Both the position numbers and the translations under genes were made by a program. A stretch of DNA of 64,000 nucleotides from Akkermansiaceae bacterium. Lineage in GTDB: Bacteria > Verrucomicrobiota > Verrucomicrobiia > Verrucomicrobiales > Akkermansiaceae. The notes beneath the pieces were generated by a model. That model was not told the DNA's origin and did not search any database. It was given only the letters and a program-made list of their open reading frames with translations. Shown in pieces: positions 1 through 64,000 of the stretch (its first letter is position 1; each line of letters opens with the position of its first letter). The stretch spans positions 40,221 to 104,220 of the forward strand of contig SUVK01000001.1 in the NCBI GenBank assembly GCA_015062055.1, in the 5' to 3' direction.

Positions 1-1877
1 TTGAGGCCGTCGCGCTCAGCGCTTTGGGCGTAGTAGTAGCAGGCATCCGTGGCGTAGAGGAGCTCGTGCTCGCTGTCTCGGTAGTTAAAGCCGGCGTCTC
101 TTACCAGCAAGGCGCCCAGCTCGGCGCGGTGCTTGTGCAAGAGTTTGGCCAGTTTGTGTACGTACCGATAGGGCTCGGGGGGGGCTTTCTTTTGTTTGCC
201 GGCAGATTGGGCAATGTCTAATATGGCGTTTACGGTTTCGAAGTCTGCGCTGGTGTAGCGGTAGTCTTCTATGCCCGGGGCGGTGAGGGAGCGGTGAATG
301 CAGGTGAGGGGGGTCTCTACCGTTTGCCCGCCTATGCTCAGCGGTATGGGGGCTTGGGTGCGCTCTTGCTCTTGCTCTGCTGCGGCAAAAAATCGGGCGG
401 TGTAGGCTTCTTCTGTGCTTTGGGCCAGGTTGCCCGGTATAAAGTCGTCTGCCCCTTTGAAGGGGGCGATGGGGTCTTCTTCTCGCCCGCTGAGGGCTGC
501 CAGGAAGTGCTGGCGCATGCGGTTCCACCCCATGGAGTCGGGCTCGGGGGCGTAGCCGTGGGTGAGGTAGCCGTCGGGGCGAGAGAGCTCGTTGAGGAGG
601 TGGAGGAGGTGGGTCTCAAAGCCGTCTGTCTCGGCGTCTTCGGATTCGATGCCGGCAGAGAGTATCACGGTGGCGCCTTCGCGGGTGAGGCTGCGGCCGA
701 TGTGGTTGCCCAAGCCGGCGCGGAATACGAAGTGAGGCAGGCCTACGCGCCCGCACCTGCCCCAGTCTAACAGGGCGTAGCTGATGTCGAAGAGGTTGTG
801 GGTGCCGATAAGTGGGGTAATCAGTTTGGGCGATGTGCTGATGGCGGCGTGTACCAATTTTTTGAAACGGGCATCTGTAACGGCTTTGTTGGGGGCAGCG
901 GCATTTTGGTCTCCGTACTCAAAGTGCTTGATGCGCTCTTGGTTGAGGTGGCTGCCTTTGACGATGAGCACTTGAAGCGGTTTGGCGCCTTTGGCCGTGC
1001 GGGTGTTGCTCCATTCGGTGAGCTCTCTGAGCACGGCTTGGGCGTTGTTGAGGTAGGCCGGCAGCTCGATGGCGATGTTGGCTTGCTGTAAGTCGGGGTT
1101 GGCCAAGGCTTGTTTAATGCCCGAGATGATGACGGGTTGCAGGTCTGAGGTGCCGGTTTCGACAATGAGGGGGATGGAGAGCCCGCCGCTGATGGCTGCG
1201 TGGATGATGTGGGTGAGCTTTTTTGCCAGTTCTTTGGCGCCGGAGTCGGGCGCAAAGTGTGAGAGCGCGGGGCAGAGCCGCCATGGTTGGATGGTGAGAC
1301 CTACGCCGGTTTGGCGAGATAGGATGGACTCGAGATGCCGTGCGTATTTATCTGCGGCTTTGGGGCCGAATACCGTGGGCGATAAGGGAGAAAGTGCCGG
1401 GATAAGCTTGTGTTTGCTCCATTCTTTCACCTTTTTGTCTACTTTATCGAGGCGTGTAGGCAAGGTGAGCTCGCCGAAGGTGTTGCGGAAGATGCGGCGA
1501 ATCTCGTTGAGGGCGGCACCCTGCATACCCCGCGAGGCAATGGCTGCTGCTTTGAATCGCAAACGCGCCATGGCGCCGAAGAAGGTGGGCACTCCCCCGA
1601 AGTCGCTGAGCTGTTTGCGCAGGGTCTCACATTGTTTTTCTTCGCTGCTGCCGCGGAGTACTTCATCGCACAGGTGTACCAAAAATTCGCGGTTTTTCTC
1701 GTCGGCTGCCAAGCGGCTGAGGGCAGAGAGCAGGGCGCGCTCATCGGAGGTTAAGCGGCGTATGGAGTCGTCTCGCAATTTTTCTGCAAAGTCTACCGCG
1801 CGCTGAGCCAGCGTGCGGTCGTCCCACTTGCGGTCTTTTGCTTCATTGAGAATGGCGCTGATGTTGAGGTCTCCCAT
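1..1877 (-). CDS. PutA-like proline dehydrogenase/aldehyde dehydrogenase protein, N-terminal part (runs off window), catalytic motifs degenerate
   Basis: Hand-translated open frame from ATG 1877 (MGDLNISAILNEAKDRKWDDR...) to the edge with no stop; absent from the ORF track. PutA-like segments ELPAYLNN, LIVKGSHL, GTHNLFDIS, then an ALDH-like start. Promoter TTGCCA-N17-TACAAT just upstream. Confidence 0.7.
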   Translation of the reverse strand, partial: MGDLNISAILNEAKDRKWDDRTLAQRAVDFAEKLRDDSIRRLTSDERALLSALSRLAADEKNREFLVHLCDEVLRGSSEEKQCETLRKQLSDFGGVPTFFGAMARLRFKAAAIASRGMQGAALNEIRRIFRNTFGELTLPTRLDKVDKKVKEWSKHKLIPALSPLSPTVFGPKAADKYARHLESILSRQTGVGLTIQPWRLCPALSHFAPDSGAKELAKKLTHIIHAAISGGLSIPLIVETGTSDLQPVIISGIKQALANPDLQQANIAIELPAYLNNAQAVLRELTEWSNTRTAKGAKPLQVLIVKGSHLNQERIKHFEYGDQNAAAPNKAVTDARFKKLVHAAISTSPKLITPLIGTHNLFDISYALLDWGRCGRVGLPHFVFRAGLGNHIGRSLTREGATVILSAGIESEDAETDGFETHLLHLLNELSRPDGYLTHGYAPEPDSMGWNRMRQHFLAALSGREEDPIAPFKGADDFIPGNLAQSTEEAYTARFFAAAEQEQERTQAPIPLSIGGQTVETPLTCIHRSLTAPGIEDYRYTSADFETVNAILDIAQSAGKQKKAPPEPYRYVHKLAKLLHKHRAELGALLVRDAGFNYRDSEHELLYATDACYYYAQSAERDGL

Positions 1878-1948
1878 GGCGATGCGCTTATTGTAACCTG
1901 TATCTTCTTTGTTGGCAAGTTTTATATGTTATGGCGGGCGGGGCTGTC

Positions 1949-2707
1949 TCAGTTTTTGATGATGCCCCAGTTAATTTGGCGTGCCGCCAGCTCGGCGATG
2001 AGGCTTTGTATGGCGTCTTCGGCCTCTTCTTCGCTGATGCCGGTGTCGCCGCCCCAGTAGCTGCCTACCTGCAAGTAGGCCCAGCGCTGGGTGCGCCCCA
2101 GGGCAAAGCGGTCCCACATGTCGTAGAGGGTGCGTTGCAGGTGCGAGTGGCAAATGCGGTCGTGCCCTACAAAAACATAATAATGAATGTGTTGTATTCT
2201 GGTATCGGTGTCGTTACCGGGTATGGTGAATGATTGCAGTCGGCGCAGGGTGATTTTTTTGCCGTTGGCCAGTTGCAGGGTGGTATCGGTGCCGGTGAGC
2301 TCCATGTGCCCTTGGGTGGGTAGGCAGCGCTCGGGGCGGTGGATGGAGGCATTCATGTCTCTGCCCGAGTAGACGATGGAGACGGCTACCTGTGGCCCAT
2401 AGCAGTATGCTTGGTTGGCTGCCGGGGCTTGCCCGGGTAAGAGCAGGTCGCCCGAGGCTTCGTTGCTGTAGCAGCGGCGGTATACGGCTTTGCTGAACTC
2501 GGTGTCGGTGGCCAAGCTACCACGCTCTTTGGCCGAGGGTTGCGTCTTTTCGCCGTACCAGCCCGGTATGGTGGTGCCCACGGGGAGCTCTGCCGATATG
2601 GCAGACTCTTTCAGCTCTGCGTCAAAGGGTAATATGTAAATGAGGCAAAGCAGAAGCGCCAATACTGCCGGCGGGAGAATGAGGGGGAGGTGTTTTTTGA
2701 GGTTCAT
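1949..2707 (-). CDS. epsI: Exosortase-associated EpsI family protein
   Basis: N-terminal TM; SIVYSGRDMNASIHRPERCLPTQG matches the EpsI motif; 4-nt overlap with exosortase. Confidence 0.8.
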   Translation of the reverse strand: MNLKKHLPLILPPAVLALLLCLIYILPFDAELKESAISAELPVGTTIPGWYGEKTQPSAKERGSLATDTEFSKAVYRRCYSNEASGDLLLPGQAPAANQAYCYGPQVAVSIVYSGRDMNASIHRPERCLPTQGHMELTGTDTTLQLANGKKITLRRLQSFTIPGNDTDTRIQHIHYYVFVGHDRICHSHLQRTLYDMWDRFALGRTQRWAYLQVGSYWGGDTGISEEEAEDAIQSLIAELAARQINWGIIKN

Positions 2708-3681
2708 GCGCGGTCTCCTTTCTCGTCTGCAGGGGCTTCGTCGGCTGTCGCGTTATGTTTGCGGGTTACGGTTTTTCGTTTGCGGATGAATGGTAACTCA
2801 CCCGCCAGCAGACCATGCAGTAGGGCTAAGCCTATTAGGGTGGCGGGGAAGAAGAAGAGTAGCCCCGACCAGTCGTGCCAGGTTTTGCCGGCAAAGGTGG
2901 GGTCTACGTACTCTGCAAATAAACAGATGCTGGAGATGCGGAAGATGTTGCCGATGATGGCAAGCGGTATGGCGCTGACGGCCAACAAAAAGCGTTTCCA
3001 TAGTGCCAGGGTGTCTGCCAAATAGGCCCAGACGATAGAAATCATCAACAGGGCCATCAGTGAGCGTATGCCGGAGCAGCCGCCTACGATGTCGAAGGAG
3101 TCCCAAGTGCCGTTGGCGGCGGCGATTTTGCTGCCGGCCAAAATGGTTTCCACACCGCAGAGGCTGGCTACGGCATGGGCACCGTGTGCGGTGAGAGATT
3201 GCAAGCTTGTGGTGGCTTGCTGCAGGCCGGGCAGGGGGATGGCCATCCACAAAAAGAACAGCGGGAAAGCGCAGGTGAGGGCCGCCTTGCGCCCCCAGTA
3301 ACACCACACGGCCCCGCTAAGCAAAAAAGGTACGGCTCCGATAACGACGCGCGGCTGCTGGCTGCGCGCGGCCAGTATGCAAAACAGCCCCCCCACTAAG
3401 GTTATCCACAGGCCTTTCAGGCTGCCTTGCACCGGGGCGGTTTCTAACTTTTTGGCTGCACGGCACATCATGTAAATGCACAGCAGTGGTATCATCCAGC
3501 CGTGTTCATAGTCGGTCTCGGGGGTCCAGGCAGATTCCAACCAGGCGGCGGCACTCTGCGTGTTACCCATGAACCCTTTGTAAAAAAATACAAAAAGAAC
3601 AGTTAATGCCAAATAGATGCCTATACTTATCCAATGTGTTAATGGTAAACGTAGTAGGGTTGTTTTTTGCGTGCTGTCCAT
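2704..3681 (-). CDS. Exosortase (EpsH/Xrt family)
   Basis: Multi-TM; DYEHGWMIP, GGCSGIRSL (catalytic Cys), GNIFRI (Arg), HDWSG (His). Confidence 0.9.
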   Translation of the reverse strand: MDSTQKTTLLRLPLTHWISIGIYLALTVLFVFFYKGFMGNTQSAAAWLESAWTPETDYEHGWMIPLLCIYMMCRAAKKLETAPVQGSLKGLWITLVGGLFCILAARSQQPRVVIGAVPFLLSGAVWCYWGRKAALTCAFPLFFLWMAIPLPGLQQATTSLQSLTAHGAHAVASLCGVETILAGSKIAAANGTWDSFDIVGGCSGIRSLMALLMISIVWAYLADTLALWKRFLLAVSAIPLAIIGNIFRISSICLFAEYVDPTFAGKTWHDWSGLLFFFPATLIGLALLHGLLAGELPFIRKRKTVTRKHNATADEAPADEKGDRA

Positions 3682-3780
3682 TTTATTTTACCGTAAAAAA
3701 GTGTGTGCGTCTGTGCTTTTAGTATTGATATTTTCTCGAAAATGTCAAGAATAGACGTGCGCTCACCCATATTCTCGCAC

Positions 3781-4719
3781 ATGAAAATTATCAGTGGAAC
3801 AGCACATCCTCAGTTAGCCAAAGACATCGCCGCCGAGTTGGGGCTTCCCCTTTGCGATGCCACCGTTAATGCTTTCCCCGATGGCGAAAGCTTCGTTCAG
3901 ATCAATGAGTCCATTCGCGGTGAAGATGTTTTCATCGTGCAGCCGACTTGTCCGCCGACCAACCATAACCTGATGGAGTTGTTGGTGATGGTAGATGCCG
4001 TGCGCCGTGCCAGTGCCAGCCGCATTACTGCCGTAATGCCGTTCTATGGCTATGCTCGCCAAGACCGTAAAGACAAGCCCAGAGTGCCTATCACCTCTAA
4101 GTTGGTGGCTAATCTTCTTACCGCAGCGGGGGTTAACCGTGTGCTGACGATGGATTTGCACGCTGCGCAGATTCAGGGCTTCTTTGAAATCCCCGTAGAC
4201 CATTTGTACTCTCTGCCCGTGCTCATTAAGCACCTTAAAGAGCATTATGTGAAGGATATCAATAACTTGGTGGTTGTTTCACCCGATATCGGTGGTGTGA
4301 AGAATGCCAAGTCGTACGCCAATATCCTCGGTACCCAGTTGGCCATTGTGGCTAAACAGCGTATATCTGCAACAGAGGTAGACGCCCACGCCCTCATCGG
4401 CGATGTCGCCGGTAAAGATGTGTTGCTGGTGGACGATATGACGGAGTCCGGTGGTACTCTTTGTGCTGCTGCCGACATCCTTAAACGGCATGGTGCTGCA
4501 CGTATCTTCGCCGGTGTGTCCCACGCCGTGCTCAACGAGAAAGCCCGCACCCGCTTGGCTGATAGCCCCATCGAGTGCCTGCTGACCTCCGACTCCGTAC
4601 CCATGGCTTGTGGCTCGGAGCGTGTAGACACCGTCAGCATTGCGCCTCTTTTTGCACAGGCAATCGCCAATATTCACAATAATGCCTCTGTAACCCACTT
4701 GTTCGAGGTAGGCTGCTGA
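3781..4719 (+). CDS. prs: Ribose-phosphate pyrophosphokinase
   Basis: MKIISGTAHPQLA start; YGYARQDRK, DLHAAQIQGFF, VSPDIGG, LVDDMTESGGT. Confidence 0.97.
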   Translation: MKIISGTAHPQLAKDIAAELGLPLCDATVNAFPDGESFVQINESIRGEDVFIVQPTCPPTNHNLMELLVMVDAVRRASASRITAVMPFYGYARQDRKDKPRVPITSKLVANLLTAAGVNRVLTMDLHAAQIQGFFEIPVDHLYSLPVLIKHLKEHYVKDINNLVVVSPDIGGVKNAKSYANILGTQLAIVAKQRISATEVDAHALIGDVAGKDVLLVDDMTESGGTLCAAADILKRHGAARIFAGVSHAVLNEKARTRLADSPIECLLTSDSVPMACGSERVDTVSIAPLFAQAIANIHNNASVTHLFEVGC

Positions 4720-4741
4720 GGTACATTCATCTCACATATAG

Positions 4742-4777
4742 GCCATATGCCCTGCCACCGGGGTATATGGCTTTTTT
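4742..4777 (+). terminator. Rho-independent terminator after prs
   Basis: gccatatgccc...gggtatatggc followed by tttttt. Confidence 0.7.
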
Positions 4778-4859
4778 ATTGGTTGCGGTGTGCGTAAAAT
4801 CTGCCGGCGTGGCATGCTTTTTGTGTGACAAACGGGGGTATATGTGTTAGAGTTTGGGC

Positions 4860-6941
4860 ATGAATCAAAGTGCTGCGGTCAAAAAACGCTTGGTTGAGAG
4901 TCCTGTTGGTACGGTGCTTGCGGTGATGCTGGGGGTATTGTGGCTGGTTTCTATGGCGGTGGTAGATGGCCACGCCCTGTCGTTTTACCCGGCCGGGTGG
5001 GGGCTTTTGGCGATCATCGGCGTCTATTTTGTGACACAGCTGATGGGGTACAAGGTGGTGCGTATATCGTGCACGGCGTGGACGGGGCTTTTGGCGGGGG
5101 GGTATTTTTTGTTGAGGTGTTTGTATAGCCCATCTACCGTAGCAACTTGGCACGAGTTGGGGTTGATTGTGGGGGCATTTGTTTTTTATATGGCCGGTGT
5201 GTATGCAGCTCAGCAGTCCGACAATAAACGCATCATCACCTTATTGGTGGTGGCGGTGTTGTTAAATGCTGCCGCCTACATGCTGATGCAAGACCCCGCC
5301 ACGAGTGTGCGCATGCTTGGGCGCCCCGAAACAAGTTTGATAGGGCCGAATAACCGCAATGTCTCTCTGTTTGTTTACAAAAATTTTGCCGGTCTGAGTT
5401 TTGCGATTTTTGGCATGCTTTTGGTGTGGTATGCGGTATGGCGGCATAAGTTTTGCGCCGAAACTGTCGTGTGCCTGGTAGTGGGCGTGGGGGCTTGTTT
5501 GGCTTCTTTTTACTGCTCGACTCGTATTATATGGCTGGGATTACCACTGATGGTAGCCGTAGGGGCCGGTTTGTCGGCATTTTTGAGCGTGTACCAAAAG
5601 AAGCCTCTTAACTTGTACCAGTTGGTTTTGTTGATTGCAGGCGGAATCGGTATTCTTGTTTTTGTGGCAGACCTCTTTATGGGGCACGAGATAGTGAATA
5701 AAGTTTTTGAGGTTAATTCGCATACACGTTTCCAGATTTGGTCTTTTGCATGGTTGAATGTGGCCGATGCGCCTTTGTGTGGTTATGGGGCTGCCGAGGC
5801 TCAGTGGGTGTTTTCCCCGGTTTACCCGTGCCGCTGTTTGCCCAATTATGTACACAACGAATATTTGCAGGTGTGGATGGATTATGGCATTGTCGGGGTA
5901 GTGTTGATGTTTCTGCTTATTTTCGGTCACTTGTTCCATGGTATGCGCGCGATGGCATCGGAGCACGTGGACGAAGCCCAAAAAATAAAAATCGCGATGG
6001 CTTTCTTGTGTGTTGTGGCAATGGCTGCTGCTGCTTTGACTGATTTTGTGTGGCACAATTTTGCTTTGGTTTCGCTTACGGCTTTTGCTTTCGGTATACT
6101 CGCCACCCCGTTTGCACAGGCGCCGTTGCGCTTATTTGATTTCCGGTATTGGGCACCGGGCTCGGGAGCTTCTGTACGCCGGTTACGGGCCCAGAGTGGT
6201 GTTTTCAAAGTGTTGATGCTGGCTTTGGCTTTGGGTGTGGGGTGCTGCATAGCTTGGCTTACCCGTCAGATTGCTCCTGCATGGCGTGCGCAGTGGGAGT
6301 ATGATGCCATGTGTGCCAATGGTGAGAGCCCCGCCCGCCAACGCGCTTTCTTGAGTGAATGTGTAGCGTGTTACCCCGACCACGGACTGGCGGATCAATA
6401 CTTGCTATTGTCGGTGGATGGGGGGATAGCGTGGCCGGAGTATGAAAAAATGCTGCGTACGGTTCTTGAGCATACCCCACGCCAGATTTTTATTGCTGCG
6501 CTGCTTGCAGATGTTTTGGACCGGCAGCAGCGTTTCGAAGAGTCAGAGGGGCTCTTTCGCCAATATTACAAGGCCGATGGGCAAGATAATAAGGAGCTAT
6601 ATTATTGGACGGATGTCTATGTGCTGCATCTTTTTGCTTGGGGGGATTATCTGCTGCGTACGGGGCAGCCTCAGCGTGCTTTGTCGTTGTTCTTGTACGG
6701 TGAGCAGTTGATGAAAAGTGGCCCCATCCCTTGGATGAAAGAATATAACCCCGAGCGTGATAAACGCCTGCGTTTGCGTTACCGTGTCAAAATTTACAGA
6801 AAGGCATTTGTAGAGCATTGCCTCACCGAATTGTATATTTTGAAATCTACCGGTATTACGCCCGACCATTCGTGGAAAAAGCCCCTGCAACCCGGCGGTA
6901 AACCTGCCCTTTACTCTCGTTATATGCAATCAGAAAACTAG
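4860..6941 (+). CDS. O-antigen ligase (Wzy_C)-family membrane protein with helical C-terminal domain
   Basis: Many TMs; HTRFQIW, GYG and VHNEYLQVWMDYGIVG match the family signature; soluble TPR-like tail. Confidence 0.8.
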   Translation: MNQSAAVKKRLVESPVGTVLAVMLGVLWLVSMAVVDGHALSFYPAGWGLLAIIGVYFVTQLMGYKVVRISCTAWTGLLAGGYFLLRCLYSPSTVATWHELGLIVGAFVFYMAGVYAAQQSDNKRIITLLVVAVLLNAAAYMLMQDPATSVRMLGRPETSLIGPNNRNVSLFVYKNFAGLSFAIFGMLLVWYAVWRHKFCAETVVCLVVGVGACLASFYCSTRIIWLGLPLMVAVGAGLSAFLSVYQKKPLNLYQLVLLIAGGIGILVFVADLFMGHEIVNKVFEVNSHTRFQIWSFAWLNVADAPLCGYGAAEAQWVFSPVYPCRCLPNYVHNEYLQVWMDYGIVGVVLMFLLIFGHLFHGMRAMASEHVDEAQKIKIAMAFLCVVAMAAAALTDFVWHNFALVSLTAFAFGILATPFAQAPLRLFDFRYWAPGSGASVRRLRAQSGVFKVLMLALALGVGCCIAWLTRQIAPAWRAQWEYDAMCANGESPARQRAFLSECVACYPDHGLADQYLLLSVDGGIAWPEYEKMLRTVLEHTPRQIFIAALLADVLDRQQRFEESEGLFRQYYKADGQDNKELYYWTDVYVLHLFAWGDYLLRTGQPQRALSLFLYGEQLMKSGPIPWMKEYNPERDKRLRLRYRVKIYRKAFVEHCLTELYILKSTGITPDHSWKKPLQPGGKPALYSRYMQSEN

Positions 6942-7081
6942 TTTTACCCCCAAAATTCTCGTTTCTTCTTGCTGCGTGTAAAAAAAAATGCCTCGGGGTG
7001 CGTTTTCTGCTTGCAATAATGAAAAAAAAGTGCAATATAAAAGAAATCCGCCTTGGCGGCATATAGACTTTACTGACTGTT

Positions 7082-8068
7082 ATGAGTACACCTCCTCCGC
7101 CCCCTTCGCCTGTTCGTCCCGGTGCGCCTGCCGCTCCGGGGGCTCCTCGTCCTGCTGTGCCTGCAGCTGTACCTACGCGCCCCATGCCGCCTAAGCCTGC
7201 CGGTGCACCCGGTGCCCCTGTGGCTCCTGCTCGTCCGGTTGCTACAACTGTACCTCTTTCTGCGCCCAAGCCTCCCGCAGCCCCCGGTGCGCCTAAGCCT
7301 CCCGCAGCCCCCGGTGCGCCTAAGCCTCCCGCAGCCCCCGGTGCTCCCTCGATTCCTCTTGCTCCCAAACCCACGGCTCCCGTTGCGCCCAAACCTGTCG
7401 CGCCGACGGCTCCTGTGGCTCCCGGTGCTCCCAGACCCGCAGCACCCACGATTCCTCTGAGCGTGCCGAGCCGCCCCGCAGCCCCCGGTGCTCCCAAGCC
7501 CGGTGCACCTTCCGCTCCGTCTCCTGCAACTCAGCCTGCCGCTGCCCCCAAGCCTGCCGCTCCTAAACCTGCCGGTGCTCAAACCGCAGCCATGCCTGCT
7601 GCTACCGCGCCCGTTGGTAAGCCCGCCGGTTTCACTAAACCTGCCGGTTTCTCCAAACCTGCCGGTTTCGGTAAAGCTGCCAAGGAGGAGGATGAAGAGC
7701 CGAAGAAGGTTGGCCCCGTAGTGCTGGTAATCTGCATTCTCAGCTTGTTGGTATCTCTCTTCGCTGTTTGGGTACAGTATTCTACCGATCAGACCCCGAA
7801 CCGCATGGCGGCTGAGGCTGACTACATCTTCGGGCTCCCTGCTGATTCCGGTGCTGCTGCTCCGGCTGATGACAGCTCTTCTGCCCCCGCTGCATCCGCT
7901 GCTGACGAGGAGGAATCCGATGATGAGGAGGAATCCGATGATGAGGATAGTTCTGACGAGGAGACAGCATCTGAGGAAGAGTCCTCCGAAGAAGAACCAG
8001 CTGAAGAAGAAGCTGCTGAAGAAGAAACTGCAGAGGAGGAGGAGCCCTCTGATGACGCAGAAGAGTAA
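7082..8068 (+). CDS. Pro/Ala-rich single-pass membrane protein with acidic C-terminus
   Basis: About 200 aa Pro/Ala-rich, TM VGPVVLVICILSLLVSLFAVWV, Glu/Asp tail; host-like codons. Confidence 0.8.
   Translation: MSTPPPPPSPVRPGAPAAPGAPRPAVPAAVPTRPMPPKPAGAPGAPVAPARPVATTVPLSAPKPPAAPGAPKPPAAPGAPKPPAAPGAPSIPLAPKPTAPVAPKPVAPTAPVAPGAPRPAAPTIPLSVPSRPAAPGAPKPGAPSAPSPATQPAAAPKPAAPKPAGAQTAAMPAATAPVGKPAGFTKPAGFSKPAGFGKAAKEEDEEPKKVGPVVLVICILSLLVSLFAVWVQYSTDQTPNRMAAEADYIFGLPADSGAAAPADDSSSAPAASAADEEESDDEEESDDEDSSDEETASEEESSEEEPAEEEAAEEETAEEEEPSDDAEE
7268..7348 (+). repeat. 27-bp coding tandem repeat x3 (KPPAAPGAP)
   Basis: aagcctcccgcagcccccggtgcgcct at 7268, 7295 and 7322. Confidence 0.9.
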
Positions 8069-8114
8069 TATTTTATTCAACGGGGCTTTACCCCGTTACG
8101 TCTAAGAAAATACT

Positions 8115-8432
8115 ATGGCATTACAAATTACAGAAAACAATTTCGAGGCAGAGGTTCTCAACTCTGAGGTACCGGTGTTGATAGACTTCTGGGCAACATG
8201 GTGTGGCCCGTGCAAGATGATTTCCCCCATCGTAGACCAGGTGGCTGTAGAAGTTGCCGGCTCTGCTAAGGTGGGCAAGGTAAACGTTGACGAGGCTGCC
8301 GATTTGGCTCGTCGCTACAACGTGCGCAACATCCCCACGCTCGTTTTCGTCAAGAACGGCGAAGAGGTTGATCGCATTACCGGTGCTACTTCTAAAGATA
8401 ACATCTTGGCTCACCTGCGCGCTCTCATGTAA
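8115..8432 (+). CDS. trxA: Thioredoxin
   Basis: DFWATWCGPCKMI; 105 aa. Confidence 0.97.
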   Translation: MALQITENNFEAEVLNSEVPVLIDFWATWCGPCKMISPIVDQVAVEVAGSAKVGKVNVDEAADLARRYNVRNIPTLVFVKNGEEVDRITGATSKDNILAHLRALM

Positions 8433-8455
8433 TAGAGCACTGCATGCTTAATTTT

Positions 8456-8498
8456 GACCCCCGGTTGGCATTGCTGTACCGGGGGTCGCTGTTTTTTT
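8456..8498 (+). terminator. Terminator after trxA
   Basis: gacccccggt...accgggggtc then a T-run. Confidence 0.7.
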
Positions 8499-8568
8499 TG
8501 AATGCTGCTTTCTGACTCTATACAAAAAAGCCGCTCGGGCTTGCATTACCCGAACGGCTTCTCTCGAA

Positions 8569-8640
8569 TAGTCTCGCCTGGATTCGAACCAAGACAAAGA
8601 GAATCAAAATCTCTTGTGCTACCTTTACACCACGAGACCA
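8569..8640 (-). tRNA. tRNA-Gln(UUG)
   Basis: Minus strand TGGTCTC...GAGACTA; anticodon arm AAGAGA-TTTTGAT-TCTCTT; GGTTCGAATCC; terminator hairpin at about 8525-8560. Confidence 0.95.
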
Positions 8641-8895
8641 CTCGCGGTTAGTGATTGGACACTAAAACCGCAGGGAAAATACTATATTTGATGCCTTTTG
8701 TCAAGCTCAGAAGTGAAAAAGTGCGCATTTTTTTCAAAATTGAGCCATTTTGTTAAAAAAATAAAACATTTTGTTGTCATAATACAAAAAAATACTTGCA
8801 TTTATAAAAACAGTTGCTATAATTTAACTAAACCGCAGAAGCGTATACAAACATTCTGCGTAGTGAGATACATTTTTATCGGAAAGGAGAACACA

Positions 8896-9873
8896 ATGAA
8901 AATAAAATCTGTAGCCATAGTCTTAATGGGAGGAGCCTCCATGCTGTTGAGCTCATGCGTGACGGATGCCGGTGTATGGGGCGCCTCTGTGTCGTATTCG
9001 ACGCCCGGGTTCAGTTCCTCTGTGGCGTGGACCAACGCGAGCTACGATGCGGATGGATTCCCGATATACGGGTATGCCTATGGTAGGCCGGTATACGGGT
9101 ACACCTCTGCCGGTGTTGCCATATACAGCATATCTGCACTTACGGCTTGGTGTTATGTGCCTAACTGGCGACCTGCACCATGGTACCATGGCCCGCACCA
9201 CCACCCGCACCATTGCCACCATGCACCCGCGCCGCCCAAGCATGACCACGGGCATCATCCCGGGCGTCGCCCCGAAGGAGGCCTGCATGCCCCGATTCAC
9301 AAAAACCCGTCATCCGTGTTGGGTAAACCCGTGGGACATAATGGCAGACCCTCGCACGGCTCAAATCATGTTTCGGCAGGTCGCCCGAACGGTAACCGCC
9401 CCGGTAATAATATGGTGAATCGCCCGAACGGTAACCGCCCCGGCAATAATATGGTGAATCGCCCGAACGGTAACCGCCCCGGCAATAATATGGTGAATCG
9501 CCCGAACGGTAATCGCCCCGGTAATAATATGGTGAATCGCCCGAACGGTAACCGCCCCGGTAATACTATGGTGAATCGCCCGAACGGCAACCGCCCCGGT
9601 AATAATATGGTGAATCGCCCGAACATGAGCCGCCCGAACAACAATGCCATAAGCCACCCGAGCAACAATGCCATGAGCCGCCCGAGTATGAGCCGCCCGA
9701 ACAACAATGCCATGAGTCGCCCGAGTATGAGCCGCCCGAACAACAATGCCATGAGTCGCCCGAGCATAAGCCGTCCGAGCAACAATGCCATGAGTCGCCC
9801 GAGTGGTCATTCCGGAGGACGTCCGAACATGGGAGGCGGTGGACGCTCCGGCGGTGGCGGACGCCATCGTTAA
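8896..9873 (+). CDS. Lipoprotein with His-rich segment and 13-aa Asn/Arg/Pro/Gly repeats
   Basis: SD aggag before ATG 8896; signal MKIKSVAIVLMGGASMLLSS-C; low-complexity C-half. Confidence 0.85.
   Translation: MKIKSVAIVLMGGASMLLSSCVTDAGVWGASVSYSTPGFSSSVAWTNASYDADGFPIYGYAYGRPVYGYTSAGVAIYSISALTAWCYVPNWRPAPWYHGPHHHPHHCHHAPAPPKHDHGHHPGRRPEGGLHAPIHKNPSSVLGKPVGHNGRPSHGSNHVSAGRPNGNRPGNNMVNRPNGNRPGNNMVNRPNGNRPGNNMVNRPNGNRPGNNMVNRPNGNRPGNTMVNRPNGNRPGNNMVNRPNMSRPNNNAISHPSNNAMSRPSMSRPNNNAMSRPSMSRPNNNAMSRPSISRPSNNAMSRPSGHSGGRPNMGGGGRSGGGGRHR
9382..9615 (+). repeat. 39-bp coding tandem repeat x6 (RPNGNRPGNNMVN)
   Basis: Units start at 9382, 9421, 9460, 9499, 9538 and 9577; diverged RPSMSRPNNNAMS units follow to about 9800. 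Confidence 0.95.
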
Positions 9874-9886
9874 ACAATAAATGGTA

Positions 9887-9933
9887 TTCATCTGCCGTTG
9901 CATAGAGAAAACTACCCTGCAACGGCAGATGAA
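9887..9933 (+). terminator. 16-bp perfect hairpin, probable terminator
   Basis: ttcatctgccgttgca / tgcaacggcagatgaa with a 15-nt loop. Confidence 0.6.
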
Positions 9934-10023
9934 ATTCGGGTGCAAAAAGCCCCCGACCCCAATATGGAAAAAAACATGATTTATGCTTGCAAAACGCAGG
10001 CAAATTTGATACCCTTTCTGCGT

Positions 10024-10878
10024 ATGAAGAAAACAATAGCAGCACTCGGCGTAGGTGCATCTTTGATGCTTGCACTCAGTTCTTGCACCGGCACAGACGT
10101 ATACGAGCCGACAAGTAATTACATGGTACCTGAAGGGGAAATCCCCATTTGGTTGCTCGAAGGTAGTGAAGACGAGCAGATTGCGGCAGAATCCACTTCT
10201 CAAAATCGTAACGATACATATATTCCTGACGAAACGGAGACTATGGCAAATGTGAATGCCGGTACTTCATCTCAGGTGCAGCCCGGCAATATTGCTCAGA
10301 ATCCTCCTCCCCCCACCGAGGATTTGCCCTTTATCGAAACTCCCCCCGTCAATACGCCGACGACCCCCGTTATAACGCCGGACCAAACGGCCATTGCCAC
10401 GGCAAATACGTCTAAACCCAAGACTCAGACCAAGCCCAAAACTCAGACGAAGACCCAGAAACCCAAGGGGAAAAAGCCTACTCAGAAGTTTACCGAGCCC
10501 ACCCTTATCACCTACACCGTGCGTAAGGGCGATAACCTGTACGACATTGCCAAGCGCAGTCGTACCACGGTTGCTCAGATTAAGCGTGACTCCGGTTTGA
10601 AGGGTGATACCATTTACCCCGGCCAAGTCATTAAGGTGTGCTATATCCCCAAAGACTATAAGCCCGGTAAGAAAAACGCTGCAACTGCCACGGCTAAGCC
10701 CCGCGTGCACGTAGTGGCCAAGGGTGAAACTATCTCCGGTATTGCTAAAAAGTACGGTGTGCCCTACACACAAATACTTAAAGCCAACAACTTGAGCTTG
10801 TCCGATGCTGCCAAGATTCGCCCCGGCAAGCGCTTGACCATACCGGCACCTGCTGCTAAAAACAACAAGAAGAAATAA
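10024..10878 (+). CDS. LysM-domain lipoprotein (2 LysM)
   Basis: Lipobox ALSS-C; YTVRKGDNLYDIAKR and HVVAKGETISGIAKKYGV. Confidence 0.9.
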   Translation: MKKTIAALGVGASLMLALSSCTGTDVYEPTSNYMVPEGEIPIWLLEGSEDEQIAAESTSQNRNDTYIPDETETMANVNAGTSSQVQPGNIAQNPPPPTEDLPFIETPPVNTPTTPVITPDQTAIATANTSKPKTQTKPKTQTKTQKPKGKKPTQKFTEPTLITYTVRKGDNLYDIAKRSRTTVAQIKRDSGLKGDTIYPGQVIKVCYIPKDYKPGKKNAATATAKPRVHVVAKGETISGIAKKYGVPYTQILKANNLSLSDAAKIRPGKRLTIPAPAAKNNKKK

Positions 10879-10914
10879 TTTGCAGTTCTCTTATACACCC
10901 ATTTGCTCAGACGT

Positions 10915-11619
10915 ATGAAAAACTCTCCTGCTTTGGTGTTAGCCGGTTGTTTCGGTGTAAGTGTATTGGCTTCGTGCTCTACCCAAGCCCCGAAGGTTGA
11001 TGTCGGCTGGGTAGGGGAGTACGTCTCTGCCCCGGAGAATGACACGGTGATTAACGAGAACGGCCAAAATTTGCCGCAGCTGTCAGCTCAGTCCGGCACC
11101 ACAACGCCGACAGCTGCAACATCAACTCCTTGGTCGGCCTTTATGGCACAAGTGCAGCGGCAACCGCAGCCCGACACGGCTCAGCCGAATCAACCTGTTT
11201 ACCAACCAACGCCTGCTGCTAATACCTATGTGGTAAGAACGGGGGATTCTCTCTCATCTATCGCAGCTCGGTATGGTGTCAGCGTAGGTACCCTCATCAA
11301 GCTCAATGGTATGGAAAATAATCCCAATGCCTTGTATGTGGGACAGGTGTTGCGCTTGCCCGGTAATGCTCCCGCGGCCACTCAGGCTCCACAGTATTCT
11401 GTGCCGACAGTGCCGCAGTATTCGGCTCCCGTGGCAAAGCCGGTGCCTTCTACACCTTCATACACAACATACACGGTTGCCCCCGGGGATACCTTGTCTG
11501 CCATAGCGCGTCGCCACGGTGTAACAATATCAGACCTCTTGAAGATTAATGGTATTACCCCCGATCAAGCGAACAAACTTCGCGTAGGTCAAACCTTAAA
11601 ACTGCCTCATAACAGATGA
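10915..11619 (+). CDS. LysM-domain lipoprotein (2 LysM)
   Basis: Lipobox VLAS-C; [18 protein letters not shown] and [18 protein letters not shown]. Confidence 0.9.
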
Positions 11620-12548
11620 AGAAAAACCTCGTTATCGGTGTATCTGCCATACTGGCATCAGTGTTGGTATCGTGCGACCCATTAATTGGAGAATACTCCG
11701 GGGTTACGGTACACAATGCCCAGAACCCGCTGTTGAATACACCCTCGCTTTACGCTTCCACGGGTGGGATTAACCCTCTCGATATTCCCGGTAAAGACCA
11801 GCCCGGTTATGTTAATACGTTCCCGACGGGTACTTACGAGCACTTCGTTGCGCAGCCTGAGTACCCCAAAACCATTAAAAACTTCACCAACCCGGCCTTG
11901 TTGGCCCAAGCTACCCCGTATAATGCCAAAATCATTATCTGCTTGCCCCAACAGCGCGCCCGCATGTATGTAAACGGTGCCGTAGCCTACGACTGGCCCA
12001 TTTCTACCGGTACAGACGGCCACGAAACCCCCACGGGTACGTTCCGCATCCTTCAAAAGGAGAAAGACCATAAGTCTAACCGTTACGGCAAGTTCGTGAA
12101 GGATGGCAAGACGATAGATTCTAATGCCGATACCGCCAAGGGTATACCCGAGGGTGCCACCTTCCGCCCCGCCGGCATGCCCAACTGGAACCGCTTGACG
12201 TGGGACGGCGTCGGCATACACGGCGGTAAAGTAGTACCCGGCAGGCGTTTATCCCATGGTTGCATACGTACCCCGTACGATGTGGCGGCGGACTTGTATA
12301 AGTATACCGAGGTAGGCATGCCGGTTTACATAAGCTCGGGTATAGAAGACTACAACCGAGGCGGTGCCGTACGCCGCAGCGATGTGAAATACCGCCCGGG
12401 AGGTGATAATACCGACATGCCACAGGCACCCGTCCAAGGGCCGGCTCAACAGCCAACAGTTCAGCCTGCCGGTTATCCCAACGGATATTATAACAACGGA
12501 TATCCCACCGGGTACCCTGCTGTACAGCCTGTGTACCAATACCGCTGA
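11616..12548 (+). CDS. L,D-transpeptidase (YkuD family) lipoprotein
   Basis: Lipobox LVS-C; [12 protein letters not shown]; GIHGG...SHGCIR catalytic motif. Confidence 0.9.
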
Positions 12549-12626
12549 TTCAATAAACCCTCCAATTTTATTTTGGCAGAAGCGTAGCTGTTATTTTTAC
12601 CTTGCGCTTCTGCCATTATTTTTACC

Positions 12627-13064
12627 ATGACACCACGAACCCTACGCGCCGCCAACTCAGGTTTTTATATCGGTTGTATCGTTTTTATCATTTTTGCCTG
12701 TGTCTACACCGTCATCACCCGAGACCTCAGCCTGTGGGCAATAGGGACTATTGCCATAGTCGGTATCGCTGCAACCGTGTGGGGCGGGTATTATGCCACG
12801 ATTCGTTATATAGTGGATGAAGAGCGGGTTACTCGTAAAACTTTGTTCGGCTCAATTTCTGTGCGCTGGGCAGAAGCAATAGAGCTCTCTTGCACAGAAA
12901 CCGAGTCCGGCGGCGTCGCTTCTTGCCAAATTACCATTCAAACCTCGGTTGCTATGATGGTGCTGAGCAGTGAGCTTCTGGGGCTTGATGATATGCAGAC
13001 TCTTGCGGCCGATTTGAGGCAATCTGCCTTGCTAAAAGATGAAAAAATGACTCAAAATGGCTAA
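12627..13064 (+). CDS. Hypothetical membrane protein (2 TM plus possible PH-like domain)
   Basis: Two hydrophobic helices followed by a beta-rich segment. Confidence 0.6.
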   Translation: MTPRTLRAANSGFYIGCIVFIIFACVYTVITRDLSLWAIGTIAIVGIAATVWGGYYATIRYIVDEERVTRKTLFGSISVRWAEAIELSCTETESGGVASCQITIQTSVAMMVLSSELLGLDDMQTLAADLRQSALLKDEKMTQNG

Positions 13065-13187
13065 TGGTTATCATTTTTTTGAAAAAAAGTCTTTTCAAAT
13101 CAAATCTTTTTGATATAATCCGCGCGCTGACCCGCGGAGGAGGCCTGAAAAATCGGCCATAACGCGGAACCCAGTGGCACAAATAAT

Positions 13188-14546
13188 ATGACTGATTACA
13201 CTACACGAGTGCTGGAGCATGTTCGGACCAAAAACGCTGCCGAACCCGAGTTCCTGCAAGCTGTGCAAGAGGTGATCTCCACCATCACCCCTGTGCTTTC
13301 CGCTAATAAGAAATACGAAGACAATTGCATTCTCGAGCGTATTACGGAGCCTGAGCGTACCATCATTTTCCGTGTACCGTGGATGGATGATAATGGAAAG
13401 ATTCACGTTAACCGTGGTTATCGTGTACAGTTCAACAGCGCCATCGGACCGTATAAGGGCGGTATTCGTTTCCACCCGTCCGTAAACTTGGGTATTCTCA
13501 AGTTCCTCGGTTTCGAGCAGGTGTTCAAAAACTCTCTCACCACGCTCGCCATGGGTGGTGGTAAGGGCGGTGCGGATTTTGACCCCAAGGGCAAGAGCAG
13601 TGCAGAGGTAATGCGCTTCTGCCAGAGCTTTATGACCGAGCTGCAGCGCCACATCGGTGCAGATACCGACGTGCCTGCCGGCGATATCGGTGTAGGCGGT
13701 CGCGAAATCGGCTTCATGTATGGCCAGTACAAGCGCTTGCGCAATGAGTTTACGGGCGTGCTTACCGGTAAAGCCCTCAACTGGGGCGGTTCCCTCATTC
13801 GCCCCGAGGCCACGGGCTACGGTTGCGTATACTTTGCCCAAAATATGCTTGCCACCAAAAACGATGACCTGCAAGGCAAAGTTTGCGTGGTCTCCGGTTC
13901 CGGTAACGTGGCACAGTACTTGGTACAAAAGCTCAATCAGCTTGGTGCCAAGGTTGTTACCATGTCAGACTCCAACGGCTACGTGTTCGACCCCGAGGGC
14001 ATCAGCGAAGAAAAACTCGCATGGATTATGGAGCTCAAGAACGAGCGCCGCGGCCGTATCAAGGAGTATGCAGATGCCTTCTCCGGTGTGCAGTACTTTG
14101 CCGGCCAGCGCCCTTGGAGCGTGCCCTGCGACTGCGCTTTCCCCTGCGCTACGCAAAACGAAATCAACGGCGAAGAAGCTGCAACCCTCATCAAAAACGG
14201 CTGTATGCTCGTGGCTGAAGGTGCCAACATGCCCACCGATTTGGACGGCATCAATGCCTACCTCGCTGCCAAGATTCTTTACGGCCCTGCCAAGGCAGCC
14301 AATGCCGGCGGCGTGGCTACCTCCGGCCTCGAAATGTCTCAGAACAGCATGCGCCTTAAGTGGACCGCTGAAGAGGTGGACGCCAAGCTCCACAGCATTA
14401 TGAGCGACATTCACGAAAACGCATATAACCATGCTCGCGAGTACTCCCCCGACTCCACGGGTGATTACACCAACTACGTTGCCGGCGCCAACATCGCCGC
14501 TTTCGTCAAGGTGGCCGATGCCATGATTGACCAAGGCCTTGTTTGA
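13188..14546 (+). CDS. gdhA: NADP-specific glutamate dehydrogenase
   Basis: GPYKGGIRFH, GGGKGG, DVPAGDIGVG, SGSGNVA, KAANAGGVATS. Confidence 0.97.
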   Translation: MTDYTTRVLEHVRTKNAAEPEFLQAVQEVISTITPVLSANKKYEDNCILERITEPERTIIFRVPWMDDNGKIHVNRGYRVQFNSAIGPYKGGIRFHPSVNLGILKFLGFEQVFKNSLTTLAMGGGKGGADFDPKGKSSAEVMRFCQSFMTELQRHIGADTDVPAGDIGVGGREIGFMYGQYKRLRNEFTGVLTGKALNWGGSLIRPEATGYGCVYFAQNMLATKNDDLQGKVCVVSGSGNVAQYLVQKLNQLGAKVVTMSDSNGYVFDPEGISEEKLAWIMELKNERRGRIKEYADAFSGVQYFAGQRPWSVPCDCAFPCATQNEINGEEAATLIKNGCMLVAEGANMPTDLDGINAYLAAKILYGPAKAANAGGVATSGLEMSQNSMRLKWTAEEVDAKLHSIMSDIHENAYNHAREYSPDSTGDYTNYVAGANIAAFVKVADAMIDQGLV

Positions 14547-14572
14547 TGCCGTGCCTTTTTCCTCGCACTCTT

Positions 14573-14604
14573 GCCCCCGTACCGACGCATCGGCACGGGG
14601 GCTT
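14573..14604 (+). terminator. Terminator after gdhA
   Basis: gcccccgt..acgggggc hairpin. Confidence 0.6.
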
Positions 14605-14814
14605 GTCCGTTTATTTAGGCGCGGTTAATGAAATTATGCGACAAAAATGGGCCGAAATGCCGGAGACCGACCCGCTGCAAGTCGCTTGAAACGTCACTTT
14701 TATAAAGAAAATTGATAAAAAAAGCAAATAAATTTCGGATTCGGCTTGCCTAATTGTTACATGTGTGGTACAGTTCGCCACCGCACCTCTCATCCAATTA
14801 TCATTACTCTCACA

Positions 14815-15348
14815 ATGATTCGGTTTTTAACAGTACTTATGCTCATGGTGATGCTGATATCCCAACCCGGGTGCCAGCAGCAACACCAATTGCAGCAAAA
14901 TGCCTCTACCCCGGAGTACCGGTATAAAGAAGGCTACACCGCGTATATGCGCGGGAATAAGGCTGTGGCGCCCTCTAAGGCTCCCAAGCAAATTAAAAGA
15001 CTCATTGCAGCAGGCAACAAGATTGTACATTGTCCCTACCGCCGAGGTGGTGGTCATGGCAGACATGTCGATACCGCATATGATTGCTCCGGTTCGGTCG
15101 GCTTCGTTTTGCGAGAGGCCGGCATGATGGGGCGTGTGCAATACCGCACCAGCCGCCAGTTTTTGAGCTGGGGGCATCCCGGCTATGGTAAATGGCTTAC
15201 CGTATACACCAAGCGTGGTCATGTATTCTTGGTGGTGGCCGGGTTGCGTTTCGACACCTATGGCACCGGCAATGGTGTCGGGCCGCGTTGGTACACCAAA
15301 TCCCGCAAGTGCGCCGGTTTCTACGTGCGCCACGTACCGGGTTTCTGA
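14815..15348 (+). CDS. NlpC/P60-like peptidoglycan endopeptidase lipoprotein
   Basis: Signal with PGC; PYRRGGGH, YDCSGSV, GHVFLVV. Confidence 0.8.
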   Translation: MIRFLTVLMLMVMLISQPGCQQQHQLQQNASTPEYRYKEGYTAYMRGNKAVAPSKAPKQIKRLIAAGNKIVHCPYRRGGGHGRHVDTAYDCSGSVGFVLREAGMMGRVQYRTSRQFLSWGHPGYGKWLTVYTKRGHVFLVVAGLRFDTYGTGNGVGPRWYTKSRKCAGFYVRHVPGF

Positions 15349-15379
15349 TGGCTTTCTTAATTTAACCATATCCTTAAAG

Positions 15380-15706
15380 ATGAACGAACAAAACGAACGT
15401 AATCACGGCCCCCAGCGTATAGATGATATCATGCTTGCTTGGGGGCTGGATAACCACGACCTTGTAGACGTATCTCTCGAGCAGCTTACCCACAAACAAG
15501 TGCAAAAAGCACGCGCAGGCCGCCAGCTTACCCTCAAAATGATGCAAAAGGTAGCCCGCGCCCTCAACGTAGCCATTTGGAACCGCCTGCCCGAAGAACA
15601 CCGCGAGGTCTACTACGAATATATTCACAGAGACCTCTTCTCTTACGCCAAAGGTTACTCCGCCGATTGGGCAGACCCCAACGCGCCCTTAGTGCCCCGC
15701 GATTGA
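15380..15706 (+). CDS. Hypothetical protein, possible HTH
   Basis: 108-aa ORF filling the gap before xseA; LTHKQVQKARAGRQLT resembles an XRE-type helix pair. Confidence 0.65.
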   Translation: MNEQNERNHGPQRIDDIMLAWGLDNHDLVDVSLEQLTHKQVQKARAGRQLTLKMMQKVARALNVAIWNRLPEEHREVYYEYIHRDLFSYAKGYSADWADPNAPLVPRD

Positions 15707-15715
15707 TAACGCAGC

Positions 15716-17038
15716 ATGCCGCTGAGTGTCACAGAAATCGTATCTCGCCTCAAATCTGCCGTAGAATACGGCGTGGGCGAGCAGTGCGTGATCGGCGAAA
15801 TTGGCTCCTGCAAAATGGCGGGTAGTGGTCATACCTACTTTACCTTGAAAGACGCATCTGCCCAGTTGCAGTGCGTCTTTTACCGTTATCAGGCCATGTA
15901 CAGTCGCGTGCGCCTGCGCGAAGGTATGCAGGTGGAAATTACCGGTAAACCTACCGTGTGGGAGGGCCGCGGCAGCTTGCAATTTGTGGTCAGCTCCGTC
16001 AAAGAAGCAGGCTTGGGCTCTTTGCAACAACAGTTCGAGGCCCTCAAACGTAAACTCGAGGCCGAGGGCCTTTTCTCCCCCTCGCGTAAAAAGCCCTTGC
16101 CGCCATTCCCCAAAAGCGTCGGCCTTATCACCTCGGCCACCGGGGCCGTTATTCAAGATATGCGCCATCGGCTGCAGGAGCGCGCCCCGTGGATGCTCGC
16201 CTACCTTTACCCCGTGCAAGTGCAGGGCAGGGGGGCAGAGCTGGGAATTGCCCGTGCCATCGAGCAATGGAACCACCCTGCTCAGAACAAATTGCCACAG
16301 GTCGACTACCTCATCATTGCCCGTGGCGGTGGCTCGCTAGAAGACCTTTGGTGCTTTAACGAAGAAGTGTTGGCGCGCACTATTGCCGCCAGCCGTTTGC
16401 CGGTGGTTTCTGCTGTAGGGCACGAGACTGACTTTACCATTGCTGATTTTGTGGCAGACCTCCGCGCCCCTACACCTACTGCAGCCATCGAGTTGACAAC
16501 CCCCGACTCTGCCGAACTTGCAGCCAACTTGCAACAGCAAGAAAATGCGCTTAAACGCGCCTGTACCCGCGCTTTGGAGCACGCGCGCCTGCGCCTGCGC
16601 CTGGCAGAGCAGGGGCCCTTGCGCCATCCCCTTAATACCTTGGCCCCCTTCGCTCAGCGCTTGGATGTTTTTGAGGAAGACTTGCACCGTGCCTGCCGAG
16701 AGCACCACGCTACCGCTTCTGCCCGCCTGCAGGTATTGGCCGCGCGTGTATCACCACGCGCGCTCTATGCTCGTCTACAATCTGCTCACCATTCGTTGGA
16801 TGCTGCCATGGCTCGCATTTCTTCCGCTGCTTCCCGCAAAATAGAATCCGCCCGCGCCGCCCTCCAACTACAAGAGACCGGCTTGCGCGCTGCCAGCCCA
16901 CAACATGCACTCGACCGCGGCTTTGCCCTCGTTCGTATGCCCGATGGCTCGCTTGCCCGAGATGCTGCCCGGCTGCCCCACGGCACACCTCTGCATATTA
17001 CGCTCTCCCATGGCGAGGTTGAGGCTGAGGTGAAGTAG
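15716..17038 (+). CDS. xseA: Exodeoxyribonuclease VII large subunit
   Basis: GHTYFTLKD, GLITSATGAVIQD, RGGGSLEDLWCFNEE, GHETDFT, PTPTAA. Confidence 0.96.
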   Translation: MPLSVTEIVSRLKSAVEYGVGEQCVIGEIGSCKMAGSGHTYFTLKDASAQLQCVFYRYQAMYSRVRLREGMQVEITGKPTVWEGRGSLQFVVSSVKEAGLGSLQQQFEALKRKLEAEGLFSPSRKKPLPPFPKSVGLITSATGAVIQDMRHRLQERAPWMLAYLYPVQVQGRGAELGIARAIEQWNHPAQNKLPQVDYLIIARGGGSLEDLWCFNEEVLARTIAASRLPVVSAVGHETDFTIADFVADLRAPTPTAAIELTTPDSAELAANLQQQENALKRACTRALEHARLRLRLAEQGPLRHPLNTLAPFAQRLDVFEEDLHRACREHHATASARLQVLAARVSPRALYARLQSAHHSLDAAMARISSAASRKIESARAALQLQETGLRAASPQHALDRGFALVRMPDGSLARDAARLPHGTPLHITLSHGEVEAEVK

Positions 17039-17174
17039 ACGTTTGATGTTGGTGCTACGCGTTTGGAGCTGTGGTTAAGTTACTGCTTTTTGCGGTGATT
17101 GTTAATCCTAATTTTTTGGAGATTTTTCCGCTACGGCGGGGCAGCCTCCCTTTTTTATTTCGTTGTAACGCAAT

Positions 17175-17213
17175 AAAAAAGTTGGCTTGGCAAACCTGAA
17201 GGCTTGCCAAGCC
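17175..17213 (-). terminator. tmRNA terminator
   Basis: ggcttggcaa/ttgccaagcc stem followed on the minus strand by a T-run. Confidence 0.65.
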
Positions 17214-17241
17214 GAAGTTTTTTCTCCGAAAAAACGGAGGC

Positions 17242-17602
17242 TGGAGGCGAGGGGAATTGAACCCCTGTCCTGGACACTTTTAACGTAAGCATCTCCATGT
17301 TCAGACGCAGATTTGCTGCTCTCGCCGGCGGTCCGCTCTGCGTCAGCCTTCCGCCATAGCCAGGAACCTGTGGGTGTCATATACGGCGCGGTTCCCCCGC
17401 CGTATACCTGCCTACTAAAGCTATTGACCGTCCTCCCCAGTAGGCGTCAGGAATCCGGTCTAGGCGCTAATCTTAAGCAGCCATTGCGTATTCGTTATTG
17501 GAATAGGCATTTAATTGTTTGAGCGGCTTTTAAGGAGGCCAGCCGATCAACCTCCACATGCAGCCGACGTCTCGAATGTTCAGTCGAAACCGGGACGCCC
17601 CC
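17242..17602 (-). ncRNA. ssrA: tmRNA (tag AYSNNEYAMAA at 17508-17473)
   Basis: 5' GGGGGCG pairs with 3' CGCCTCC-A giving G3:U70; T-arm GGTTCAATTCCCC; internal ORF ending ALA-ALA-like (AMAA) then TAA; 361 nt. Confidence 0.95.
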
Positions 17603-17712
17603 ATGATGTAAGGTGGTGTAGCCGTGAGGTACACACAGAGTATAGAGTCAAAAAAAGCCGGGTTTGTTCAAACACCCGGTATTTTTTTGTGGCTCTGAGC
17701 CAATTTAAGGAG

Positions 17713-17786
17713 CACGCCCGCAGGGATTCGAACCCCAAACCTTCTGATCCGTAGTCAGATGCTCTATCCAATTGAGCTACGGGCGC
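17713..17786 (-). tRNA. tRNA-Arg(ACG)
   Basis: GCGCCCGTAGCTCAATTGGATAGAGCATCTGACTACGGATCAGA...GGTTCGAATCC. Confidence 0.96.
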
Positions 17787-17886
17787 ATTGCCTTGTTTGG
17801 TTGCCGCTGTTGCGGTACGCAAATTATACACGTTTGGCAGCGAATGTCAATATTAATTTTGTATTTTTTTTCAAAAAAGCAAAATT

Positions 17887-19083
17887 TTAACTTAATCTGC
17901 GTTCAAAATCGGCATAATCGAGGGCACAAACGGTGCGAAGCTGCCCATTTTCGTGCAAAATTTGCACAGAGGGGTGGGGTACACCGTTAAAGTGAGTGGT
18001 TTTGACGATGGTGTAATGGGTCATATCGTCAAAGAGGAGCTCGTCGCCCACTTGCAGCGGGGTGTCGAAAGAGAAATCGCCGATGATATCTCCGGCCAGG
18101 CAGGTGGGAGCACCCAAGCGGTAGGTGTGCGGGCGTTCGCCTGCTTCGCCGGCGGGGGCATAGCTTTCGCCTTGTAGGCACAGGGCCGGTGTGCCGGTGG
18201 CTTCTTCTGCCGGGCGTACGGCGTATACATCGGGTCTGTATGGCATTTCGAGCACATCGGGCATGTGGGCGCTGGCGCTTACATCCAAGATGGCGTGCCG
18301 GTAACCCAGCGAGTCAAAAATGTCTAGCACAACAGCCTTGAGTACACCTGTGTGCACACACCAAGCCTCGCCCGGCTCGAGAAACACTTCTACGTTGTAA
18401 CATTCGTGTATTTCTTTGAGCAGGGCAACCAAGGCGGCTCGGTCGTAATTCGGTTTGGTTATCCAGTGGCCGCCCCCCATGTTCAGGTATTTGATGCGTG
18501 GGGAGGCGAGCAAGGCCCCGAAACTTTTTTCGAAGGCACGGAACGTGTCGATGAGCTCTTGCGCACCCTGCTCGCAGAGGGTGTGAAAATGCAACCCCGA
18601 GATACCGGAGAGGTCTACGCCTTCCAGTTCTGCTGCCGGAATCCCCAAGCGTGAGCCGGGTATACAGGGGTCGTACAAAGGTGTGTGGCCGGTGGAGTAA
18701 CAGGGGTTGATGCGTAGCCCGAACTGCAGCTCGCCGCGTTGCGCGCGTGGGTGGTTCAGGCATTGCTCACGGTAGCGTTGCCATTGCGGTATGCTGTTAA
18801 AGTCTATGTGGTGAGCAAACTCTAACAGCTCTGTGAGCTCGGCGTCTCGGTATGCCGGGGAATACACGGCCACATGCCCCCCCATGTGGCGCGCTGCCAA
18901 GCGTGCCTCGTATAACCCCGATGCGCAGCACCCGGCGGCATATGGGCGTATGGCCTCAAAACAACTTGTCGTAGAAAACGCTTTGAGCGCCAGCAACATG
19001 TGAGCGCTCCCGGCTTGGGCTACCTCGTGCAGAAGTTTTGCGTTGCGTTGTAAAGCCTCGCGAGATATGATAAATGATGCCAC
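17887..19083 (-). CDS. nspC: Carboxynorspermidine decarboxylase
   Basis: LLALKAF (PLP Lys), GLRINP, YDPC..GSRLG, GLHFHTLCEQ, DVLEMPYRP, YTIVKTTHFNG; start (GTG) uncertain. Confidence 0.92.
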   Translation of the reverse strand: MASFIISREALQRNAKLLHEVAQAGSAHMLLALKAFSTTSCFEAIRPYAAGCCASGLYEARLAARHMGGHVAVYSPAYRDAELTELLEFAHHIDFNSIPQWQRYREQCLNHPRAQRGELQFGLRINPCYSTGHTPLYDPCIPGSRLGIPAAELEGVDLSGISGLHFHTLCEQGAQELIDTFRAFEKSFGALLASPRIKYLNMGGGHWITKPNYDRAALVALLKEIHECYNVEVFLEPGEAWCVHTGVLKAVVLDIFDSLGYRHAILDVSASAHMPDVLEMPYRPDVYAVRPAEEATGTPALCLQGESYAPAGEAGERPHTYRLGAPTCLAGDIIGDFSFDTPLQVGDELLFDDMTHYTIVKTTHFNGVPHPSVQILHENGQLRTVCALDYADFERRLS

Positions 19084-19111
19084 GGTGTTATAAGAGGTGG
19101 TCTGTTAGAGT

Positions 19112-20383
19112 TTATTTCTTGCGACGCTTGCGCTTGTTTTTCTTCGAGGTGCTTTTTTTCGGCGCCGGTTCTGCTTTGACCTCGGGGGTTTGGGAGACTG
19201 TGGCTGTTTCGGGGGCCGCATTATCTACCGCAGCCGGGATGGCAGAATCGTTCGGCAGAGGGGGCAAATCGGGGTTGAGCGGCTCGGTGGTAATTTCGTG
19301 CGGTTTTTGGCCTTCTTCAAGCTTTTTATATGCCTCCATCGCAGTTTGGGCGTAAGTAAGCATTATTTTGCGAACCCCTTCATCTCGGGATTTGTTGTGA
19401 ACGTCCGCGCAATGTTTCGCTAACGTATACAAATGCTGCATTGCCTTTTGCGAGTCGTTGTTTTGTGTCGCATTATTTGCGGCATCGGCGAGCAATAGTA
19501 TATATTGATTGTGCACCGGTAAGCTGGGCAACATAGTGAGCGGCGTGGCTCGAGTAATTGCCTCTTCATAAAATGTCTGGGCTTCGTTTCTGTTTGTGAG
19601 TGCCACGCATGCGGCATGGTCTCGTAACGTTGCGATGAGGTCGGTAGCAAATGGCACAATCTCCATGCTGACATTTATGCCGGGTTTGAGCTCGGGATAG
19701 GTGGACAAAACTTTTTCATTGAGCTCGCGTCTCAAACTCAGCTGCTCGATGGCCTTTTGCGGCTCTTTTTTATTCAAAAAACACGCAGCCTTGCCTTTGT
19801 AAATGATACTCAGCCATGAAATGTGGACATTATCGGCCTTGTCTTCTTCGGTCATGGCATTAAAATCTGCCAAGGCTCGGTCGTAGTCTGCAAGTGCAGC
19901 GTCCCACGCCCCGAACGAGCAGCGCATGTTTGCTATGACAACGGCCAACCGCGTACGCTCCGGGGTGCCTGCCAATGCCTCTTTTTCTTGCTCGTACTGC
20001 TCGTTGAGTAATCTAAGAACTTCTCGTATCTGCGAGCTGACGGGTGAATTGGGTGCTGCTACGGCAGGGGCGACTTGGTATACCAAAATGTCGTATATTT
20101 GCTCGCGTGTGTCGATGGCTTCCTCTTCTTCTGCTGACTCCTCTTGCGCATCGGCTTCGGGGTTAGCTTGTTCAGCTTTTTCCGGTTCGGGGGAGGGTTG
20201 CTCTGCGACTGCTGGCCCCGCGGAGGGGTGTGGGTGCGTCTCCGTTGTTGTCGCTGCTCCGGTTGTTTCTTGTGGTGCCGATGCGGTTTCTTCGTTACAT
20301 GAGCTCAGCGTTAGTGCTAAAAGCCCGCAGATTATTGATAAGCATGTTTTTTTTGTTAAAACTTCCGTACAACGCAATTTCAT
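19112..20383 (-). CDS. Helical-repeat (TPR-like) lipoprotein
   Basis: Lipobox LSS-C; alpha-helical body; basic tail. Confidence 0.7.
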   Translation of the reverse strand: MKLRCTEVLTKKTCLSIICGLLALTLSSCNEETASAPQETTGAATTTETHPHPSAGPAVAEQPSPEPEKAEQANPEADAQEESAEEEEAIDTREQIYDILVYQVAPAVAAPNSPVSSQIREVLRLLNEQYEQEKEALAGTPERTRLAVVIANMRCSFGAWDAALADYDRALADFNAMTEEDKADNVHISWLSIIYKGKAACFLNKKEPQKAIEQLSLRRELNEKVLSTYPELKPGINVSMEIVPFATDLIATLRDHAACVALTNRNEAQTFYEEAITRATPLTMLPSLPVHNQYILLLADAANNATQNNDSQKAMQHLYTLAKHCADVHNKSRDEGVRKIMLTYAQTAMEAYKKLEEGQKPHEITTEPLNPDLPPLPNDSAIPAAVDNAAPETATVSQTPEVKAEPAPKKSTSKKNKRKRRKK

Positions 20384-20571
20384 ATCTCTTTTATTCTGCC
20401 GATGGAATGCTACTACGTCAAGCCTATTTTGAGTGAGTCGGCAAATTTCAGACGTCTCCGGTCGTTATTTGGGGCTGCTGCGGGTAAAATTTTAAAAAAA
20501 ATGCCATTTTAGCAAGTTTTTGCTTGTCTTTATCCTCCGTATTCGGCTAGAATAAGGAACACCGAAACGTC

Positions 20572-21300
20572 ATGAAACATTTTCCCCTCCTCCAGAATAT
20601 TGCGTTGACCTGCTGCGCAGTCGCTGCTACGTTAGTTGTCAGCTCTTGCAACAGCCCGGTCTCTCCGTCCGCTGCGGCCTTACAGCTTCGCTCCAGCTCT
20701 GCTGTGGCTGTGTATAGCCATAACGACACTTCATCTCCTGTTGTACGAGACGTCGTCAACATGGGGCCCATGCCCGAGCGTGCTGTCCGTGCTTTGGATA
20801 ACTGGCTGCGTCGCTCCACGGTGAAAACTTTCTCTTACGCATACCCGCAATACTACATTGCTATGACCAACCCGAATGGTGCCGAAACCGTATGGGGTAT
20901 CTGCACGGATGGTCAGGGCAACATGACAGGTGTTCATATTCCCCGAGATGGTCGCCCCGCTTGGATGGCTCCGCACACCAGCGAGATGATGATGTATGTA
21001 TACGAGGGCGATGACCGTGCTGCTGTGAGTGCCGCTATTATGGAGACTTTGGCAGATGCCGGTTATGATACATACCGCATCAATACCCGCAAGGCTTCCG
21101 GTCTTGTTGATGAAGATTACCTGCTTTCCAAGCCTCGCTCTGCTGAGGCTCAGCGTGAGTACGACCTCCGCGAGATGGCCAAGCGCCAGAAAGAAGAGAA
21201 GGAAGCTGCCGATGCCGCTGCCGATGATATGGGGGATGACGGTGATTCCGATTCCGACGTGCTCGACGAGGATAGCGATGATCTCGATCTCGACCTCTGA
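20572..21300 (+). CDS. Hypothetical lipoprotein with acidic tail
   Basis: Lipobox VSS-C; promoter TTGTCT-N17-TAGAAT; terminator at 21331-21362. Confidence 0.75.
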   Translation: MKHFPLLQNIALTCCAVAATLVVSSCNSPVSPSAAALQLRSSSAVAVYSHNDTSSPVVRDVVNMGPMPERAVRALDNWLRRSTVKTFSYAYPQYYIAMTNPNGAETVWGICTDGQGNMTGVHIPRDGRPAWMAPHTSEMMMYVYEGDDRAAVSAAIMETLADAGYDTYRINTRKASGLVDEDYLLSKPRSAEAQREYDLREMAKRQKEEKEAADAAADDMGDDGDSDSDVLDEDSDDLDLDL

Positions 21301-21330
21301 TATCACTCCATTCCATTAGTTCTACAATTC

Positions 21331-21362
21331 AAAAGCGCAACCCTATATCGGGTTGCGCTTTT
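21331..21362 (+). terminator. Terminator
   Basis: aaaagcgcaaccc/gggttgcgctttt. Confidence 0.75.
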
Positions 21363-21390
21363 AACTTGATGGTGCGTATTAACTGCGAAC

Positions 21391-21423
21391 AAAAAAAGAG
21401 CTACGCGTTCAACGTAGCTCTTT
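21391..21423 (-). terminator. tRNA-Leu terminator
   Basis: aaagagctacg/cgtagctcttt with a minus-strand T-run. Confidence 0.75.
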
Positions 21424-21428
21424 CGTTA

Positions 21429-21510
<82 letters not shown>

Positions 21511-21679
21511 ATCGGATGTTGCACTTGGTGCGCAGGCAATATACACGATTTTGTTGTGTATTGCAAGCCTTTTTTTGTAAAAAGTAGAGTTTTTTGCAAA
21601 AAAGAACGAGAAAAACGGGTGCCGGCGTGATAATTTTCGGGAATCGCGACTCAAAAGCGGGAGGGGGTGAAACGATGCG

Positions 21680-22294
21680 TCAGCGGACAAAGTGGGTCCA
21701 AGCGCGGGGTTCTTCGAGGGTGGGGTGTGCGGGGCCTTGAGAGATACACTGCATCATCCAGGCCAGGTTTCTACCGAGATTGCGCATGGTTTGGCAACCC
21801 TCGGGGTCCATCTGCACCTCACCGGGGCGCATGCCGTATATCATATTCCAGTAAAACGAGCTGACCAGCGGCTGGTTGTTATAGGTTATGTATTTGTTGA
21901 GGCGGTCGAGCGTGGTAGAGGCGCCGCCACGGCGAGCCACGGCGATGGTAGCGCCGGGTTTGTATGCCAACTTGCTGCCTGCAGAGTAGTACAGGCGGTC
22001 CAGCAGGGCACAGAGGGAGCCGTTGGGGCCGGCAAAATAAGTGGGGCTGCCGATGACAATGGCGTCTATTTCATCCAACTTTTCATAAATGGAGTTGTAG
22101 AGTTCATCTTGCATGCCGCAGCGGCCGGTTTTCAGGCAACGGCGGCAGCCGATGCAACCTTGCACGGCACGAGTGCCCAGCTGAATAATTTCTGCATCTG
22201 CGCCACCGGCGCGAAGGCCTTCTGCAACCATGGTGAGGGCGTGGTATGTATTTCCTTGTGCGTTCGGACTACCGTTAATGAGGAGAGCTTTCAT
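21680..22294 (-). CDS. Flavodoxin-family / iron-sulfur flavoprotein
   Basis: INGSPNAQGNT; CIGCRRCLKTGRC; GSPTYFAG; RRGGAS. Confidence 0.9.
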   Translation of the reverse strand: MKALLINGSPNAQGNTYHALTMVAEGLRAGGADAEIIQLGTRAVQGCIGCRRCLKTGRCGMQDELYNSIYEKLDEIDAIVIGSPTYFAGPNGSLCALLDRLYYSAGSKLAYKPGATIAVARRGGASTTLDRLNKYITYNNQPLVSSFYWNMIYGMRPGEVQMDPEGCQTMRNLGRNLAWMMQCISQGPAHPTLEEPRAWTHFVR

Positions 22295-22374
22295 GATAAT
22301 GTTATTTAACCCATGTATAGATTAGCACGAGGTCCCCCCGACAAGCAAGAAAAATGCTGCGTACGGGTTCAGAA

Positions 22375-22403
22375 TTGACAGGATAGATAGCTTGTAGTAC
22401 AAT
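22375..22403 (+). promoter_or_regulatory. Near-consensus sigma70 promoter
   Basis: TTGACA (22375)-N17-TACAAT (22398), 6 nt before GTG 22410. Confidence 0.75.
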
Positions 22404-22409
22404 GAGCCT

Positions 22410-22685
22410 GTGATGAAGTTTGACCTTATGAAATGCATTTTTGCCGCTACGGTTACGGGGCCGGCATCGTGTACTGATTTGTGTCAAACGGTTGGAGATT
22501 TGGGGGCAGAGTACAGCGGGGTTCAGCCGGTGGATAAGACCACCTACTACCGCCACGGCGGCAAGAGCTATGTAAAAGGGCTGCGTTATGATTACAGACG
22601 CACCTTTGTAGACCATCCGTATGCCATTCGCAAGAGGTGCTGCCGCCTCCTACTGAAACAATCCCGGAAAACTGATTATATATGA
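22410..22685 (+). CDS. Small hypothetical protein
   Basis: Strong promoter upstream and ATGA overlap with rmuC; no recognisable motif. Confidence 0.5.
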   Translation: MMKFDLMKCIFAATVTGPASCTDLCQTVGDLGAEYSGVQPVDKTTYYRHGGKSYVKGLRYDYRRTFVDHPYAIRKRCCRLLLKQSRKTDYI

Positions 22686-24124
22686 TAGCCGTATCCATTA
22701 TTTTATTTATTGTAGGTTGTGTGTTGGGCTTTGTTGTGAACCAACTTGCCGCTACTCGCAAGAATCAAGAAGCCCTTGTTGCTGCGGAGCGTACCGGGGT
22801 GGAGCTTAACATGCTGCAACAACAAAAAGCAGAGGCCGAGCAAAAAGGGCAAGCCTTGCAGGTGCATGCAGACAAAATAGCGGCCGAGCTTACCGTCGCC
22901 CGTACTCAGGCTGTGAGCCTGAGTACTGCGTTGGAGCACGAGAAAGCGCAGCACAATGCTGATAACGCCCGCCTCGACGCCTTGCAAAAGGAGTACGAAA
23001 CCACCCGAAATGAGTTTACAAGTACCTTGGCCGAGCTTGCCCGTTGCAAAACCGAGCTGGAAAAAGAGCGCGAGCAACGTGAATCCGAAGCAAGCAAAAT
23101 CAAGGAAATGCAAGAAAAACACTTTGCGCAGTTCCGCAACCTGGCGGGTGAAATCTTGGAGCAAAATGCCGGCAAGCTCAAAGATACCAATAAGGAGAGC
23201 ATGGACAGCCTGCTCAAACCGCTGCGCGTGCAGCTGGAGAGTCTCGGTAAGGCCGTGACGGCTACCAATGAGACCGCAGCAGGTAATAAAGCTTCGCTCG
23301 AGGCCGCCATCAAAGCCATGATGGAGAAAACGGAAAGCCTCGGCAAAGATGCCGAAAATCTTACCTTGGCCCTGCGCGGTAATACCAAAAAGCAGGGGGA
23401 CTGGGGTGAAATGATTTTGGAGCGCATGTTGGAGGAGTCCGGCTTGCGCAAGGGCGAAGAGTACTATGTGCAAGAGAATCACAAGACGGAAGAGGGAAAA
23501 GACTTGCGCCCCGATGTGGTGATACGTTTCCCCGAAAAACGCTGTGTGATTGTGGACTCCAAGGTTTCTCTTACGGCCTATGCGCATTACTCGGCTGCCG
23601 AAAATGAGCAGGAGCGCTCTCGCTATTTGGAGGCTCACGTGGCCTCCGTGCGCAAACATATAGACGAGTTGGCTGCCAAAGACTACAAAGGCACGGTGGA
23701 GGACACCATCAGCTACGTGCTCATGTTTGTGCCTAACGAGGCCTCGTACATGGCCGCCGTGCAGGCCGCCCCCTCGTTGCCGCTGGATGCCTACCGCAAA
23801 AAGATTGTGCTTATCAGCCCCACCAACTTGCTCATGGCTCTGCAACTGGCTTACAACTTATGGCAAAAGGAGCGTCAAACGCAGAATGTGGAAAAAATCA
23901 TTGACCGTGCTACCAAGCTTTACGACAAGCTTGCCACCGTGCAAGAAAGCCTGGAAAAAGTCGGTAAAGGTATAGATCAAGCTCAAAGTGCCTATTCGCA
24001 GGCCATTACTCAGCTTTTCCATGGCCGTGGCAATTATGCCAAACAGCTTGATGACCTGCGCCAAATGGGCATATCGCCCAACAAACGACTTAAACTGAAT
24101 GAAGAAGATGAGCCGCAAGGTTAA
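22682..24124 (+). CDS. rmuC: DNA recombination protein RmuC
   Basis: N-terminal TM, coiled coil, GDWGEMILE, RPDVVIRFP, VDSKVSLTAY, MFVPNE. Confidence 0.95.
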   Translation: MIAVSIILFIVGCVLGFVVNQLAATRKNQEALVAAERTGVELNMLQQQKAEAEQKGQALQVHADKIAAELTVARTQAVSLSTALEHEKAQHNADNARLDALQKEYETTRNEFTSTLAELARCKTELEKEREQRESEASKIKEMQEKHFAQFRNLAGEILEQNAGKLKDTNKESMDSLLKPLRVQLESLGKAVTATNETAAGNKASLEAAIKAMMEKTESLGKDAENLTLALRGNTKKQGDWGEMILERMLEESGLRKGEEYYVQENHKTEEGKDLRPDVVIRFPEKRCVIVDSKVSLTAYAHYSAAENEQERSRYLEAHVASVRKHIDELAAKDYKGTVEDTISYVLMFVPNEASYMAAVQAAPSLPLDAYRKKIVLISPTNLLMALQLAYNLWQKERQTQNVEKIIDRATKLYDKLATVQESLEKVGKGIDQAQSAYSQAITQLFHGRGNYAKQLDDLRQMGISPNKRLKLNEEDEPQG

Positions 24125-24218
24125 GCTCGCAGCCCTGCTTTCGGCGGCAACCGTGTTCTGCCAAGTGTAAACGGCAGGGGCTATTTGTGTTGTTTGTGGT
24201 CCAAGATGATGCGATGTT

Positions 24219-24803
24219 TTATTCGCTGATGGCAAAGCTCAGGCCACGCAAGGGGGCATGCTCCATTTGCAATCCCCGGGTGAGAGCCCGCAGCAACTCC
24301 AATGAGCCCGCAGCATCGTACAGGGCATCGTGCCAGCGTTTGCCGGGGGCAAGGGCATCCACCTGCGGGGTAATGCGCAGGGCATCGCACACCTTACCTA
24401 AGGAGTGGTCTTTGAGGGTGGGCAGGGCTTTGCGTGCCAGTTGCAGGGTATCGAGCCAGGGGCCGAAGCCGTGGCCGGGGAACGCACTCAGAAAACGAAT
24501 CTCGGTAGCGGGGTTATGCCCTACCACCACACAGCCGGCGAGCAGTTGTTGAATTTGCGGCCACAGCTCGGCAAAGGTAGGGGCGTCTTGCAGCATGGCT
24601 GTGGTAATGCCGTGCACTTTGGCTGCGCTCCAGCATACGGGGCGGGGGCTGTGTATGTAAGAGGTAAAGCACACGGGCTCGGCAAACAGGGACTTGGCGC
24701 GCACAATGCCTATCTGCACGGGGCAATCGGTCTCGCCCGGGGCTGCCCCGGCAGACTCAAAGTCGATGGCGGCAACGGGCAGTTGCGCCAAGGGGGTATC
24801 CAT
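24219..24803 (-). CDS. DEDDh 3'-5' exonuclease (DnaQ-like)
   Basis: AIDFESAG, VGHN, WLDTL, HDALYDA; ATG overlaps the upstream stop (TGATG). Confidence 0.88.
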   Translation of the reverse strand: MDTPLAQLPVAAIDFESAGAAPGETDCPVQIGIVRAKSLFAEPVCFTSYIHSPRPVCWSAAKVHGITTAMLQDAPTFAELWPQIQQLLAGCVVVGHNPATEIRFLSAFPGHGFGPWLDTLQLARKALPTLKDHSLGKVCDALRITPQVDALAPGKRWHDALYDAAGSLELLRALTRGLQMEHAPLRGLSFAISE

Positions 24804-26116
24804 CAACTGCGTACCCATGCTCGTGCTTTCTGAATCTCTTGAGAAAGAGCCTCAAAATCGCAGGTCAGGAACTTGCCGTCGCGGTACAGCTCTTTACCGT
24901 TTACCACCGTTAGGCGGTTTTCCATACCTGTGGCGGCATAAACAATGTTCGACACGATATTGTGCACGGGCTGCATGTTGGGGCTGCTCAGGTCTATGGC
25001 AATAAAGTCTGCTTTCATGCCGGGCTCGAGCGTACCGATTTGCGGGAGGTGCAGGGCATCCGACCCGCCGCGTGTAGCCATATCGAGTGCTGTTTGGGCC
25101 GGGCAGGCGGTGGGCTCTTGCGTGTGTACCTTTTGCAGCAAACTTGCCATGTACATTTCACGGAACATGTTTTGGGCATTGTTGCTGGCGGGGCCATCTG
25201 TGCCAAGGCCTACGGGTATGCGGTAGTCTGCGAAAGTACCGATGGGGGCCACGCCACTGGCCAGTTTCATGTTGCTGGCAGGATTGTGCACCACGGCGCA
25301 GTGAGCTTCTGCCAGCAGCTCCATATCATGCGCATCTGCATGCACTACATGAAAGAATGTGCTGCCGGGTTGCAAAAGCCCGAGGCTGTTGCAGTAGGGG
25401 ATGGGGCGCAGACCGTGCTCTTTCAGGCAGGTGTCTGTCTCGTTCTGCGTTTCGGCCAAATGCATGCCGAAGAGACTCCCGGTTTCTTCGGCCAGAGCAT
25501 AGCATTTTTTAAGCAGGTCGGGGTTGGTGGTGTAGGGGGCATGGGGTACTACTGCCTGGCGAATGAGGGGGTGGCCTTTCCATTCTTCTGCCTGTTGGCG
25601 TACCAAGTCAAAGTAGGCCTCTTGATCTTTGCAGGAGAGTGAGGGGAAGTATTGCGTAACACTCTCACCCAGTACGGCGCGCATGCCCATATCGTGGGCG
25701 GCTTTGAATACGCTGCGCTCCCACATGTACATGTCGTAAAAGGCGGTGGTGCCCGTGCGTATCATCTCTGCCAGGCTGAACCGTGTCCCCAGCTCTACCA
25801 GTTCGGGACTCAGTTTTGCTTCTTGCGGGAAGATGTCCTGTGTCAGCCAATCCATGAGTGCCTTGTCATCGGAGTAGCCGCGCAGCAGGCTCATGGGTAC
25901 ATGCGTGTGGGCGTTGATAAGCCCGGGCATGATGGCGGCGTTGCCTAAGTCTACTCTGCGTGCATCGGGGTATAAAATCTCCAGAATATCGGTGTGCCCC
26001 ACACACAAGATGTGGTCTTCACACACGGCTACGGCCCCTTGCTTTATAATGTCTCGGCCGTCATTTTGGGTAATGACGTAATCAGCCGTATACAGCGTAT
26101 CACAAACGTTTTGCAT
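24803..26116 (-). CDS. mtaD: Amidohydrolase, MTA/SAH deaminase-like
   Basis: PGLINAHTH, PHAPYT, MHLAET, HNPASNMKLASG, GTDGPASNN. Confidence 0.8.
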   Translation of the reverse strand: MQNVCDTLYTADYVITQNDGRDIIKQGAVAVCEDHILCVGHTDILEILYPDARRVDLGNAAIMPGLINAHTHVPMSLLRGYSDDKALMDWLTQDIFPQEAKLSPELVELGTRFSLAEMIRTGTTAFYDMYMWERSVFKAAHDMGMRAVLGESVTQYFPSLSCKDQEAYFDLVRQQAEEWKGHPLIRQAVVPHAPYTTNPDLLKKCYALAEETGSLFGMHLAETQNETDTCLKEHGLRPIPYCNSLGLLQPGSTFFHVVHADAHDMELLAEAHCAVVHNPASNMKLASGVAPIGTFADYRIPVGLGTDGPASNNAQNMFREMYMASLLQKVHTQEPTACPAQTALDMATRGGSDALHLPQIGTLEPGMKADFIAIDLSSPNMQPVHNIVSNIVYAATGMENRLTVVNGKELYRDGKFLTCDFEALSQEIQKARAWVRS

Positions 26117-26126
26117 AGCTTTTTAT

Positions 26127-26738
26127 TCAATACCAGAAGACTACAGCGCATACCAAAATGGCGGCGCCCCATGCGGCCCCTATACCGTTGATGACGCGGT
26201 ATAATATCGGGTGGGCGGTCAGTTTTTCCATTTGGTTACGGAACTCGTAGGGCTTGGCTACCCAATACATGGCCAGCGTAAGCACCGGGTACCACCAGCA
26301 CGGTATCAGCAGTCGCGTTACCGGGTCTTTCAAAAAGGCTGCCGTAAGTGGTACCAGTGCCATCAACAGCAAAAATAAGCCCAGCGCCCGCGGGAACAAG
26401 AGCTCTCTCTTGCGATTATAGTACAACAGAACACCACATACAACCGGGCAGAGTATCAGCAAAAAATCGCGTGCTTTGTTGAAATCAAATAAATTCATCT
26501 GCAGTGGGTTCCAATCTGCATCCAATAGCAGCAGGAAAATCCAGACAAAATCGATTATCAACAATATTTTGGCAGCTTGGGTGTGGGTGGCCGCTTGGCG
26601 TAGTGCGTTTTTGGTAGCCTCGGGGTTCAACAGGGCAAAGCCGTGCAACAGCAGCAGCACCAGGCCCATGATTACTCCTGCCGTGCCCAGGGAAAGTTTT
26701 TCGTATGCGTGCAGATATTGGTCGTATTGGTCGTACAT
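26127..26738 (-). CDS. Hypothetical membrane protein
   Basis: Five to six hydrophobic segments; promoter TTGATA-N17-TAGAAT upstream. Confidence 0.7.
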   Translation of the reverse strand: MYDQYDQYLHAYEKLSLGTAGVIMGLVLLLLHGFALLNPEATKNALRQAATHTQAAKILLIIDFVWIFLLLLDADWNPLQMNLFDFNKARDFLLILCPVVCGVLLYYNRKRELLFPRALGLFLLLMALVPLTAAFLKDPVTRLLIPCWWYPVLTLAMYWVAKPYEFRNQMEKLTAHPILYRVINGIGAAWGAAILVCAVVFWY

Positions 26739-26815
26739 GGTATTAACTGCCGAGCATTCTACCCTCATTAACGCCGCATATCAAGCTAAAAGCAAGTCAG
26801 AATCGCAATTTAGCG

Positions 26816-27619
26816 TTACCTTTGCTTCAAAAACTTAACAACGCCTTTGCCGATGGTGCGTGCATATTTTACCGCGTTGTCGTGTTGGGAGAGAAACTTA
26901 GCGTGCTCGGGGTTAGAGAGGTAAGCTACCTCGGTAATCAGCGCAGGCACGTAAGACTCATTGCAGGCGTTGAGCCAGTCTCCGCCGCCCAGACGCCCGT
27001 TGTTGCGAATGATAATGCCGCAGGGTTGGTTATTATTGGGTAAGCCGTGGTTCAAGAGCTCATCATTCATTACTTCGGCCATGATGGTGGCCATGCGCAC
27101 GCCTGCCTCGTTGCAATAGAAGGCTCCTTTGTTACACACGGTCCACTTAGAAGAGTTGCTGTTGTGGTGCAAGAAGATAACGGCAGCGGGCTTTTGGTCG
27201 AGCGCGTAGTTGGTGCTGAGCATGCCCACGGCCATGCGGTTTGGGTGCTGTTTGGAGCGATATATACCGGTGGGTACGGGAGATTTAACATGGTAAACCC
27301 CGGCTTTTTTGGCAACTGCGGCCAGTTCTTTATCGGTAGGCATATCACCACGGTTGCAGATGATGCATTGGTAGCCGGCTGCCTCAATCTCTTGTTTTAC
27401 GTAAATGGCGTAGCGATACCAAAAGTCCGTCTCTTCGATGACGCCGTATTTGCCATTGGGGGTACGGGCACCTTGCCCGCCGCGCTCCGGGTGGTAATAG
27501 TGGCCTATATCCAACACCACAATGTTGGATTCTCTCGCTTGTCGCTTCATTTGCATTTGATAACACCCGCCCACAAGCAGGGTGAAACAGGCCAACAACA
27601 GGTACAGAAACTTTTGCAT
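26816..27619 (-). CDS. N-acetylmuramoyl-L-alanine amidase (Amidase_3), exported
   Basis: VVLDIGH, E, FLHHNS, ALITEVAYLSN; signal ending GG-C. Confidence 0.85.
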   Translation of the reverse strand: MQKFLYLLLACFTLLVGGCYQMQMKRQARESNIVVLDIGHYYHPERGGQGARTPNGKYGVIEETDFWYRYAIYVKQEIEAAGYQCIICNRGDMPTDKELAAVAKKAGVYHVKSPVPTGIYRSKQHPNRMAVGMLSTNYALDQKPAAVIFLHHNSNSSKWTVCNKGAFYCNEAGVRMATIMAEVMNDELLNHGLPNNNQPCGIIIRNNGRLGGGDWLNACNESYVPALITEVAYLSNPEHAKFLSQHDNAVKYARTIGKGVVKFLKQR

Positions 27620-27634
27620 ACAGTGGGGTGGTGG

Positions 27635-28657
27635 TCAGTTGAGCGGGAGTTCGCCTTGCCCGCCTGTGGGCAGGGCACCTATTTTTTGATACGCGGCAGG
27701 CAGGGCTTCTCGCCCGCGCGGGGTGCGTTTTATGTATCCCTGCATGATGAGGAACGGCTCGTGCACGTCTTCTATGGTAGATTCATCTTCGCCCACGGCC
27801 ACTGCCAGAGATGATAAACCCACCGGGCCTCCGTTGAATTTATAAATCATGGTCTCGAGCAAGCGCTTGTCCATCTCGTCAAGACCATCTTCATCTATAT
27901 CAATCATGCTCAGCGCGGCTTGGGCCACAGCATCGGTGATGCGGCCATCGTGTTTTACTTGGGCGTAGTCGCGCACCCATCGCAACAGGGCGTTGGCTAC
28001 GCGGGGGGTGCCGCGAGAGCGCCCGGCAATGGCCAGTGCCCCGCCGGGGTGCAGGTCTATATCTAACAAACCTGCCGAGCGGTGCAAAATGGCACAGAGC
28101 TCTTGGGCTGAGTAATAATCGAGCCTGTTGACCAGCCCGAATCTGGAGCGCAGCGGCCCGGTGAGCATACCGGCGCGTGTGGTTGCCCCTACCAGCGTGA
28201 ACTTGGGCAGGTTGAGCTGAATACTGCGCGCGTTGGGCCCTTGGTCGATGATGATATCCAGCCGAAAATCCTCCATCGCCGGGTACAGGTACTCCTCGAT
28301 GGCCGGGTGCAGGCGGTGTATCTCATCAATAAACAGCACATCGCCCTTCTCAACGTTGGTGAGAATACCTGCTAAATCGCCCGCCTTTTCAATTTGCGGG
28401 CCGGAGGTAGTGTGCAATTTGTGCCCCACGGCGTTGGCGATAATGTTGGCCAGTGTGGTCTTGCCCAGCCCGGGCGGGCCACTCAGCAACACGTGGTCAA
28501 GTACATCGCCTCGCATACGCGCCGCCTCGACCATGAGCATGAGGCGTTCTTTTACCTTTTCCTGTCCGCAGAATTCACTGAATGCAGGCGGCCTCAGAGA
28601 GAGGTCGAAACTGCCGGAAGGGGCATTGGCCATGCGGCGGTATACGGAGTCTGCCAT
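27635..28657 (-). CDS. ruvB: Holliday junction branch migration helicase RuvB
   Basis: [47 protein letters not shown]. Confidence 0.98.
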
Positions 28658-28668
28658 GGGTGCAACTA

Positions 28669-28848
28669 TTACTTAGCGATTATAACACCGCCGGTGGTGA
28701 TTTCCTCTAGCGGCTGCTGCTGTTGGTTTTGCTGAGTTTGGCAAGAAGAAGTCACAAGAGCTGCTGTGGCTGTGGCCACAACGGCTGCTGCTTTCACGAT
28801 GGCCGGGTATGCCGGCTTTTTCTTGTTTTGGTTGGCTTGTATCTTCAT
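28669..28848 (-). CDS. 59-aa small lipoprotein (not in ORF track)
   Basis: [59 protein letters not shown]; promoter TTGAAA-N17-TACAAT 8 nt upstream; ends 11 nt before ruvB. Confidence 0.75.
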
Positions 28849-28995
28849 AGGCCCCTATTGTAGCATGGGTATGCCCTGTTTTCAATGCTATTATTTGTTC
28901 TATGGCCTTTCTTTTGCTTGTTTTCATGGTATAATTGTAGGAGTATGCGAACTTCCGGCTTGCGTTGAGGGTTTTACTTTGCTAACATGTAGGCA

Positions 28996-30447
28996 ATGAA
29001 AATGAAATCCATTGCATTTGCTGTGGCTGCTGCATTCTCCCTGTCTGCCCAAGGGCAGCAGGTATTGCCTGTGGCCGGAGATGAAGACCATGCCGCCATC
29101 ACCGAAACGGCAGAACAGCGAGACGCCCGCATGGAGTGGTGGCGCGATGCCAAGTTCGGTATGTTCATTCACTATGGCTTGTACTCGGGCTTAGCCGGTG
29201 AGTTTAAGGGGGTGCAAGGTGGGTCGGAGTGGATTCAGACCAACTTGGAGCTGGATACCGAGACATACGCTGCCGAGGCATTGCCGTTGTTCAAGCCGGC
29301 CCCCGGTTGTACGGATGCTTGGGCCGAACTTGCTCAAAAAGCCGGTTGTCGCTACATGGTGCTTACCTCGAAGCACCACGATGGTTTTGCGCTTTTCGAG
29401 ACGCCGACATCCGATTACAGCTCGGCGCATCATCACGGGCGGGATTTGGTGAAAGAGTTTACGGACTCCGCCCGCAAACACGGCATGCGTGTGGGCTTGT
29501 ACCACAGTGTGATAGACTGGCACCACCCTGCCTACGATAATACCATTTGCCCCGATTTGTGCTACCCCGATAATCAAGAAAAAATGCTCAAAGAGCGTGG
29601 CATACCCCGCGACCATGCAACCTACCAAAAGTACTTGCATGCACAGGTGCGCGAGCTGATGACCAAATACGGCACCATTGATATCATGTGGTGGGACTAT
29701 TCTCAAGGCGCGGCCTCGGGCGAGCGTGGCTGGAAAGCCCCCGCCCTTATGGATATGTGCCGCGAAATCAACCCCAACGTTATTATGAACAACCGCCTGT
29801 ACGCCTTCTCGGGGTTTGATACCTCTCGCGATGGCGTGCAGCTCGACCTGCGCTGCGGCGACTACACCACCCCCGAGAAACGCATCCCCGAGAAAGGCTA
29901 CCCCGGCATCGACTGGGAGTCTTGCATGACTGTGGGCGATAAGTGGGGCTACAATCGCTACGACCTGCGTTATAAGACCCCCACCATGGTGATTCGCCAG
30001 TTGGAGGAGTGCTCTGCCAAGGGTGGCAACCTTTTGCTCAACATCAACCCTAAGGCAGATGGCTCTATCCCCCGCCCGGTTGTCAAGGTGTTTACCGTTG
30101 TGGGTGAGTGGATGTCGGTAAACGGCTCTGCCATTTACGGCAGCGAGCCCATGTATGCCGTGCATATGCCCGAGGGGTGGATGTGCAGCCGCACCGGGGC
30201 AGACCTCAATATCTTTGCGCCCTCGCTGGGTATTACCATGCAAACCACCGTGCTGCTTACCGTACCTACCGCCGGGTTGCAGATTCCGGCAGATGGAGTG
30301 GTACAGGTAGAGGTACTGGGGCAGCCCGATACCGTGGTGCCTGCCACTGTTAACGGTAATCTGCTCGAGCTGAGCATACCTGCCCGGGCTTGGACGGAGG
30401 CTGTGGAGTTCATGCCCGTTATCCGAGTAAAAGGTGTAGCCCGTTAA
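28996..30447 (+). CDS. Alpha-L-fucosidase (GH29), secreted
   Basis: WWRDAKFGMFIHYG, TSKHHDGF, IMWWD, MNNR, WESCMT, GNLLLNINP. Confidence 0.95.
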   Translation: MKMKSIAFAVAAAFSLSAQGQQVLPVAGDEDHAAITETAEQRDARMEWWRDAKFGMFIHYGLYSGLAGEFKGVQGGSEWIQTNLELDTETYAAEALPLFKPAPGCTDAWAELAQKAGCRYMVLTSKHHDGFALFETPTSDYSSAHHHGRDLVKEFTDSARKHGMRVGLYHSVIDWHHPAYDNTICPDLCYPDNQEKMLKERGIPRDHATYQKYLHAQVRELMTKYGTIDIMWWDYSQGAASGERGWKAPALMDMCREINPNVIMNNRLYAFSGFDTSRDGVQLDLRCGDYTTPEKRIPEKGYPGIDWESCMTVGDKWGYNRYDLRYKTPTMVIRQLEECSAKGGNLLLNINPKADGSIPRPVVKVFTVVGEWMSVNGSAIYGSEPMYAVHMPEGWMCSRTGADLNIFAPSLGITMQTTVLLTVPTAGLQIPADGVVQVEVLGQPDTVVPATVNGNLLELSIPARAWTEAVEFMPVIRVKGVAR

Positions 30448-30459
30448 AGTACCCGAACC

Positions 30460-31149
30460 ATGTTTTCTGCAACCGTATACAATCTCCCTAAATTATTGGG
30501 TGGGCAATACATGCTCACCGCCGTATTGGCGGAGACGGTAGATACGGTTGTTTATGCCGCAACCCAGAAAGACTTGCGCCGCGAGGTCGTGGTCGAGACC
30601 CTGCGCCCCGAGCGCATGACCGACCCCCACAAGGTGCAATTCTTTCTGGAGACGGCCCGGGCGCAAACCGGCATGGGTGGCAAGTTTGTAGCTACCGTGC
30701 TCGAGCTCTTGTATGCCGAAGATACATGGCATATTGCCCGAGAGCGCATACAAGGGGAACCGATGGATGAATTATTGGCATCCGGCGAGCGCGGCTCGGC
30801 AGCTACGTTTTGTGAATTGATGCTCACGCTGATACGCACCTGCATACGGCAAGATATGCAGGGGGTGGCCTCTGCCCCGTTCTTTTTGCAAAATGCGCAT
30901 TTCATGGGGCTGGGTTTTCGCTTGGATAACTTGGCCCTGGCCGGGCCGAGGGACCCCGGCTCCTCCGGCCGAGATATCCGAAACGCTGCACACGAGATAT
31001 TGTCTATGGTAGACCCGGCCACCCCGCGTGCGGAAGATATGCGGGTTATTTTGCGCAACATACTCAACACGACGCGGTGGGTGCAATTAACCCCGTTGGA
31101 TGTATACGCCGAGTTCGTGCGTCTGCAGCTGCTCATCAATCGGGCCTGA
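30460..31149 (+). CDS. Degenerate Ser/Thr kinase-like protein
   Basis: N-lobe pattern QYMLTAVLAE..VYAATQKDLRREVVVETL..FLETAR; catalytic motifs missing. Confidence 0.65.
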   Translation: MFSATVYNLPKLLGGQYMLTAVLAETVDTVVYAATQKDLRREVVVETLRPERMTDPHKVQFFLETARAQTGMGGKFVATVLELLYAEDTWHIARERIQGEPMDELLASGERGSAATFCELMLTLIRTCIRQDMQGVASAPFFLQNAHFMGLGFRLDNLALAGPRDPGSSGRDIRNAAHEILSMVDPATPRAEDMRVILRNILNTTRWVQLTPLDVYAEFVRLQLLINRA

Positions 31150-32092
31150 GTTCATTCTCGGCCGTTGTAGCGTGTTTTTGTAAAAACTCTTTTACTCCGT
31201 AGGTAGGGTATAAAAGGTCATTGTTGCTGAAAAGCTCAATTTCGCGGATGGCACGTTGCAGCACCTCCTCCTCGGTTTCGCCGGCATCGGTGCGGTATAG
31301 TTGGTCGATACTCAGTGCCTCTGCGGCCGGTACTTGTATCTTGTTTTGCAGCGCAAAGAGCAGAAAATGCACGGATGGCACCCTGTGCATCTCGTTTTCA
31401 AACAAGCTGCGCCCCAGTTGCCAAGCCTCTTGTTCTCTGCCCGGTACACGGCATAAATTGTAAAAAAGGACACGCTTGTAGTACTCGGGGGCTCCCAGCT
31501 CGATTGCCTTTTTCATGGTGTCTATGGCCTTGTCGAACTGCGGGAGGCGGTACAAGTTGCCGTAGTGTTCGGCAAGTGCGGTGTAGAGTTTCCAGCTTTG
31601 CGGATTATTGGCAATGCCCTCCAGCAAGAAATTTTCGCCCAGTTTAATGTATTCTCTGTAGGCGTTTTCTTGTTCGCTGCGGCTGAGCTTGCGGTTTCTG
31701 ATCACATCGCCCGCCGCATTAGAGGTCATATCATTTTCGGCGTTAATCCAATAATTGAGACGGCGGGGCATCAGGGTGGTGGCGCTTTCCCAGCGGCTGC
31801 GTAACCGTGGCCAGTCCCGCTTGCTCCACGCATCGGTGGCATCCAGGGTATAAATCTCTGCCACCAAAGAGCGCAGGCCCCCCAAGGTAAAAAATGCCAG
31901 TTGTTGAGACAAAGCATCGCTGCGGTCGGGGCTGGGCAGGGGGGGCTGCAGCCCGCATGCCTTTTGCTCCTTATAAATGCTTGCAGAGCAGTAAGCCGGC
32001 ACAATACCGCCTATACCCAATGCCAACAGAGCGCAGGCATAGGTTTTGAGCGTGTGGTAGTGTTTGCGGCGCGGTGCGGGTGCTGTGCTCAT
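31136..32092 (-). CDS. Hypothetical membrane-anchored helical protein
   Basis: N-terminal TM; LGGLRSLVAE...; TPR-like helices. Confidence 0.7.
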   Translation of the reverse strand: MSTAPAPRRKHYHTLKTYACALLALGIGGIVPAYCSASIYKEQKACGLQPPLPSPDRSDALSQQLAFFTLGGLRSLVAEIYTLDATDAWSKRDWPRLRSRWESATTLMPRRLNYWINAENDMTSNAAGDVIRNRKLSRSEQENAYREYIKLGENFLLEGIANNPQSWKLYTALAEHYGNLYRLPQFDKAIDTMKKAIELGAPEYYKRVLFYNLCRVPGREQEAWQLGRSLFENEMHRVPSVHFLLFALQNKIQVPAAEALSIDQLYRTDAGETEEEVLQRAIREIELFSNNDLLYPTYGVKEFLQKHATTAENELRPD

Positions 32093-32105
32093 GAAAAGTG
32101 TCGGC

Positions 32106-33020
32106 TTAATGGGTTAATCGCTTTCTTATGTCGGCTGCCAGCTGCTGCCACTCGGGCACCGGGGCGCCGGCTGCCAGGGCCAGGCGCAGGGGAGTACCCC
32201 AAATGGCCTCGTACTCAACGGGGCGATTGCGGTTGTAATCTACCGCGCTGCTGGGTATAAAATCTCCCATGGCTGCGGTGCTACGCATCTGTTCTTGAAC
32301 AATCTCCGTCGGCAGGGGGAAACCACGCAACTCTGCCGTGTGGTACACCTCGTTCATGATACGGCGTGCGCGCTCCACCTCTTGCGGCATGGTAAAGAGT
32401 TGGCGTATGCTGATACCGCCGTGTGCCAAACATAGCCCGTTGAACGGTATATTCCACGACAACTTGCACCACAGTATTTGCTCTGCATGCATAAAGACAC
32501 TTGTCTTGATAGGGGTGCCGGCGAACAAGTCTGCCAGCTCTTGCGCGGTCTGCAGACCGGCTGCGCTTGCCGTGTAGGGGGCAAATTGAATATCGCCTTT
32601 CTCCAAATGCGTGATAATACCGGGGGTGTCCATCATCACGCATACAAAGCATAAGCCGATAAAAACTCGCTCGGCCGGTACTATTTGCGCGATGGCTTCT
32701 GCATTGCCCATGCCGTTTTGAAAGGTCAACACCCTGGTGTGGGCGTGCAACAGGGCGGGCAGCTCTTGCTCCAGTAAATGGTTGCAGGTGGTTTTCCAGC
32801 TCACGATTACCAAATCCACCGGGCCACATTCGGCTGTATGGCGCGCTATTCTCGGGTGCGGCAGGCAGATGTCTCCTTTGATGCTGTTTACCTGCAGGCC
32901 TCGTTGGCTTACCGGCTCGTAGGCCGAGCGCATGATAAAGGTTACCCGGTGCCCGGCCTCTGCCAGCCGCGCGCCGTAATAACACCCCAAGGCTCCGGCT
33001 CCCAGTATCGCAATGTTCAT
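32106..33020 (-). CDS. panE: 2-dehydropantoate 2-reductase
   Basis: ILGAGALGCYYG, SWK, FQNGMG, WCKLSWNIPFN, SSAVD, EYEAI. Confidence 0.92.
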   Translation of the reverse strand: MNIAILGAGALGCYYGARLAEAGHRVTFIMRSAYEPVSQRGLQVNSIKGDICLPHPRIARHTAECGPVDLVIVSWKTTCNHLLEQELPALLHAHTRVLTFQNGMGNAEAIAQIVPAERVFIGLCFVCVMMDTPGIITHLEKGDIQFAPYTASAAGLQTAQELADLFAGTPIKTSVFMHAEQILWCKLSWNIPFNGLCLAHGGISIRQLFTMPQEVERARRIMNEVYHTAELRGFPLPTEIVQEQMRSTAAMGDFIPSSAVDYNRNRPVEYEAIWGTPLRLALAAGAPVPEWQQLAADIRKRLTH

Positions 33021-33238
33021 GCCCCTTATCCTAGCATCTTACCCCGCACCACGCAAACTTAAATTGAGTATGTTGCCGCTATTGCTGCCGGAGAAACCAC
33101 CTTTTCTCCCCCCTTAAATCACAAATTTAACCGTTAAGCCACATTTTTGCCTTGCCTTATGCCATAGAATGAGTTATTAAAAAAGCACTTCATTTAATTC
33201 CGGGGTGCTCGCTGCACCTCTACAAACATCAACAGAAA

Positions 33239-33421
33239 ATGGGTCAACAACACCGTAAGGAAACGAAGCGCCGCCGCCGCAGCGCCTATATCAAGCGTCA
33301 GAAAGAAATCGCCAAGAACAGCGCCAACGCTGTTCCCGTGCAGCTTGCTACCAAGGTAGTCAAGGCAGATGCCGAGCCAGCCAAGAAGGCACCTGCTAAG
33401 AAGAAGACGGCCGAGGCTTAA
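33239..33421 (+). CDS. Small basic protein
   Basis: 60 aa, MGQQHRKETKRRRRSAYIKRQK; host-like codons; own terminator. Confidence 0.75.
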   Translation: MGQQHRKETKRRRRSAYIKRQKEIAKNSANAVPVQLATKVVKADAEPAKKAPAKKKTAEA

Positions 33422-33456
33422 GTCTCTCTCCTCTTCTGTGGAGATTTTATTTGAAC

Positions 33457-33492
33457 AACGGGCAGCTCTGTATCAGTACAGAGCTGCCCGTT
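33457..33492. terminator. 16-bp hairpin between convergent genes
   Basis: aacgggcagctctgta-tcag-tacagagctgcccgtt. Confidence 0.75.
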
Positions 33493-33498
33493 GGCATG

Positions 33499-34083
33499 TT
33501 ACTTGAGCCGCGCAAATTGCAGGTGCATCCAATCATAGTCGCATTCTCTCCCCAACGATACCGCACCGTGGCTCTCCCATATCTCCCACCATTTGCGACA
33601 CTCTGCGTGCGATAATGTGGCCCGCGGTGCCTTGTAGTGCAGGGCATTGGCTGCGGGCGAAAAATCCAAAGCTATACCCCAGGCATGCATCGACAGTGCC
33701 CCGCCGCTTTGGGTAGAGCGGTAGTTGTACGAGCCACCGTAAAGGTCGAGCCCCAAGCGGTGTATGTTCTCTTGCCCATAGTGGGCCAGTACCTCCTCCA
33801 ATGCACTTTGCACATGTTTGGCGATAAGGCGGTGCACGCGTATACTGCGTACGGCGCTACCCTCATAATACAAGGGGTAGGGCGGTGTCAGCGGCACGAG
33901 GTCGGCCTCGCACCCGGCGCGGCCGAAGATGCTGTTACCACGGCGTACCTCTGCTTGTGTGGGCCATACCGGTATGCGGGCAATACCCAATTTGTTGCGT
34001 ATGGCTTCGATGGTGCGGGGGCCTATGATGCCGTCTGCTGCTACCCCCACATGCTTTTGTATAGCAATAATGTCTGTCTTCAT
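33499..34083 (-). CDS. M15-family peptidoglycan peptidase with PG-binding N-terminus
   Basis: QKHVGVAADGIIGPRT; GSYNYR..SMHAWGIALD; DWMHLQ. Confidence 0.85.
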   Translation of the reverse strand: MKTDIIAIQKHVGVAADGIIGPRTIEAIRNKLGIARIPVWPTQAEVRRGNSIFGRAGCEADLVPLTPPYPLYYEGSAVRSIRVHRLIAKHVQSALEEVLAHYGQENIHRLGLDLYGGSYNYRSTQSGGALSMHAWGIALDFSPAANALHYKAPRATLSHAECRKWWEIWESHGAVSLGRECDYDWMHLQFARLK

Positions 34084-34237
34084 GCTACGGGGTGGGGGTG
34101 TTTTTTTGTTGAGGTTTGTGTGTACATGCCTCTTCTATAAACCGAAAGGCGCACCAAGACAAGCTCGGTGCACCTTCTGTCGGCACTTTCCGCGATTTTG
34201 CCAATCGCCCTGTGTCCTGTTCTGTTTGAGTAAATTC

Positions 34238-35077
34238 TTACAAAGCCGGTTTAACCGGGGTAGCCGGTGTGGCAGGCTTGGCAGCCGTTGCGGGTTTAGC
34301 AGCCTCAGCAGGCTTGGCCGGGGTGGTCGGCTCTGCCTTCTTCTCAGCCGGTTTTTCCGTGGACTCGGGGGTAGCGTAGTATACCTCGCCATCCAACGAG
34401 GCGCGGTAGCGACCGCCGGACAAAATGGTAATGCCGATTGTCTTGCCCATGTAGGCAGGCGGAGGGTTTACTTTGTAGCGGCGCAGCTCGGGGGCCCCGG
34501 GTTGGTCGGGGTCGCGCACCACTACGGTAAGCTGCCCGCTGATGGGGCGAGGCTCTGCCGGTTGCGTGCTGATCTTCTGCCCGGCATACATCGATGCCAC
34601 CGGGAAGATGTTGTCAGAATCATCGTGCATCTCAATAAAGATGCGGCCATTGGTGGCGTTGGATACCTGCACCGCATAGCCTGCGCTGCCATCGGCTGCC
34701 GGTTGGTTCGGGTAATAATTGTTGACAGCCGGTTGCAAACCCGCTTGCGGGTACATCGGGTCTACTGCGGGTACGGTTACTCCCGGTTGCGTATAACCGG
34801 GTATCTGCGGTTGGGGGTACGGCTGGGCTACCACGGGTGTGGTAGGTACGGTAGGCACGGTCTGCCCGGTGTAGGCTGCCACCTGTTCCTCAAACGCTGC
34901 ATCCGTATCTGTTGTATGCGTGTTCACTGCCCCTTGCCCCGGCAGGGCTAAATACTGGCGGTGTGCCGGGTTCTCTTTCGGCAGGGTGGAGGGTCGCATT
35001 GTCCCGTAGGGGGCTACTTGCGTGCATGCGGACAATGCCATAACGGCTCCGGTTATGAGTATGAGATAGCTCTTCAT
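34238..35077 (-). CDS. Hypothetical Pro-rich lipoprotein
   Basis: MKSYLILITGAVMALSA-C; promoter 7 nt upstream. Confidence 0.75.
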   Translation of the reverse strand: MKSYLILITGAVMALSACTQVAPYGTMRPSTLPKENPAHRQYLALPGQGAVNTHTTDTDAAFEEQVAAYTGQTVPTVPTTPVVAQPYPQPQIPGYTQPGVTVPAVDPMYPQAGLQPAVNNYYPNQPAADGSAGYAVQVSNATNGRIFIEMHDDSDNIFPVASMYAGQKISTQPAEPRPISGQLTVVVRDPDQPGAPELRRYKVNPPPAYMGKTIGITILSGGRYRASLDGEVYYATPESTEKPAEKKAEPTTPAKPAEAAKPATAAKPATPATPVKPAL

Positions 35078-35279
35078 CGGCGGCATGTTACCATTTTTTT
35101 TGTCATATGGCAAGCGTTTATGTTAATTTTTCGTAAAAAATTAACGTTTTTTTACTGATATGGCAGTTATTTTGCTTGCCACACCGCGTTTGTTCTGCTA
35201 GAATCTTGCACCCGCGGCAGGTTGCGCTTATGTATGTGCCTGCCAGATGGTATCATATTCAATCGTCAAGATAATTATT

Positions 35280-36533
35280 ATGAAAGAACTCAAAGGTGCA
35301 TGCATCATCGGCCAGTCCGGCGGTCCCACCGCTGTGATTAACGCCAGCGTTCTCGGCGCAGTTAAGGCCGCTCTCAACGCCCCCCAGATCACCCGCGTAT
35401 ACGGTGCCGCTCACGGTATCACCGGCGTGCTTAACCAGCAGCTTTACGATATGGGTATGGAAGACCCTGCCGAGCTTGACCTCCTCAAGTTTACCCCCTC
35501 TTCTGCCCTCGGTACCTGCCGCTACAAAATGAAGGATCCCGATGTGGACCCCACCGATTACGAGAAAATCCTCGAAACCTTCCGTAAGTTCGACGTCCGT
35601 TACTTCTTCTACAACGGCGGTAACGACTCCATGGACACCTGCAACAAGATCTCCAAGTTCATGCAGAAATCCGGTTACGAGTGCCGCGTTATGGGTATTC
35701 CCAAGACGATTGACAACGACCTCTTCGGTACCGACCACTGCCCCGGTTTCGCCTCTGCCGCCAAGTACATTGCCACCTCTTGCATGGAGGTTCAGCACGA
35801 TGCTTCTTGCTACGACACCGGCATGATCACCATCATCGAGGTGATGGGCCGCAACGCCGGTTGGCTTACCGCCGCCTCCGCTCTGGCTACCTACGCCGGT
35901 GCCGGTCCCGACCTTATCTATCTCCCCGAGGTTGATTTCGATATGGAGTCCTTCTTGGTTGATGTTGAGAAGCGTTACAACGCTACCGGTAAGTGCCTTG
36001 TAGTGGTTTCCGAGGGTATCCATGACTCCGATGGTAACTTCATCTCCCAAGCCAAGACCAACAGCAACGACGGCTTCGGCCACGCCCAGCTCGGCGGCCT
36101 TGCTAACAAGCTTGCAGAGGTTGTTCGCTCTCGCGTTCCCTCCGCTAAGGTTCGCGCCATCGAGCCCTCCCTGCTTCAGCGCTGCGCTACTCACTTGGCC
36201 TCCACCACCGACGCCACAGAGGCTTACCTCGCCGGTAAGACCGCCGTGCAGGCCGCCGTTTCCGGCGATACCGACAAGATGGTTGCATTCGAGCGCGACA
36301 GCGTTTACGGCCAGTACGTTTGCAACACCAAGCTCCTGCCCCTCGAGAGCGTTGCCAACTTCGAGAAAAAAGTTCCCCGCGAATGGATTAACGCTGCCGG
36401 TAACGGCATCGAGCGCGCCTTCATCGACTATGCTCTGCCCCTCATCCAGGGCGAGACCGGCATGAAGACCGTTGAAGCTCTCCCCCGCTTCGCCCGCCTC
36501 CGCAAGGTGTTGGCTAAGCCCGTTTGCGAGTAA
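35280..36533 (+). CDS. pfp: 6-phosphofructokinase, probably PPi-dependent
   Basis: GQSGGPTAVIN, GGNDS and PKTIDND (Asp/Lys signature of PPi enzymes), EVMGRNAGW. Confidence 0.9.
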   Translation: MKELKGACIIGQSGGPTAVINASVLGAVKAALNAPQITRVYGAAHGITGVLNQQLYDMGMEDPAELDLLKFTPSSALGTCRYKMKDPDVDPTDYEKILETFRKFDVRYFFYNGGNDSMDTCNKISKFMQKSGYECRVMGIPKTIDNDLFGTDHCPGFASAAKYIATSCMEVQHDASCYDTGMITIIEVMGRNAGWLTAASALATYAGAGPDLIYLPEVDFDMESFLVDVEKRYNATGKCLVVVSEGIHDSDGNFISQAKTNSNDGFGHAQLGGLANKLAEVVRSRVPSAKVRAIEPSLLQRCATHLASTTDATEAYLAGKTAVQAAVSGDTDKMVAFERDSVYGQYVCNTKLLPLESVANFEKKVPREWINAAGNGIERAFIDYALPLIQGETGMKTVEALPRFARLRKVLAKPVCE

Positions 36534-36558
36534 TTTTAGCTCCTCTCCCTTAATCATT

Positions 36559-36591
36559 GCCCCCGCGTTTCTCTTACAAACGCGGGGGCTT
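36559..36591 (+). terminator. Terminator after pfp (possibly bidirectional)
   Basis: ccccgcgttt/aaacgcgggg then ctttg. Confidence 0.7.
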
Positions 36592-36599
36592 TGTCATTA

Positions 36600-36740
36600 T
36601 CTGCCTCAGCTACCACAACATGGTGCTATCTCCTCTTGATTAAAAAGCCGAATGCCGGAGCTGACCACACGATTTCAATTGAAAATAAAAGAGCCCGCAA
36701 GAAACGGTATAATGTCGCAACCCTATATTACGGCTGACTA
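36600..36740 (-). ncRNA. Candidate 6S-like RNA
   Basis: Promoter TTGCAT-N16-TACAAT (36773-36746); ends pair (UCAGC/GCUGA, CGUAAUAU/AUGUUGUG using G-U); central AUUAUACC and UUUAAUCAAG bubble strands; no ORF. Confidence 0.5.
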
Positions 36741-36793
36741 ACCGTATTGTATGAACATAACAAACAAATGCAAGCAAAAAAAAGAGTAACATA

Positions 36794-36839
36794 AAAAAGC
36801 CGCTTAACGTGCAGAATTGCAGCGTTTAAGCGGCTTTTT
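36794..36839 (-). terminator. tRNA-Thr terminator
   Basis: aaaaagccgcttaa/ttaagcggcttttt. Confidence 0.75.
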
Positions 36840-36846
36840 GTTCCAG

Positions 36847-36918
36847 AGCCGGATGTCAGGGTCGAACTGACGACCGTCCGATTACAAATCGGGTGCTCTA
36901 CCACTGAGCTAATCCGGC
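36847..36918 (-). tRNA. tRNA-Thr(UGU)
   Basis: GCCGGATTAGCTCAGTGGTAGAGCACCCGATTTGTAATCGG...GTTCGAC...ATCCGGCT. Confidence 0.96.
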
Positions 36919-37074
36919 GAGGTGGGCACATGATACACGAGAACGGAGCAGATAGCAAGCTTTTTTTCGTTAAAAAGTGTCAGAATCAACGAGAATGGCA
37001 AAAAAAGTAACGGGAGCACCGTGTGGGTGCTCCCGTAGAAGGAAGGGAAATGCCGTGTGAGAGGGAGGCGTGGA

Positions 37075-38046
37075 TTAGAATTTCCAGCCGAAGTCTAAGC
37101 CGATGGTAAACTGCATGTGGTCTACCGGGCCGTTACCCACGGCGCGGTCGATGTCGCCGGAGTTGTTGCCTGCGGCAGAGATTTGCAGCCAGGGGGTAAT
37201 TTGGGTGCGGCCGTCGCGGCCGATGGTGCCGCTGTGGGTGAAGATGGGTGCGGCTACGCGAAGGCGCACGGCATCGGTACCTTTGACGCCATTAGCCCAG
37301 TAGCTGAAGGAAGTTGCCCAGCCGGCGGATACCTCGAGGTCGAGGCCCCAGCGAGCGTTGTTGACAACATCGGTAAAGCGGTAGCCGGCCTCGAGGTCGA
37401 AGTAGTGGCCCGTGAGACCTTGGAACCCGATACCCCATTGAGCAGCGCCGAAGAAGCCCTTCTGGTGGTCGTTAAACTCGAGGGTAACCGTTAAATCTTG
37501 AGCTAAGCGGTGCGGACCACTGTTGGCATAGCGGGTCATGAAGCCCTCTAAACCGCCATGGTGCATGGTGTAGCCCAGCTCGAGCGTCATGTTGGGGAAG
37601 ATTTCTTTACCCATGGCATAACCGGCTTTGAGCACGGGAGTATCGGCCAGCTCTGCCGTAGCGCCCCACACAATACCAAAGTTGCCGCTTACCTTGTGGT
37701 AGATGCCGCAATTGAAAAGATTACGGTTGGGCAATATGTAGTGGCCGGATATGGAGGAGTAGCCGTTAGAGGCCATGTTGTCGGTCACACCCATGCCTCG
37801 TACCTGATAATTGGTTTCGTATAAGCCGAGTTTGATGTAGCCTCTCTCGCCGGCGGTTGATGTGGGCGTGATGGGGGCTGTTGCCGGGGCGGGCTCGGTG
37901 AAGGCATACGGGTCTTCAAACCCGGCCAGAGGATCCTCGTAGGAGACGTGTTCATACGTTACGGGACCATCCGGTATCATGGGCGGCATTTCGCTGCCCA
38001 TTGCCGGCAGGGTAAGGCCGATAATTAAAAAAAGGTTCTTCTTCAT
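37075..38046 (-). CDS. Probable outer-membrane beta-barrel protein
   Basis: Signal peptide; amphipathic strands; C-terminal LDFGWKF. Confidence 0.7.
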   Translation of the reverse strand: MKKNLFLIIGLTLPAMGSEMPPMIPDGPVTYEHVSYEDPLAGFEDPYAFTEPAPATAPITPTSTAGERGYIKLGLYETNYQVRGMGVTDNMASNGYSSISGHYILPNRNLFNCGIYHKVSGNFGIVWGATAELADTPVLKAGYAMGKEIFPNMTLELGYTMHHGGLEGFMTRYANSGPHRLAQDLTVTLEFNDHQKGFFGAAQWGIGFQGLTGHYFDLEAGYRFTDVVNNARWGLDLEVSAGWATSFSYWANGVKGTDAVRLRVAAPIFTHSGTIGRDGRTQITPWLQISAAGNNSGDIDRAVGNGPVDHMQFTIGLDFGWKF

Positions 38047-38170
38047 ACGCGGATATTTTACCTTAGTTAAATAAATTGGCAAGTCCAAACTGAGTACAAA
38101 GCACAAAAAACGGGAAGAAATTTTGAAAAAAGGCGTTGACGAAGCGGGCAATGCCCGTTAGAATAGGCTC

Positions 38171-39043
38171 ATGAAAAAGCTTTTACTGAGTGCCTTGATG
38201 ATAATGCCTGTATTGGCAGGGAATGAGGACGCGGCAGAGCCCGTACGCACCATGCCCGATACCATGACGATGACGCAAGATGCCCGCTGCCGGCAAGTAT
38301 TGGTGAATTGTGTGGTAAATGGAGTGCCTATGCGCATGATGCTGGACACGGGGGCCACCAACACCGTGTTGCACCGAGAGAGCTTGAAAAAGCTGAAGAA
38401 CCCGCACCGGTTGGATACCCGCAACATGCAGTTCAGGGGCAATGCGAATGAGCGGCCGGATGTGTATTTGCTGAATCTTCAATTTGCCGGCACCGCAGCC
38501 GTACGCAATCACCCGGTTATGGCGTTGAGCCTCGAGGGGGCTCGCAGCATGATGGACGAGCAGATAGACGGCATTATCGGTATGGATATATTGGGCGCGA
38601 TGCCGTTTACCTTCGATGTGAGCAATGGGCGCTTGCACTGGGGACTGCCGGAGGGGGATTTGAAACTGGTGCCGCTGCATGGCCGGCTCGATGAAGGTGG
38701 ACGCTTGATACTCAGTGTAGAATGTGATGGCAAGAAGCATGAGATTCTTTTAGACTCCGGCAGTACGCTTACACGCTTGCCTGCTGCAGCTTGGCCCGCA
38801 GGTGCGGCTCATGAGGTTGATATGAACGTGAGCGATGTTAATGCCGCAGCTTCCCTCAAGGCAACCGTGGGGGCCCCGGGTACCGTGAAGTTTGCCCCTG
38901 GTGTAGAGGTGCAGGGGGTAACCCCCGTGTTCTGCGGTGATGAGGAGCCTACCATCTTGGGGATGGATATTTTGAGCCGCGTGCGCTTGGTGCACGTGCC
39001 CTCATCTTCGCACCCTTCCGGTTACTTCTTTATCGCTTTGTAA
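38171..39043 (+). CDS. Secreted tandem retropepsin-like aspartic protease
   Basis: Two lobes: LDTGAT...GIIGMD and LDSGST...ILGMD; signal peptide. Confidence 0.85.
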   Translation: MKKLLLSALMIMPVLAGNEDAAEPVRTMPDTMTMTQDARCRQVLVNCVVNGVPMRMMLDTGATNTVLHRESLKKLKNPHRLDTRNMQFRGNANERPDVYLLNLQFAGTAAVRNHPVMALSLEGARSMMDEQIDGIIGMDILGAMPFTFDVSNGRLHWGLPEGDLKLVPLHGRLDEGGRLILSVECDGKKHEILLDSGSTLTRLPAAAWPAGAAHEVDMNVSDVNAAASLKATVGAPGTVKFAPGVEVQGVTPVFCGDEEPTILGMDILSRVRLVHVPSSSHPSGYFFIAL

Positions 39044-39050
39044 AGACTAT

Positions 39051-39419
39051 ATGAAGATACTGCTTACCATAGCCCTTTTGGTCATCAGCAATATCGTGAT
39101 GACCTTTGCGTGGTACGGTTTTTTGCGCAAGCCCGGGCAAGAGACAGATGCGTCTCAATGGTGGAAGCTTATTCTCATGAGTTGGGGGTTAGCGTTTTTT
39201 GAGTACTGCTTTTTAGTGCCGGGCAACCATATAGGGCGCGAATGTGGCTTGAGCTTGGCCCAGCTTAAAATTACGCAAGAGGTGATAACCCTTACCGTAT
39301 TTGTGCCGTTTATGATATTTTTCATGGGTGAGCACTGGAAATGGGATTACCTGTGGGCGTTTTTCTGCATACTCGGGGCCGTATTTTTTGTGAACCGAGA
39401 GTCTTTAATGATGCCATGA
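39051..39419 (+). CDS. DMT-family small membrane protein (DUF486-like)
   Basis: SNIVMTFAWYG, SWGLAFFEY, QLKITQEVITL. Confidence 0.88.
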   Translation: MKILLTIALLVISNIVMTFAWYGFLRKPGQETDASQWWKLILMSWGLAFFEYCFLVPGNHIGRECGLSLAQLKITQEVITLTVFVPFMIFFMGEHWKWDYLWAFFCILGAVFFVNRESLMMP

Positions 39420-39469
39420 CGTTCATTTGGCTTGCATATGGTGTGATATTTTGATATACGAGCGTGCGT

Positions 39470-40165
39470 ATGAAGCCTGTTTATCTACTGACTGCCTCTG
39501 TTGCCCTGTTGTCCTCTTGCAGCTGGTTGGAGGGTGTTTTCTCTGCCGGAGAATATACCCCCGAGTATTTGAAGGAGGAGTCTCCGCTGGATCCTCCCGG
39601 TACTGCCGAAGCTCGCGAAGCAGCACGCCGTAAATTGGTGAAAGAGGGCATGTTTGTAGACGGGGCTGAAATCGAGGTGAGAGAGGGCAAGGCATTCTTG
39701 TTCAATCGTAACCCCGACCATGCAGAAGACCCGGGTGGCCGCATGGTGAAGACGGAAAAGGCAAAGATTCTTGCATGCGAAGGCTCCTATTACTTTGTTG
39801 AGGTAGAGGGAGGCAAGCGCGGTTTCTTGCGTGAAAGCGACTTTGTAGACCCGGTGTCGATGCTGACCTCGACCTCGGATTTCTTGCCCGACGGGCAGGG
39901 GCTGTTCCCGGGTATGGAGCCTGGCGATACCGGTACTTTTATACCGGGTGCAGAGCTGCAAGTGGATGAGAACCAGACCTATACAACCAGCCAAACCGGG
40001 CGCACCGTGCTGGTGGTGGGCACCAAGAGTGATAAGTCCAAAGCCTTTGAAGAGGCTAAACGCCAGGTGGAGTCCGGTCAGGCATTGCCGCCGACAACTT
40101 CCGGTAGCGGGGTGGCAGATGAGGAGTTTGAGCCCTTGCCTGCACCGACGGGGTCTGCACAATAA
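39470..40165 (+). CDS. Lipoprotein with SH3b-like segment
   Basis: Lipobox LSS-C; AKILACEGSYYFVEVEGGKRGFLRESD. Confidence 0.7.
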   Translation: MKPVYLLTASVALLSSCSWLEGVFSAGEYTPEYLKEESPLDPPGTAEAREAARRKLVKEGMFVDGAEIEVREGKAFLFNRNPDHAEDPGGRMVKTEKAKILACEGSYYFVEVEGGKRGFLRESDFVDPVSMLTSTSDFLPDGQGLFPGMEPGDTGTFIPGAELQVDENQTYTTSQTGRTVLVVGTKSDKSKAFEEAKRQVESGQALPPTTSGSGVADEEFEPLPAPTGSAQ

Positions 40166-41094
40166 TGGCCATGGAGTGGGCTGCGCTGACGGAGCGATTT
40201 TTGTTGTACTTGGCTGCGGAGTGTGGGCTGAGTGTCAATTATCGGGAGTCTGTGCGCAGAAGCTTGGCGCGGTTCACCGCATGGTGCCGTGAGCGGGAGT
40301 TGACCCCGGGGCAGATAACGGAGCCCTTGCTGGCGGAGTACCGCCGTATGCTGCATGCCGAGGGGCTGGCTTTTTCGAGCAGCCGTATAGCCATGGTGCA
40401 TTTGCGGCGCTTTTTTCGCTTTCTGAACTCGCGTGGGGTGGTCGAGCAAGACCCTTCTGCCTTGGTGAAGGGGGGGGCCGTGCGTCAAGGTATCCCCGAA
40501 ACCCTTGGGGCCGAGGCTGTGGCAAAAATGCTTGATGCCACCAATGCGGATGATATACCGTATGGCGCGCGCGACCGTGCCATCTTAGAGATGTTGTATG
40601 GCAGCGGCTTGCGGGTGAGCGAGCTCGTACGCTTGCGAGCAGACCAAATCAGTTGGGAAGAGCGCTTTCTGCGCATTACCGGCAAAGGGGGCAAGACCCG
40701 CTATGTACCCTTGGGGGCCATGGCTGCCAAAGCCTTGCAAAATTACGTGCAGACGGCCCGTGGCATCTTAGCCAAAGAGGGGCACCGCGTGCCCGAGCTC
40801 TTTTTATCGAACCGCGGGGAGCGCCTTACCCGTGAGCGCATACGCCAGATTATACGCAAGCGCGCAGCAGAAGCCGGCTTGAGCGAGCGGGTTTACCCGC
40901 ATATCATGCGTCACTCCTTCGCTACTCATTTGCTGGAAAACGGGGCCGACTTGCGCGTGATTCAGGATATGTTGGGGCATGCAGATTTGGCTACCACGCA
41001 AATATACACGCACGTAGAAGCCAAACGCTTGGTGGGATTGCACCGCAGTTTTCACCCCCGAGGTCGTAAAACCGAGCGCGGGGAGGGAGAATAG
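40165..41094 (+). CDS. xerD: Chromosomal tyrosine recombinase XerD-like
   Basis: RDRAILEMLYGSGLRVSEL, GKGGK, HIMRHSFATHLLENGADLRVIQDMLGH, TTQIY. Confidence 0.9.
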   Translation: MAMEWAALTERFLLYLAAECGLSVNYRESVRRSLARFTAWCRERELTPGQITEPLLAEYRRMLHAEGLAFSSSRIAMVHLRRFFRFLNSRGVVEQDPSALVKGGAVRQGIPETLGAEAVAKMLDATNADDIPYGARDRAILEMLYGSGLRVSELVRLRADQISWEERFLRITGKGGKTRYVPLGAMAAKALQNYVQTARGILAKEGHRVPELFLSNRGERLTRERIRQIIRKRAAEAGLSERVYPHIMRHSFATHLLENGADLRVIQDMLGHADLATTQIYTHVEAKRLVGLHRSFHPRGRKTERGEGE

Positions 41095-41129
41095 CCCGCT
41101 GCACTTTTTTCGAGTCACCGCGTGCGGGC

Positions 41130-41849
41130 TCAAAAGTTATTTTTTACGCGCAGCAGGGTTAACACGGCAACTTTTTGAACCCCGGGTAGGCGCTTCAACA
41201 CTGCGGCACAGGCTCGCACCGTGGCACCTGTGGTGTAGACATCGTCTACCAGCACAACATGAGATGGCAGTGCCTTTGCGCCTGTTTCGTATGCCGGGAG
41301 AGGGTGGTAGATTAATCTTGCATTCTTAAGGCGCTCTGCGGCCGACAGGCGTGTTTGGCTGTCGGTTTTCACATCTATTCTCTGCAAGGGCTCGCGCAGG
41401 GGTAGCTTGAGCATTTTTGCCAAGGGGCGCGCCAGCTCTTCGGCTTGGTTGTAACCGCGGCGCCTCAGGTGTAATTTGCCGATGGGGACGGGTACAATCG
41501 CCGCATTACCATATTGTGCCAGCTCGGGCGTATTGTGCCACTGCTCGCAAAGTGCCGGTGCCAGTGCCGCTGCCAAATGAGAGGCTCCCTTGTATTTGAG
41601 CCTGTGTATTAAATCCATGCTTTCGTTGCCGGTCAACAGGGCAGAGCGTGCAAAATCGAACGGGCGAGGTTTGCCTTTGCAGGCCGGGCAGTGGTAGGCA
41701 TCTTGTTGCTCCCCGATGACGGGTGCCCCGCAATACAGGCAAATGGGGCGAGGTACCCTCGGCAACTTTGCCAAGCAATCTTCGCAAAGTGTTAACTCGC
41801 TCGCTTTGCCACACAGGCTGCAGGTGATGGGAAACAGCCAACGGAGCAT
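41130..41849 (-). CDS. comF: ComF-family protein (Zn ribbon plus PRTase)
   Basis: CSLC/CEDC/CLYC/CPAC, RRGYNQAE, LVDDVYTTGAT. Confidence 0.9.
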   Translation of the reverse strand: MLRWLFPITCSLCGKASELTLCEDCLAKLPRVPRPICLYCGAPVIGEQQDAYHCPACKGKPRPFDFARSALLTGNESMDLIHRLKYKGASHLAAALAPALCEQWHNTPELAQYGNAAIVPVPIGKLHLRRRGYNQAEELARPLAKMLKLPLREPLQRIDVKTDSQTRLSAAERLKNARLIYHPLPAYETGAKALPSHVVLVDDVYTTGATVRACAAVLKRLPGVQKVAVLTLLRVKNNF

Positions 41850-41859
41850 GGCTTTTTCT

Positions 41860-42630
41860 TCAGCGTTTGCGGTGGCGTGCCAAAAACTCCTTGGCGGCAT
41901 TCTGGTAGGCCATAGAGGCCGTGCCGTAGGGGTCGTGCTCGATGACGGTTTTACCGAAACTGGGCGCCTCTGCCACACGTACCGAGCGCGGTATGTAGGT
42001 GGTGTATAACTGGTCGGGCAGGTTCTCTTTTACCTGGGCTATCACTTGGTTGGCCAAGTTGGTGTTGCTGTACATAGTCATCAGCACGCCCTCGTGTTTC
42101 AGGTTGGGGTTGGCACCACTGTCGCGTATTTGCTCGACCACATAGAGAATTTTGGAGAGACCGTCCAGGCTGAGGAACTCGCACTGCATGGGGGTAAGCA
42201 CCTCGTCGCATGCGCATAACGAGCTGGTCATCAACACGCCGAGAGAGGGCGGAGTGTCTAAAAATACATAGTCATAGTACTTGCTGCCACGCAGGCCTTC
42301 CATGGCGTCTCTCATGCAGGTAAGGTGGGTACCGTTTTGTGTGAGCTCTACCTCAACGCCCGACAAGTCCATGTGGGCGGGGATGATAGAAAGATTGCGA
42401 CGGTTGGCCGGGCGAATCAGCTCTTCCATCAACTTGTTGCCGATGAGAGCCTGGTAGATACTGTGCTCGCAGTCTACCTCTACCCCGAGTGCTTGTGAAG
42501 CATTTGCCTGGGAGTCTACATCAATAAGCAGCACTCGTTTGCCCCGCATGGCAAGGGCTGCAGATAAGTTGACGGCTGTGGTGGTTTTACCGACTCCACC
42601 TTTTTGGTTTGCTATGGCTATGACTTTCAC
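41860..42630 (-). CDS. parA: ParA/Soj family ATPase
   Basis: ANQKGGVGKTT, DVDSQAN, DTPPSLG; start placed at GTG 42630 because the upstream ATG lies inside the -10 box. Confidence 0.95.
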   Translation of the reverse strand: MKVIAIANQKGGVGKTTTAVNLSAALAMRGKRVLLIDVDSQANASQALGVEVDCEHSIYQALIGNKLMEELIRPANRRNLSIIPAHMDLSGVEVELTQNGTHLTCMRDAMEGLRGSKYYDYVFLDTPPSLGVLMTSSLCACDEVLTPMQCEFLSLDGLSKILYVVEQIRDSGANPNLKHEGVLMTMYSNTNLANQVIAQVKENLPDQLYTTYIPRSVRVAEAPSFGKTVIEHDPYGTASMAYQNAAKEFLARHRKR

Positions 42631-42712
42631 GCGCGCCATTATACAGAAATGAAATTGTATTTTCAAGCCGATAATTGTTGCTGAACTCTTGCAAATGTGA
42701 TAAACTCATGTC

Positions 42713-43450
42713 ATGCAGATTCAGCAAGTAATTGATGCCGCCCGCGAGTTGTCTGACCAGATGGATGCCTTGCAGTTTGATGCCCCCGTAGCCTACACTT
42801 ACAACCCGCTTACCTATGCGTGGGCCGGGCACGAGGCCTATATTCGCCGCTTTGCGGGGGGACAAAAGGATGTGCTGTATCTGGGCATGAACCCCGGCCC
42901 CTTCGGTATGGCGCAAACCGGTGTGCCCTTCGGCGAAATTGCAGCCGTTACTTTATGGATGGGGATTACCGCCTCAATAGGCCAACCGCCGGCCACGCAC
43001 CCCAAGCGCCCCGTGCAGGGGTTCAACTGCCCGCGCTCAGAGGTTAGTGGTCGCCGTCTTTGGGGCTTGTTTGAGGAGATGTACGGTACGGCCGATGCGT
43101 TTTTCAAACAGGCCTATGTCGCTAACTATTGTCCGCTGATATGGATGAGCGAGAGCGGGGCTAACATAACCCCCACTCAGTTGCCCAAAGAGCAGCGCTT
43201 GCAGATAGACGCCGCTTGCCAACGCCATTTGGTGCGTTTGATTGAGATTTTGCAGCCCAAATGCCTTATCGGGATAGGGGGCTATGCCCTCAAGCAAATG
43301 GAGCTTGCCGCTGCTGCCTTGCCCGATAAGCAGTTTACCCTCGGTACGGTTCTGCACCCCAGCCCCGCCAGCCCGACTTCTAATAAATGCTGGCCCGCAC
43401 GCCCCTTGCAGCAAATCCGCGAGATTTTGAGCCAAGCCGGTTTGGCATAA
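42713..43450 (+). CDS. SMUG1-like uracil-DNA glycosylase (family 3)
   Basis: GMNPGPFGMAQTGVPFG, SEVSGRRLW, NYCPL, HPSPAS. Confidence 0.92.
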   Translation: MQIQQVIDAARELSDQMDALQFDAPVAYTYNPLTYAWAGHEAYIRRFAGGQKDVLYLGMNPGPFGMAQTGVPFGEIAAVTLWMGITASIGQPPATHPKRPVQGFNCPRSEVSGRRLWGLFEEMYGTADAFFKQAYVANYCPLIWMSESGANITPTQLPKEQRLQIDAACQRHLVRLIEILQPKCLIGIGGYALKQMELAAAALPDKQFTLGTVLHPSPASPTSNKCWPARPLQQIREILSQAGLA

Positions 43451-43546
43451 GCGGCCCTCTCTTATGTCATGCAACGGCAAATCGCTTGCAATCTCCGCTG
43501 TCTTGGTGTAGAATGCCGACACTTCAATAAACCATTAACATAAGCT

Positions 43547-45103
43547 ATGAGCGACAAAGTAAAATTCTTCGATACCACGCTGCGCGATGGTGAGCAATGC
43601 CCCGGAGCTTCCATGAATCTCCGCCAGAAGCTGGAGGTTGCACGTCAGCTCGAAAAGCTAGGTGTAGATGTGATTGAAGCCGGCTTCCCCTGCATTTCCG
43701 AGGGTGATTTTGAGGCTGTGTATACCATAGCCAAGACCGTGAAGACCTGCCGCGTAGCGGGCTTGGCACGCTGTGTTGAGAACGACATACGCAAGGCAGC
43801 CGCAGCCGTTACACCGGCAGGCGACCGCGGGCGAATCCATGTCTTCTTGGCCACCAGCCCCTTGCACCGCGAGTTCAAACTCAAGAAGAGCAAGGAAGAG
43901 ATTTTGCAAATGGCAGTAGAGGGCGTTAAGCTGGCTAAAAGCTTGGTCAACGATGTGGAGTTCTCTGCCGAAGACGCCAGCCGTACCGAGCACGATTACC
44001 TTGCCCAAGTGGTAGAGGCGGTGATTGCCGCCGGTGCCACCACTGTGAATATACCCGATACCGTAGGCTTTACCACTCCCACGGAGTACTACAATATCAT
44101 TAAGTACCTTAAGGATAACGTGAAGAATATAGACGATGCCGTCATCTCCGTGCATTGTCACAACGATATCGGTATGGCTGTTGCTAACTCGCTGGCTGCC
44201 GTGCAGGCCGGTGCTCGCCAGGTAGAGGGTACCATCAACGGTATCGGCGAGCGCGCCGGTAACACCGCTATCGAGGAGTGCGCCATGGCCCTCTCCACCC
44301 GCCCCGAGGCCTTCGGCTTTGCCCCAAGCGATAAACCCCACAACCTCAATACTCGCGAGATTGTCAAGACCAGCCGCGTGGTTTCTCGTATGAGCGGTAT
44401 GGTGGTGCAGCGCTCCAAAGCCATTGTGGGTGAAAATGCCTTTGCCCACAGCTCGGGTATTCACCAGCATGGTATCTTGGCCAAGCGCGAAACCTACGAA
44501 ATTATCGACCCTGTGGAGGTAGGTTGGGGTGAGACCGAATTGCCCCTCACCAAGCACAGTGGCCGCGCCGCCGTGAAGGCACGTCTGGAGAAACTGGGCC
44601 ACACCCTTTCTAACGACGAGCTTACCCACGTGTTTGAGCGTTTCAAGAAGGTGGGCGACAGCAAGAAGTTTGTGTACGATGACGATTTATCGTCTATTGT
44701 AGACGACTCTCTGAGCACGTCTAATGGTGTATGGCAGCTCAAGAGCATTCAGTTTATTGCAGGCTCTGCAGCCCTGCCTACGGCTACCGTAACTCTTATT
44801 AAGGATGATGAGGAGTACACCGACTGCGCCATCGGCAACGGCCCGGTTAACGCTTGCTTCAAGGCCATAGATCGCATCACTCAATCTGCCGGCGAGCTGG
44901 TAGATTACAACGTGCGCGCTACCTCCATTGGTCAAGATGCTCTTGGCGAGGTGAGTGTCAAGGTGCACTTCGGTGATTGCGATGACTGCAACGCCAAGCC
45001 CGTATCCGGTAAGGGTGCTGCTACCGATGTGATTGAGGCCTCTGCTCGCGCTTACCTTAACGCCGTAAACCGCAACATTACATTCTCCCAACTCGGTATT
45101 TGA
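43547..45103 (+). CDS. leuA: 2-isopropylmalate synthase
   Basis: DTTLRDGEQ, HCHNDIG, GERAGN, HSSGIHQ, GNGPV, regulatory domain. Confidence 0.96.
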   Translation: MSDKVKFFDTTLRDGEQCPGASMNLRQKLEVARQLEKLGVDVIEAGFPCISEGDFEAVYTIAKTVKTCRVAGLARCVENDIRKAAAAVTPAGDRGRIHVFLATSPLHREFKLKKSKEEILQMAVEGVKLAKSLVNDVEFSAEDASRTEHDYLAQVVEAVIAAGATTVNIPDTVGFTTPTEYYNIIKYLKDNVKNIDDAVISVHCHNDIGMAVANSLAAVQAGARQVEGTINGIGERAGNTAIEECAMALSTRPEAFGFAPSDKPHNLNTREIVKTSRVVSRMSGMVVQRSKAIVGENAFAHSSGIHQHGILAKRETYEIIDPVEVGWGETELPLTKHSGRAAVKARLEKLGHTLSNDELTHVFERFKKVGDSKKFVYDDDLSSIVDDSLSTSNGVWQLKSIQFIAGSAALPTATVTLIKDDEEYTDCAIGNGPVNACFKAIDRITQSAGELVDYNVRATSIGQDALGEVSVKVHFGDCDDCNAKPVSGKGAATDVIEASARAYLNAVNRNITFSQLGI

Positions 45104-45117
45104 GCTGTTGATAGAGT

Positions 45118-45741
45118 ATGAAGCCTATCCGCATTATTGTAGGGCTGGGTAATCCCGGTAGAGATTACGCCGCCACCCGTCATAATGTCGGGTTTATGGT
45201 GCTGGATAGGCTTGCGGCTCATATGGGCGCTGAGTGGAAACTCGAGAAAGCCTACAAGGCCGAGGTAGCAGCCGGCCCCGGTGTGCTGCTGGTAAAGCCG
45301 CAAACCTTCATGAACGCCTCCGGCGAAAGCGTGGGCCCGCTCATGCGCTATTTTAAGTTCGACCCCGAGCAGGTGTTTGTGGTGTATGATGACATCTCCT
45401 TCCCCGTGGGTACCATGCGCCTGCGCGCGGGTGGCTCTGCCGGCGGGCATAACGGTATGAAATCCCTCATCGCCCACCTGGGTACAGAGAAATTCCCCCG
45501 CCTGCGTGTGGGTATCAGCGCCCCCGGTTGCAAGCAGATGGTCAGCCATGTGCTGGGTAAATTCGCCCCCGATGAACGTCCCTTGCTGGATGAAGCCCTC
45601 CTCAAGGCTGCGGCCGCCTCCCTCACTGCCCTGAGAGACGGTTTTGATGCCGCTGCCAATCAATTCAATATACGCAAGGAAAAGAAGAAAAAAGAAAAGC
45701 CGCAGCAGCCGGAGGCAGAGCAAGCCGATTTATCCAGTTGA
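45118..45741 (+). CDS. pth: Peptidyl-tRNA hydrolase
   Basis: GLGNPG, TRHNVGF, KPQTFMN, GGHNG. Confidence 0.97.
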   Translation: MKPIRIIVGLGNPGRDYAATRHNVGFMVLDRLAAHMGAEWKLEKAYKAEVAAGPGVLLVKPQTFMNASGESVGPLMRYFKFDPEQVFVVYDDISFPVGTMRLRAGGSAGGHNGMKSLIAHLGTEKFPRLRVGISAPGCKQMVSHVLGKFAPDERPLLDEALLKAAAASLTALRDGFDAAANQFNIRKEKKKKEKPQQPEAEQADLSS

Positions 45742-45769
45742 AGTTTCGACGAAGCAGGGAATAAAGTAA

Positions 45770-46393
45770 TCACTGTTGGATAAAATCCGATAAGAAATAC
45801 GCGTAGGAACCGGGCAAGCTTTCTAATGGAGAATAAAGTTTATAATCTACTCCATTGATTGTTCTGAAAATAAGTTTAAAAGAGTCTCTGTTTGGAGCTG
45901 CCGGGAGACTATTATCATACAGATAACCACGTTGCACCAAACGCATCGCTTCTGCACCATACATGAGGGCTCGACTGTACCGATCATTAACTTTGTTTCC
46001 CGGAACGGCATGTCCACCTTTTGCAAATCTATCAGCCACGCGGTCTATGTTGATGCGGGGTGATTCTGTGCAAATGAAAAATAACCTTACAAAGTAGCCT
46101 AAACTGCGGGCCTTATGTATTATATCCAGCTTTGAAGGGTGAGAAAAAACCGTTTCGTAAATGATATCTTGCTTAGCCTCAATGGCATTATTGAGTTGTT
46201 CACGGATTTGCTGCTGCGCTTTTATAATGCACTCTGTATCATTCCAACCTCCGAGTTCTTCAGCTAAAGCATCAGCATTTAAATTGATACAATCCTTTCC
46301 CCACGGGTGCTGCAATAACAGAGATGCAAAGGTAGTTTTGCCGGAGCCATTGGGCCCGGCAAGTATAATTAAATTAGGAAGGGGTGTCGCCAT
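45770..46393 (-). CDS. Zeta-toxin-like P-loop kinase
   Basis: LAGPNGSGKTT, NADAL, ETVF, RVADRFAKGGH.VP; TGATG overlap with the upstream ORF; low GC. Confidence 0.8.
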   Translation of the reverse strand: MATPLPNLIILAGPNGSGKTTFASLLLQHPWGKDCINLNADALAEELGGWNDTECIIKAQQQIREQLNNAIEAKQDIIYETVFSHPSKLDIIHKARSLGYFVRLFFICTESPRINIDRVADRFAKGGHAVPGNKVNDRYSRALMYGAEAMRLVQRGYLYDNSLPAAPNRDSFKLIFRTINGVDYKLYSPLESLPGSYAYFLSDFIQQ

Positions 46394-46614
46394 CAGCGTG
46401 ATGATTTCATTTCCTCTAACATTCGTTTTCGGCATTCTGCTGCTTTGGCTTCATCAATTTGAGATAGGCTTTTCCATGCTAAAACAGAAGCTCCATGAGC
46501 AAGCTTTGTAAGTTCTTGCTCTTCTGATTCATCCCAGTCTTTGGGGGGAGTTTTTTGTAGAATCACTGTTGGGGCTTTGCCCGGTGTTCTATTTATCTGT
46601 GCATACATCGCCAT
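46393..46614 (-). CDS. Small putative antitoxin
   Basis: 73 aa, coupled to the kinase; promoter TTGCAA-N17-TAGAAT 6 nt upstream. Confidence 0.6.
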   Translation of the reverse strand: MAMYAQINRTPGKAPTVILQKTPPKDWDESEEQELTKLAHGASVLAWKSLSQIDEAKAAECRKRMLEEMKSSR

Positions 46615-46794
46615 GAGATCATTCTATCCCATTTTTATTTGATTTGCAATAAAAAATAAAACGGTAATTGCGAAAAAGAATATGCATTATTTGCTTTTGT
46701 GTATTGCGCATGCCTGTACGCAGCTTGCATGTGAGTACACAGCGTTCGCATGATCTTTATACATGAAAGCATGGCATGAAAGAACGCTCACATG

Positions 46795-46829
46795 AAAAAG
46801 CCGCAACCTTGTACAGGTTGCGGCTTTTT
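46795..46829. terminator. Terminator ending the mmd operon
   Basis: aaaaagccgcaacct/aggttgcggcttttt. Confidence 0.8.
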
Positions 46830-46849
46830 GATTGATTGGGATGCGATTA

Positions 46850-48418
46850 TTACAGGGTGGAGATGTAGTAACCTGCGATAACGGCGGTACCGATAACACC
46901 GGCCACGTTGGGGCCCATGGCGTGCATGAGCAAGAAGTTGGAGCGGTCGGCCTTTTGGCCCTCGTTGTGAGAAACGCGGGCAGCCATGGGTACGGCAGAT
47001 ACGCCGGCGGAGCCAATGAGCGGGTTAATCGGGTTCTTACGCCAGCCGGGGATGAGGTTCATGAGCTGAGCAAAGAGCAAGCCACAGCAGGTTGCCACGG
47101 CAAAGGCTACCACACCCAGCATGATGATGAGCAGGGTCTCGGGCATCAGGAATCGCTCACCCTGCATGGTGAGACCTACGGATACACCCAAGAGGATGGT
47201 CACGATATTCATCAGCTCGTTCTGGGCGCAGCTTACAAGGCGCTCTGTTACCTTACATTCGCGCAGGAAGTTACCCAGCATGAGCATGCCCAGCAGCGGG
47301 GCGGCATCCGGGCAAAGCAGGATGGTCAGAATCGTTACCGTGAAGCAGAAGAACAGCTTCTCGCCCTTGGATACCTGGCGCAGGCTCTTCATCTTAATCT
47401 TACGCTGGGCCTCTGTGGTGCACAAACGCATGAAGGGCGGCTGAATCAGCGGTACCAAGGCCATGTAGGTGTAAGCCGCCACGGCAATGGCTCCCAAAAG
47501 CTCCGGTGCCAAGCTACTGGCCAAGAAGATGGAGGTGGGGCCGTCTGCACCACCGATAATGGCGATGGAGCTTGCCTGCTCGGGCGTGAAGTTAAGGCAT
47601 ATCGCACAAAGGAAGGTGAAGGCTACACCGCCTTGTGCTGCTGCACCCAGCAACAGTGCGCGGGGAGAGGCCAACAGCGGGCCGAAGTCCGTGAGGGCAC
47701 CTACACCCAAGAAGATGAGCGGGGGGAAGAGCTCGCACTTGATACCCAGGCCAATCCAGTCGAACAGACCGCCCTCGGGCTTTTTAACGAGTACTTCTTC
47801 TACCTCGTGGCCGGTTACATTCAGACGACCTTTACGGGCTTTGCCTGTCTTCGGGTCGTATACCTGCTCGTAAACGGCGGGAATCTCTTTGGCTGCTGCC
47901 AGCTTGAAGTACTCGAGCTGCTTCTCAGGAGAAAGTGCAGCGCGCTCGGCTTTGGTTAAATCCGGAGTAACCAGAATGAGTGCCTTGTCGTCTGTTGTAA
48001 GGGCGGCAATTTCTTTATCCGTATACCCACCGACTTTGAGAAGTCTCTCCAACACGGCAACTTGATCCTCATGCTTGTGGCGGATGAGTTGCAGACGCAG
48101 GAAACCTACGTCTTTCATGATGGTTTTAGCGCGCTCCTCTTCTGTAAGATTCGGGTCGTTCGGGTCAAGGAACTTGCCGGTCTCGGGGTCGATGGAAGCT
48201 ACCTGCATTTGGGCTTGGGTAATGACCATACCGTTATCGGGGATGTTGGCAATGAGGGCGCCGAAGGCAATCGGCACCATCAGCAGCGGTTCAAACTGCT
48301 TGACCACACCCAAATACAGCATGAGTACCACAACGCCCCACATGACGTACATCTGCCAGGTCATCTGGGTCAGACCGACGCCACTCAGGAAATCCATGAG
48401 GGATTCTAATAGTTGCAT
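46850..48418 (-). CDS. mmdB: Na+-transporting decarboxylase beta subunit with large insertion
   Basis: FEPLLMVPIAFG, IIGGADGPTSI, GSAGVSAVPMAAR, MGPNVAGVIGTA. Confidence 0.93.
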   Translation of the reverse strand: MQLLESLMDFLSGVGLTQMTWQMYVMWGVVVLMLYLGVVKQFEPLLMVPIAFGALIANIPDNGMVITQAQMQVASIDPETGKFLDPNDPNLTEEERAKTIMKDVGFLRLQLIRHKHEDQVAVLERLLKVGGYTDKEIAALTTDDKALILVTPDLTKAERAALSPEKQLEYFKLAAAKEIPAVYEQVYDPKTGKARKGRLNVTGHEVEEVLVKKPEGGLFDWIGLGIKCELFPPLIFLGVGALTDFGPLLASPRALLLGAAAQGGVAFTFLCAICLNFTPEQASSIAIIGGADGPTSIFLASSLAPELLGAIAVAAYTYMALVPLIQPPFMRLCTTEAQRKIKMKSLRQVSKGEKLFFCFTVTILTILLCPDAAPLLGMLMLGNFLRECKVTERLVSCAQNELMNIVTILLGVSVGLTMQGERFLMPETLLIIMLGVVAFAVATCCGLLFAQLMNLIPGWRKNPINPLIGSAGVSAVPMAARVSHNEGQKADRSNFLLMHAMGPNVAGVIGTAVIAGYYISTL

Positions 48419-48496
48419 ATCAGCGTGATAAAAGGTTATTGTTTTACACCCTCACTACGCTTTGTAAGCGCATGAGGCCGAACCCGCAGGGGGAAC

Positions 48497-48895
48497 TTAA
48501 CCGAGGTAGGCGAGCGGCTGGTTCTCAGCAACGGTGTCGCCGGGGGCTACTGCAAAGGAGGTAACGGTGCCGTTAGCGGGGGCGTAGATAACGGTGTTCA
48601 TCTTCATGGCCTCAAGGGTCATGATTTGGTCGCCCTCCTTAACGGCTGTGCCGGGGGTAACATCCAGAGATACAACCTTGCCTGCCAGCGGGCTGGGTAC
48701 GGGGGTGCCTGCGCCGGCGGCGGGGGCGGGAGCTGCTACGGGAGCAGGGGCGGCTACGGGGGCTGCCACGGGAGCCGGGGCCACAACGGGGGCTGCTACA
48801 GGTGCAGGGGCCGGGGCTGCGGCAAGGCTGCCGCCTACGGTTTCTACGGTTACATCAAAAGTTTGGCCGGCAACGGTGATACGGAGTTGTTTCAT
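48497..48895 (-). CDS. mmdC: Biotin carboxyl carrier subunit
   Basis: Ala/Pro linker; LEAMKMNT. Confidence 0.93.
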   Translation of the reverse strand: MKQLRITVAGQTFDVTVETVGGSLAAAPAPAPVAAPVVAPAPVAAPVAAPAPVAAPAPAAGAGTPVPSPLAGKVVSLDVTPGTAVKEGDQIMTLEAMKMNTVIYAPANGTVTSFAVAPGDTVAENQPLAYLG

Positions 48896-48955
48896 TGTTT
48901 TGTATGTGTGTTAGATTGTTAAGATTGAAAGAAAGTTTTTTGTGGGGATGCGGGG

Positions 48956-49411
48956 TTAACCGCGGGTGGGGAAGGAGTGGGAGTTCATGATGGCGGTGCG
49001 TCCGCTTTGTGCATAACCGGTATTAACGGGCTGAATGTCCAGAATGCGGGCCTCATTACCAACCGTTACTTTAACGGCGGCGGCAATGGCTGCTACTACC
49101 TCGGGCGTAATGCTGGAGGCTGCTGCATCATAAATACCGGCGGCAATGGCTGCCACCTGTGCTGGTGCCAGCTCGGGTGCCACGGCCGGTTGCGGCGCTA
49201 CGGGTGCGGTGGCGGCTGCTGCTGCACGCGCAGCGTCTGCCTGGGCTTTTCTCTTGGCCTCTTGGCGGGTTGCAACCGCGCCCGAGGCTTCGAGGATAAG
49301 CCAGAGCAGAATCAGACAGCCGAACACAACAATCATACCCGTAACCTGATACGTGAGTGCTTTCATGAAAGCATCCCACGTAATGGCGAGTGTATTGAAT
49401 GTGTTGATCAT
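48956..49411 (-). CDS. mmdD: OadG/MmdD-family subunit
   Basis: TM VTGMIVVFGCLILL; VVAAIAAAV; operon position. Confidence 0.8.
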   Translation of the reverse strand: MINTFNTLAITWDAFMKALTYQVTGMIVVFGCLILLWLILEASGAVATRQEAKRKAQADAARAAAAATAPVAPQPAVAPELAPAQVAAIAAGIYDAAASSITPEVVAAIAAAVKVTVGNEARILDIQPVNTGYAQSGRTAIMNSHSFPTRG

Positions 49412-49436
49412 GATTTTGTTTTATTTGAAAAAAGAA

Positions 49437-51002
49437 TCAGAGCGGCATGTTGCCGTGTTTCTTGGCCGGGCGTGTCTCCTTCTTGTTAAGGAGGGTACGC
49501 AGGGTGAGCGCAATCTTGGCGCGGGTTTCCTTGGGGTTAATTACCTCGGTCACCTGGTCGGAGGCTGCGGCGGCATACGGGTTGTAGAAGGCCTCGGTAT
49601 ACTCGTTGAGTAGCTCTTGACGGCGTGCTTCGCGGGCGGCATCGTCTTCTATTCCCTTGAGCTCGCGGCCATACAGCACCGGCACGGCACCTTGGGCGCC
49701 CATTACGGCAATCTCGGCCGTGGGCCATGCGTATACGGCGTCTGCCCCCAATCCCTTGCAGCACATGGCAATGTAGGCACCGCCGTAGGCTTTGCGCAAT
49801 ATCATGGTTACCTTGGGTACGGTGGCAGAGGAGTAGGCGAAAATCATCTTGGCTCCGTGGCGAATAATGCCACCGCGCTCTTGCTGCTTGCCGGGCAAGA
49901 AGCCGGGTACGTCTACCAAGTTGACCAAGGGAATGTTAAAGGAGTCGCAGCAGCGGATGAAGCGGGCGGCTTTGTCGGAGGCGTCAATATCCAAGCAACC
50001 GGCTTTTACGGCAGGCTGGTTGGCGATGATACCTACTACTACACCGCAAATGCGGCCGAAGCCTACGATGACGTTGCCGGCAAAGTTGGCGTGCACCTCC
50101 ATAAAGCTGCCTTCGTCTACCAAGCGGGCAATCACCTTTTGCATGTCCAGCGGGGTGGTGTTGCTCTCGGGGATGATGTCGTTCATGCCTTCATCATCAG
50201 CAATATCCAGCGGGCAATCAAGCTCGTGGGGCGGGTCTTGCGTGTTGTTGGAGGGCAGGTAGGTGAGCAGCTTCTTGGCGATGTTGATGGCCTCTTCGTC
50301 GCTGTTGGCTACAAAGTGAGCATTGCCCGATACGGAGGCGTGTACATCTGCACCGCCAATCTCTTCCATGGTGCATTTTTCATACGTTACCTGTTCAATC
50401 ACCTTGGGCCCGGTAATGTACATGCCGGCGGCTCCGCCACGACGTATGATGATGAAGTCTGTAAGCGCGGGGGAGTATGCTGCACCACCGGCGCAGGGGC
50501 CGAGGATAAGGGAAATCTGGGGTACCACACCACTGGCTGCCACGTTGTTGTAGAATACGTTAGCAAAACCGGTGAGGGAGTCTACGCCCTCTTGCAGACG
50601 AGCGCCACCCGAGTCGTTAATCTGGATAACGGGCATGCCGCCTTTGATGGCGTACTGCTGGGCATCGCATATCTTTTGGGCGTGCATGTATCCCAAAGAA
50701 CCACCCTGCGCCAAGAAGTCAGCAGATGCTGCCGCTACCGGACGCCCGTTGACCAAACCGAAGCCGGTCACAATGCCATCGCCGGGGATGTCTTTGCTCA
50801 GCATGCCGAAGTTGCTGCAATGGTGCTTGGTGTGCATGCCGATTTCTGTAAAGGACCCATTATCAAACAGACAGGCGATTCGCTCGCGTGCCGTCCAATC
50901 TCCTTTCGCGTGGCGGGCATCATACTTCTCTTGTGTCGCAGCGTACTTAATCTTATGTCTGCGGGCCTCAAGGTCTTCAAGTAATTTGGGATCTATAGCC
51001 AT
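49437..51002 (-). CDS. mmdA: Acyl-CoA carboxyltransferase (methylmalonyl-CoA decarboxylase alpha subunit)
   Basis: DSGGARLQEG, GPCAGGAAYSP, DVPGFLPG, RKAYGGAY, KKHGNMPL. Confidence 0.92.
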   Translation of the reverse strand: MAIDPKLLEDLEARRHKIKYAATQEKYDARHAKGDWTARERIACLFDNGSFTEIGMHTKHHCSNFGMLSKDIPGDGIVTGFGLVNGRPVAAASADFLAQGGSLGYMHAQKICDAQQYAIKGGMPVIQINDSGGARLQEGVDSLTGFANVFYNNVAASGVVPQISLILGPCAGGAAYSPALTDFIIIRRGGAAGMYITGPKVIEQVTYEKCTMEEIGGADVHASVSGNAHFVANSDEEAINIAKKLLTYLPSNNTQDPPHELDCPLDIADDEGMNDIIPESNTTPLDMQKVIARLVDEGSFMEVHANFAGNVIVGFGRICGVVVGIIANQPAVKAGCLDIDASDKAARFIRCCDSFNIPLVNLVDVPGFLPGKQQERGGIIRHGAKMIFAYSSATVPKVTMILRKAYGGAYIAMCCKGLGADAVYAWPTAEIAVMGAQGAVPVLYGRELKGIEDDAAREARRQELLNEYTEAFYNPYAAAASDQVTEVINPKETRAKIALTLRTLLNKKETRPAKKHGNMPL

Positions 51003-51235
51003 ATGTTTTTTATGAGTATGGTGTTCGAGATAAGGTCGCTTGGCGCCTGTATACGGCCCTGCCATTGCGCCCTTTCTACGCTGCACACATTCTACCACAC
51101 TTACCCCGCCCCTGAAAAGAAAATTCCGTGCCTCAGTGCGTTTTTTTTATGCGAAAGCTAGAGAAAACTCTAAGTTTGTGCGAAAATATGACTGCCTCCG
51201 CTAATCCGGGGCGGTAAAATTGTAAGGAAACAGGG

Positions 51236-52120
51236 CTAAACCTGCACGGTGATACGCGGGGTGATGATGGCTCGGCGGTAGGTGCCGGGGGTAACGTGGG
51301 TGCGGGGCCACACGATGCAGTCATCCAGCTCGCAGTCGGCGGGGATGACGGCATCTTGCCCTACCATGCAGTCTTCACCCACTTCTGCAAGGGCAGAGAT
51401 GGTAGCGGAGGGGTGAATGCGTTGGCTGTTGGGCAGCTCGAGGATGGCATCAAGGTAGCCGGCGGGGTTGCCGATTTCATGCCAGTTTGCCCAGTCGAAG
51501 ACAACGCCGCCCGCGCGGCCTTGTTTAATGAGTTCCAACCAGATGGGGAAGATGGAGAACTTGTCTTCTGCGGGGAAAAGGTGGGCTACCTCGGGCTCCA
51601 TGATGTAGGTGCCGGCAAATTGGTGTGTACCGGGGTTGATGCCCAGTGCATGGCGCATATCGGTAATACGGCCGGTTGCTTCGTCGAAGCCGACGTTGCG
51701 CTTGCCGTCTATGCTGCGCAGGGCCATGGTGAGCAAGTTGCCACTGCGGCGGTGTTCTGCCAGCAAATCCCCCAAGGGAATGTCGGTGAGGATGTCGCCG
51801 TTATGCACAATGAGCGGCCCCTCTTTCCACAGCGGGAGAATTTTTTTCACGCCACCGCCGGAGTCCAGCGGTTCATCCTCGTGGCTGAAGGTGACGGGGC
51901 AGCCTCTGTATTGCGGGTCGGGGCAGGGGAATGCTTTGTCCCACGCCATTTCAAGGGTGGAGGTATTGATGATGAACTCCGTTACTCCGGCCTTCATAAA
52001 GTGGTCCATCGTGTGCTGAATGAGCGGCTTTTGAAAGACCGGCATCAGCGGCTTGGGGAGAATGAAGGTGAGGGGCTCGAGTCGTGTGCCTAAACCGGCA
52101 CCTAAAATGAATGCTTGCAT
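51236..52120 (-). CDS. Sugar-phosphate nucleotidyltransferase
   Basis: LGAGLGTRLEPLT..PKPL, DSGGG, HNGDIL, WHEIG. Confidence 0.88.
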   Translation of the reverse strand: MQAFILGAGLGTRLEPLTFILPKPLMPVFQKPLIQHTMDHFMKAGVTEFIINTSTLEMAWDKAFPCPDPQYRGCPVTFSHEDEPLDSGGGVKKILPLWKEGPLIVHNGDILTDIPLGDLLAEHRRSGNLLTMALRSIDGKRNVGFDEATGRITDMRHALGINPGTHQFAGTYIMEPEVAHLFPAEDKFSIFPIWLELIKQGRAGGVVFDWANWHEIGNPAGYLDAILELPNSQRIHPSATISALAEVGEDCMVGQDAVIPADCELDDCIVWPRTHVTPGTYRRAIITPRITVQV

Positions 52121-52127
52121 GGTGAGA

Positions 52128-52853
52128 TTACCAGAGATGTGGCAGGTTGAAACTGATGGCGCATATGCCCATAACGGCGTTGGCTACCCCGTGCATGACG
52201 ATGGCGGGTGTTATGCGCTTGGTTTTGATGACTAACAGGTAAGTGAGAGAGCCGTAAATAAAGGCGCCGCCCCAATCTGCCGGGTTGTGTATCAGCATGA
52301 AAGCTGCCGTTGTAACCCCGTAGGCCGGCCAACTGTGTGTGCCGATGGCTACATGCTGCGGAAAATCCCGGTCAATGCACCAGCGCATCAAAAAGCCTCT
52401 CCAAAACAGCTCTTCGGCAAAGGCGACGATGACGGCCGCGCGTACAAAACGCATGGCGTACTCTGCCAAGGTGAGTGCGCTGCCTTCGCCGAATACCTTT
52501 TCGGGCATGAACCCATTGCCCGTATCGGGTATCCACCCCGCAAAGTAGGGTATCATCCACAGCCCTATGCCAACCAGCCCGAACGGGATGGCCAACAGGC
52601 AGGGGCGCCATGCCCAATCCCACTGCATTTCTTTGCGCACATGCCACAGCCATAAGCCGCAAACGATTGTTTGTAAAGGATAGAGCAGCATCTCGGGGGC
52701 ACGTTGCCACCACGCTGCATCGGGGTGGTCCCATTTTATCGCCTCCCCGCCGAATGCCAGCACGAGCGTAAAGCCCATGAATATGGCTAAAGGGTAGACG
52801 CAGGTGCGGTATAAAGCTCTGTCTGTTATTATTTGTGATTTACAATTTACCAT
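52128..52853 (-). CDS. CAAX/CPBP intramembrane protease (exosortase-associated type)
   Basis: EELFWRGFL, H, HGVAN; multi-TM; only upstream start is the ATG in the inverted-repeat arm. Confidence 0.85.
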   Translation of the reverse strand: MVNCKSQIITDRALYRTCVYPLAIFMGFTLVLAFGGEAIKWDHPDAAWWQRAPEMLLYPLQTIVCGLWLWHVRKEMQWDWAWRPCLLAIPFGLVGIGLWMIPYFAGWIPDTGNGFMPEKVFGEGSALTLAEYAMRFVRAAVIVAFAEELFWRGFLMRWCIDRDFPQHVAIGTHSWPAYGVTTAAFMLIHNPADWGGAFIYGSLTYLLVIKTKRITPAIVMHGVANAVMGICAISFNLPHLW

Positions 52854-52867
52854 TTACAATTTACAAA
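52837..52867. repeat. Inverted repeat arm (31 bp, heptamers TTTAC(A/C)A)
   Basis: gatttacaatttaccatttacaatttacaaa; exact reverse complement of 53297-53327. Confidence 0.97.
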
Positions 52868-52896
52868 TGAGCAAAGCTCCAAGAAGGGCTTTTTTG

Positions 52897-53271
52897 TTAG
52901 CTATGAGTTTTTTGTTGCATGTGCAATTTTTTCGTTTTGATAGAAGCTGTCAAAATGGCGGTAATTTGAGATGCTTCGTCACGTAAATCTTGCAGCAACT
53001 CCGGTCTCATAGTTCCGGATTCTATCAACATATCCAGCCAAAAGCCTGTTTCATCTGCTTCTTCTTCGCAAATTTTCAGCTTGTTTAAAAAGTCTTTATC
53101 ACTCTTAGCAATGCAAGTTGCACGGTAGTTAGCACCGACTGCTGTTCCGGAACGTAATATTTGGTCTGCTAAGATTCGGGCTACACCCGGCTGTTTAAGC
53201 ATTTGTGCAGCAAGATTAATAATTCGCAAGGAAAATTGTTTGGTGCGAATAAGTAAATCTTGCTTGTTCAT
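52897..53271 (-). CDS. Four-helix-bundle protein (IVS-protein/TIGR02436-like)
   Basis: LLIRTKQFSLRII...DQILRSGTAVGANYRA...SDKDFLNKLKICEEEADETGFWL; AT-rich. Confidence 0.92.
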   Translation of the reverse strand: MNKQDLLIRTKQFSLRIINLAAQMLKQPGVARILADQILRSGTAVGANYRATCIAKSDKDFLNKLKICEEEADETGFWLDMLIESGTMRPELLQDLRDEASQITAILTASIKTKKLHMQQKTHS

Positions 53272-53296
53272 GATGCTGTTCAGTTGAATAAGAGAC

Positions 53297-53327
53297 TTTG
53301 TAAATTGTAAATGGTAAATTGTAAATC
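53297..53327. repeat. Inverted repeat arm (31 bp)
   Basis: tttgtaaattgtaaatggtaaattgtaaatc. Confidence 0.97.
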
Positions 53328-53345
53328 GCTTTTGCGAGTCGCTCT

Positions 53346-54512
53346 TCAGAGCGACTCGCAGAAGCGTTCCATTTTGTCGCAAGCCTCGACAAGCAGCGTC
53401 ATGGAGGTAGCGTAGCAGCAACGCAGGTAGCCCTCGCCACAGGCACCGAAGGCGGTGCCGGGCACCGCTGCTACCTTGGCGCCTGTCAGCAGGCGCATGG
53501 CAAACTCTTTGGAGCTGAGCCCAAAGCGCTTGATGCTGGGGAAAGTGTAGAATGCACCGCCGGGCAGGTGGCAATCCATACCCATGTCGTTGAAACGGCC
53601 CACAATGTAGTCGCGGCGGCGGTGGTAGCTGTCGCGCATCTCCAGCATGGCGGGTATGCCGTTTTGCAGGGCTTCTATGCCTGCCTCTTGGCTGGTGATG
53701 GTGGGGCAAATCATGGTGTAGGAGTGTATCTTCATCATCTGGTCGATGAGCTCCTTGGGGCCACAGGCATAGCCCAGTCGGAAACCTGTCATGGCGAAGG
53801 CTTTGGAGAAGCCGTGCAGCAGCAGGGTGCGCTCTTTCATGCCGGGCAGGGAGGCTATGCTGGTGTGTTCTTCCCCATCGTAGCGCAGTTCAGAATAAAT
53901 CTCGTCTGTTAAGACGAAAAGATCGTGCTCGATACATATTTTGGCAATCGCCTCGAGGGTTTCTTTGGGGGCGATGGAGCCGGTGGGGTTGGTGGGGAAG
54001 TTGAGCATCAGTACCTTGGTGCGCGGTGTGATGGCAGCCTCTAACTTGGCGGGGTTGAGGGCAAAGAGGTCGTCTATGCTTGTTTCTACCACCTTGGGGG
54101 TGCCATAGCTCAGCTGTACGGAGGGGGCATAGCTTACGTATGCGGGCTCGTGGTACAATACCTCATCCCCGGGGTTGACCAAACAACGCAGCGCTAAGTC
54201 AATCGCCTCGCTGACGCCCACAGTGGGTAATATCTCGTTGTGCGGGTTGTATGATACCTTGAAAAAGTCCTCAACATAGGTTGCAATGGCGCGACGCAGG
54301 CTCTCGAGCCCATAGTTACTGGTGTAGGTGGTGCGACCTTTTTCTAAGGAGGTGATGGCTGCCTCGCGAATGTTCCATGGGGTGACGAAGTCGGGCTCGC
54401 CTACGCCGAGCGAGATGATGTCTTTACTGCCGGTGACAAGGTCAAAAAACTCGCGGATGCCCGATTTAGGTAGCTCTACGACTTGCTTGGATAAAATACG
54501 ATCCCAATTCAT
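53346..54512 (-). CDS. PLP aminotransferase class I/II
   Basis: SLGVGEPDF, NFPTNPTG, DEIY, GFSKAFAMTGFRLG, GEGYLR. Confidence 0.93.
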   Translation of the reverse strand: MNWDRILSKQVVELPKSGIREFFDLVTGSKDIISLGVGEPDFVTPWNIREAAITSLEKGRTTYTSNYGLESLRRAIATYVEDFFKVSYNPHNEILPTVGVSEAIDLALRCLVNPGDEVLYHEPAYVSYAPSVQLSYGTPKVVETSIDDLFALNPAKLEAAITPRTKVLMLNFPTNPTGSIAPKETLEAIAKICIEHDLFVLTDEIYSELRYDGEEHTSIASLPGMKERTLLLHGFSKAFAMTGFRLGYACGPKELIDQMMKIHSYTMICPTITSQEAGIEALQNGIPAMLEMRDSYHRRRDYIVGRFNDMGMDCHLPGGAFYTFPSIKRFGLSSKEFAMRLLTGAKVAAVPGTAFGACGEGYLRCCYATSMTLLVEACDKMERFCESL

Positions 54513-54520
54513 AGTGCTGG

Positions 54521-54997
54521 TCAGGGGGCTACGCTGATACGGTCGCTCTCAGGTTCTTCATGGAACTTGAGGCCGTTGAGCTTGTATGTTTTCAACAGAA
54601 AGTGAGTGGCGGTAGAAAGAATGCCGTGCAGGTTCGAGAGTTTCTCGCTCACAAAACGTGCAACACCTTGCAGGTTTTCGGCCTCTACCAGTACCAGCAA
54701 ATCAAAGCCACCACTCATCAAATAGCAGCTTTTTACCTCCTCAAAACGGGCAATGCGTTGGGCCAAACGGTCGAAACCTTCACCTCGCTCGGGGGTGCAG
54801 CGTACTTCGATGAATGCCGAGACGCCTTGCTCATCGTGGTTAACAATGGTTTGGTAGCCAACGATTTTGCCCTCCTGCTCGAGGGTAGCTCGCTCTGCGG
54901 CAACTTCAGATACACTCACGCCGAGGCGATCTGCAATCTGCCGGTCGCTCAGGCGTGCGTCCGTCTCCAGTAATTTAAGAAGGGCTTCCTGTGTCAT
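54521..54997 (-). CDS. Lrp/AsnC-family transcriptional regulator
   Basis: LETDARLSDRQIADRLG; CYLMSGGFDL. Confidence 0.93.
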   Translation of the reverse strand: MTQEALLKLLETDARLSDRQIADRLGVSVSEVAAERATLEQEGKIVGYQTIVNHDEQGVSAFIEVRCTPERGEGFDRLAQRIARFEEVKSCYLMSGGFDLLVLVEAENLQGVARFVSEKLSNLHGILSTATHFLLKTYKLNGLKFHEEPESDRISVAP

Positions 54998-55124
54998 AAG
55001 TACACAAATACTACCAGTTCGCGGCGTTAAGTCAAGCTTTAATCAGGTAATCTTTGCACGTATGGTACGCAAAATCGTATTGACTTGGTGCCTGTTTAAT
55101 TTATACTGTACCAAAACGAAAGCC

Positions 55125-56309
55125 GTGATTAGTTGGGAGTTTGCATTGGCCTTGATAATGGCAGCTTTTATTTTGCCATGTATTGTTCTGTATTTTCGTA
55201 TGGAAACACAGCAGCAACGGCGGCGTCATGACATAACGGAAAAAGAGTGCCTGCGCCGTATGCTGCGAGAGACAGAGACGCATGTTCGCAACGATAAATC
55301 TCTGTTTTTGGAGGCGTTGGGGGTGCCTTTTTTGTTGATGCGCGCCTCGGGGCGCGTGGTGATGGGTAATCAACCTGCCGGCGAGCTTTTGGGGATGGAT
55401 GTTGCTTGCTGCCCCAATTTGCTGAAATTGCTTCCGCCCTGCGAGTTGAAAACCGTAATTGCGGAGCTGCTGGCAGCCCAACGGCAAGAGACCCGTACGC
55501 TTTCGCTTACCGTGCAGGGGGAGCCGCGCCACTACGTACTCACTGCCACTCCTTTACACAATGCAGATCACCATATCGGTGTTGTCTTTCACGATGTGAC
55601 CGAGGAGTACAGGACGCAGGTGATACGCCGGGATTTTGTCGCCAATGCTTCTCACGAGCTGAGAACTCCCCTTACGATTTTGCGCGGTTATCTCGAAACA
55701 TTGCTGGAAAACCCACAAGATTCTCAAGATGAGGTGTACCGTACTCGGGCCCTGCAGGTGATGCGTAAGCATACGGAGCGTATTACCCATTTGGTGGAGG
55801 GGATGCTGACGGTGTCTCGCCTGGAGGGGGGCGGCTCCCCTCAGCTGAGGTGTGAGCAGTTCGATTTCTCGGAGCTTGTGGCAGATGTTGCGCTGCAATT
55901 AGAAAGCCTGATGCAGCAAGGTAAGGTGGACTTTGCTGTACGCCTGCATTGTACGCCGTTTATGGTGAACGGTGATAAATTTTATTGGTCGCAAATCATC
56001 TTTAATTTGTTGGAGAACTCATTGAAAAACAATATGTCGCCCGGGTTGCAATTGGAGGTCGGTTCTGTTGCAGAGCCCGATGGCGGCGTGCGTATTTATG
56101 TGCAGGATAATGGTGTAGGTATTGATGCGGCGCATTTGCCCTACATTTTTAAGCGTTTTTACCGTGCGGATGCAACCGGTAAGGTGAAGGGTACCGGCTT
56201 GGGGTTATCCATTGTGCGCCATGCTGTAGAAGCGCATGGCGGTAGTATTACGGCGAGCAGCACCCCCGGTGTTTCTACTACCTTTACAATATGTTTGCCC
56301 CGGCAATGA
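55125..56309 (+). CDS. PhoR-like sensor histidine kinase
   Basis: FVANASHELRTPL, NLLENSLK, DNGVGI, FKRFYR, GTGLGLSIV; start uncertain (55062 or 55125). Confidence 0.9.
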   Translation: MISWEFALALIMAAFILPCIVLYFRMETQQQRRRHDITEKECLRRMLRETETHVRNDKSLFLEALGVPFLLMRASGRVVMGNQPAGELLGMDVACCPNLLKLLPPCELKTVIAELLAAQRQETRTLSLTVQGEPRHYVLTATPLHNADHHIGVVFHDVTEEYRTQVIRRDFVANASHELRTPLTILRGYLETLLENPQDSQDEVYRTRALQVMRKHTERITHLVEGMLTVSRLEGGGSPQLRCEQFDFSELVADVALQLESLMQQGKVDFAVRLHCTPFMVNGDKFYWSQIIFNLLENSLKNNMSPGLQLEVGSVAEPDGGVRIYVQDNGVGIDAAHLPYIFKRFYRADATGKVKGTGLGLSIVRHAVEAHGGSITASSTPGVSTTFTICLPRQ

Positions 56310-56518
56310 TTGTGAGGGCGCATGTACATAATTGAAACCCGTGTTTTTATTTTGGCCGGTGAGCCCTTTTGTATTTATGCTTCTTTGGCCTCCCCTTTTT
56401 TTGATTGATTTTCATAACTGTGAGTGTGAATAAATTATCTCATTTTCTGCCGCTGTATGTTTTTAAGCTTGCAAGTATGCCCCGAAACATGTATATAAAT
56501 AGTACAGATATTCATGTT

Positions 56519-56923
56519 ATGAAAGACAGATCATCGTATTCAGCAGAAGAAAAGTTGGACATTGTCAAATTGGTGCTTTCCCGTAAGCGTTCCATTCAAG
56601 ATGTAGCCAAAGAGAAGGGCATTGCGGCAACATTGATTTCGCTTTGGAAAAAGCAAGCAGAAGATGCTATGGCCGCCCGTTTTCAACCCCAGCCCAAGGG
56701 GCGCCGTAAGGTGGAGAAAACCGAGGAATGTGCTGCTGCTGAAACCAAATCTCTTAAAAATGATGCTCGTAAAGCTAAGATTAAGGCCTCGCATCTGGAG
56801 TCCTCTCTCAAAGAGTCCAAAAAGAGAGTGGCTCTTCTCGAACAACAGCTCGGTGAGCTTTGCGCCGTGCTCGGCTACAAACTCGTCAAGGCTCGCAAAC
56901 CCCGCAAAAGTCGCAAGGCTTAA
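56519..56923 (+). CDS. IS3 OrfA-like HTH protein without OrfB
   Basis: YSAEEKLDIV...SIQDVAKEKGIAATLISLWKKQ, coiled coil, Lys/Arg tail. Confidence 0.75.
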   Translation: MKDRSSYSAEEKLDIVKLVLSRKRSIQDVAKEKGIAATLISLWKKQAEDAMAARFQPQPKGRRKVEKTEECAAAETKSLKNDARKAKIKASHLESSLKESKKRVALLEQQLGELCAVLGYKLVKARKPRKSRKA

Positions 56924-57089
56924 TTGAATATTTGTTGAGTCAGTGCCCCGCTTTTTGTCATAATACTTCTTTTTTTTGATAGAATTCGCGGTTGCGGGTG
57001 TCTTATCCTTTCAAGATGTCTTGTAAAAAAGACGCTCGCGCGACTCTTGCCTTCAAGGTAGAGACTTACAATCCACATTATTACACATT

Positions 57090-59312
57090 ATGAAAATCAA
57101 TATACTGAGCCGCTTTCGCAGCATGGCCCTTGCTGTATCTGCTGTAGCGGCGGGTTTTGTTTCCTGTACGTCCGTCAGTTATGCAGAGCCCGATTATGAT
57201 ACAATTGGTAAGCAGTTTGCTTTGGTGTTGCAAAATGCACACTATTCACGCACCCGCTTCTCTGCTGCAATGTATGATATGTTCTTCGAGAGTTATATCG
57301 AGAGTGTTGACCCGCAGCATCTCTATTTTACCGAGGGAGACGTAAAGGCTTTGCGCGCGAAGTATGCAAAATCTTTCGGTGACTACTTGTTGGCCGGTCG
57401 TACGCGCGATTTAGCTACGGCTTTGTATGCCGAGTTTGAGAAATGCGCTCTTGCTCGTATTACCAAAGCCGAGCAGTTGTTGGATTATTATGAGAAGAAT
57501 GGCCTGCCTGCTTTTGATACCGACCGCTCCACCCCGATTCAGCGCCGCAAGTTGCCCCGCGCCCGAACGCAGGAGGAGCTCGACCAGGCTTGGTGCGACA
57601 TGATTGACGACATGATTCTTACCGAGGTGCTGCGCCGTGAGAATGTAAGCCGCTTGGCTGCCGAGAAGGGGAAACCCGACCCCACCCTCAAGGAGAAGCC
57701 TGTTGTAGAGAAGGTGTCTGCTCGCGTTAAGCGCTTGCGCAATGAGGTGCAAGAGACCGATGTGGATGACATGGTGGCTACTCTGCTCAATGCAGTTGCC
57801 CGTACCTACGACCCCCACAGTGATTACATGAGCGCAAAAGAAGAGAAGCGCTTTAAGGATATGATTAAGGCCTCCATCGTGGGTATCGGGGCTCAGCTCA
57901 GCGAGCAAGATGACGGCACAACTCGTATTGAGGGTATTGTTAAGGGGGGCCCTGCTGCTAAAAATGGTCAGCTCAAACTCGGCGATCGCATTATTGCCGT
58001 AGATAGCGAGAATAATGGCCAGTGGGTCGATATCATGTACATGAGCATCGATAAAGTTGTTGACTTGGTGCGCGGGCAAAAGGGCGTGCCTGTCAAGCTG
58101 CGTGTTCTTTCCGGCGAAAGTGCCGAGGAGCGCGAAGTTATCATCGTGCGCGATGAAGTGCCCATGTCTGAGTCTTTGGCCAGCGCTAAGATTGTAGACA
58201 TGAAGACCCCCGATGGTAAGGTGCGCCGCATCGGTATTCTGACGCTGCCCTCCTTCTATATGGATTTGGACGACACCGGTGGTGCACGTTGCGCCGCCCA
58301 CGTCAAAAAGCTTCTTGTTCGCATGAACGAGGAGAAGGTGGAGGGCCTTATCGTAGACCTTCGATTTAACGGTGGTGGCTCTCTCGAAGAGGTGCGCAAG
58401 ATGGTGGGCTTCTTCATCGGAGCCGGTCCCGTGGTGCAGGTGCGCGATGCTCGTGGTCAGCGTGAGCGCCTTACCGTGAGCGGTAAGAGAATCTTCAACG
58501 GCGAGGTGGTTGTTATCTGTAACAAGCTGAGTGCCTCTGCCTCCGAGATTTTTGCCGGTGCCATGGCAGACTATGGTCGTGCCGTTATCGTGGGCGATGA
58601 GTCCACCTTCGGTAAGGGTACAGTGCAGGTGCCCCGCAGCTTGGCCGACTACTTACCCTACTTCTCTTCTCGCGAAGGGGCCGGTATGATCAAGGTAACG
58701 GTGCAAAAGTTCTACCGCATTAACGGTGCCTCTACCCAGAAAAAGGGTGTAGAAAGTGACATTGTATTGCCCATGAACACGGCTGCCCTGCAACTGGGCG
58801 AGGCTGAGCTCGACTATGTGATGCCTTACGATGAAATCCCCGCAGCCTCCGGTTATGTGAAAGATAGTCGCATTGCACGCATTTTGCCCGAGCTGGTGAA
58901 GCGCAGTGCTGCACGTGTGGCAGCCGACCAAGACCTGCAAAACACCAAGTGGTACATCGACTATCGTCGCGGGGTAATCAAAGCTAATACCGATTCTCTG
59001 AATAAAGAGAAACGCGCTGCTGAAAACGAGGCCCTCGTCAAGCGCCAAAAGGCAATCACCGAGGAGAACAAAGTGCGCTATGCTGCCATGGCAGAGGACG
59101 ATGCGGCTAACTTGCGTGTGCGCCGTCTCAAGTTGGAAGACGTGAATCGCAAAAACCTGCCTGTCATCACCAAAGAAGATGATGATAAGTACATGGATGA
59201 AGTGAAGGACCCCGAGGAAGAGTTGGAAGAGGAGGTTGAGTACCCCTCCACCCTCGACCCCGTTCTTCGCGAGTCTCTCAACATTGTTAACGATATGTTG
59301 GAGATGCCCTGA
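57090..59312 (+). CDS. Carboxy-terminal processing protease (S41A, Prc/Tsp-like)
   Basis: DPHSDY, PDZ GIGA, DLRFNGGGSL, SASASEI, TFGKGTVQ, STQKKGV. Confidence 0.95.
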   Translation: MKINILSRFRSMALAVSAVAAGFVSCTSVSYAEPDYDTIGKQFALVLQNAHYSRTRFSAAMYDMFFESYIESVDPQHLYFTEGDVKALRAKYAKSFGDYLLAGRTRDLATALYAEFEKCALARITKAEQLLDYYEKNGLPAFDTDRSTPIQRRKLPRARTQEELDQAWCDMIDDMILTEVLRRENVSRLAAEKGKPDPTLKEKPVVEKVSARVKRLRNEVQETDVDDMVATLLNAVARTYDPHSDYMSAKEEKRFKDMIKASIVGIGAQLSEQDDGTTRIEGIVKGGPAAKNGQLKLGDRIIAVDSENNGQWVDIMYMSIDKVVDLVRGQKGVPVKLRVLSGESAEEREVIIVRDEVPMSESLASAKIVDMKTPDGKVRRIGILTLPSFYMDLDDTGGARCAAHVKKLLVRMNEEKVEGLIVDLRFNGGGSLEEVRKMVGFFIGAGPVVQVRDARGQRERLTVSGKRIFNGEVVVICNKLSASASEIFAGAMADYGRAVIVGDESTFGKGTVQVPRSLADYLPYFSSREGAGMIKVTVQKFYRINGASTQKKGVESDIVLPMNTAALQLGEAELDYVMPYDEIPAASGYVKDSRIARILPELVKRSAARVAADQDLQNTKWYIDYRRGVIKANTDSLNKEKRAAENEALVKRQKAITEENKVRYAAMAEDDAANLRVRRLKLEDVNRKNLPVITKEDDDKYMDEVKDPEEELEEEVEYPSTLDPVLRESLNIVNDMLEMP

Positions 59313-59352
59313 TACTGAATAAGAGGGTATTTACCACAGATTAAATGATTAA

Positions 59353-59387
59353 GGCACCTGCCGGAGCTCGAGCCTCTTGCAGGTGCC
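59353..59387 (+). terminator. Hairpin after the protease
   Basis: ggcacctgc/gcaggtgcc then ttttt. Confidence 0.55.
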
Positions 59388-59410
59388 GAATTTTTCGATG
59401 ATTTGCAACC

Positions 59411-60139
59411 ATGGATTGCCCAGCCGATAACAAACCGGAGTCAGTCAAACTACTTGATACCGTGCCGGCCGATGAATTGCCACGCGAAAAGCTATTTTTG
59501 CACGGACGCCGAGCCTTGAGCGATGAAGAACTGATTGCCATCTTTTTACGCACGGGTATGCAGGGCTGCAATGTGTTGCAGTTGGCGGCTCTGGTGAAAA
59601 AGGCCGCGGGCTCCTTGGCTGATTTGGGACAAATGGAGGCGGCCGACATTTTGAACTTGGTAAAAGGCATAGGCAAGGCCAAGGCCGCGACTCTTGCCGC
59701 CGGGTTTGAGCTGGGGCAACGGGCCACGCGCGACCGCATGCAACGTTGCGATATGAGCTCTGCTGCCAGTGTATATGAGTATTTGGTAGGCGAGCTGCGC
59801 TTCGAATCTCAAGAGGTTCTTTGTGTATTGTTGATTGATGCACGCCGCCGCTTGATTCGGGTAGAACGTGTGGCTGCCGGTACCCTTACACGCATGATTA
59901 CGCATGCGCGTAATGTTTTTTCGCCGGCCATTCGCTACAACGCCTGCAAAATTATTTTGGCCCACAACCACCCCAGTGGCAATACCTCGCCCAGCGAGCA
60001 AGATAAAGCCCTTACCCGTGCCATTGCCGAGGCCGGGCATATCCTCGGTATTCCCTTGATGGACCACGTGATTATCGGCGCGGCAGATAATGACTTTGCT
60101 TGCCCATACTTCAGCTTTGCGGAACACGGCCTTATTTGA
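59411..60139 (+). CDS. radC: RadC/JAB-domain protein
   Basis: PREKL, LSDEELIAI, GIGKAKA, AHNHPSG, DHVII. Confidence 0.93.
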   Translation: MDCPADNKPESVKLLDTVPADELPREKLFLHGRRALSDEELIAIFLRTGMQGCNVLQLAALVKKAAGSLADLGQMEAADILNLVKGIGKAKAATLAAGFELGQRATRDRMQRCDMSSAASVYEYLVGELRFESQEVLCVLLIDARRRLIRVERVAAGTLTRMITHARNVFSPAIRYNACKIILAHNHPSGNTSPSEQDKALTRAIAEAGHILGIPLMDHVIIGAADNDFACPYFSFAEHGLI

Positions 60140-60144
60140 TTTCG

Positions 60145-60768
60145 ATGATGAAAGATTACCATACCCACCACCACAACCCCGCCGGCGGCAGCATTTGTGC
60201 CATTACTAGGCAAGATTGGCCTCGCTTGGCCTCCATGCAAGACATGACCCCCGCCTTTGGGGTACACCCCTGGCATGCACACGAGGTAGAAGACCCTGCC
60301 GAGTTTGCCTTTGAGCTAGATGATTACCTGTACCGCTACCCCAATGCAGAGGTGGGAGAAACCGGGCTAGACGCCTCAGAAAAACATCAACCTACGCTCG
60401 AGGCTCAGCGCCTGTTGTTGCATTTGCACTTGGGGGCCGCTTTTCGGCATGACCGTTTGGTGCACTTACACTGCGTGCGCAGCCATGCAGAGCTGTTGGG
60501 TATACTCAAAGAGCGAGCTCGTTGCAACACCTTGCCACGTGTGCTGTTGCATGCATGGAGCGGCTCTCACGAGCTCGCTCGTGAGTTCTTGGCTCTGGGT
60601 GCCGTTTTTTCCGTCGGGGTGAGAGAGCTCTCTCACTCTCGTGCCCAAGAGCGTTACGCTCGCATTCCGGAGGGGAAGATTTTCCCGGAATCGGACGACA
60701 AGCCCCAAGATTGGCCGCGCGCGCTTGCCCTGTTTCGCCTGTTGCGCGGTGGGTTTACGATTCAGTGA
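60145..60768 (+). CDS. TatD-family hydrolase (short, divergent)
   Basis: DYHTH, GVHPW, VGETGLD, HCVR, HAWSGS, ESD. Confidence 0.8.
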   Translation: MMKDYHTHHHNPAGGSICAITRQDWPRLASMQDMTPAFGVHPWHAHEVEDPAEFAFELDDYLYRYPNAEVGETGLDASEKHQPTLEAQRLLLHLHLGAAFRHDRLVHLHCVRSHAELLGILKERARCNTLPRVLLHAWSGSHELAREFLALGAVFSVGVRELSHSRAQERYARIPEGKIFPESDDKPQDWPRALALFRLLRGGFTIQ

Positions 60769-61583
60769 AGGGGCGTATCGGCCGGTATATCGTACATCAC
60801 CCGTGCATGGGTGCTCAGCAGGTGCTCTGTACGGGTTTCTCCATTGCTTTGAGTCACTTCGCGGTATATATCGCAGCAGCGGTATATACCGTCTTCCTCT
60901 TGTATGAAGTCGTCTTTCTCAACCTTTACGCAATAGCTTTGAGACTCCGGGGCATCTGCACGCAATTCTCCGCGAAGGTATTCACCATCTGTGGATAACA
61001 AAAACTGGTAGGTGCGTGTGGTGTTGTTGGTGACCCGGTAGTCCAAATAATTATAAACAATGCTGGTACCCAGGCCGAACGGTACTTGTCGCCTGTCGTC
61101 GGGGAATAAGTTGAACCGCTCGTGGTGGTGATGCTCTGTGATGGTAAGGGCAGAGTGCAGCACCATCCAATGCAAGAGATTAGACAGTTGGCACATACCA
61201 CCCCCCACCCCGGCGGTCGGTTTGCCGCAGGCTATGACCAACCCGGGCAGGTAACCTTTGCGGGCTGTCGTATTACCAATCAAACGCCAAAGGGAGAATG
61301 TTTCTCCGGGCCGTATGAGGATGCCGTTGATGCATGGCGCTGCTAAGGCCAGATTCTTGGCTTTGTTGTTTTGCAATTCTTCATTAACTCCCTCCAATTT
61401 GCGGCGTATCAGCGATGCATGCTGTGCTACGCTATGCGCAAGTGGCTGTGGTGCTTTCTCTTTACAGAAATGCTGCCTGCTCAAGGCATCTTTTAACTTA
61501 CGCAGCAAAATCCCTTTCAGTCTCGACAGACGGAAGGCTAATGGACACAGCTCGCAGAATAAAGGGCGTTTCATTGCTTTCAT
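60762..61583 (-). CDS. VanW-family protein
   Basis: NKAKNLALA, PGETFSLW, GGGMCQLS, EHHHH, YNYLDYR. Confidence 0.85.
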   Translation of the reverse strand: MKAMKRPLFCELCPLAFRLSRLKGILLRKLKDALSRQHFCKEKAPQPLAHSVAQHASLIRRKLEGVNEELQNNKAKNLALAAPCINGILIRPGETFSLWRLIGNTTARKGYLPGLVIACGKPTAGVGGGMCQLSNLLHWMVLHSALTITEHHHHERFNLFPDDRRQVPFGLGTSIVYNYLDYRVTNNTTRTYQFLLSTDGEYLRGELRADAPESQSYCVKVEKDDFIQEEDGIYRCCDIYREVTQSNGETRTEHLLSTHARVMYDIPADTPLH

Positions 61584-61613
61584 TCTATCAGAATTATTCG
61601 CTGAATAGCAAGA

Positions 61614-61658
61614 AAAAAGCACCGCAAACATGCATTTGCGGTGCCTTTGAATCACAAA
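61614..61658 (-). terminator. Terminator after MalY/PatB
   Basis: gcaccgcaaa/tttgcggtgc with a minus-strand T-run. Confidence 0.7.
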
Positions 61659-61672
61659 TGTTTGCCCGGTAA

Positions 61673-62830
61673 TCAGGCGCGTGAGGCATAAAGCTCGTCT
61701 ACGGCCTTTTTCATGGCACTGAGCCCCTGCATCAGCATCTCGGGGCTGGTGGCAAAGTTGAGGCGTACACACTGTGGGTCGCCGAAATTGGCGCCATTGT
61801 CCAAGTATACCCCCGCTTTGCTGCGGAAAAACTCGTGCGGAGACTCTACCCCCAAGGCCGAGCAGTCTAACCATGCCAGATACGTGGCCTCTTGGTGGCG
61901 CGTCTTAATCATCGGCAGGTTCTCTGCCACATAATCAATGACGGTTTGGCGGTTGGTACGCAGTGTTTTGAGCAACTGCTCATGCCACTCCCATCCCTGT
62001 GTATAGGCTGCCAAAGAGGCGGCATAGGCAAATACGTTGAGGGTGGGCAAGCTGTGCCCTTGGGTCTTGCGAATGGCGGCGCGCAGCTCATCATTGGGCA
62101 CGGCCATGTAAGTAAAGCATATGCCCGCTATGTTGAAGGTCTTGCTGGGGGCGCTCAGCATTACCGTGCGCTGCTGAATGCGCTCGGGCAGCGTGAGGGC
62201 GCACACATGCTTCTTGTCTTCATCCAGCACCAAGTCGCAGTGTATCTCGTCAGAGCAGAGTATCAAATCGTGTTTCTCGCAGAAGTCTGCCACCTTCTCC
62301 ATTTCCTCGCGGCTCCAGGCACGGCCCAGCGGGTTGTGCGGGTTGCACAGCAAAAATAACTTCGTGTTGGGCGTTACTGTTGCCTCCATGGCTTCCCAGT
62401 CAAACTCCCAACGCTCATTGTTGTAGACGTATGGTACCGTCAGCAGACTGCATCGGGCATCTTCGTGGCAGTGCAGCATCGGCGGGTATGTCGGCGAGCA
62501 CACCAGTACCTCGTGCTCGGGGTTCGGGCATACCGTGCGGGCTACCAGCGTGAAAGCCGGCACGCAGCCCGGTAACTCGTGCAGCCACTCGGGTTTGGCA
62601 TTCTCTACCCCGTGCTTCCTCTTGAGATAGGCCGTGATGGCCCCTCGTAACTCATCGGTCATGAATGCATAACCATAAAATCTGTGGTTCAGTCGTGCCT
62701 GCAAGGCATCCACCACGCAGGGCGGGCTCTCAATATCCATGTCCGCTATGCCGAACGGCAGCGGCCCCTGCAAGTCCCATTTGATATTGCCGGTCTCGCG
62801 GCGACAATCTGTTGAGGCAAACCTGATCAT
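61673..62830 (-). CDS. MalY/PatB-family PLP C-S lyase
   Basis: IADMD, LCNPHNPLG, SDEIHCDL, APSKTFNIAG, RLNFAT. Confidence 0.92.
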   Translation of the reverse strand: MIRFASTDCRRETGNIKWDLQGPLPFGIADMDIESPPCVVDALQARLNHRFYGYAFMTDELRGAITAYLKRKHGVENAKPEWLHELPGCVPAFTLVARTVCPNPEHEVLVCSPTYPPMLHCHEDARCSLLTVPYVYNNERWEFDWEAMEATVTPNTKLFLLCNPHNPLGRAWSREEMEKVADFCEKHDLILCSDEIHCDLVLDEDKKHVCALTLPERIQQRTVMLSAPSKTFNIAGICFTYMAVPNDELRAAIRKTQGHSLPTLNVFAYAASLAAYTQGWEWHEQLLKTLRTNRQTVIDYVAENLPMIKTRHQEATYLAWLDCSALGVESPHEFFRSKAGVYLDNGANFGDPQCVRLNFATSPEMLMQGLSAMKKAVDELYASRA

Positions 62831-62949
62831 AGTTCAAAAAAAAGTTAGACTTGCTCCTATTCTACCACCTCTCCCCCGCAGAGTCAAGGCGCTTAATTCT
62901 CTATTTTTAAGTATTTTGTGCTGCTTGAAGTAAAGGAGTGTATAGCTCT

Positions 62950-63714
62950 TTACTTACTCTTCTTACCTTGTATCTTAGAGATTTTTTCCAGAACTCTGGT
63001 GATGATGCGACCTAATTTACCACCGAATTTTTTACCCAGATATTTTTGGAAAAACCAGCGTATTTTCCAATTGCGACGGTTAGCTGCACTGTGCCAAGAC
63101 ATATTGAAATGGTGTATGCAAGCGGTGTTATCTGTTACATTGATTTCTTGCGTTGAGAAATCTTTGGGGCAAAAATAATCCCGCGGATACATTGTAAAGA
63201 ACCCCTCGATGTCTTGATAGGTGTTATTGAGTTGCAGCCCTTGTTTGACCATGTATTCGGTTATGGTGACAACATTGGTCGTTATGTCTATCGTGCCATC
63301 GGGGTTGCGGAAGTGTTTGCCTTCGTAATATTCCAGATTTTCTTTCGCCCAACGCCCTCCTTTTTCGCTGGCCATTATACCGGTCGGAACCTGAGTTTCT
63401 GATTCAAAACCGGAGAACGCGTGGTGGTGTAGAAACTCGTCTAATGATTTTAGTACTTCCACATCTGTATCCATGTAAATGCCACCTTCATAATAGAGTG
63501 CGTGTAATCGTACAACATCTGTTACAAAGGCATACTTCCCTGCTTCATATGCCTCTTTGGCATACGGATATTGTGAAAGATCAAAATTACTTTCATCCCA
63601 CAGTTTTAATTCATATTCCGGACAATATTTTCTCCACGAATGAATACAGGTTAATGCTAATTTCGGCATGGGTTTACCCCCAAACCAACAATAGTGAATC
63701 GTTTTTGGTATCAT
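62950..63714 (-). CDS. Glycosyltransferase family 32 (DXD)
   Basis: MIPKTIHYCWFGG, DVVRL..LY.EGGIYMDTD; low GC. Confidence 0.92.
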   Translation of the reverse strand: MIPKTIHYCWFGGKPMPKLALTCIHSWRKYCPEYELKLWDESNFDLSQYPYAKEAYEAGKYAFVTDVVRLHALYYEGGIYMDTDVEVLKSLDEFLHHHAFSGFESETQVPTGIMASEKGGRWAKENLEYYEGKHFRNPDGTIDITTNVVTITEYMVKQGLQLNNTYQDIEGFFTMYPRDYFCPKDFSTQEINVTDNTACIHHFNMSWHSAANRRNWKIRWFFQKYLGKKFGGKLGRIITRVLEKISKIQGKKSK

Positions 63715-63715
63715 A

Positions 63716-64000
63716 TTATCGATTTTTTATTTTAAGATATAATGTATGAAAACCCGGTATCTTCCGTAATATGGCACCCAAGAGCCCGAAACGTCCGTAA
63801 TGCGGATGCCGATAGGAGCGAATATACATCCGTTTGTAGTCTTTGAGGTGTTTTGAGTAAGCGGCCGCTCCCTCCCGTGCATAATCTGCAAGAAATTGTT
63901 CTCGGTTTATCGGCACTTGATGGGCAGTTTGAAGCTGCCCATTTCCATGAACGGCTTCTTCAACATCGCGTTTCTCAATATGACAGCTATTTTGTATCAT
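63716..64000 (-). CDS. 3' end of a gene entering from beyond the window (probably polysaccharide locus)
   Basis: Open frame ending 1 nt before the GT32 start; product not identifiable. Confidence 0.5.
   Translation of the reverse strand: MIQNSCHIEKRDVEEAVHGNGQLQTAHQVPINREQFLADYAREGAAAYSKHLKDYKRMYIRSYRHPHYGRFGLLGAILRKIPGFHTLYLKIKNR

Follow-up and report, generated by a model that had tools for sequence, protein, structure and literature searches.

We found that the window (the whole 64,000-nucleotide stretch of Akkermansiaceae DNA that was analyzed) contains, between two genes of a minus-strand operon, a four-helix-bundle (4HB) gene enclosed by inverted arrays of a heptamer. At a probability of about 0.6, we read this region as a heptamer-armed cassette resembling the intervening sequences (IVSs) of 23S rRNA but seated between the cistrons of an mRNA operon rather than in an rRNA helix. 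Such units have been gained, lost, replaced, and relocated among the species of the genus.

Anatomy of the cassette and its host operon

The host operon runs on the minus strand in the order Lrp/AsnC, class I/II aminotransferase, cassette, Rce1-like CAAX/PEP-CTERM protease (a gene described as essential-looking), and nucleotidyltransferase. The cassette has a total length of 491 nt and occupies a 492-nt gap in this otherwise tight operon, the remaining junctions being 7-8 nt, so that it does interrupt the operon as the initial annotation had proposed. The features of the region, in the direction of transcription, are as follows.

54521-54997, minus strand: Lrp/AsnC gene
53346-54512, minus strand: class I/II aminotransferase gene (upstream host gene)
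53327-53366, minus strand: stop-codon hairpin with a core stem of 12 bp, made of the last aminotransferase codons, the stop codon, and their reverse complement
53297-53327, minus strand: upstream (5') arm, sense strand GATTTACAATTTACCATTTACAATTTACAAA; four TTTAC(A/C)A units, the same in four independent assemblies
53272-53296, minus strand: leader of 25 nt, from the upstream arm to the start codon
52897-53271, minus strand: 4HB gene, 124 aa, matching PF05635 and TIGR02436
52868-52896, minus strand: trailer of 29 nt, from the stop codon to the downstream arm, with a 7-bp hairpin at 52873-52892
52837-52867, minus strand: downstream (3') arm, sense strand TTTGTAAATTGTAAATGGTAAATTGTAAATC; all three frames contain TAA, and an ATG (52851-52853) is included
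52128-52853, minus strand: Rce1-like CAAX/PEP-CTERM-associated protease gene (TIGR03008; downstream host gene), whose longest ORF opens within the downstream arm; public gene calls start the protein at an internal Met instead (216 aa)
51236-52120, minus strand: nucleotidyltransferase gene

The arms are 31 nt each, lie 429 nt apart, and are complementary at 31/31 positions (100%); the perfect heptamer inverted repeat around a 124-aa ORF is thus located and paired exactly as first described. Matches to the 12-mer TTTACAATTTAC (at most one mismatch) numbered seven in the window, six of them in the arms, compared to a mean of 0.32 in shuffled sequences, none of which reached 7. The enclosed gene belongs to PF05635 (53.8 bits; cutoff, 33.8) and TIGR02436 (78.8 bits; cutoff, 24), and the nearest solved structure to its product is PDB 2RLD (E = 4e-18), deposited with five chains. 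The cassette is AT-rich, with a G+C content of 37.5% compared to 55-59% in the flanking genes, and both counts quoted earlier (23/60 at 52921-52980 and 40/60 at 53401-53460) were exact. As also claimed, no transposase or recombinase is encoded within the cassette; recombinases were likewise absent from the focal operon and from beside the cassettes of the genus. The cassette has no outer terminal repeats beyond its arms, and there is no target duplication at the focal junction, where the flanks (AAAAGC-arm ... arm-ACAAAT) have no common direct repeat. A search of positions 51000-55500 for known RNA families gave no rRNA match and a single sub-threshold, snoRNA-like match that we attribute to chance. 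The PADLOC and PHROGs models had zero matches to the cassette, and membership in a known anti-phage defense or phage family was rejected.

The insertion is flush, with the aminotransferase stop codon on one side and the start of the CAAX gene on the other. The sole in-frame ATG upstream of the conserved N-terminal motif of the CAAX protein is that at 52851-52853, in the downstream arm, and the gene appears to have taken its start codon from this arm. Immediately before the upstream arm, a hairpin of 12-19 bp spans the aminotransferase stop codon. It carries two fully compensated substitutions between the source genome (G000) and its sister species (G002), and, as read from aligned sequences, it is found at 7/8 filled sites versus 0/11 empty ones. 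This hairpin is confined to the region upstream of the cassette, so that its loop does not contain the cassette. A host hairpin as the insertion target was rejected, the outer flanks of the arms not being complementary.

The cassette has become fixed in this species, shares the orientation of the operon, and is domesticated to the extent that the CAAX gene appears to start in the arm. Four assemblies of the species show one base difference in 586, and the orientation is uniform both in these and in all 17 cassettes at the focal junction. The exact 4HB protein was found in one context only in 23 contigs, as was the exact aminotransferase, and recent mobility was rejected on these grounds. The suggestion that the unit spreads consequently holds on an evolutionary scale, among species, and fails within the species, where all 23 contigs have the one fixed site.

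Turnover of cassettes across the genus

The initial annotation had taken the cassette for a discrete insertion, and a check for empty sites bore this out: of 20 congeners, 11 had an empty aminotransferase-CAAX junction (9-76 nt) and 8 had a filled one. At least four state changes are required on the aminotransferase tree to explain this distribution. Across the genus, the focal junction hosts two deep cassette lineages that differ in their heptamer. The sister species G000 and G002 have aminotransferases that are 96.6% identical and 4HB genes that are only 44.6% identical, with differing heptamers. A second junction, between smpB and its neighbor, is truly empty in G064 and retains an arms-only remnant in G005; other genomes have two cassette lineages and a leftover solo arm there. 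No target-site duplication was seen at the smpB junction.

More than 100 cassettes are spread over 43 site groups in the genus, and 18 of 61 genus genomes have no family member. Inverted arms scoring at least 34 accompany 95 of the 118 distinct 4HB genes, compared to none of 400 random 375-nt positions (maximum score, 28). The source genome has five 4HB loci with arms that differ between loci, and of the four nonfocal copies, at least two have inverted repeats of their own. Since the site is not universally filled and the related genes do have inverted repeats, the original idea of an IVS-like unit in mRNA survives on both counts. Period-7 runs in the arms are four units long in 56 of 76 cases. 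The focal arms are heptamer arrays throughout, and sister clades show units spaced by mini-hairpins. Of 117 cassettes, 116 have a lower G+C content than their flanks, and approximately 57% of cassettes are co-oriented between codirectional genes (taking the longest ORF in 420-nt flanks, which is a crude measure in a GC-rich genome). The median dN/dS over 113 same-site pairs of genus orthologues was 0.075; judged from these substitution patterns, the 4HB protein is functional and under strong purifying selection.

Inheritance, conversion, and inversion of the arms

The evolving unit consists of the gene plus both arms. Cassettes L030 (1410-1898) and L045 (1414-1897) are homologous from arm to arm only, the 1.4-kb flanks on either side being unrelated, and in relocated ORF-bearing cassettes, homology ends 3-7 nt from the arm ends. 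On the protein tree, the repeat-unit class changes 12 times, compared to at least 53 times in 200 shuffles, and one class may span up to five site groups. The repeat type is, on this tree, inherited along with the protein lineage, a link that could be mere co-inheritance.

Changes in one arm are mirrored in the other at 29, 22, 13, and 8 columns in four orthologous sets, in which the arms are chimeric in some species and homogenized in others. Mismatches between the arms of 93 cassettes comprised 146 of the GU type, 186 of the AC type, and 464 transversions. There is no excess of G:U over A:C among them (by site, 13 versus 18; P = 0.47), and upkeep of the stem by compensatory RNA evolution was dropped as an explanation because G:U-type mismatches are not enriched over A:C-type ones. 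The lack of a G:U bias implies that arm complementarity is upheld on the DNA and not via selection on an RNA stem. Conversion of one arm by the other at the DNA level keeps the two alike, and recombination between long arms also flips the cassette. Clean inversions of long-armed cassettes separate G068 from G019 and G005/G008 from G020; one inverted pair encodes a 100% identical protein, and the copy that G053 has at the smpB junction is antisense. As the genes are intact in inverted cassettes, cotranscription with the host operon cannot be their sole route of expression.

Predicted RNA processing, rival explanations, and known systems

How the cassette spreads and what its protein does we infer as follows. 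A promoter scan found no promoter-like site on the sense strand upstream of or in the upstream arm; the cassette is therefore presumably transcribed with the operon. In the operon transcript, the arms would pair as a 31-bp duplex: the predicted fold contains the stop-codon hairpin and the 31-bp stem (z = -8.3), and the stem is present in both the minimum-energy and centroid folds. By likeness to the Coxiella IVS, which has an ORF of this family, such a duplex would be a substrate for RNase III, the gene for which is present in the source genome (G000:C37:22389-23033), making processing of the predicted mRNA stem plausible. Cleavage would part the Lrp-aminotransferase message from the CAAX-nucleotidyltransferase message, and the stop-codon hairpin would cap the upstream RNA fragment. 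It is awkward for this scheme that stem formation would sequester, or a midstem cut sever, the CAAX start codon in the middle of the downstream arm. The protein, by analogy a former of pentamers, would bind the heptamer arrays (four units each) of the cassette that encodes it, in either DNA or RNA form; this interaction, with no transposase, would explain why the unit persists and is occasionally relocated.

The cassette could also be read as a host regulatory module, rather than something selfish or mobile, in which the arms are an RNA-processing or attenuation site that uncouples the halves of the operon, the protein being a host factor encoded there by chance. Fixation of an invariant cassette within the species, strong purifying selection on its protein, and the presence of RNase III fit this view, and the compensated stop-codon hairpin and arm-derived start codon point to integration in host expression. 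We nonetheless consider this explanation unlikely. The junction works without a cassette in 11 congeners, 18 of 61 genus genomes do without the family altogether, and the same design recurs at unrelated junctions (43 site groups) with a G+C content almost always below that of the flanks (116 of 117). Nor does the stem show a wobble bias, and different lineages replace one another at a single site. Even less probable is that a conventional transposon system carries the cassette as a passenger, the cassette being a MITE-like nonautonomous element served in trans, now or once, by an insertion sequence (IS) transposase, with the heptamer arms as mere internal structure. The case for it comes from ORF-less elements. 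One in the same genome (G000:C19:3928-4205) has inverted heptamer arrays 32/33 identical to the focal arms; outside these, it has terminal inverted repeats of 18 nt (GGGCAAACGCATTAGG) and a direct duplication of 9-10 nt of the target (CAGAAATTC). In G002, the ORF-less element is present in at least four copies that are 94-99% identical and have unrelated flanks, one with the duplication GGGCGGATGG. The C19-type terminal repeat and the end of a multicopy IS, at which contigs C16, C44, and C72 are broken, have GGGCAAACGCATT in common. The focal cassette, however, has neither outer terminal repeats nor a target duplication, and the homology of relocated ORF-bearing cassettes stops 3-7 nt from their arms. 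Furthermore, the 4HB paralogues of one genome differ in their arms, unlike a family served by one transposase, and they amount to five loci rather than many near-identical copies. The C19-type MITE is better read as a pair of IS ends that captured an arms-only hairpin.

The inversions raise the prospect of a DNA switch, in which arm recombination would flip the gene together with an inward or outward signal and make expression of the 4HB protein or of downstream genes phase variable. Two clean long-armed inversions between close species, one with a 100% identical protein, and the antisense G053 copy at the smpB junction fit such a switch, which we still judge very improbable: the focal arms are only 31 bp, a single orientation prevails in the 17 junction cassettes and the four assemblies, and the cassettes have no adjacent recombinase gene. 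The inversions are instead fixed differences between species, as expected of rare homologous recombination between 100- to 200-bp repeats. Least credible of all is an orphan accessory gene left by a diversity-generating retroelement (DGR). The DGR protein Avd has a homologous pentameric four-helix-bundle fold, binds nucleic acid, and resembles PF05635, the commonest family beside DGR reverse transcriptases (PMC10053308). The focal locus differs in having no DGR reverse transcriptase or template/variable repeats, by which DGR membership is effectively refuted; no repeats other than the arms and the stop-codon hairpin lie within 1.2 kb, and the genome (of which 4% is missing) has a single reverse transcriptase, a group II intron maturase encoded on contig C68. 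The lack of PADLOC and PHROGs matches and the presence of five 4HB copies with hairpin arms speak against it as well.

Several known systems come close to such an IVS-like cassette in an mRNA operon. Correia elements (CREE/NEMIS) of Neisseria are short, intergenic, bounded by inverted repeats, and cotranscribed; in the mRNA, the repeats pair with each other and are cleaved by RNase III, and the presence of the elements varies among strains. They are noncoding and highly multicopy, with near-identical ends and a TA target duplication, whereas the focal cassette has a conserved gene, an arm sequence unique among ORF-bearing copies, and no duplication. The 23S IVSs sit inside helix 9, 25, or 45, replacing its loop. 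In Coxiella burnetii, the helix 45 IVS (428 nt) has a 28-bp stem with tandem heptamers that RNase III cuts midstem, and its S23p ORF is decaying and apparently untranslated (PMC4990558). ORF-bearing 23S IVSs also occur in Leptospira, ORF-less forms exist, and horizontal acquisition has been proposed for their patchy presence (PMC4990558). The IVS-like architecture claimed for the focal cassette is upheld by this comparison: both have a family protein in the loop, a terminal-repeat stem of about 28-31 bp, a similar size (428 versus 491 nt), tandem heptamers of variable number in the stem region, and a patchy presence. Unlike the 23S IVSs, the focal cassette lies between protein-coding cistrons, its arms are wholly heptamer arrays, and its excision by RNase III is a prediction; its ORF, unlike that of Coxiella, is intact and under strong purifying selection.

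Intergenic tandem heptamers have been described with the unit GGGNATC in Xanthomonas and Nostoc (PMC4692102), as four- and five-unit arrays that include inverted pairs in Geobacter metallireducens (PMC2700814), and with the unit TAACTGA in Beggiatoaceae (PMC4679880). These resemble the focal arms in their 7-nt period, strong preference for four units, transcription with neighboring genes, and position between codirectional ORFs near stop and start codons. In the three papers, the arrays are tied to no protein family nor to a gene between inverted arrays, and our full-text literature search found no paper tying the PF05635/TIGR02436 family to inverted heptamer arms outside rRNA. Xcc0516, a member of the family, is quoted in PMC10053308 as a pentamer of five four-helix bundles in the crystal. 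A broader proposal, which we put forward tentatively and think more doubtful than probable, is that the 4HB pentamers, together with heptamer arrays of four units, constitute a self-contained, transposase-free system in which each protein lineage recognizes its own repeat unit. Such elements would insert directly behind stop codons or into hairpins or cassettes already present (at operon junctions here and in rRNA helices elsewhere), keep their arms identical through hairpin-templated conversion, and be able to flip in place; the 23S IVSs and the bacterial four-unit heptamer arrays, which have long lacked an explanation, would be their offshoots and remnants.

For genome annotation, these cassettes matter in that they split operons, provide host genes with stop and start codons, and fragment short-read assemblies. 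If cutting by RNase III is the whole story, IVS-type processing extends from rRNA to mRNA operons. If the protein binds its own arrays, the cassettes would represent a new transposase-free way for a gene to propagate. With empty, filled, arms-only, replaced, and inverted states among close relatives, the genus offers a natural experiment that links the function of the 23S IVS protein, the origin of rRNA IVSs, and the excess of four-unit heptanucleotide repeats.

The focal cassette and its host operon

The focal cassette is a gene for a four-helix-bundle (4HB) protein between two heptamer arrays. The exact inverted arms, the 124-aa open reading frame (ORF), and the operon setting described in the initial annotation were all confirmed, and its G+C counts for cassette and flank were exact. 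The features are as follows:

51236-52120, minus strand: nucleotidyltransferase, operon member
52128-52853, minus strand: Rce1-like CAAX/PEP-CTERM protease, operon member downstream of the cassette
52837-52867 and 53297-53327: inverted arms around the 4HB ORF, 31 nt each, perfectly complementary, four TTTAC(A/C)A units
52897-53271, minus strand: 4HB ORF, 124 aa (PF05635, 53.8 bits; TIGR02436, 78.8 bits)
53346-54512, minus strand: class I/II aminotransferase, operon member upstream of the cassette
54521-54997, minus strand: Lrp/AsnC regulator, operon member

Both profile scores exceed the curated cutoffs, and the nearest solved structure is 2RLD (E = 4e-18), which was deposited with five chains. 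G+C content is 37.5% in the cassette versus 55 to 59% in the neighboring genes, and the window contains 7 occurrences of the heptamer dimer (0.32 expected). Ordinary junctions in the operon measure 7 to 8 nt; the gap between aminotransferase and protease measures 492 nt, and the cassette lies there between cistrons, flush with the upstream stop and downstream start codons. Just past a divergent histidine kinase gene, a 172-aa ORF with an HTH_Tnp_1 (IS3 orfA-like) domain (56405-56923) is conserved at this position in further assemblies of the species; nothing visible connects it to the cassette.

A hairpin (53327-53366) immediately precedes the upstream arm and is formed by the last aminotransferase codons, the stop codon, and their reverse complement. 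Among congeners, it was present at 7 of 8 sites with the cassette (filled) and at 0 of 11 sites without it (empty). Two synonymous differences separate the coding half in the genome of the window (G000) from that in its sister G002, and for each of them the noncoding half carries the complementary change. Aminotransferase C termini are also 1 to 3 residues shorter in filled species than in empty ones. At the other end, the protease of relatives begins MQTD..LYRTCVYP, and its ATG is gone in G000. Upstream of the protease's conserved motif, a single in-frame ATG remains (52851-52853), at the center of the downstream arm, where it arises from a single variant unit, TGGTAAA. The protease gene therefore now seems dependent on cassette sequence. 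Public gene callers pass over this ATG and call a 216-aa protease from an internal Met.

Turnover and diversity across the genus

An empty site was sought in relatives and found: the aminotransferase-protease junction is empty in 11 of 20 congeners (9- to 76-nt spacer), filled in 8, and followed by a different downstream gene in 1. On the aminotransferase tree, no fewer than four switches between these states are needed. Filled sites hold two deep 4HB lineages about 44% identical to each other, a TACAA lineage (G000, G006, and G063; proteins about 63% identical) and a TACGA lineage (G002 and the G022 group; 65 to 71%). The aminotransferases of the sisters G000 and G002 are 96.6% identical, yet their cassette lineages differ. 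The spacer of the nearest empty relative (G017) keeps CTTTACAAAGAC, which may be the trace of an arm since lost. Arm length varies at this junction, with 11 ATTACGA units upstream versus 4 downstream in G005 (locus L017), and ATTACGA units give way to ATTACAA inside one arm in G020 (L020).

A second junction, between smpB and its neighbor, displays a whole cassette life cycle. It is pristinely empty in G064 (TAA, 11 nt, ATG), reduced to a 150-nt, arms-only remnant in G005, and occupied by a TTGAATG-type cassette in five genomes and a AATTTCAC-type cassette in others. G053 (contig C63, 2300-4000; L168) carries five tandem ORF-less hairpins, which consist of ATTTCAC units plus mini-hairpins and all terminate in a duplicate of the 3' end of smpB (CAGTGGTAA), together with an antisense 4HB gene copy and, beside the start codon, a solo right arm of an older lineage. 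Cassettes begin 0 to 8 nt from the upstream stop codon, and newcomers seem to settle inside or next to older ones. In G074, G020, G008, G044, and G011 (11.5 kb), the smpB junction contains an insert of roughly 10.5 to 11.5 kb.

The 4HB family occurs in 43 of 61 genomes of the genus at 1 to 16 copies each. About 120 loci were taken for comparison, and 118 distinct genes were scored for arms. Flanking inverted arms (alignment score of ≥34) were found at 95 of the 118; no score exceeded 28 at 400 random 375-nt positions in G000. Whether other family members have their own repeats, as the initial annotation asked, is thus answered for most, including at least two of the four other copies in G000. 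Five 4HB loci lie in that genome (2.42 Mb, 87 contigs), two of them with internal stop codons (C55:34229-34896 and C62:36576-36809; TGA and TAA). The C22 copy has imperfect inverted arms of about 105 nt, and the C55 copy, despite its internal stop, has arms of about 125 nt with TTTTTCACC units between mini-hairpins; neither set is related to the focal arms by sequence.

Two styles of arm occur: contiguous heptamers (TACAA, TACGA, GCAGAAT, TTGAATG, GATTAGG, and others) or, over 60 to 200 nt, a conserved 7- to 9-nt unit (GATATCGTC, TTTTCAC, TCTTCAC, and others) alternating with GC-rich mini-hairpins. Period-7 runs have four units in 56 of 76 cases, reminiscent of the published preference for four units among intergenic heptamers of Xanthomonas, Nostoc, and Geobacter (PMC4692102, PMC2700814). 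ORF GC is below flank GC in 116 of 117 cassettes. Short-read contigs frequently terminate at such arms. Because the median dN/dS of the 4HB genes is 0.075 (113 same-site pairs), the protein is functional. It matched no PADLOC or PHROGs model.

Arm complementarity and movement

Had RNA-level selection kept the stem, a large G:U excess would be expected where the arms mismatch. In 93 distinct cassettes, upstream arms were aligned with their reverse-complemented partners; the 796 mismatches comprised 146 G:U and 186 A:C (as sense-transcript pairs) and 464 transversions, and the excess was absent. This removes the main comparative argument for an RNA role, with which the data are still compatible. 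The arms evolve in concert: in four orthologous sets, 29, 22, 13, and 8 columns take two different states that mirror each other perfectly between the arms. G053 and G011 have one arm of each of two types, and in G022 both arms are of one type and almost perfect across 104 bp. One long-armed cassette is cleanly inverted between G068 and G019 with collinear flanks (cassette 96.5% and protein 100% identical), as is a second between G005/G008 and G020. These mirrored changes, chimeric and homogenized arms, and inversions indicate that DNA-level arm-to-arm conversion and recombination explain the complementarity.

Cassettes at unrelated sites are homologous from arm to arm only. Loci L030 (G011) and L045 (G052) align over 1410-1898 and 1414-1897 (71% identity) and are flanked by 1.4 kb of unrelated DNA on each side; homology in two further pairs is likewise confined. 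The protein tree shows 12 changes of repeat-unit class (minimum of 11 for 12 classes), versus at least 53 in 200 label shuffles, and a single class occurs in up to five site groups. Arm-to-arm homology and the tracking of the protein tree by repeat class show that gene and arms are passed on and move to new sites as one. No target duplication was visible at any junction examined, including the focal and smpB junctions. The earlier suggestion that the unit spreads holds across the genus, as gain, loss, and relocation, but not within this species, where the cassette is fixed without sign of current movement: the exact 4HB protein and the exact aminotransferase were each found on 23 public contigs, always in the same arrangement, and four independent assemblies show one synonymous difference in 586 nt and identical arms.

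An ORF-less 280-nt relative of the arms lies outside the window (G000:C19:3928-4205), between a ribonucleotide reductase beta-like gene and the next gene. Its internal inverted heptamer arrays are 32/33 identical to the focal arms, variant unit included, within outer 18-nt terminal inverted repeats (GGGCAAACGCATTAGG) and a 9- to 10-nt target duplication (CAGAAATTC(C)). At least four copies (94 to 99% identical, flanks unrelated) occur in G002. The terminal repeat resembles a sequence that breaks three contigs, whose ends (C16:16301, C44:51769, and C72:4985) lie 120 to 220 nt into a common repeat starting CAGGGCAAACGCATTTGAGTTGTGTCATACATCC, which is probably one terminus of a multicopy IS. We interpret the element as a MITE with IS ends into which a hairpin consisting of arms alone was captured. 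It demonstrates that arms are able to spread, though carried by a conventional transposase rather than on their own.

Known systems and a proposed working

The closest known system is the ORF-bearing 23S rRNA intervening sequence (IVS), which is built alike; strictly speaking, the cassette falls outside that class, as it does not lie in rRNA, the defining location. For the proposed mRNA hairpin cut by RNase III, the nearest functional analogue is the Correia-type MITE, which lacks a gene and makes target duplications. A diversity-generating retroelement was ruled out, since a single reverse transcriptase was detected in this genome, a group II intron maturase (RVT_1 plus GIIM) on another contig (G000:C68:19054-20643; L145, 961-2550). 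Literature searches turned up no account of 4HB family genes flanked by inverted heptamer arrays anywhere but in rRNA. The S23p ORF of the Coxiella IVS is decaying (PMC4990558), whereas the 4HB proteins of this genus are functional.

Because a promoter scan found no sense-strand promoter of the cassette and an estimated 57% of cassettes run in the same direction as both neighbors, the cassette would be cotranscribed with the operon. The arms are predicted to pair as a 31-bp stem in the transcript, which the genome's RNase III could cut mid-stem, as in the Coxiella IVS (PMC4990558); the stop codon hairpin would then shield the upstream fragment. Such processing is plausible, though we hold it somewhat short of even odds, and specific binding of four-unit arrays by a pentameric 4HB protein is put forward just as tentatively. 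Mobility driven by the protein is unlikely. What the comparisons show is a discrete, conserved, intercistronic unit of gene plus arms that has been gained, lost, replaced, relocated, and inverted across the genus and whose arms are homogenized at the DNA level. Taken with the proposed transcription, cleavage, and binding, this explanation has a probability of roughly 0.6.
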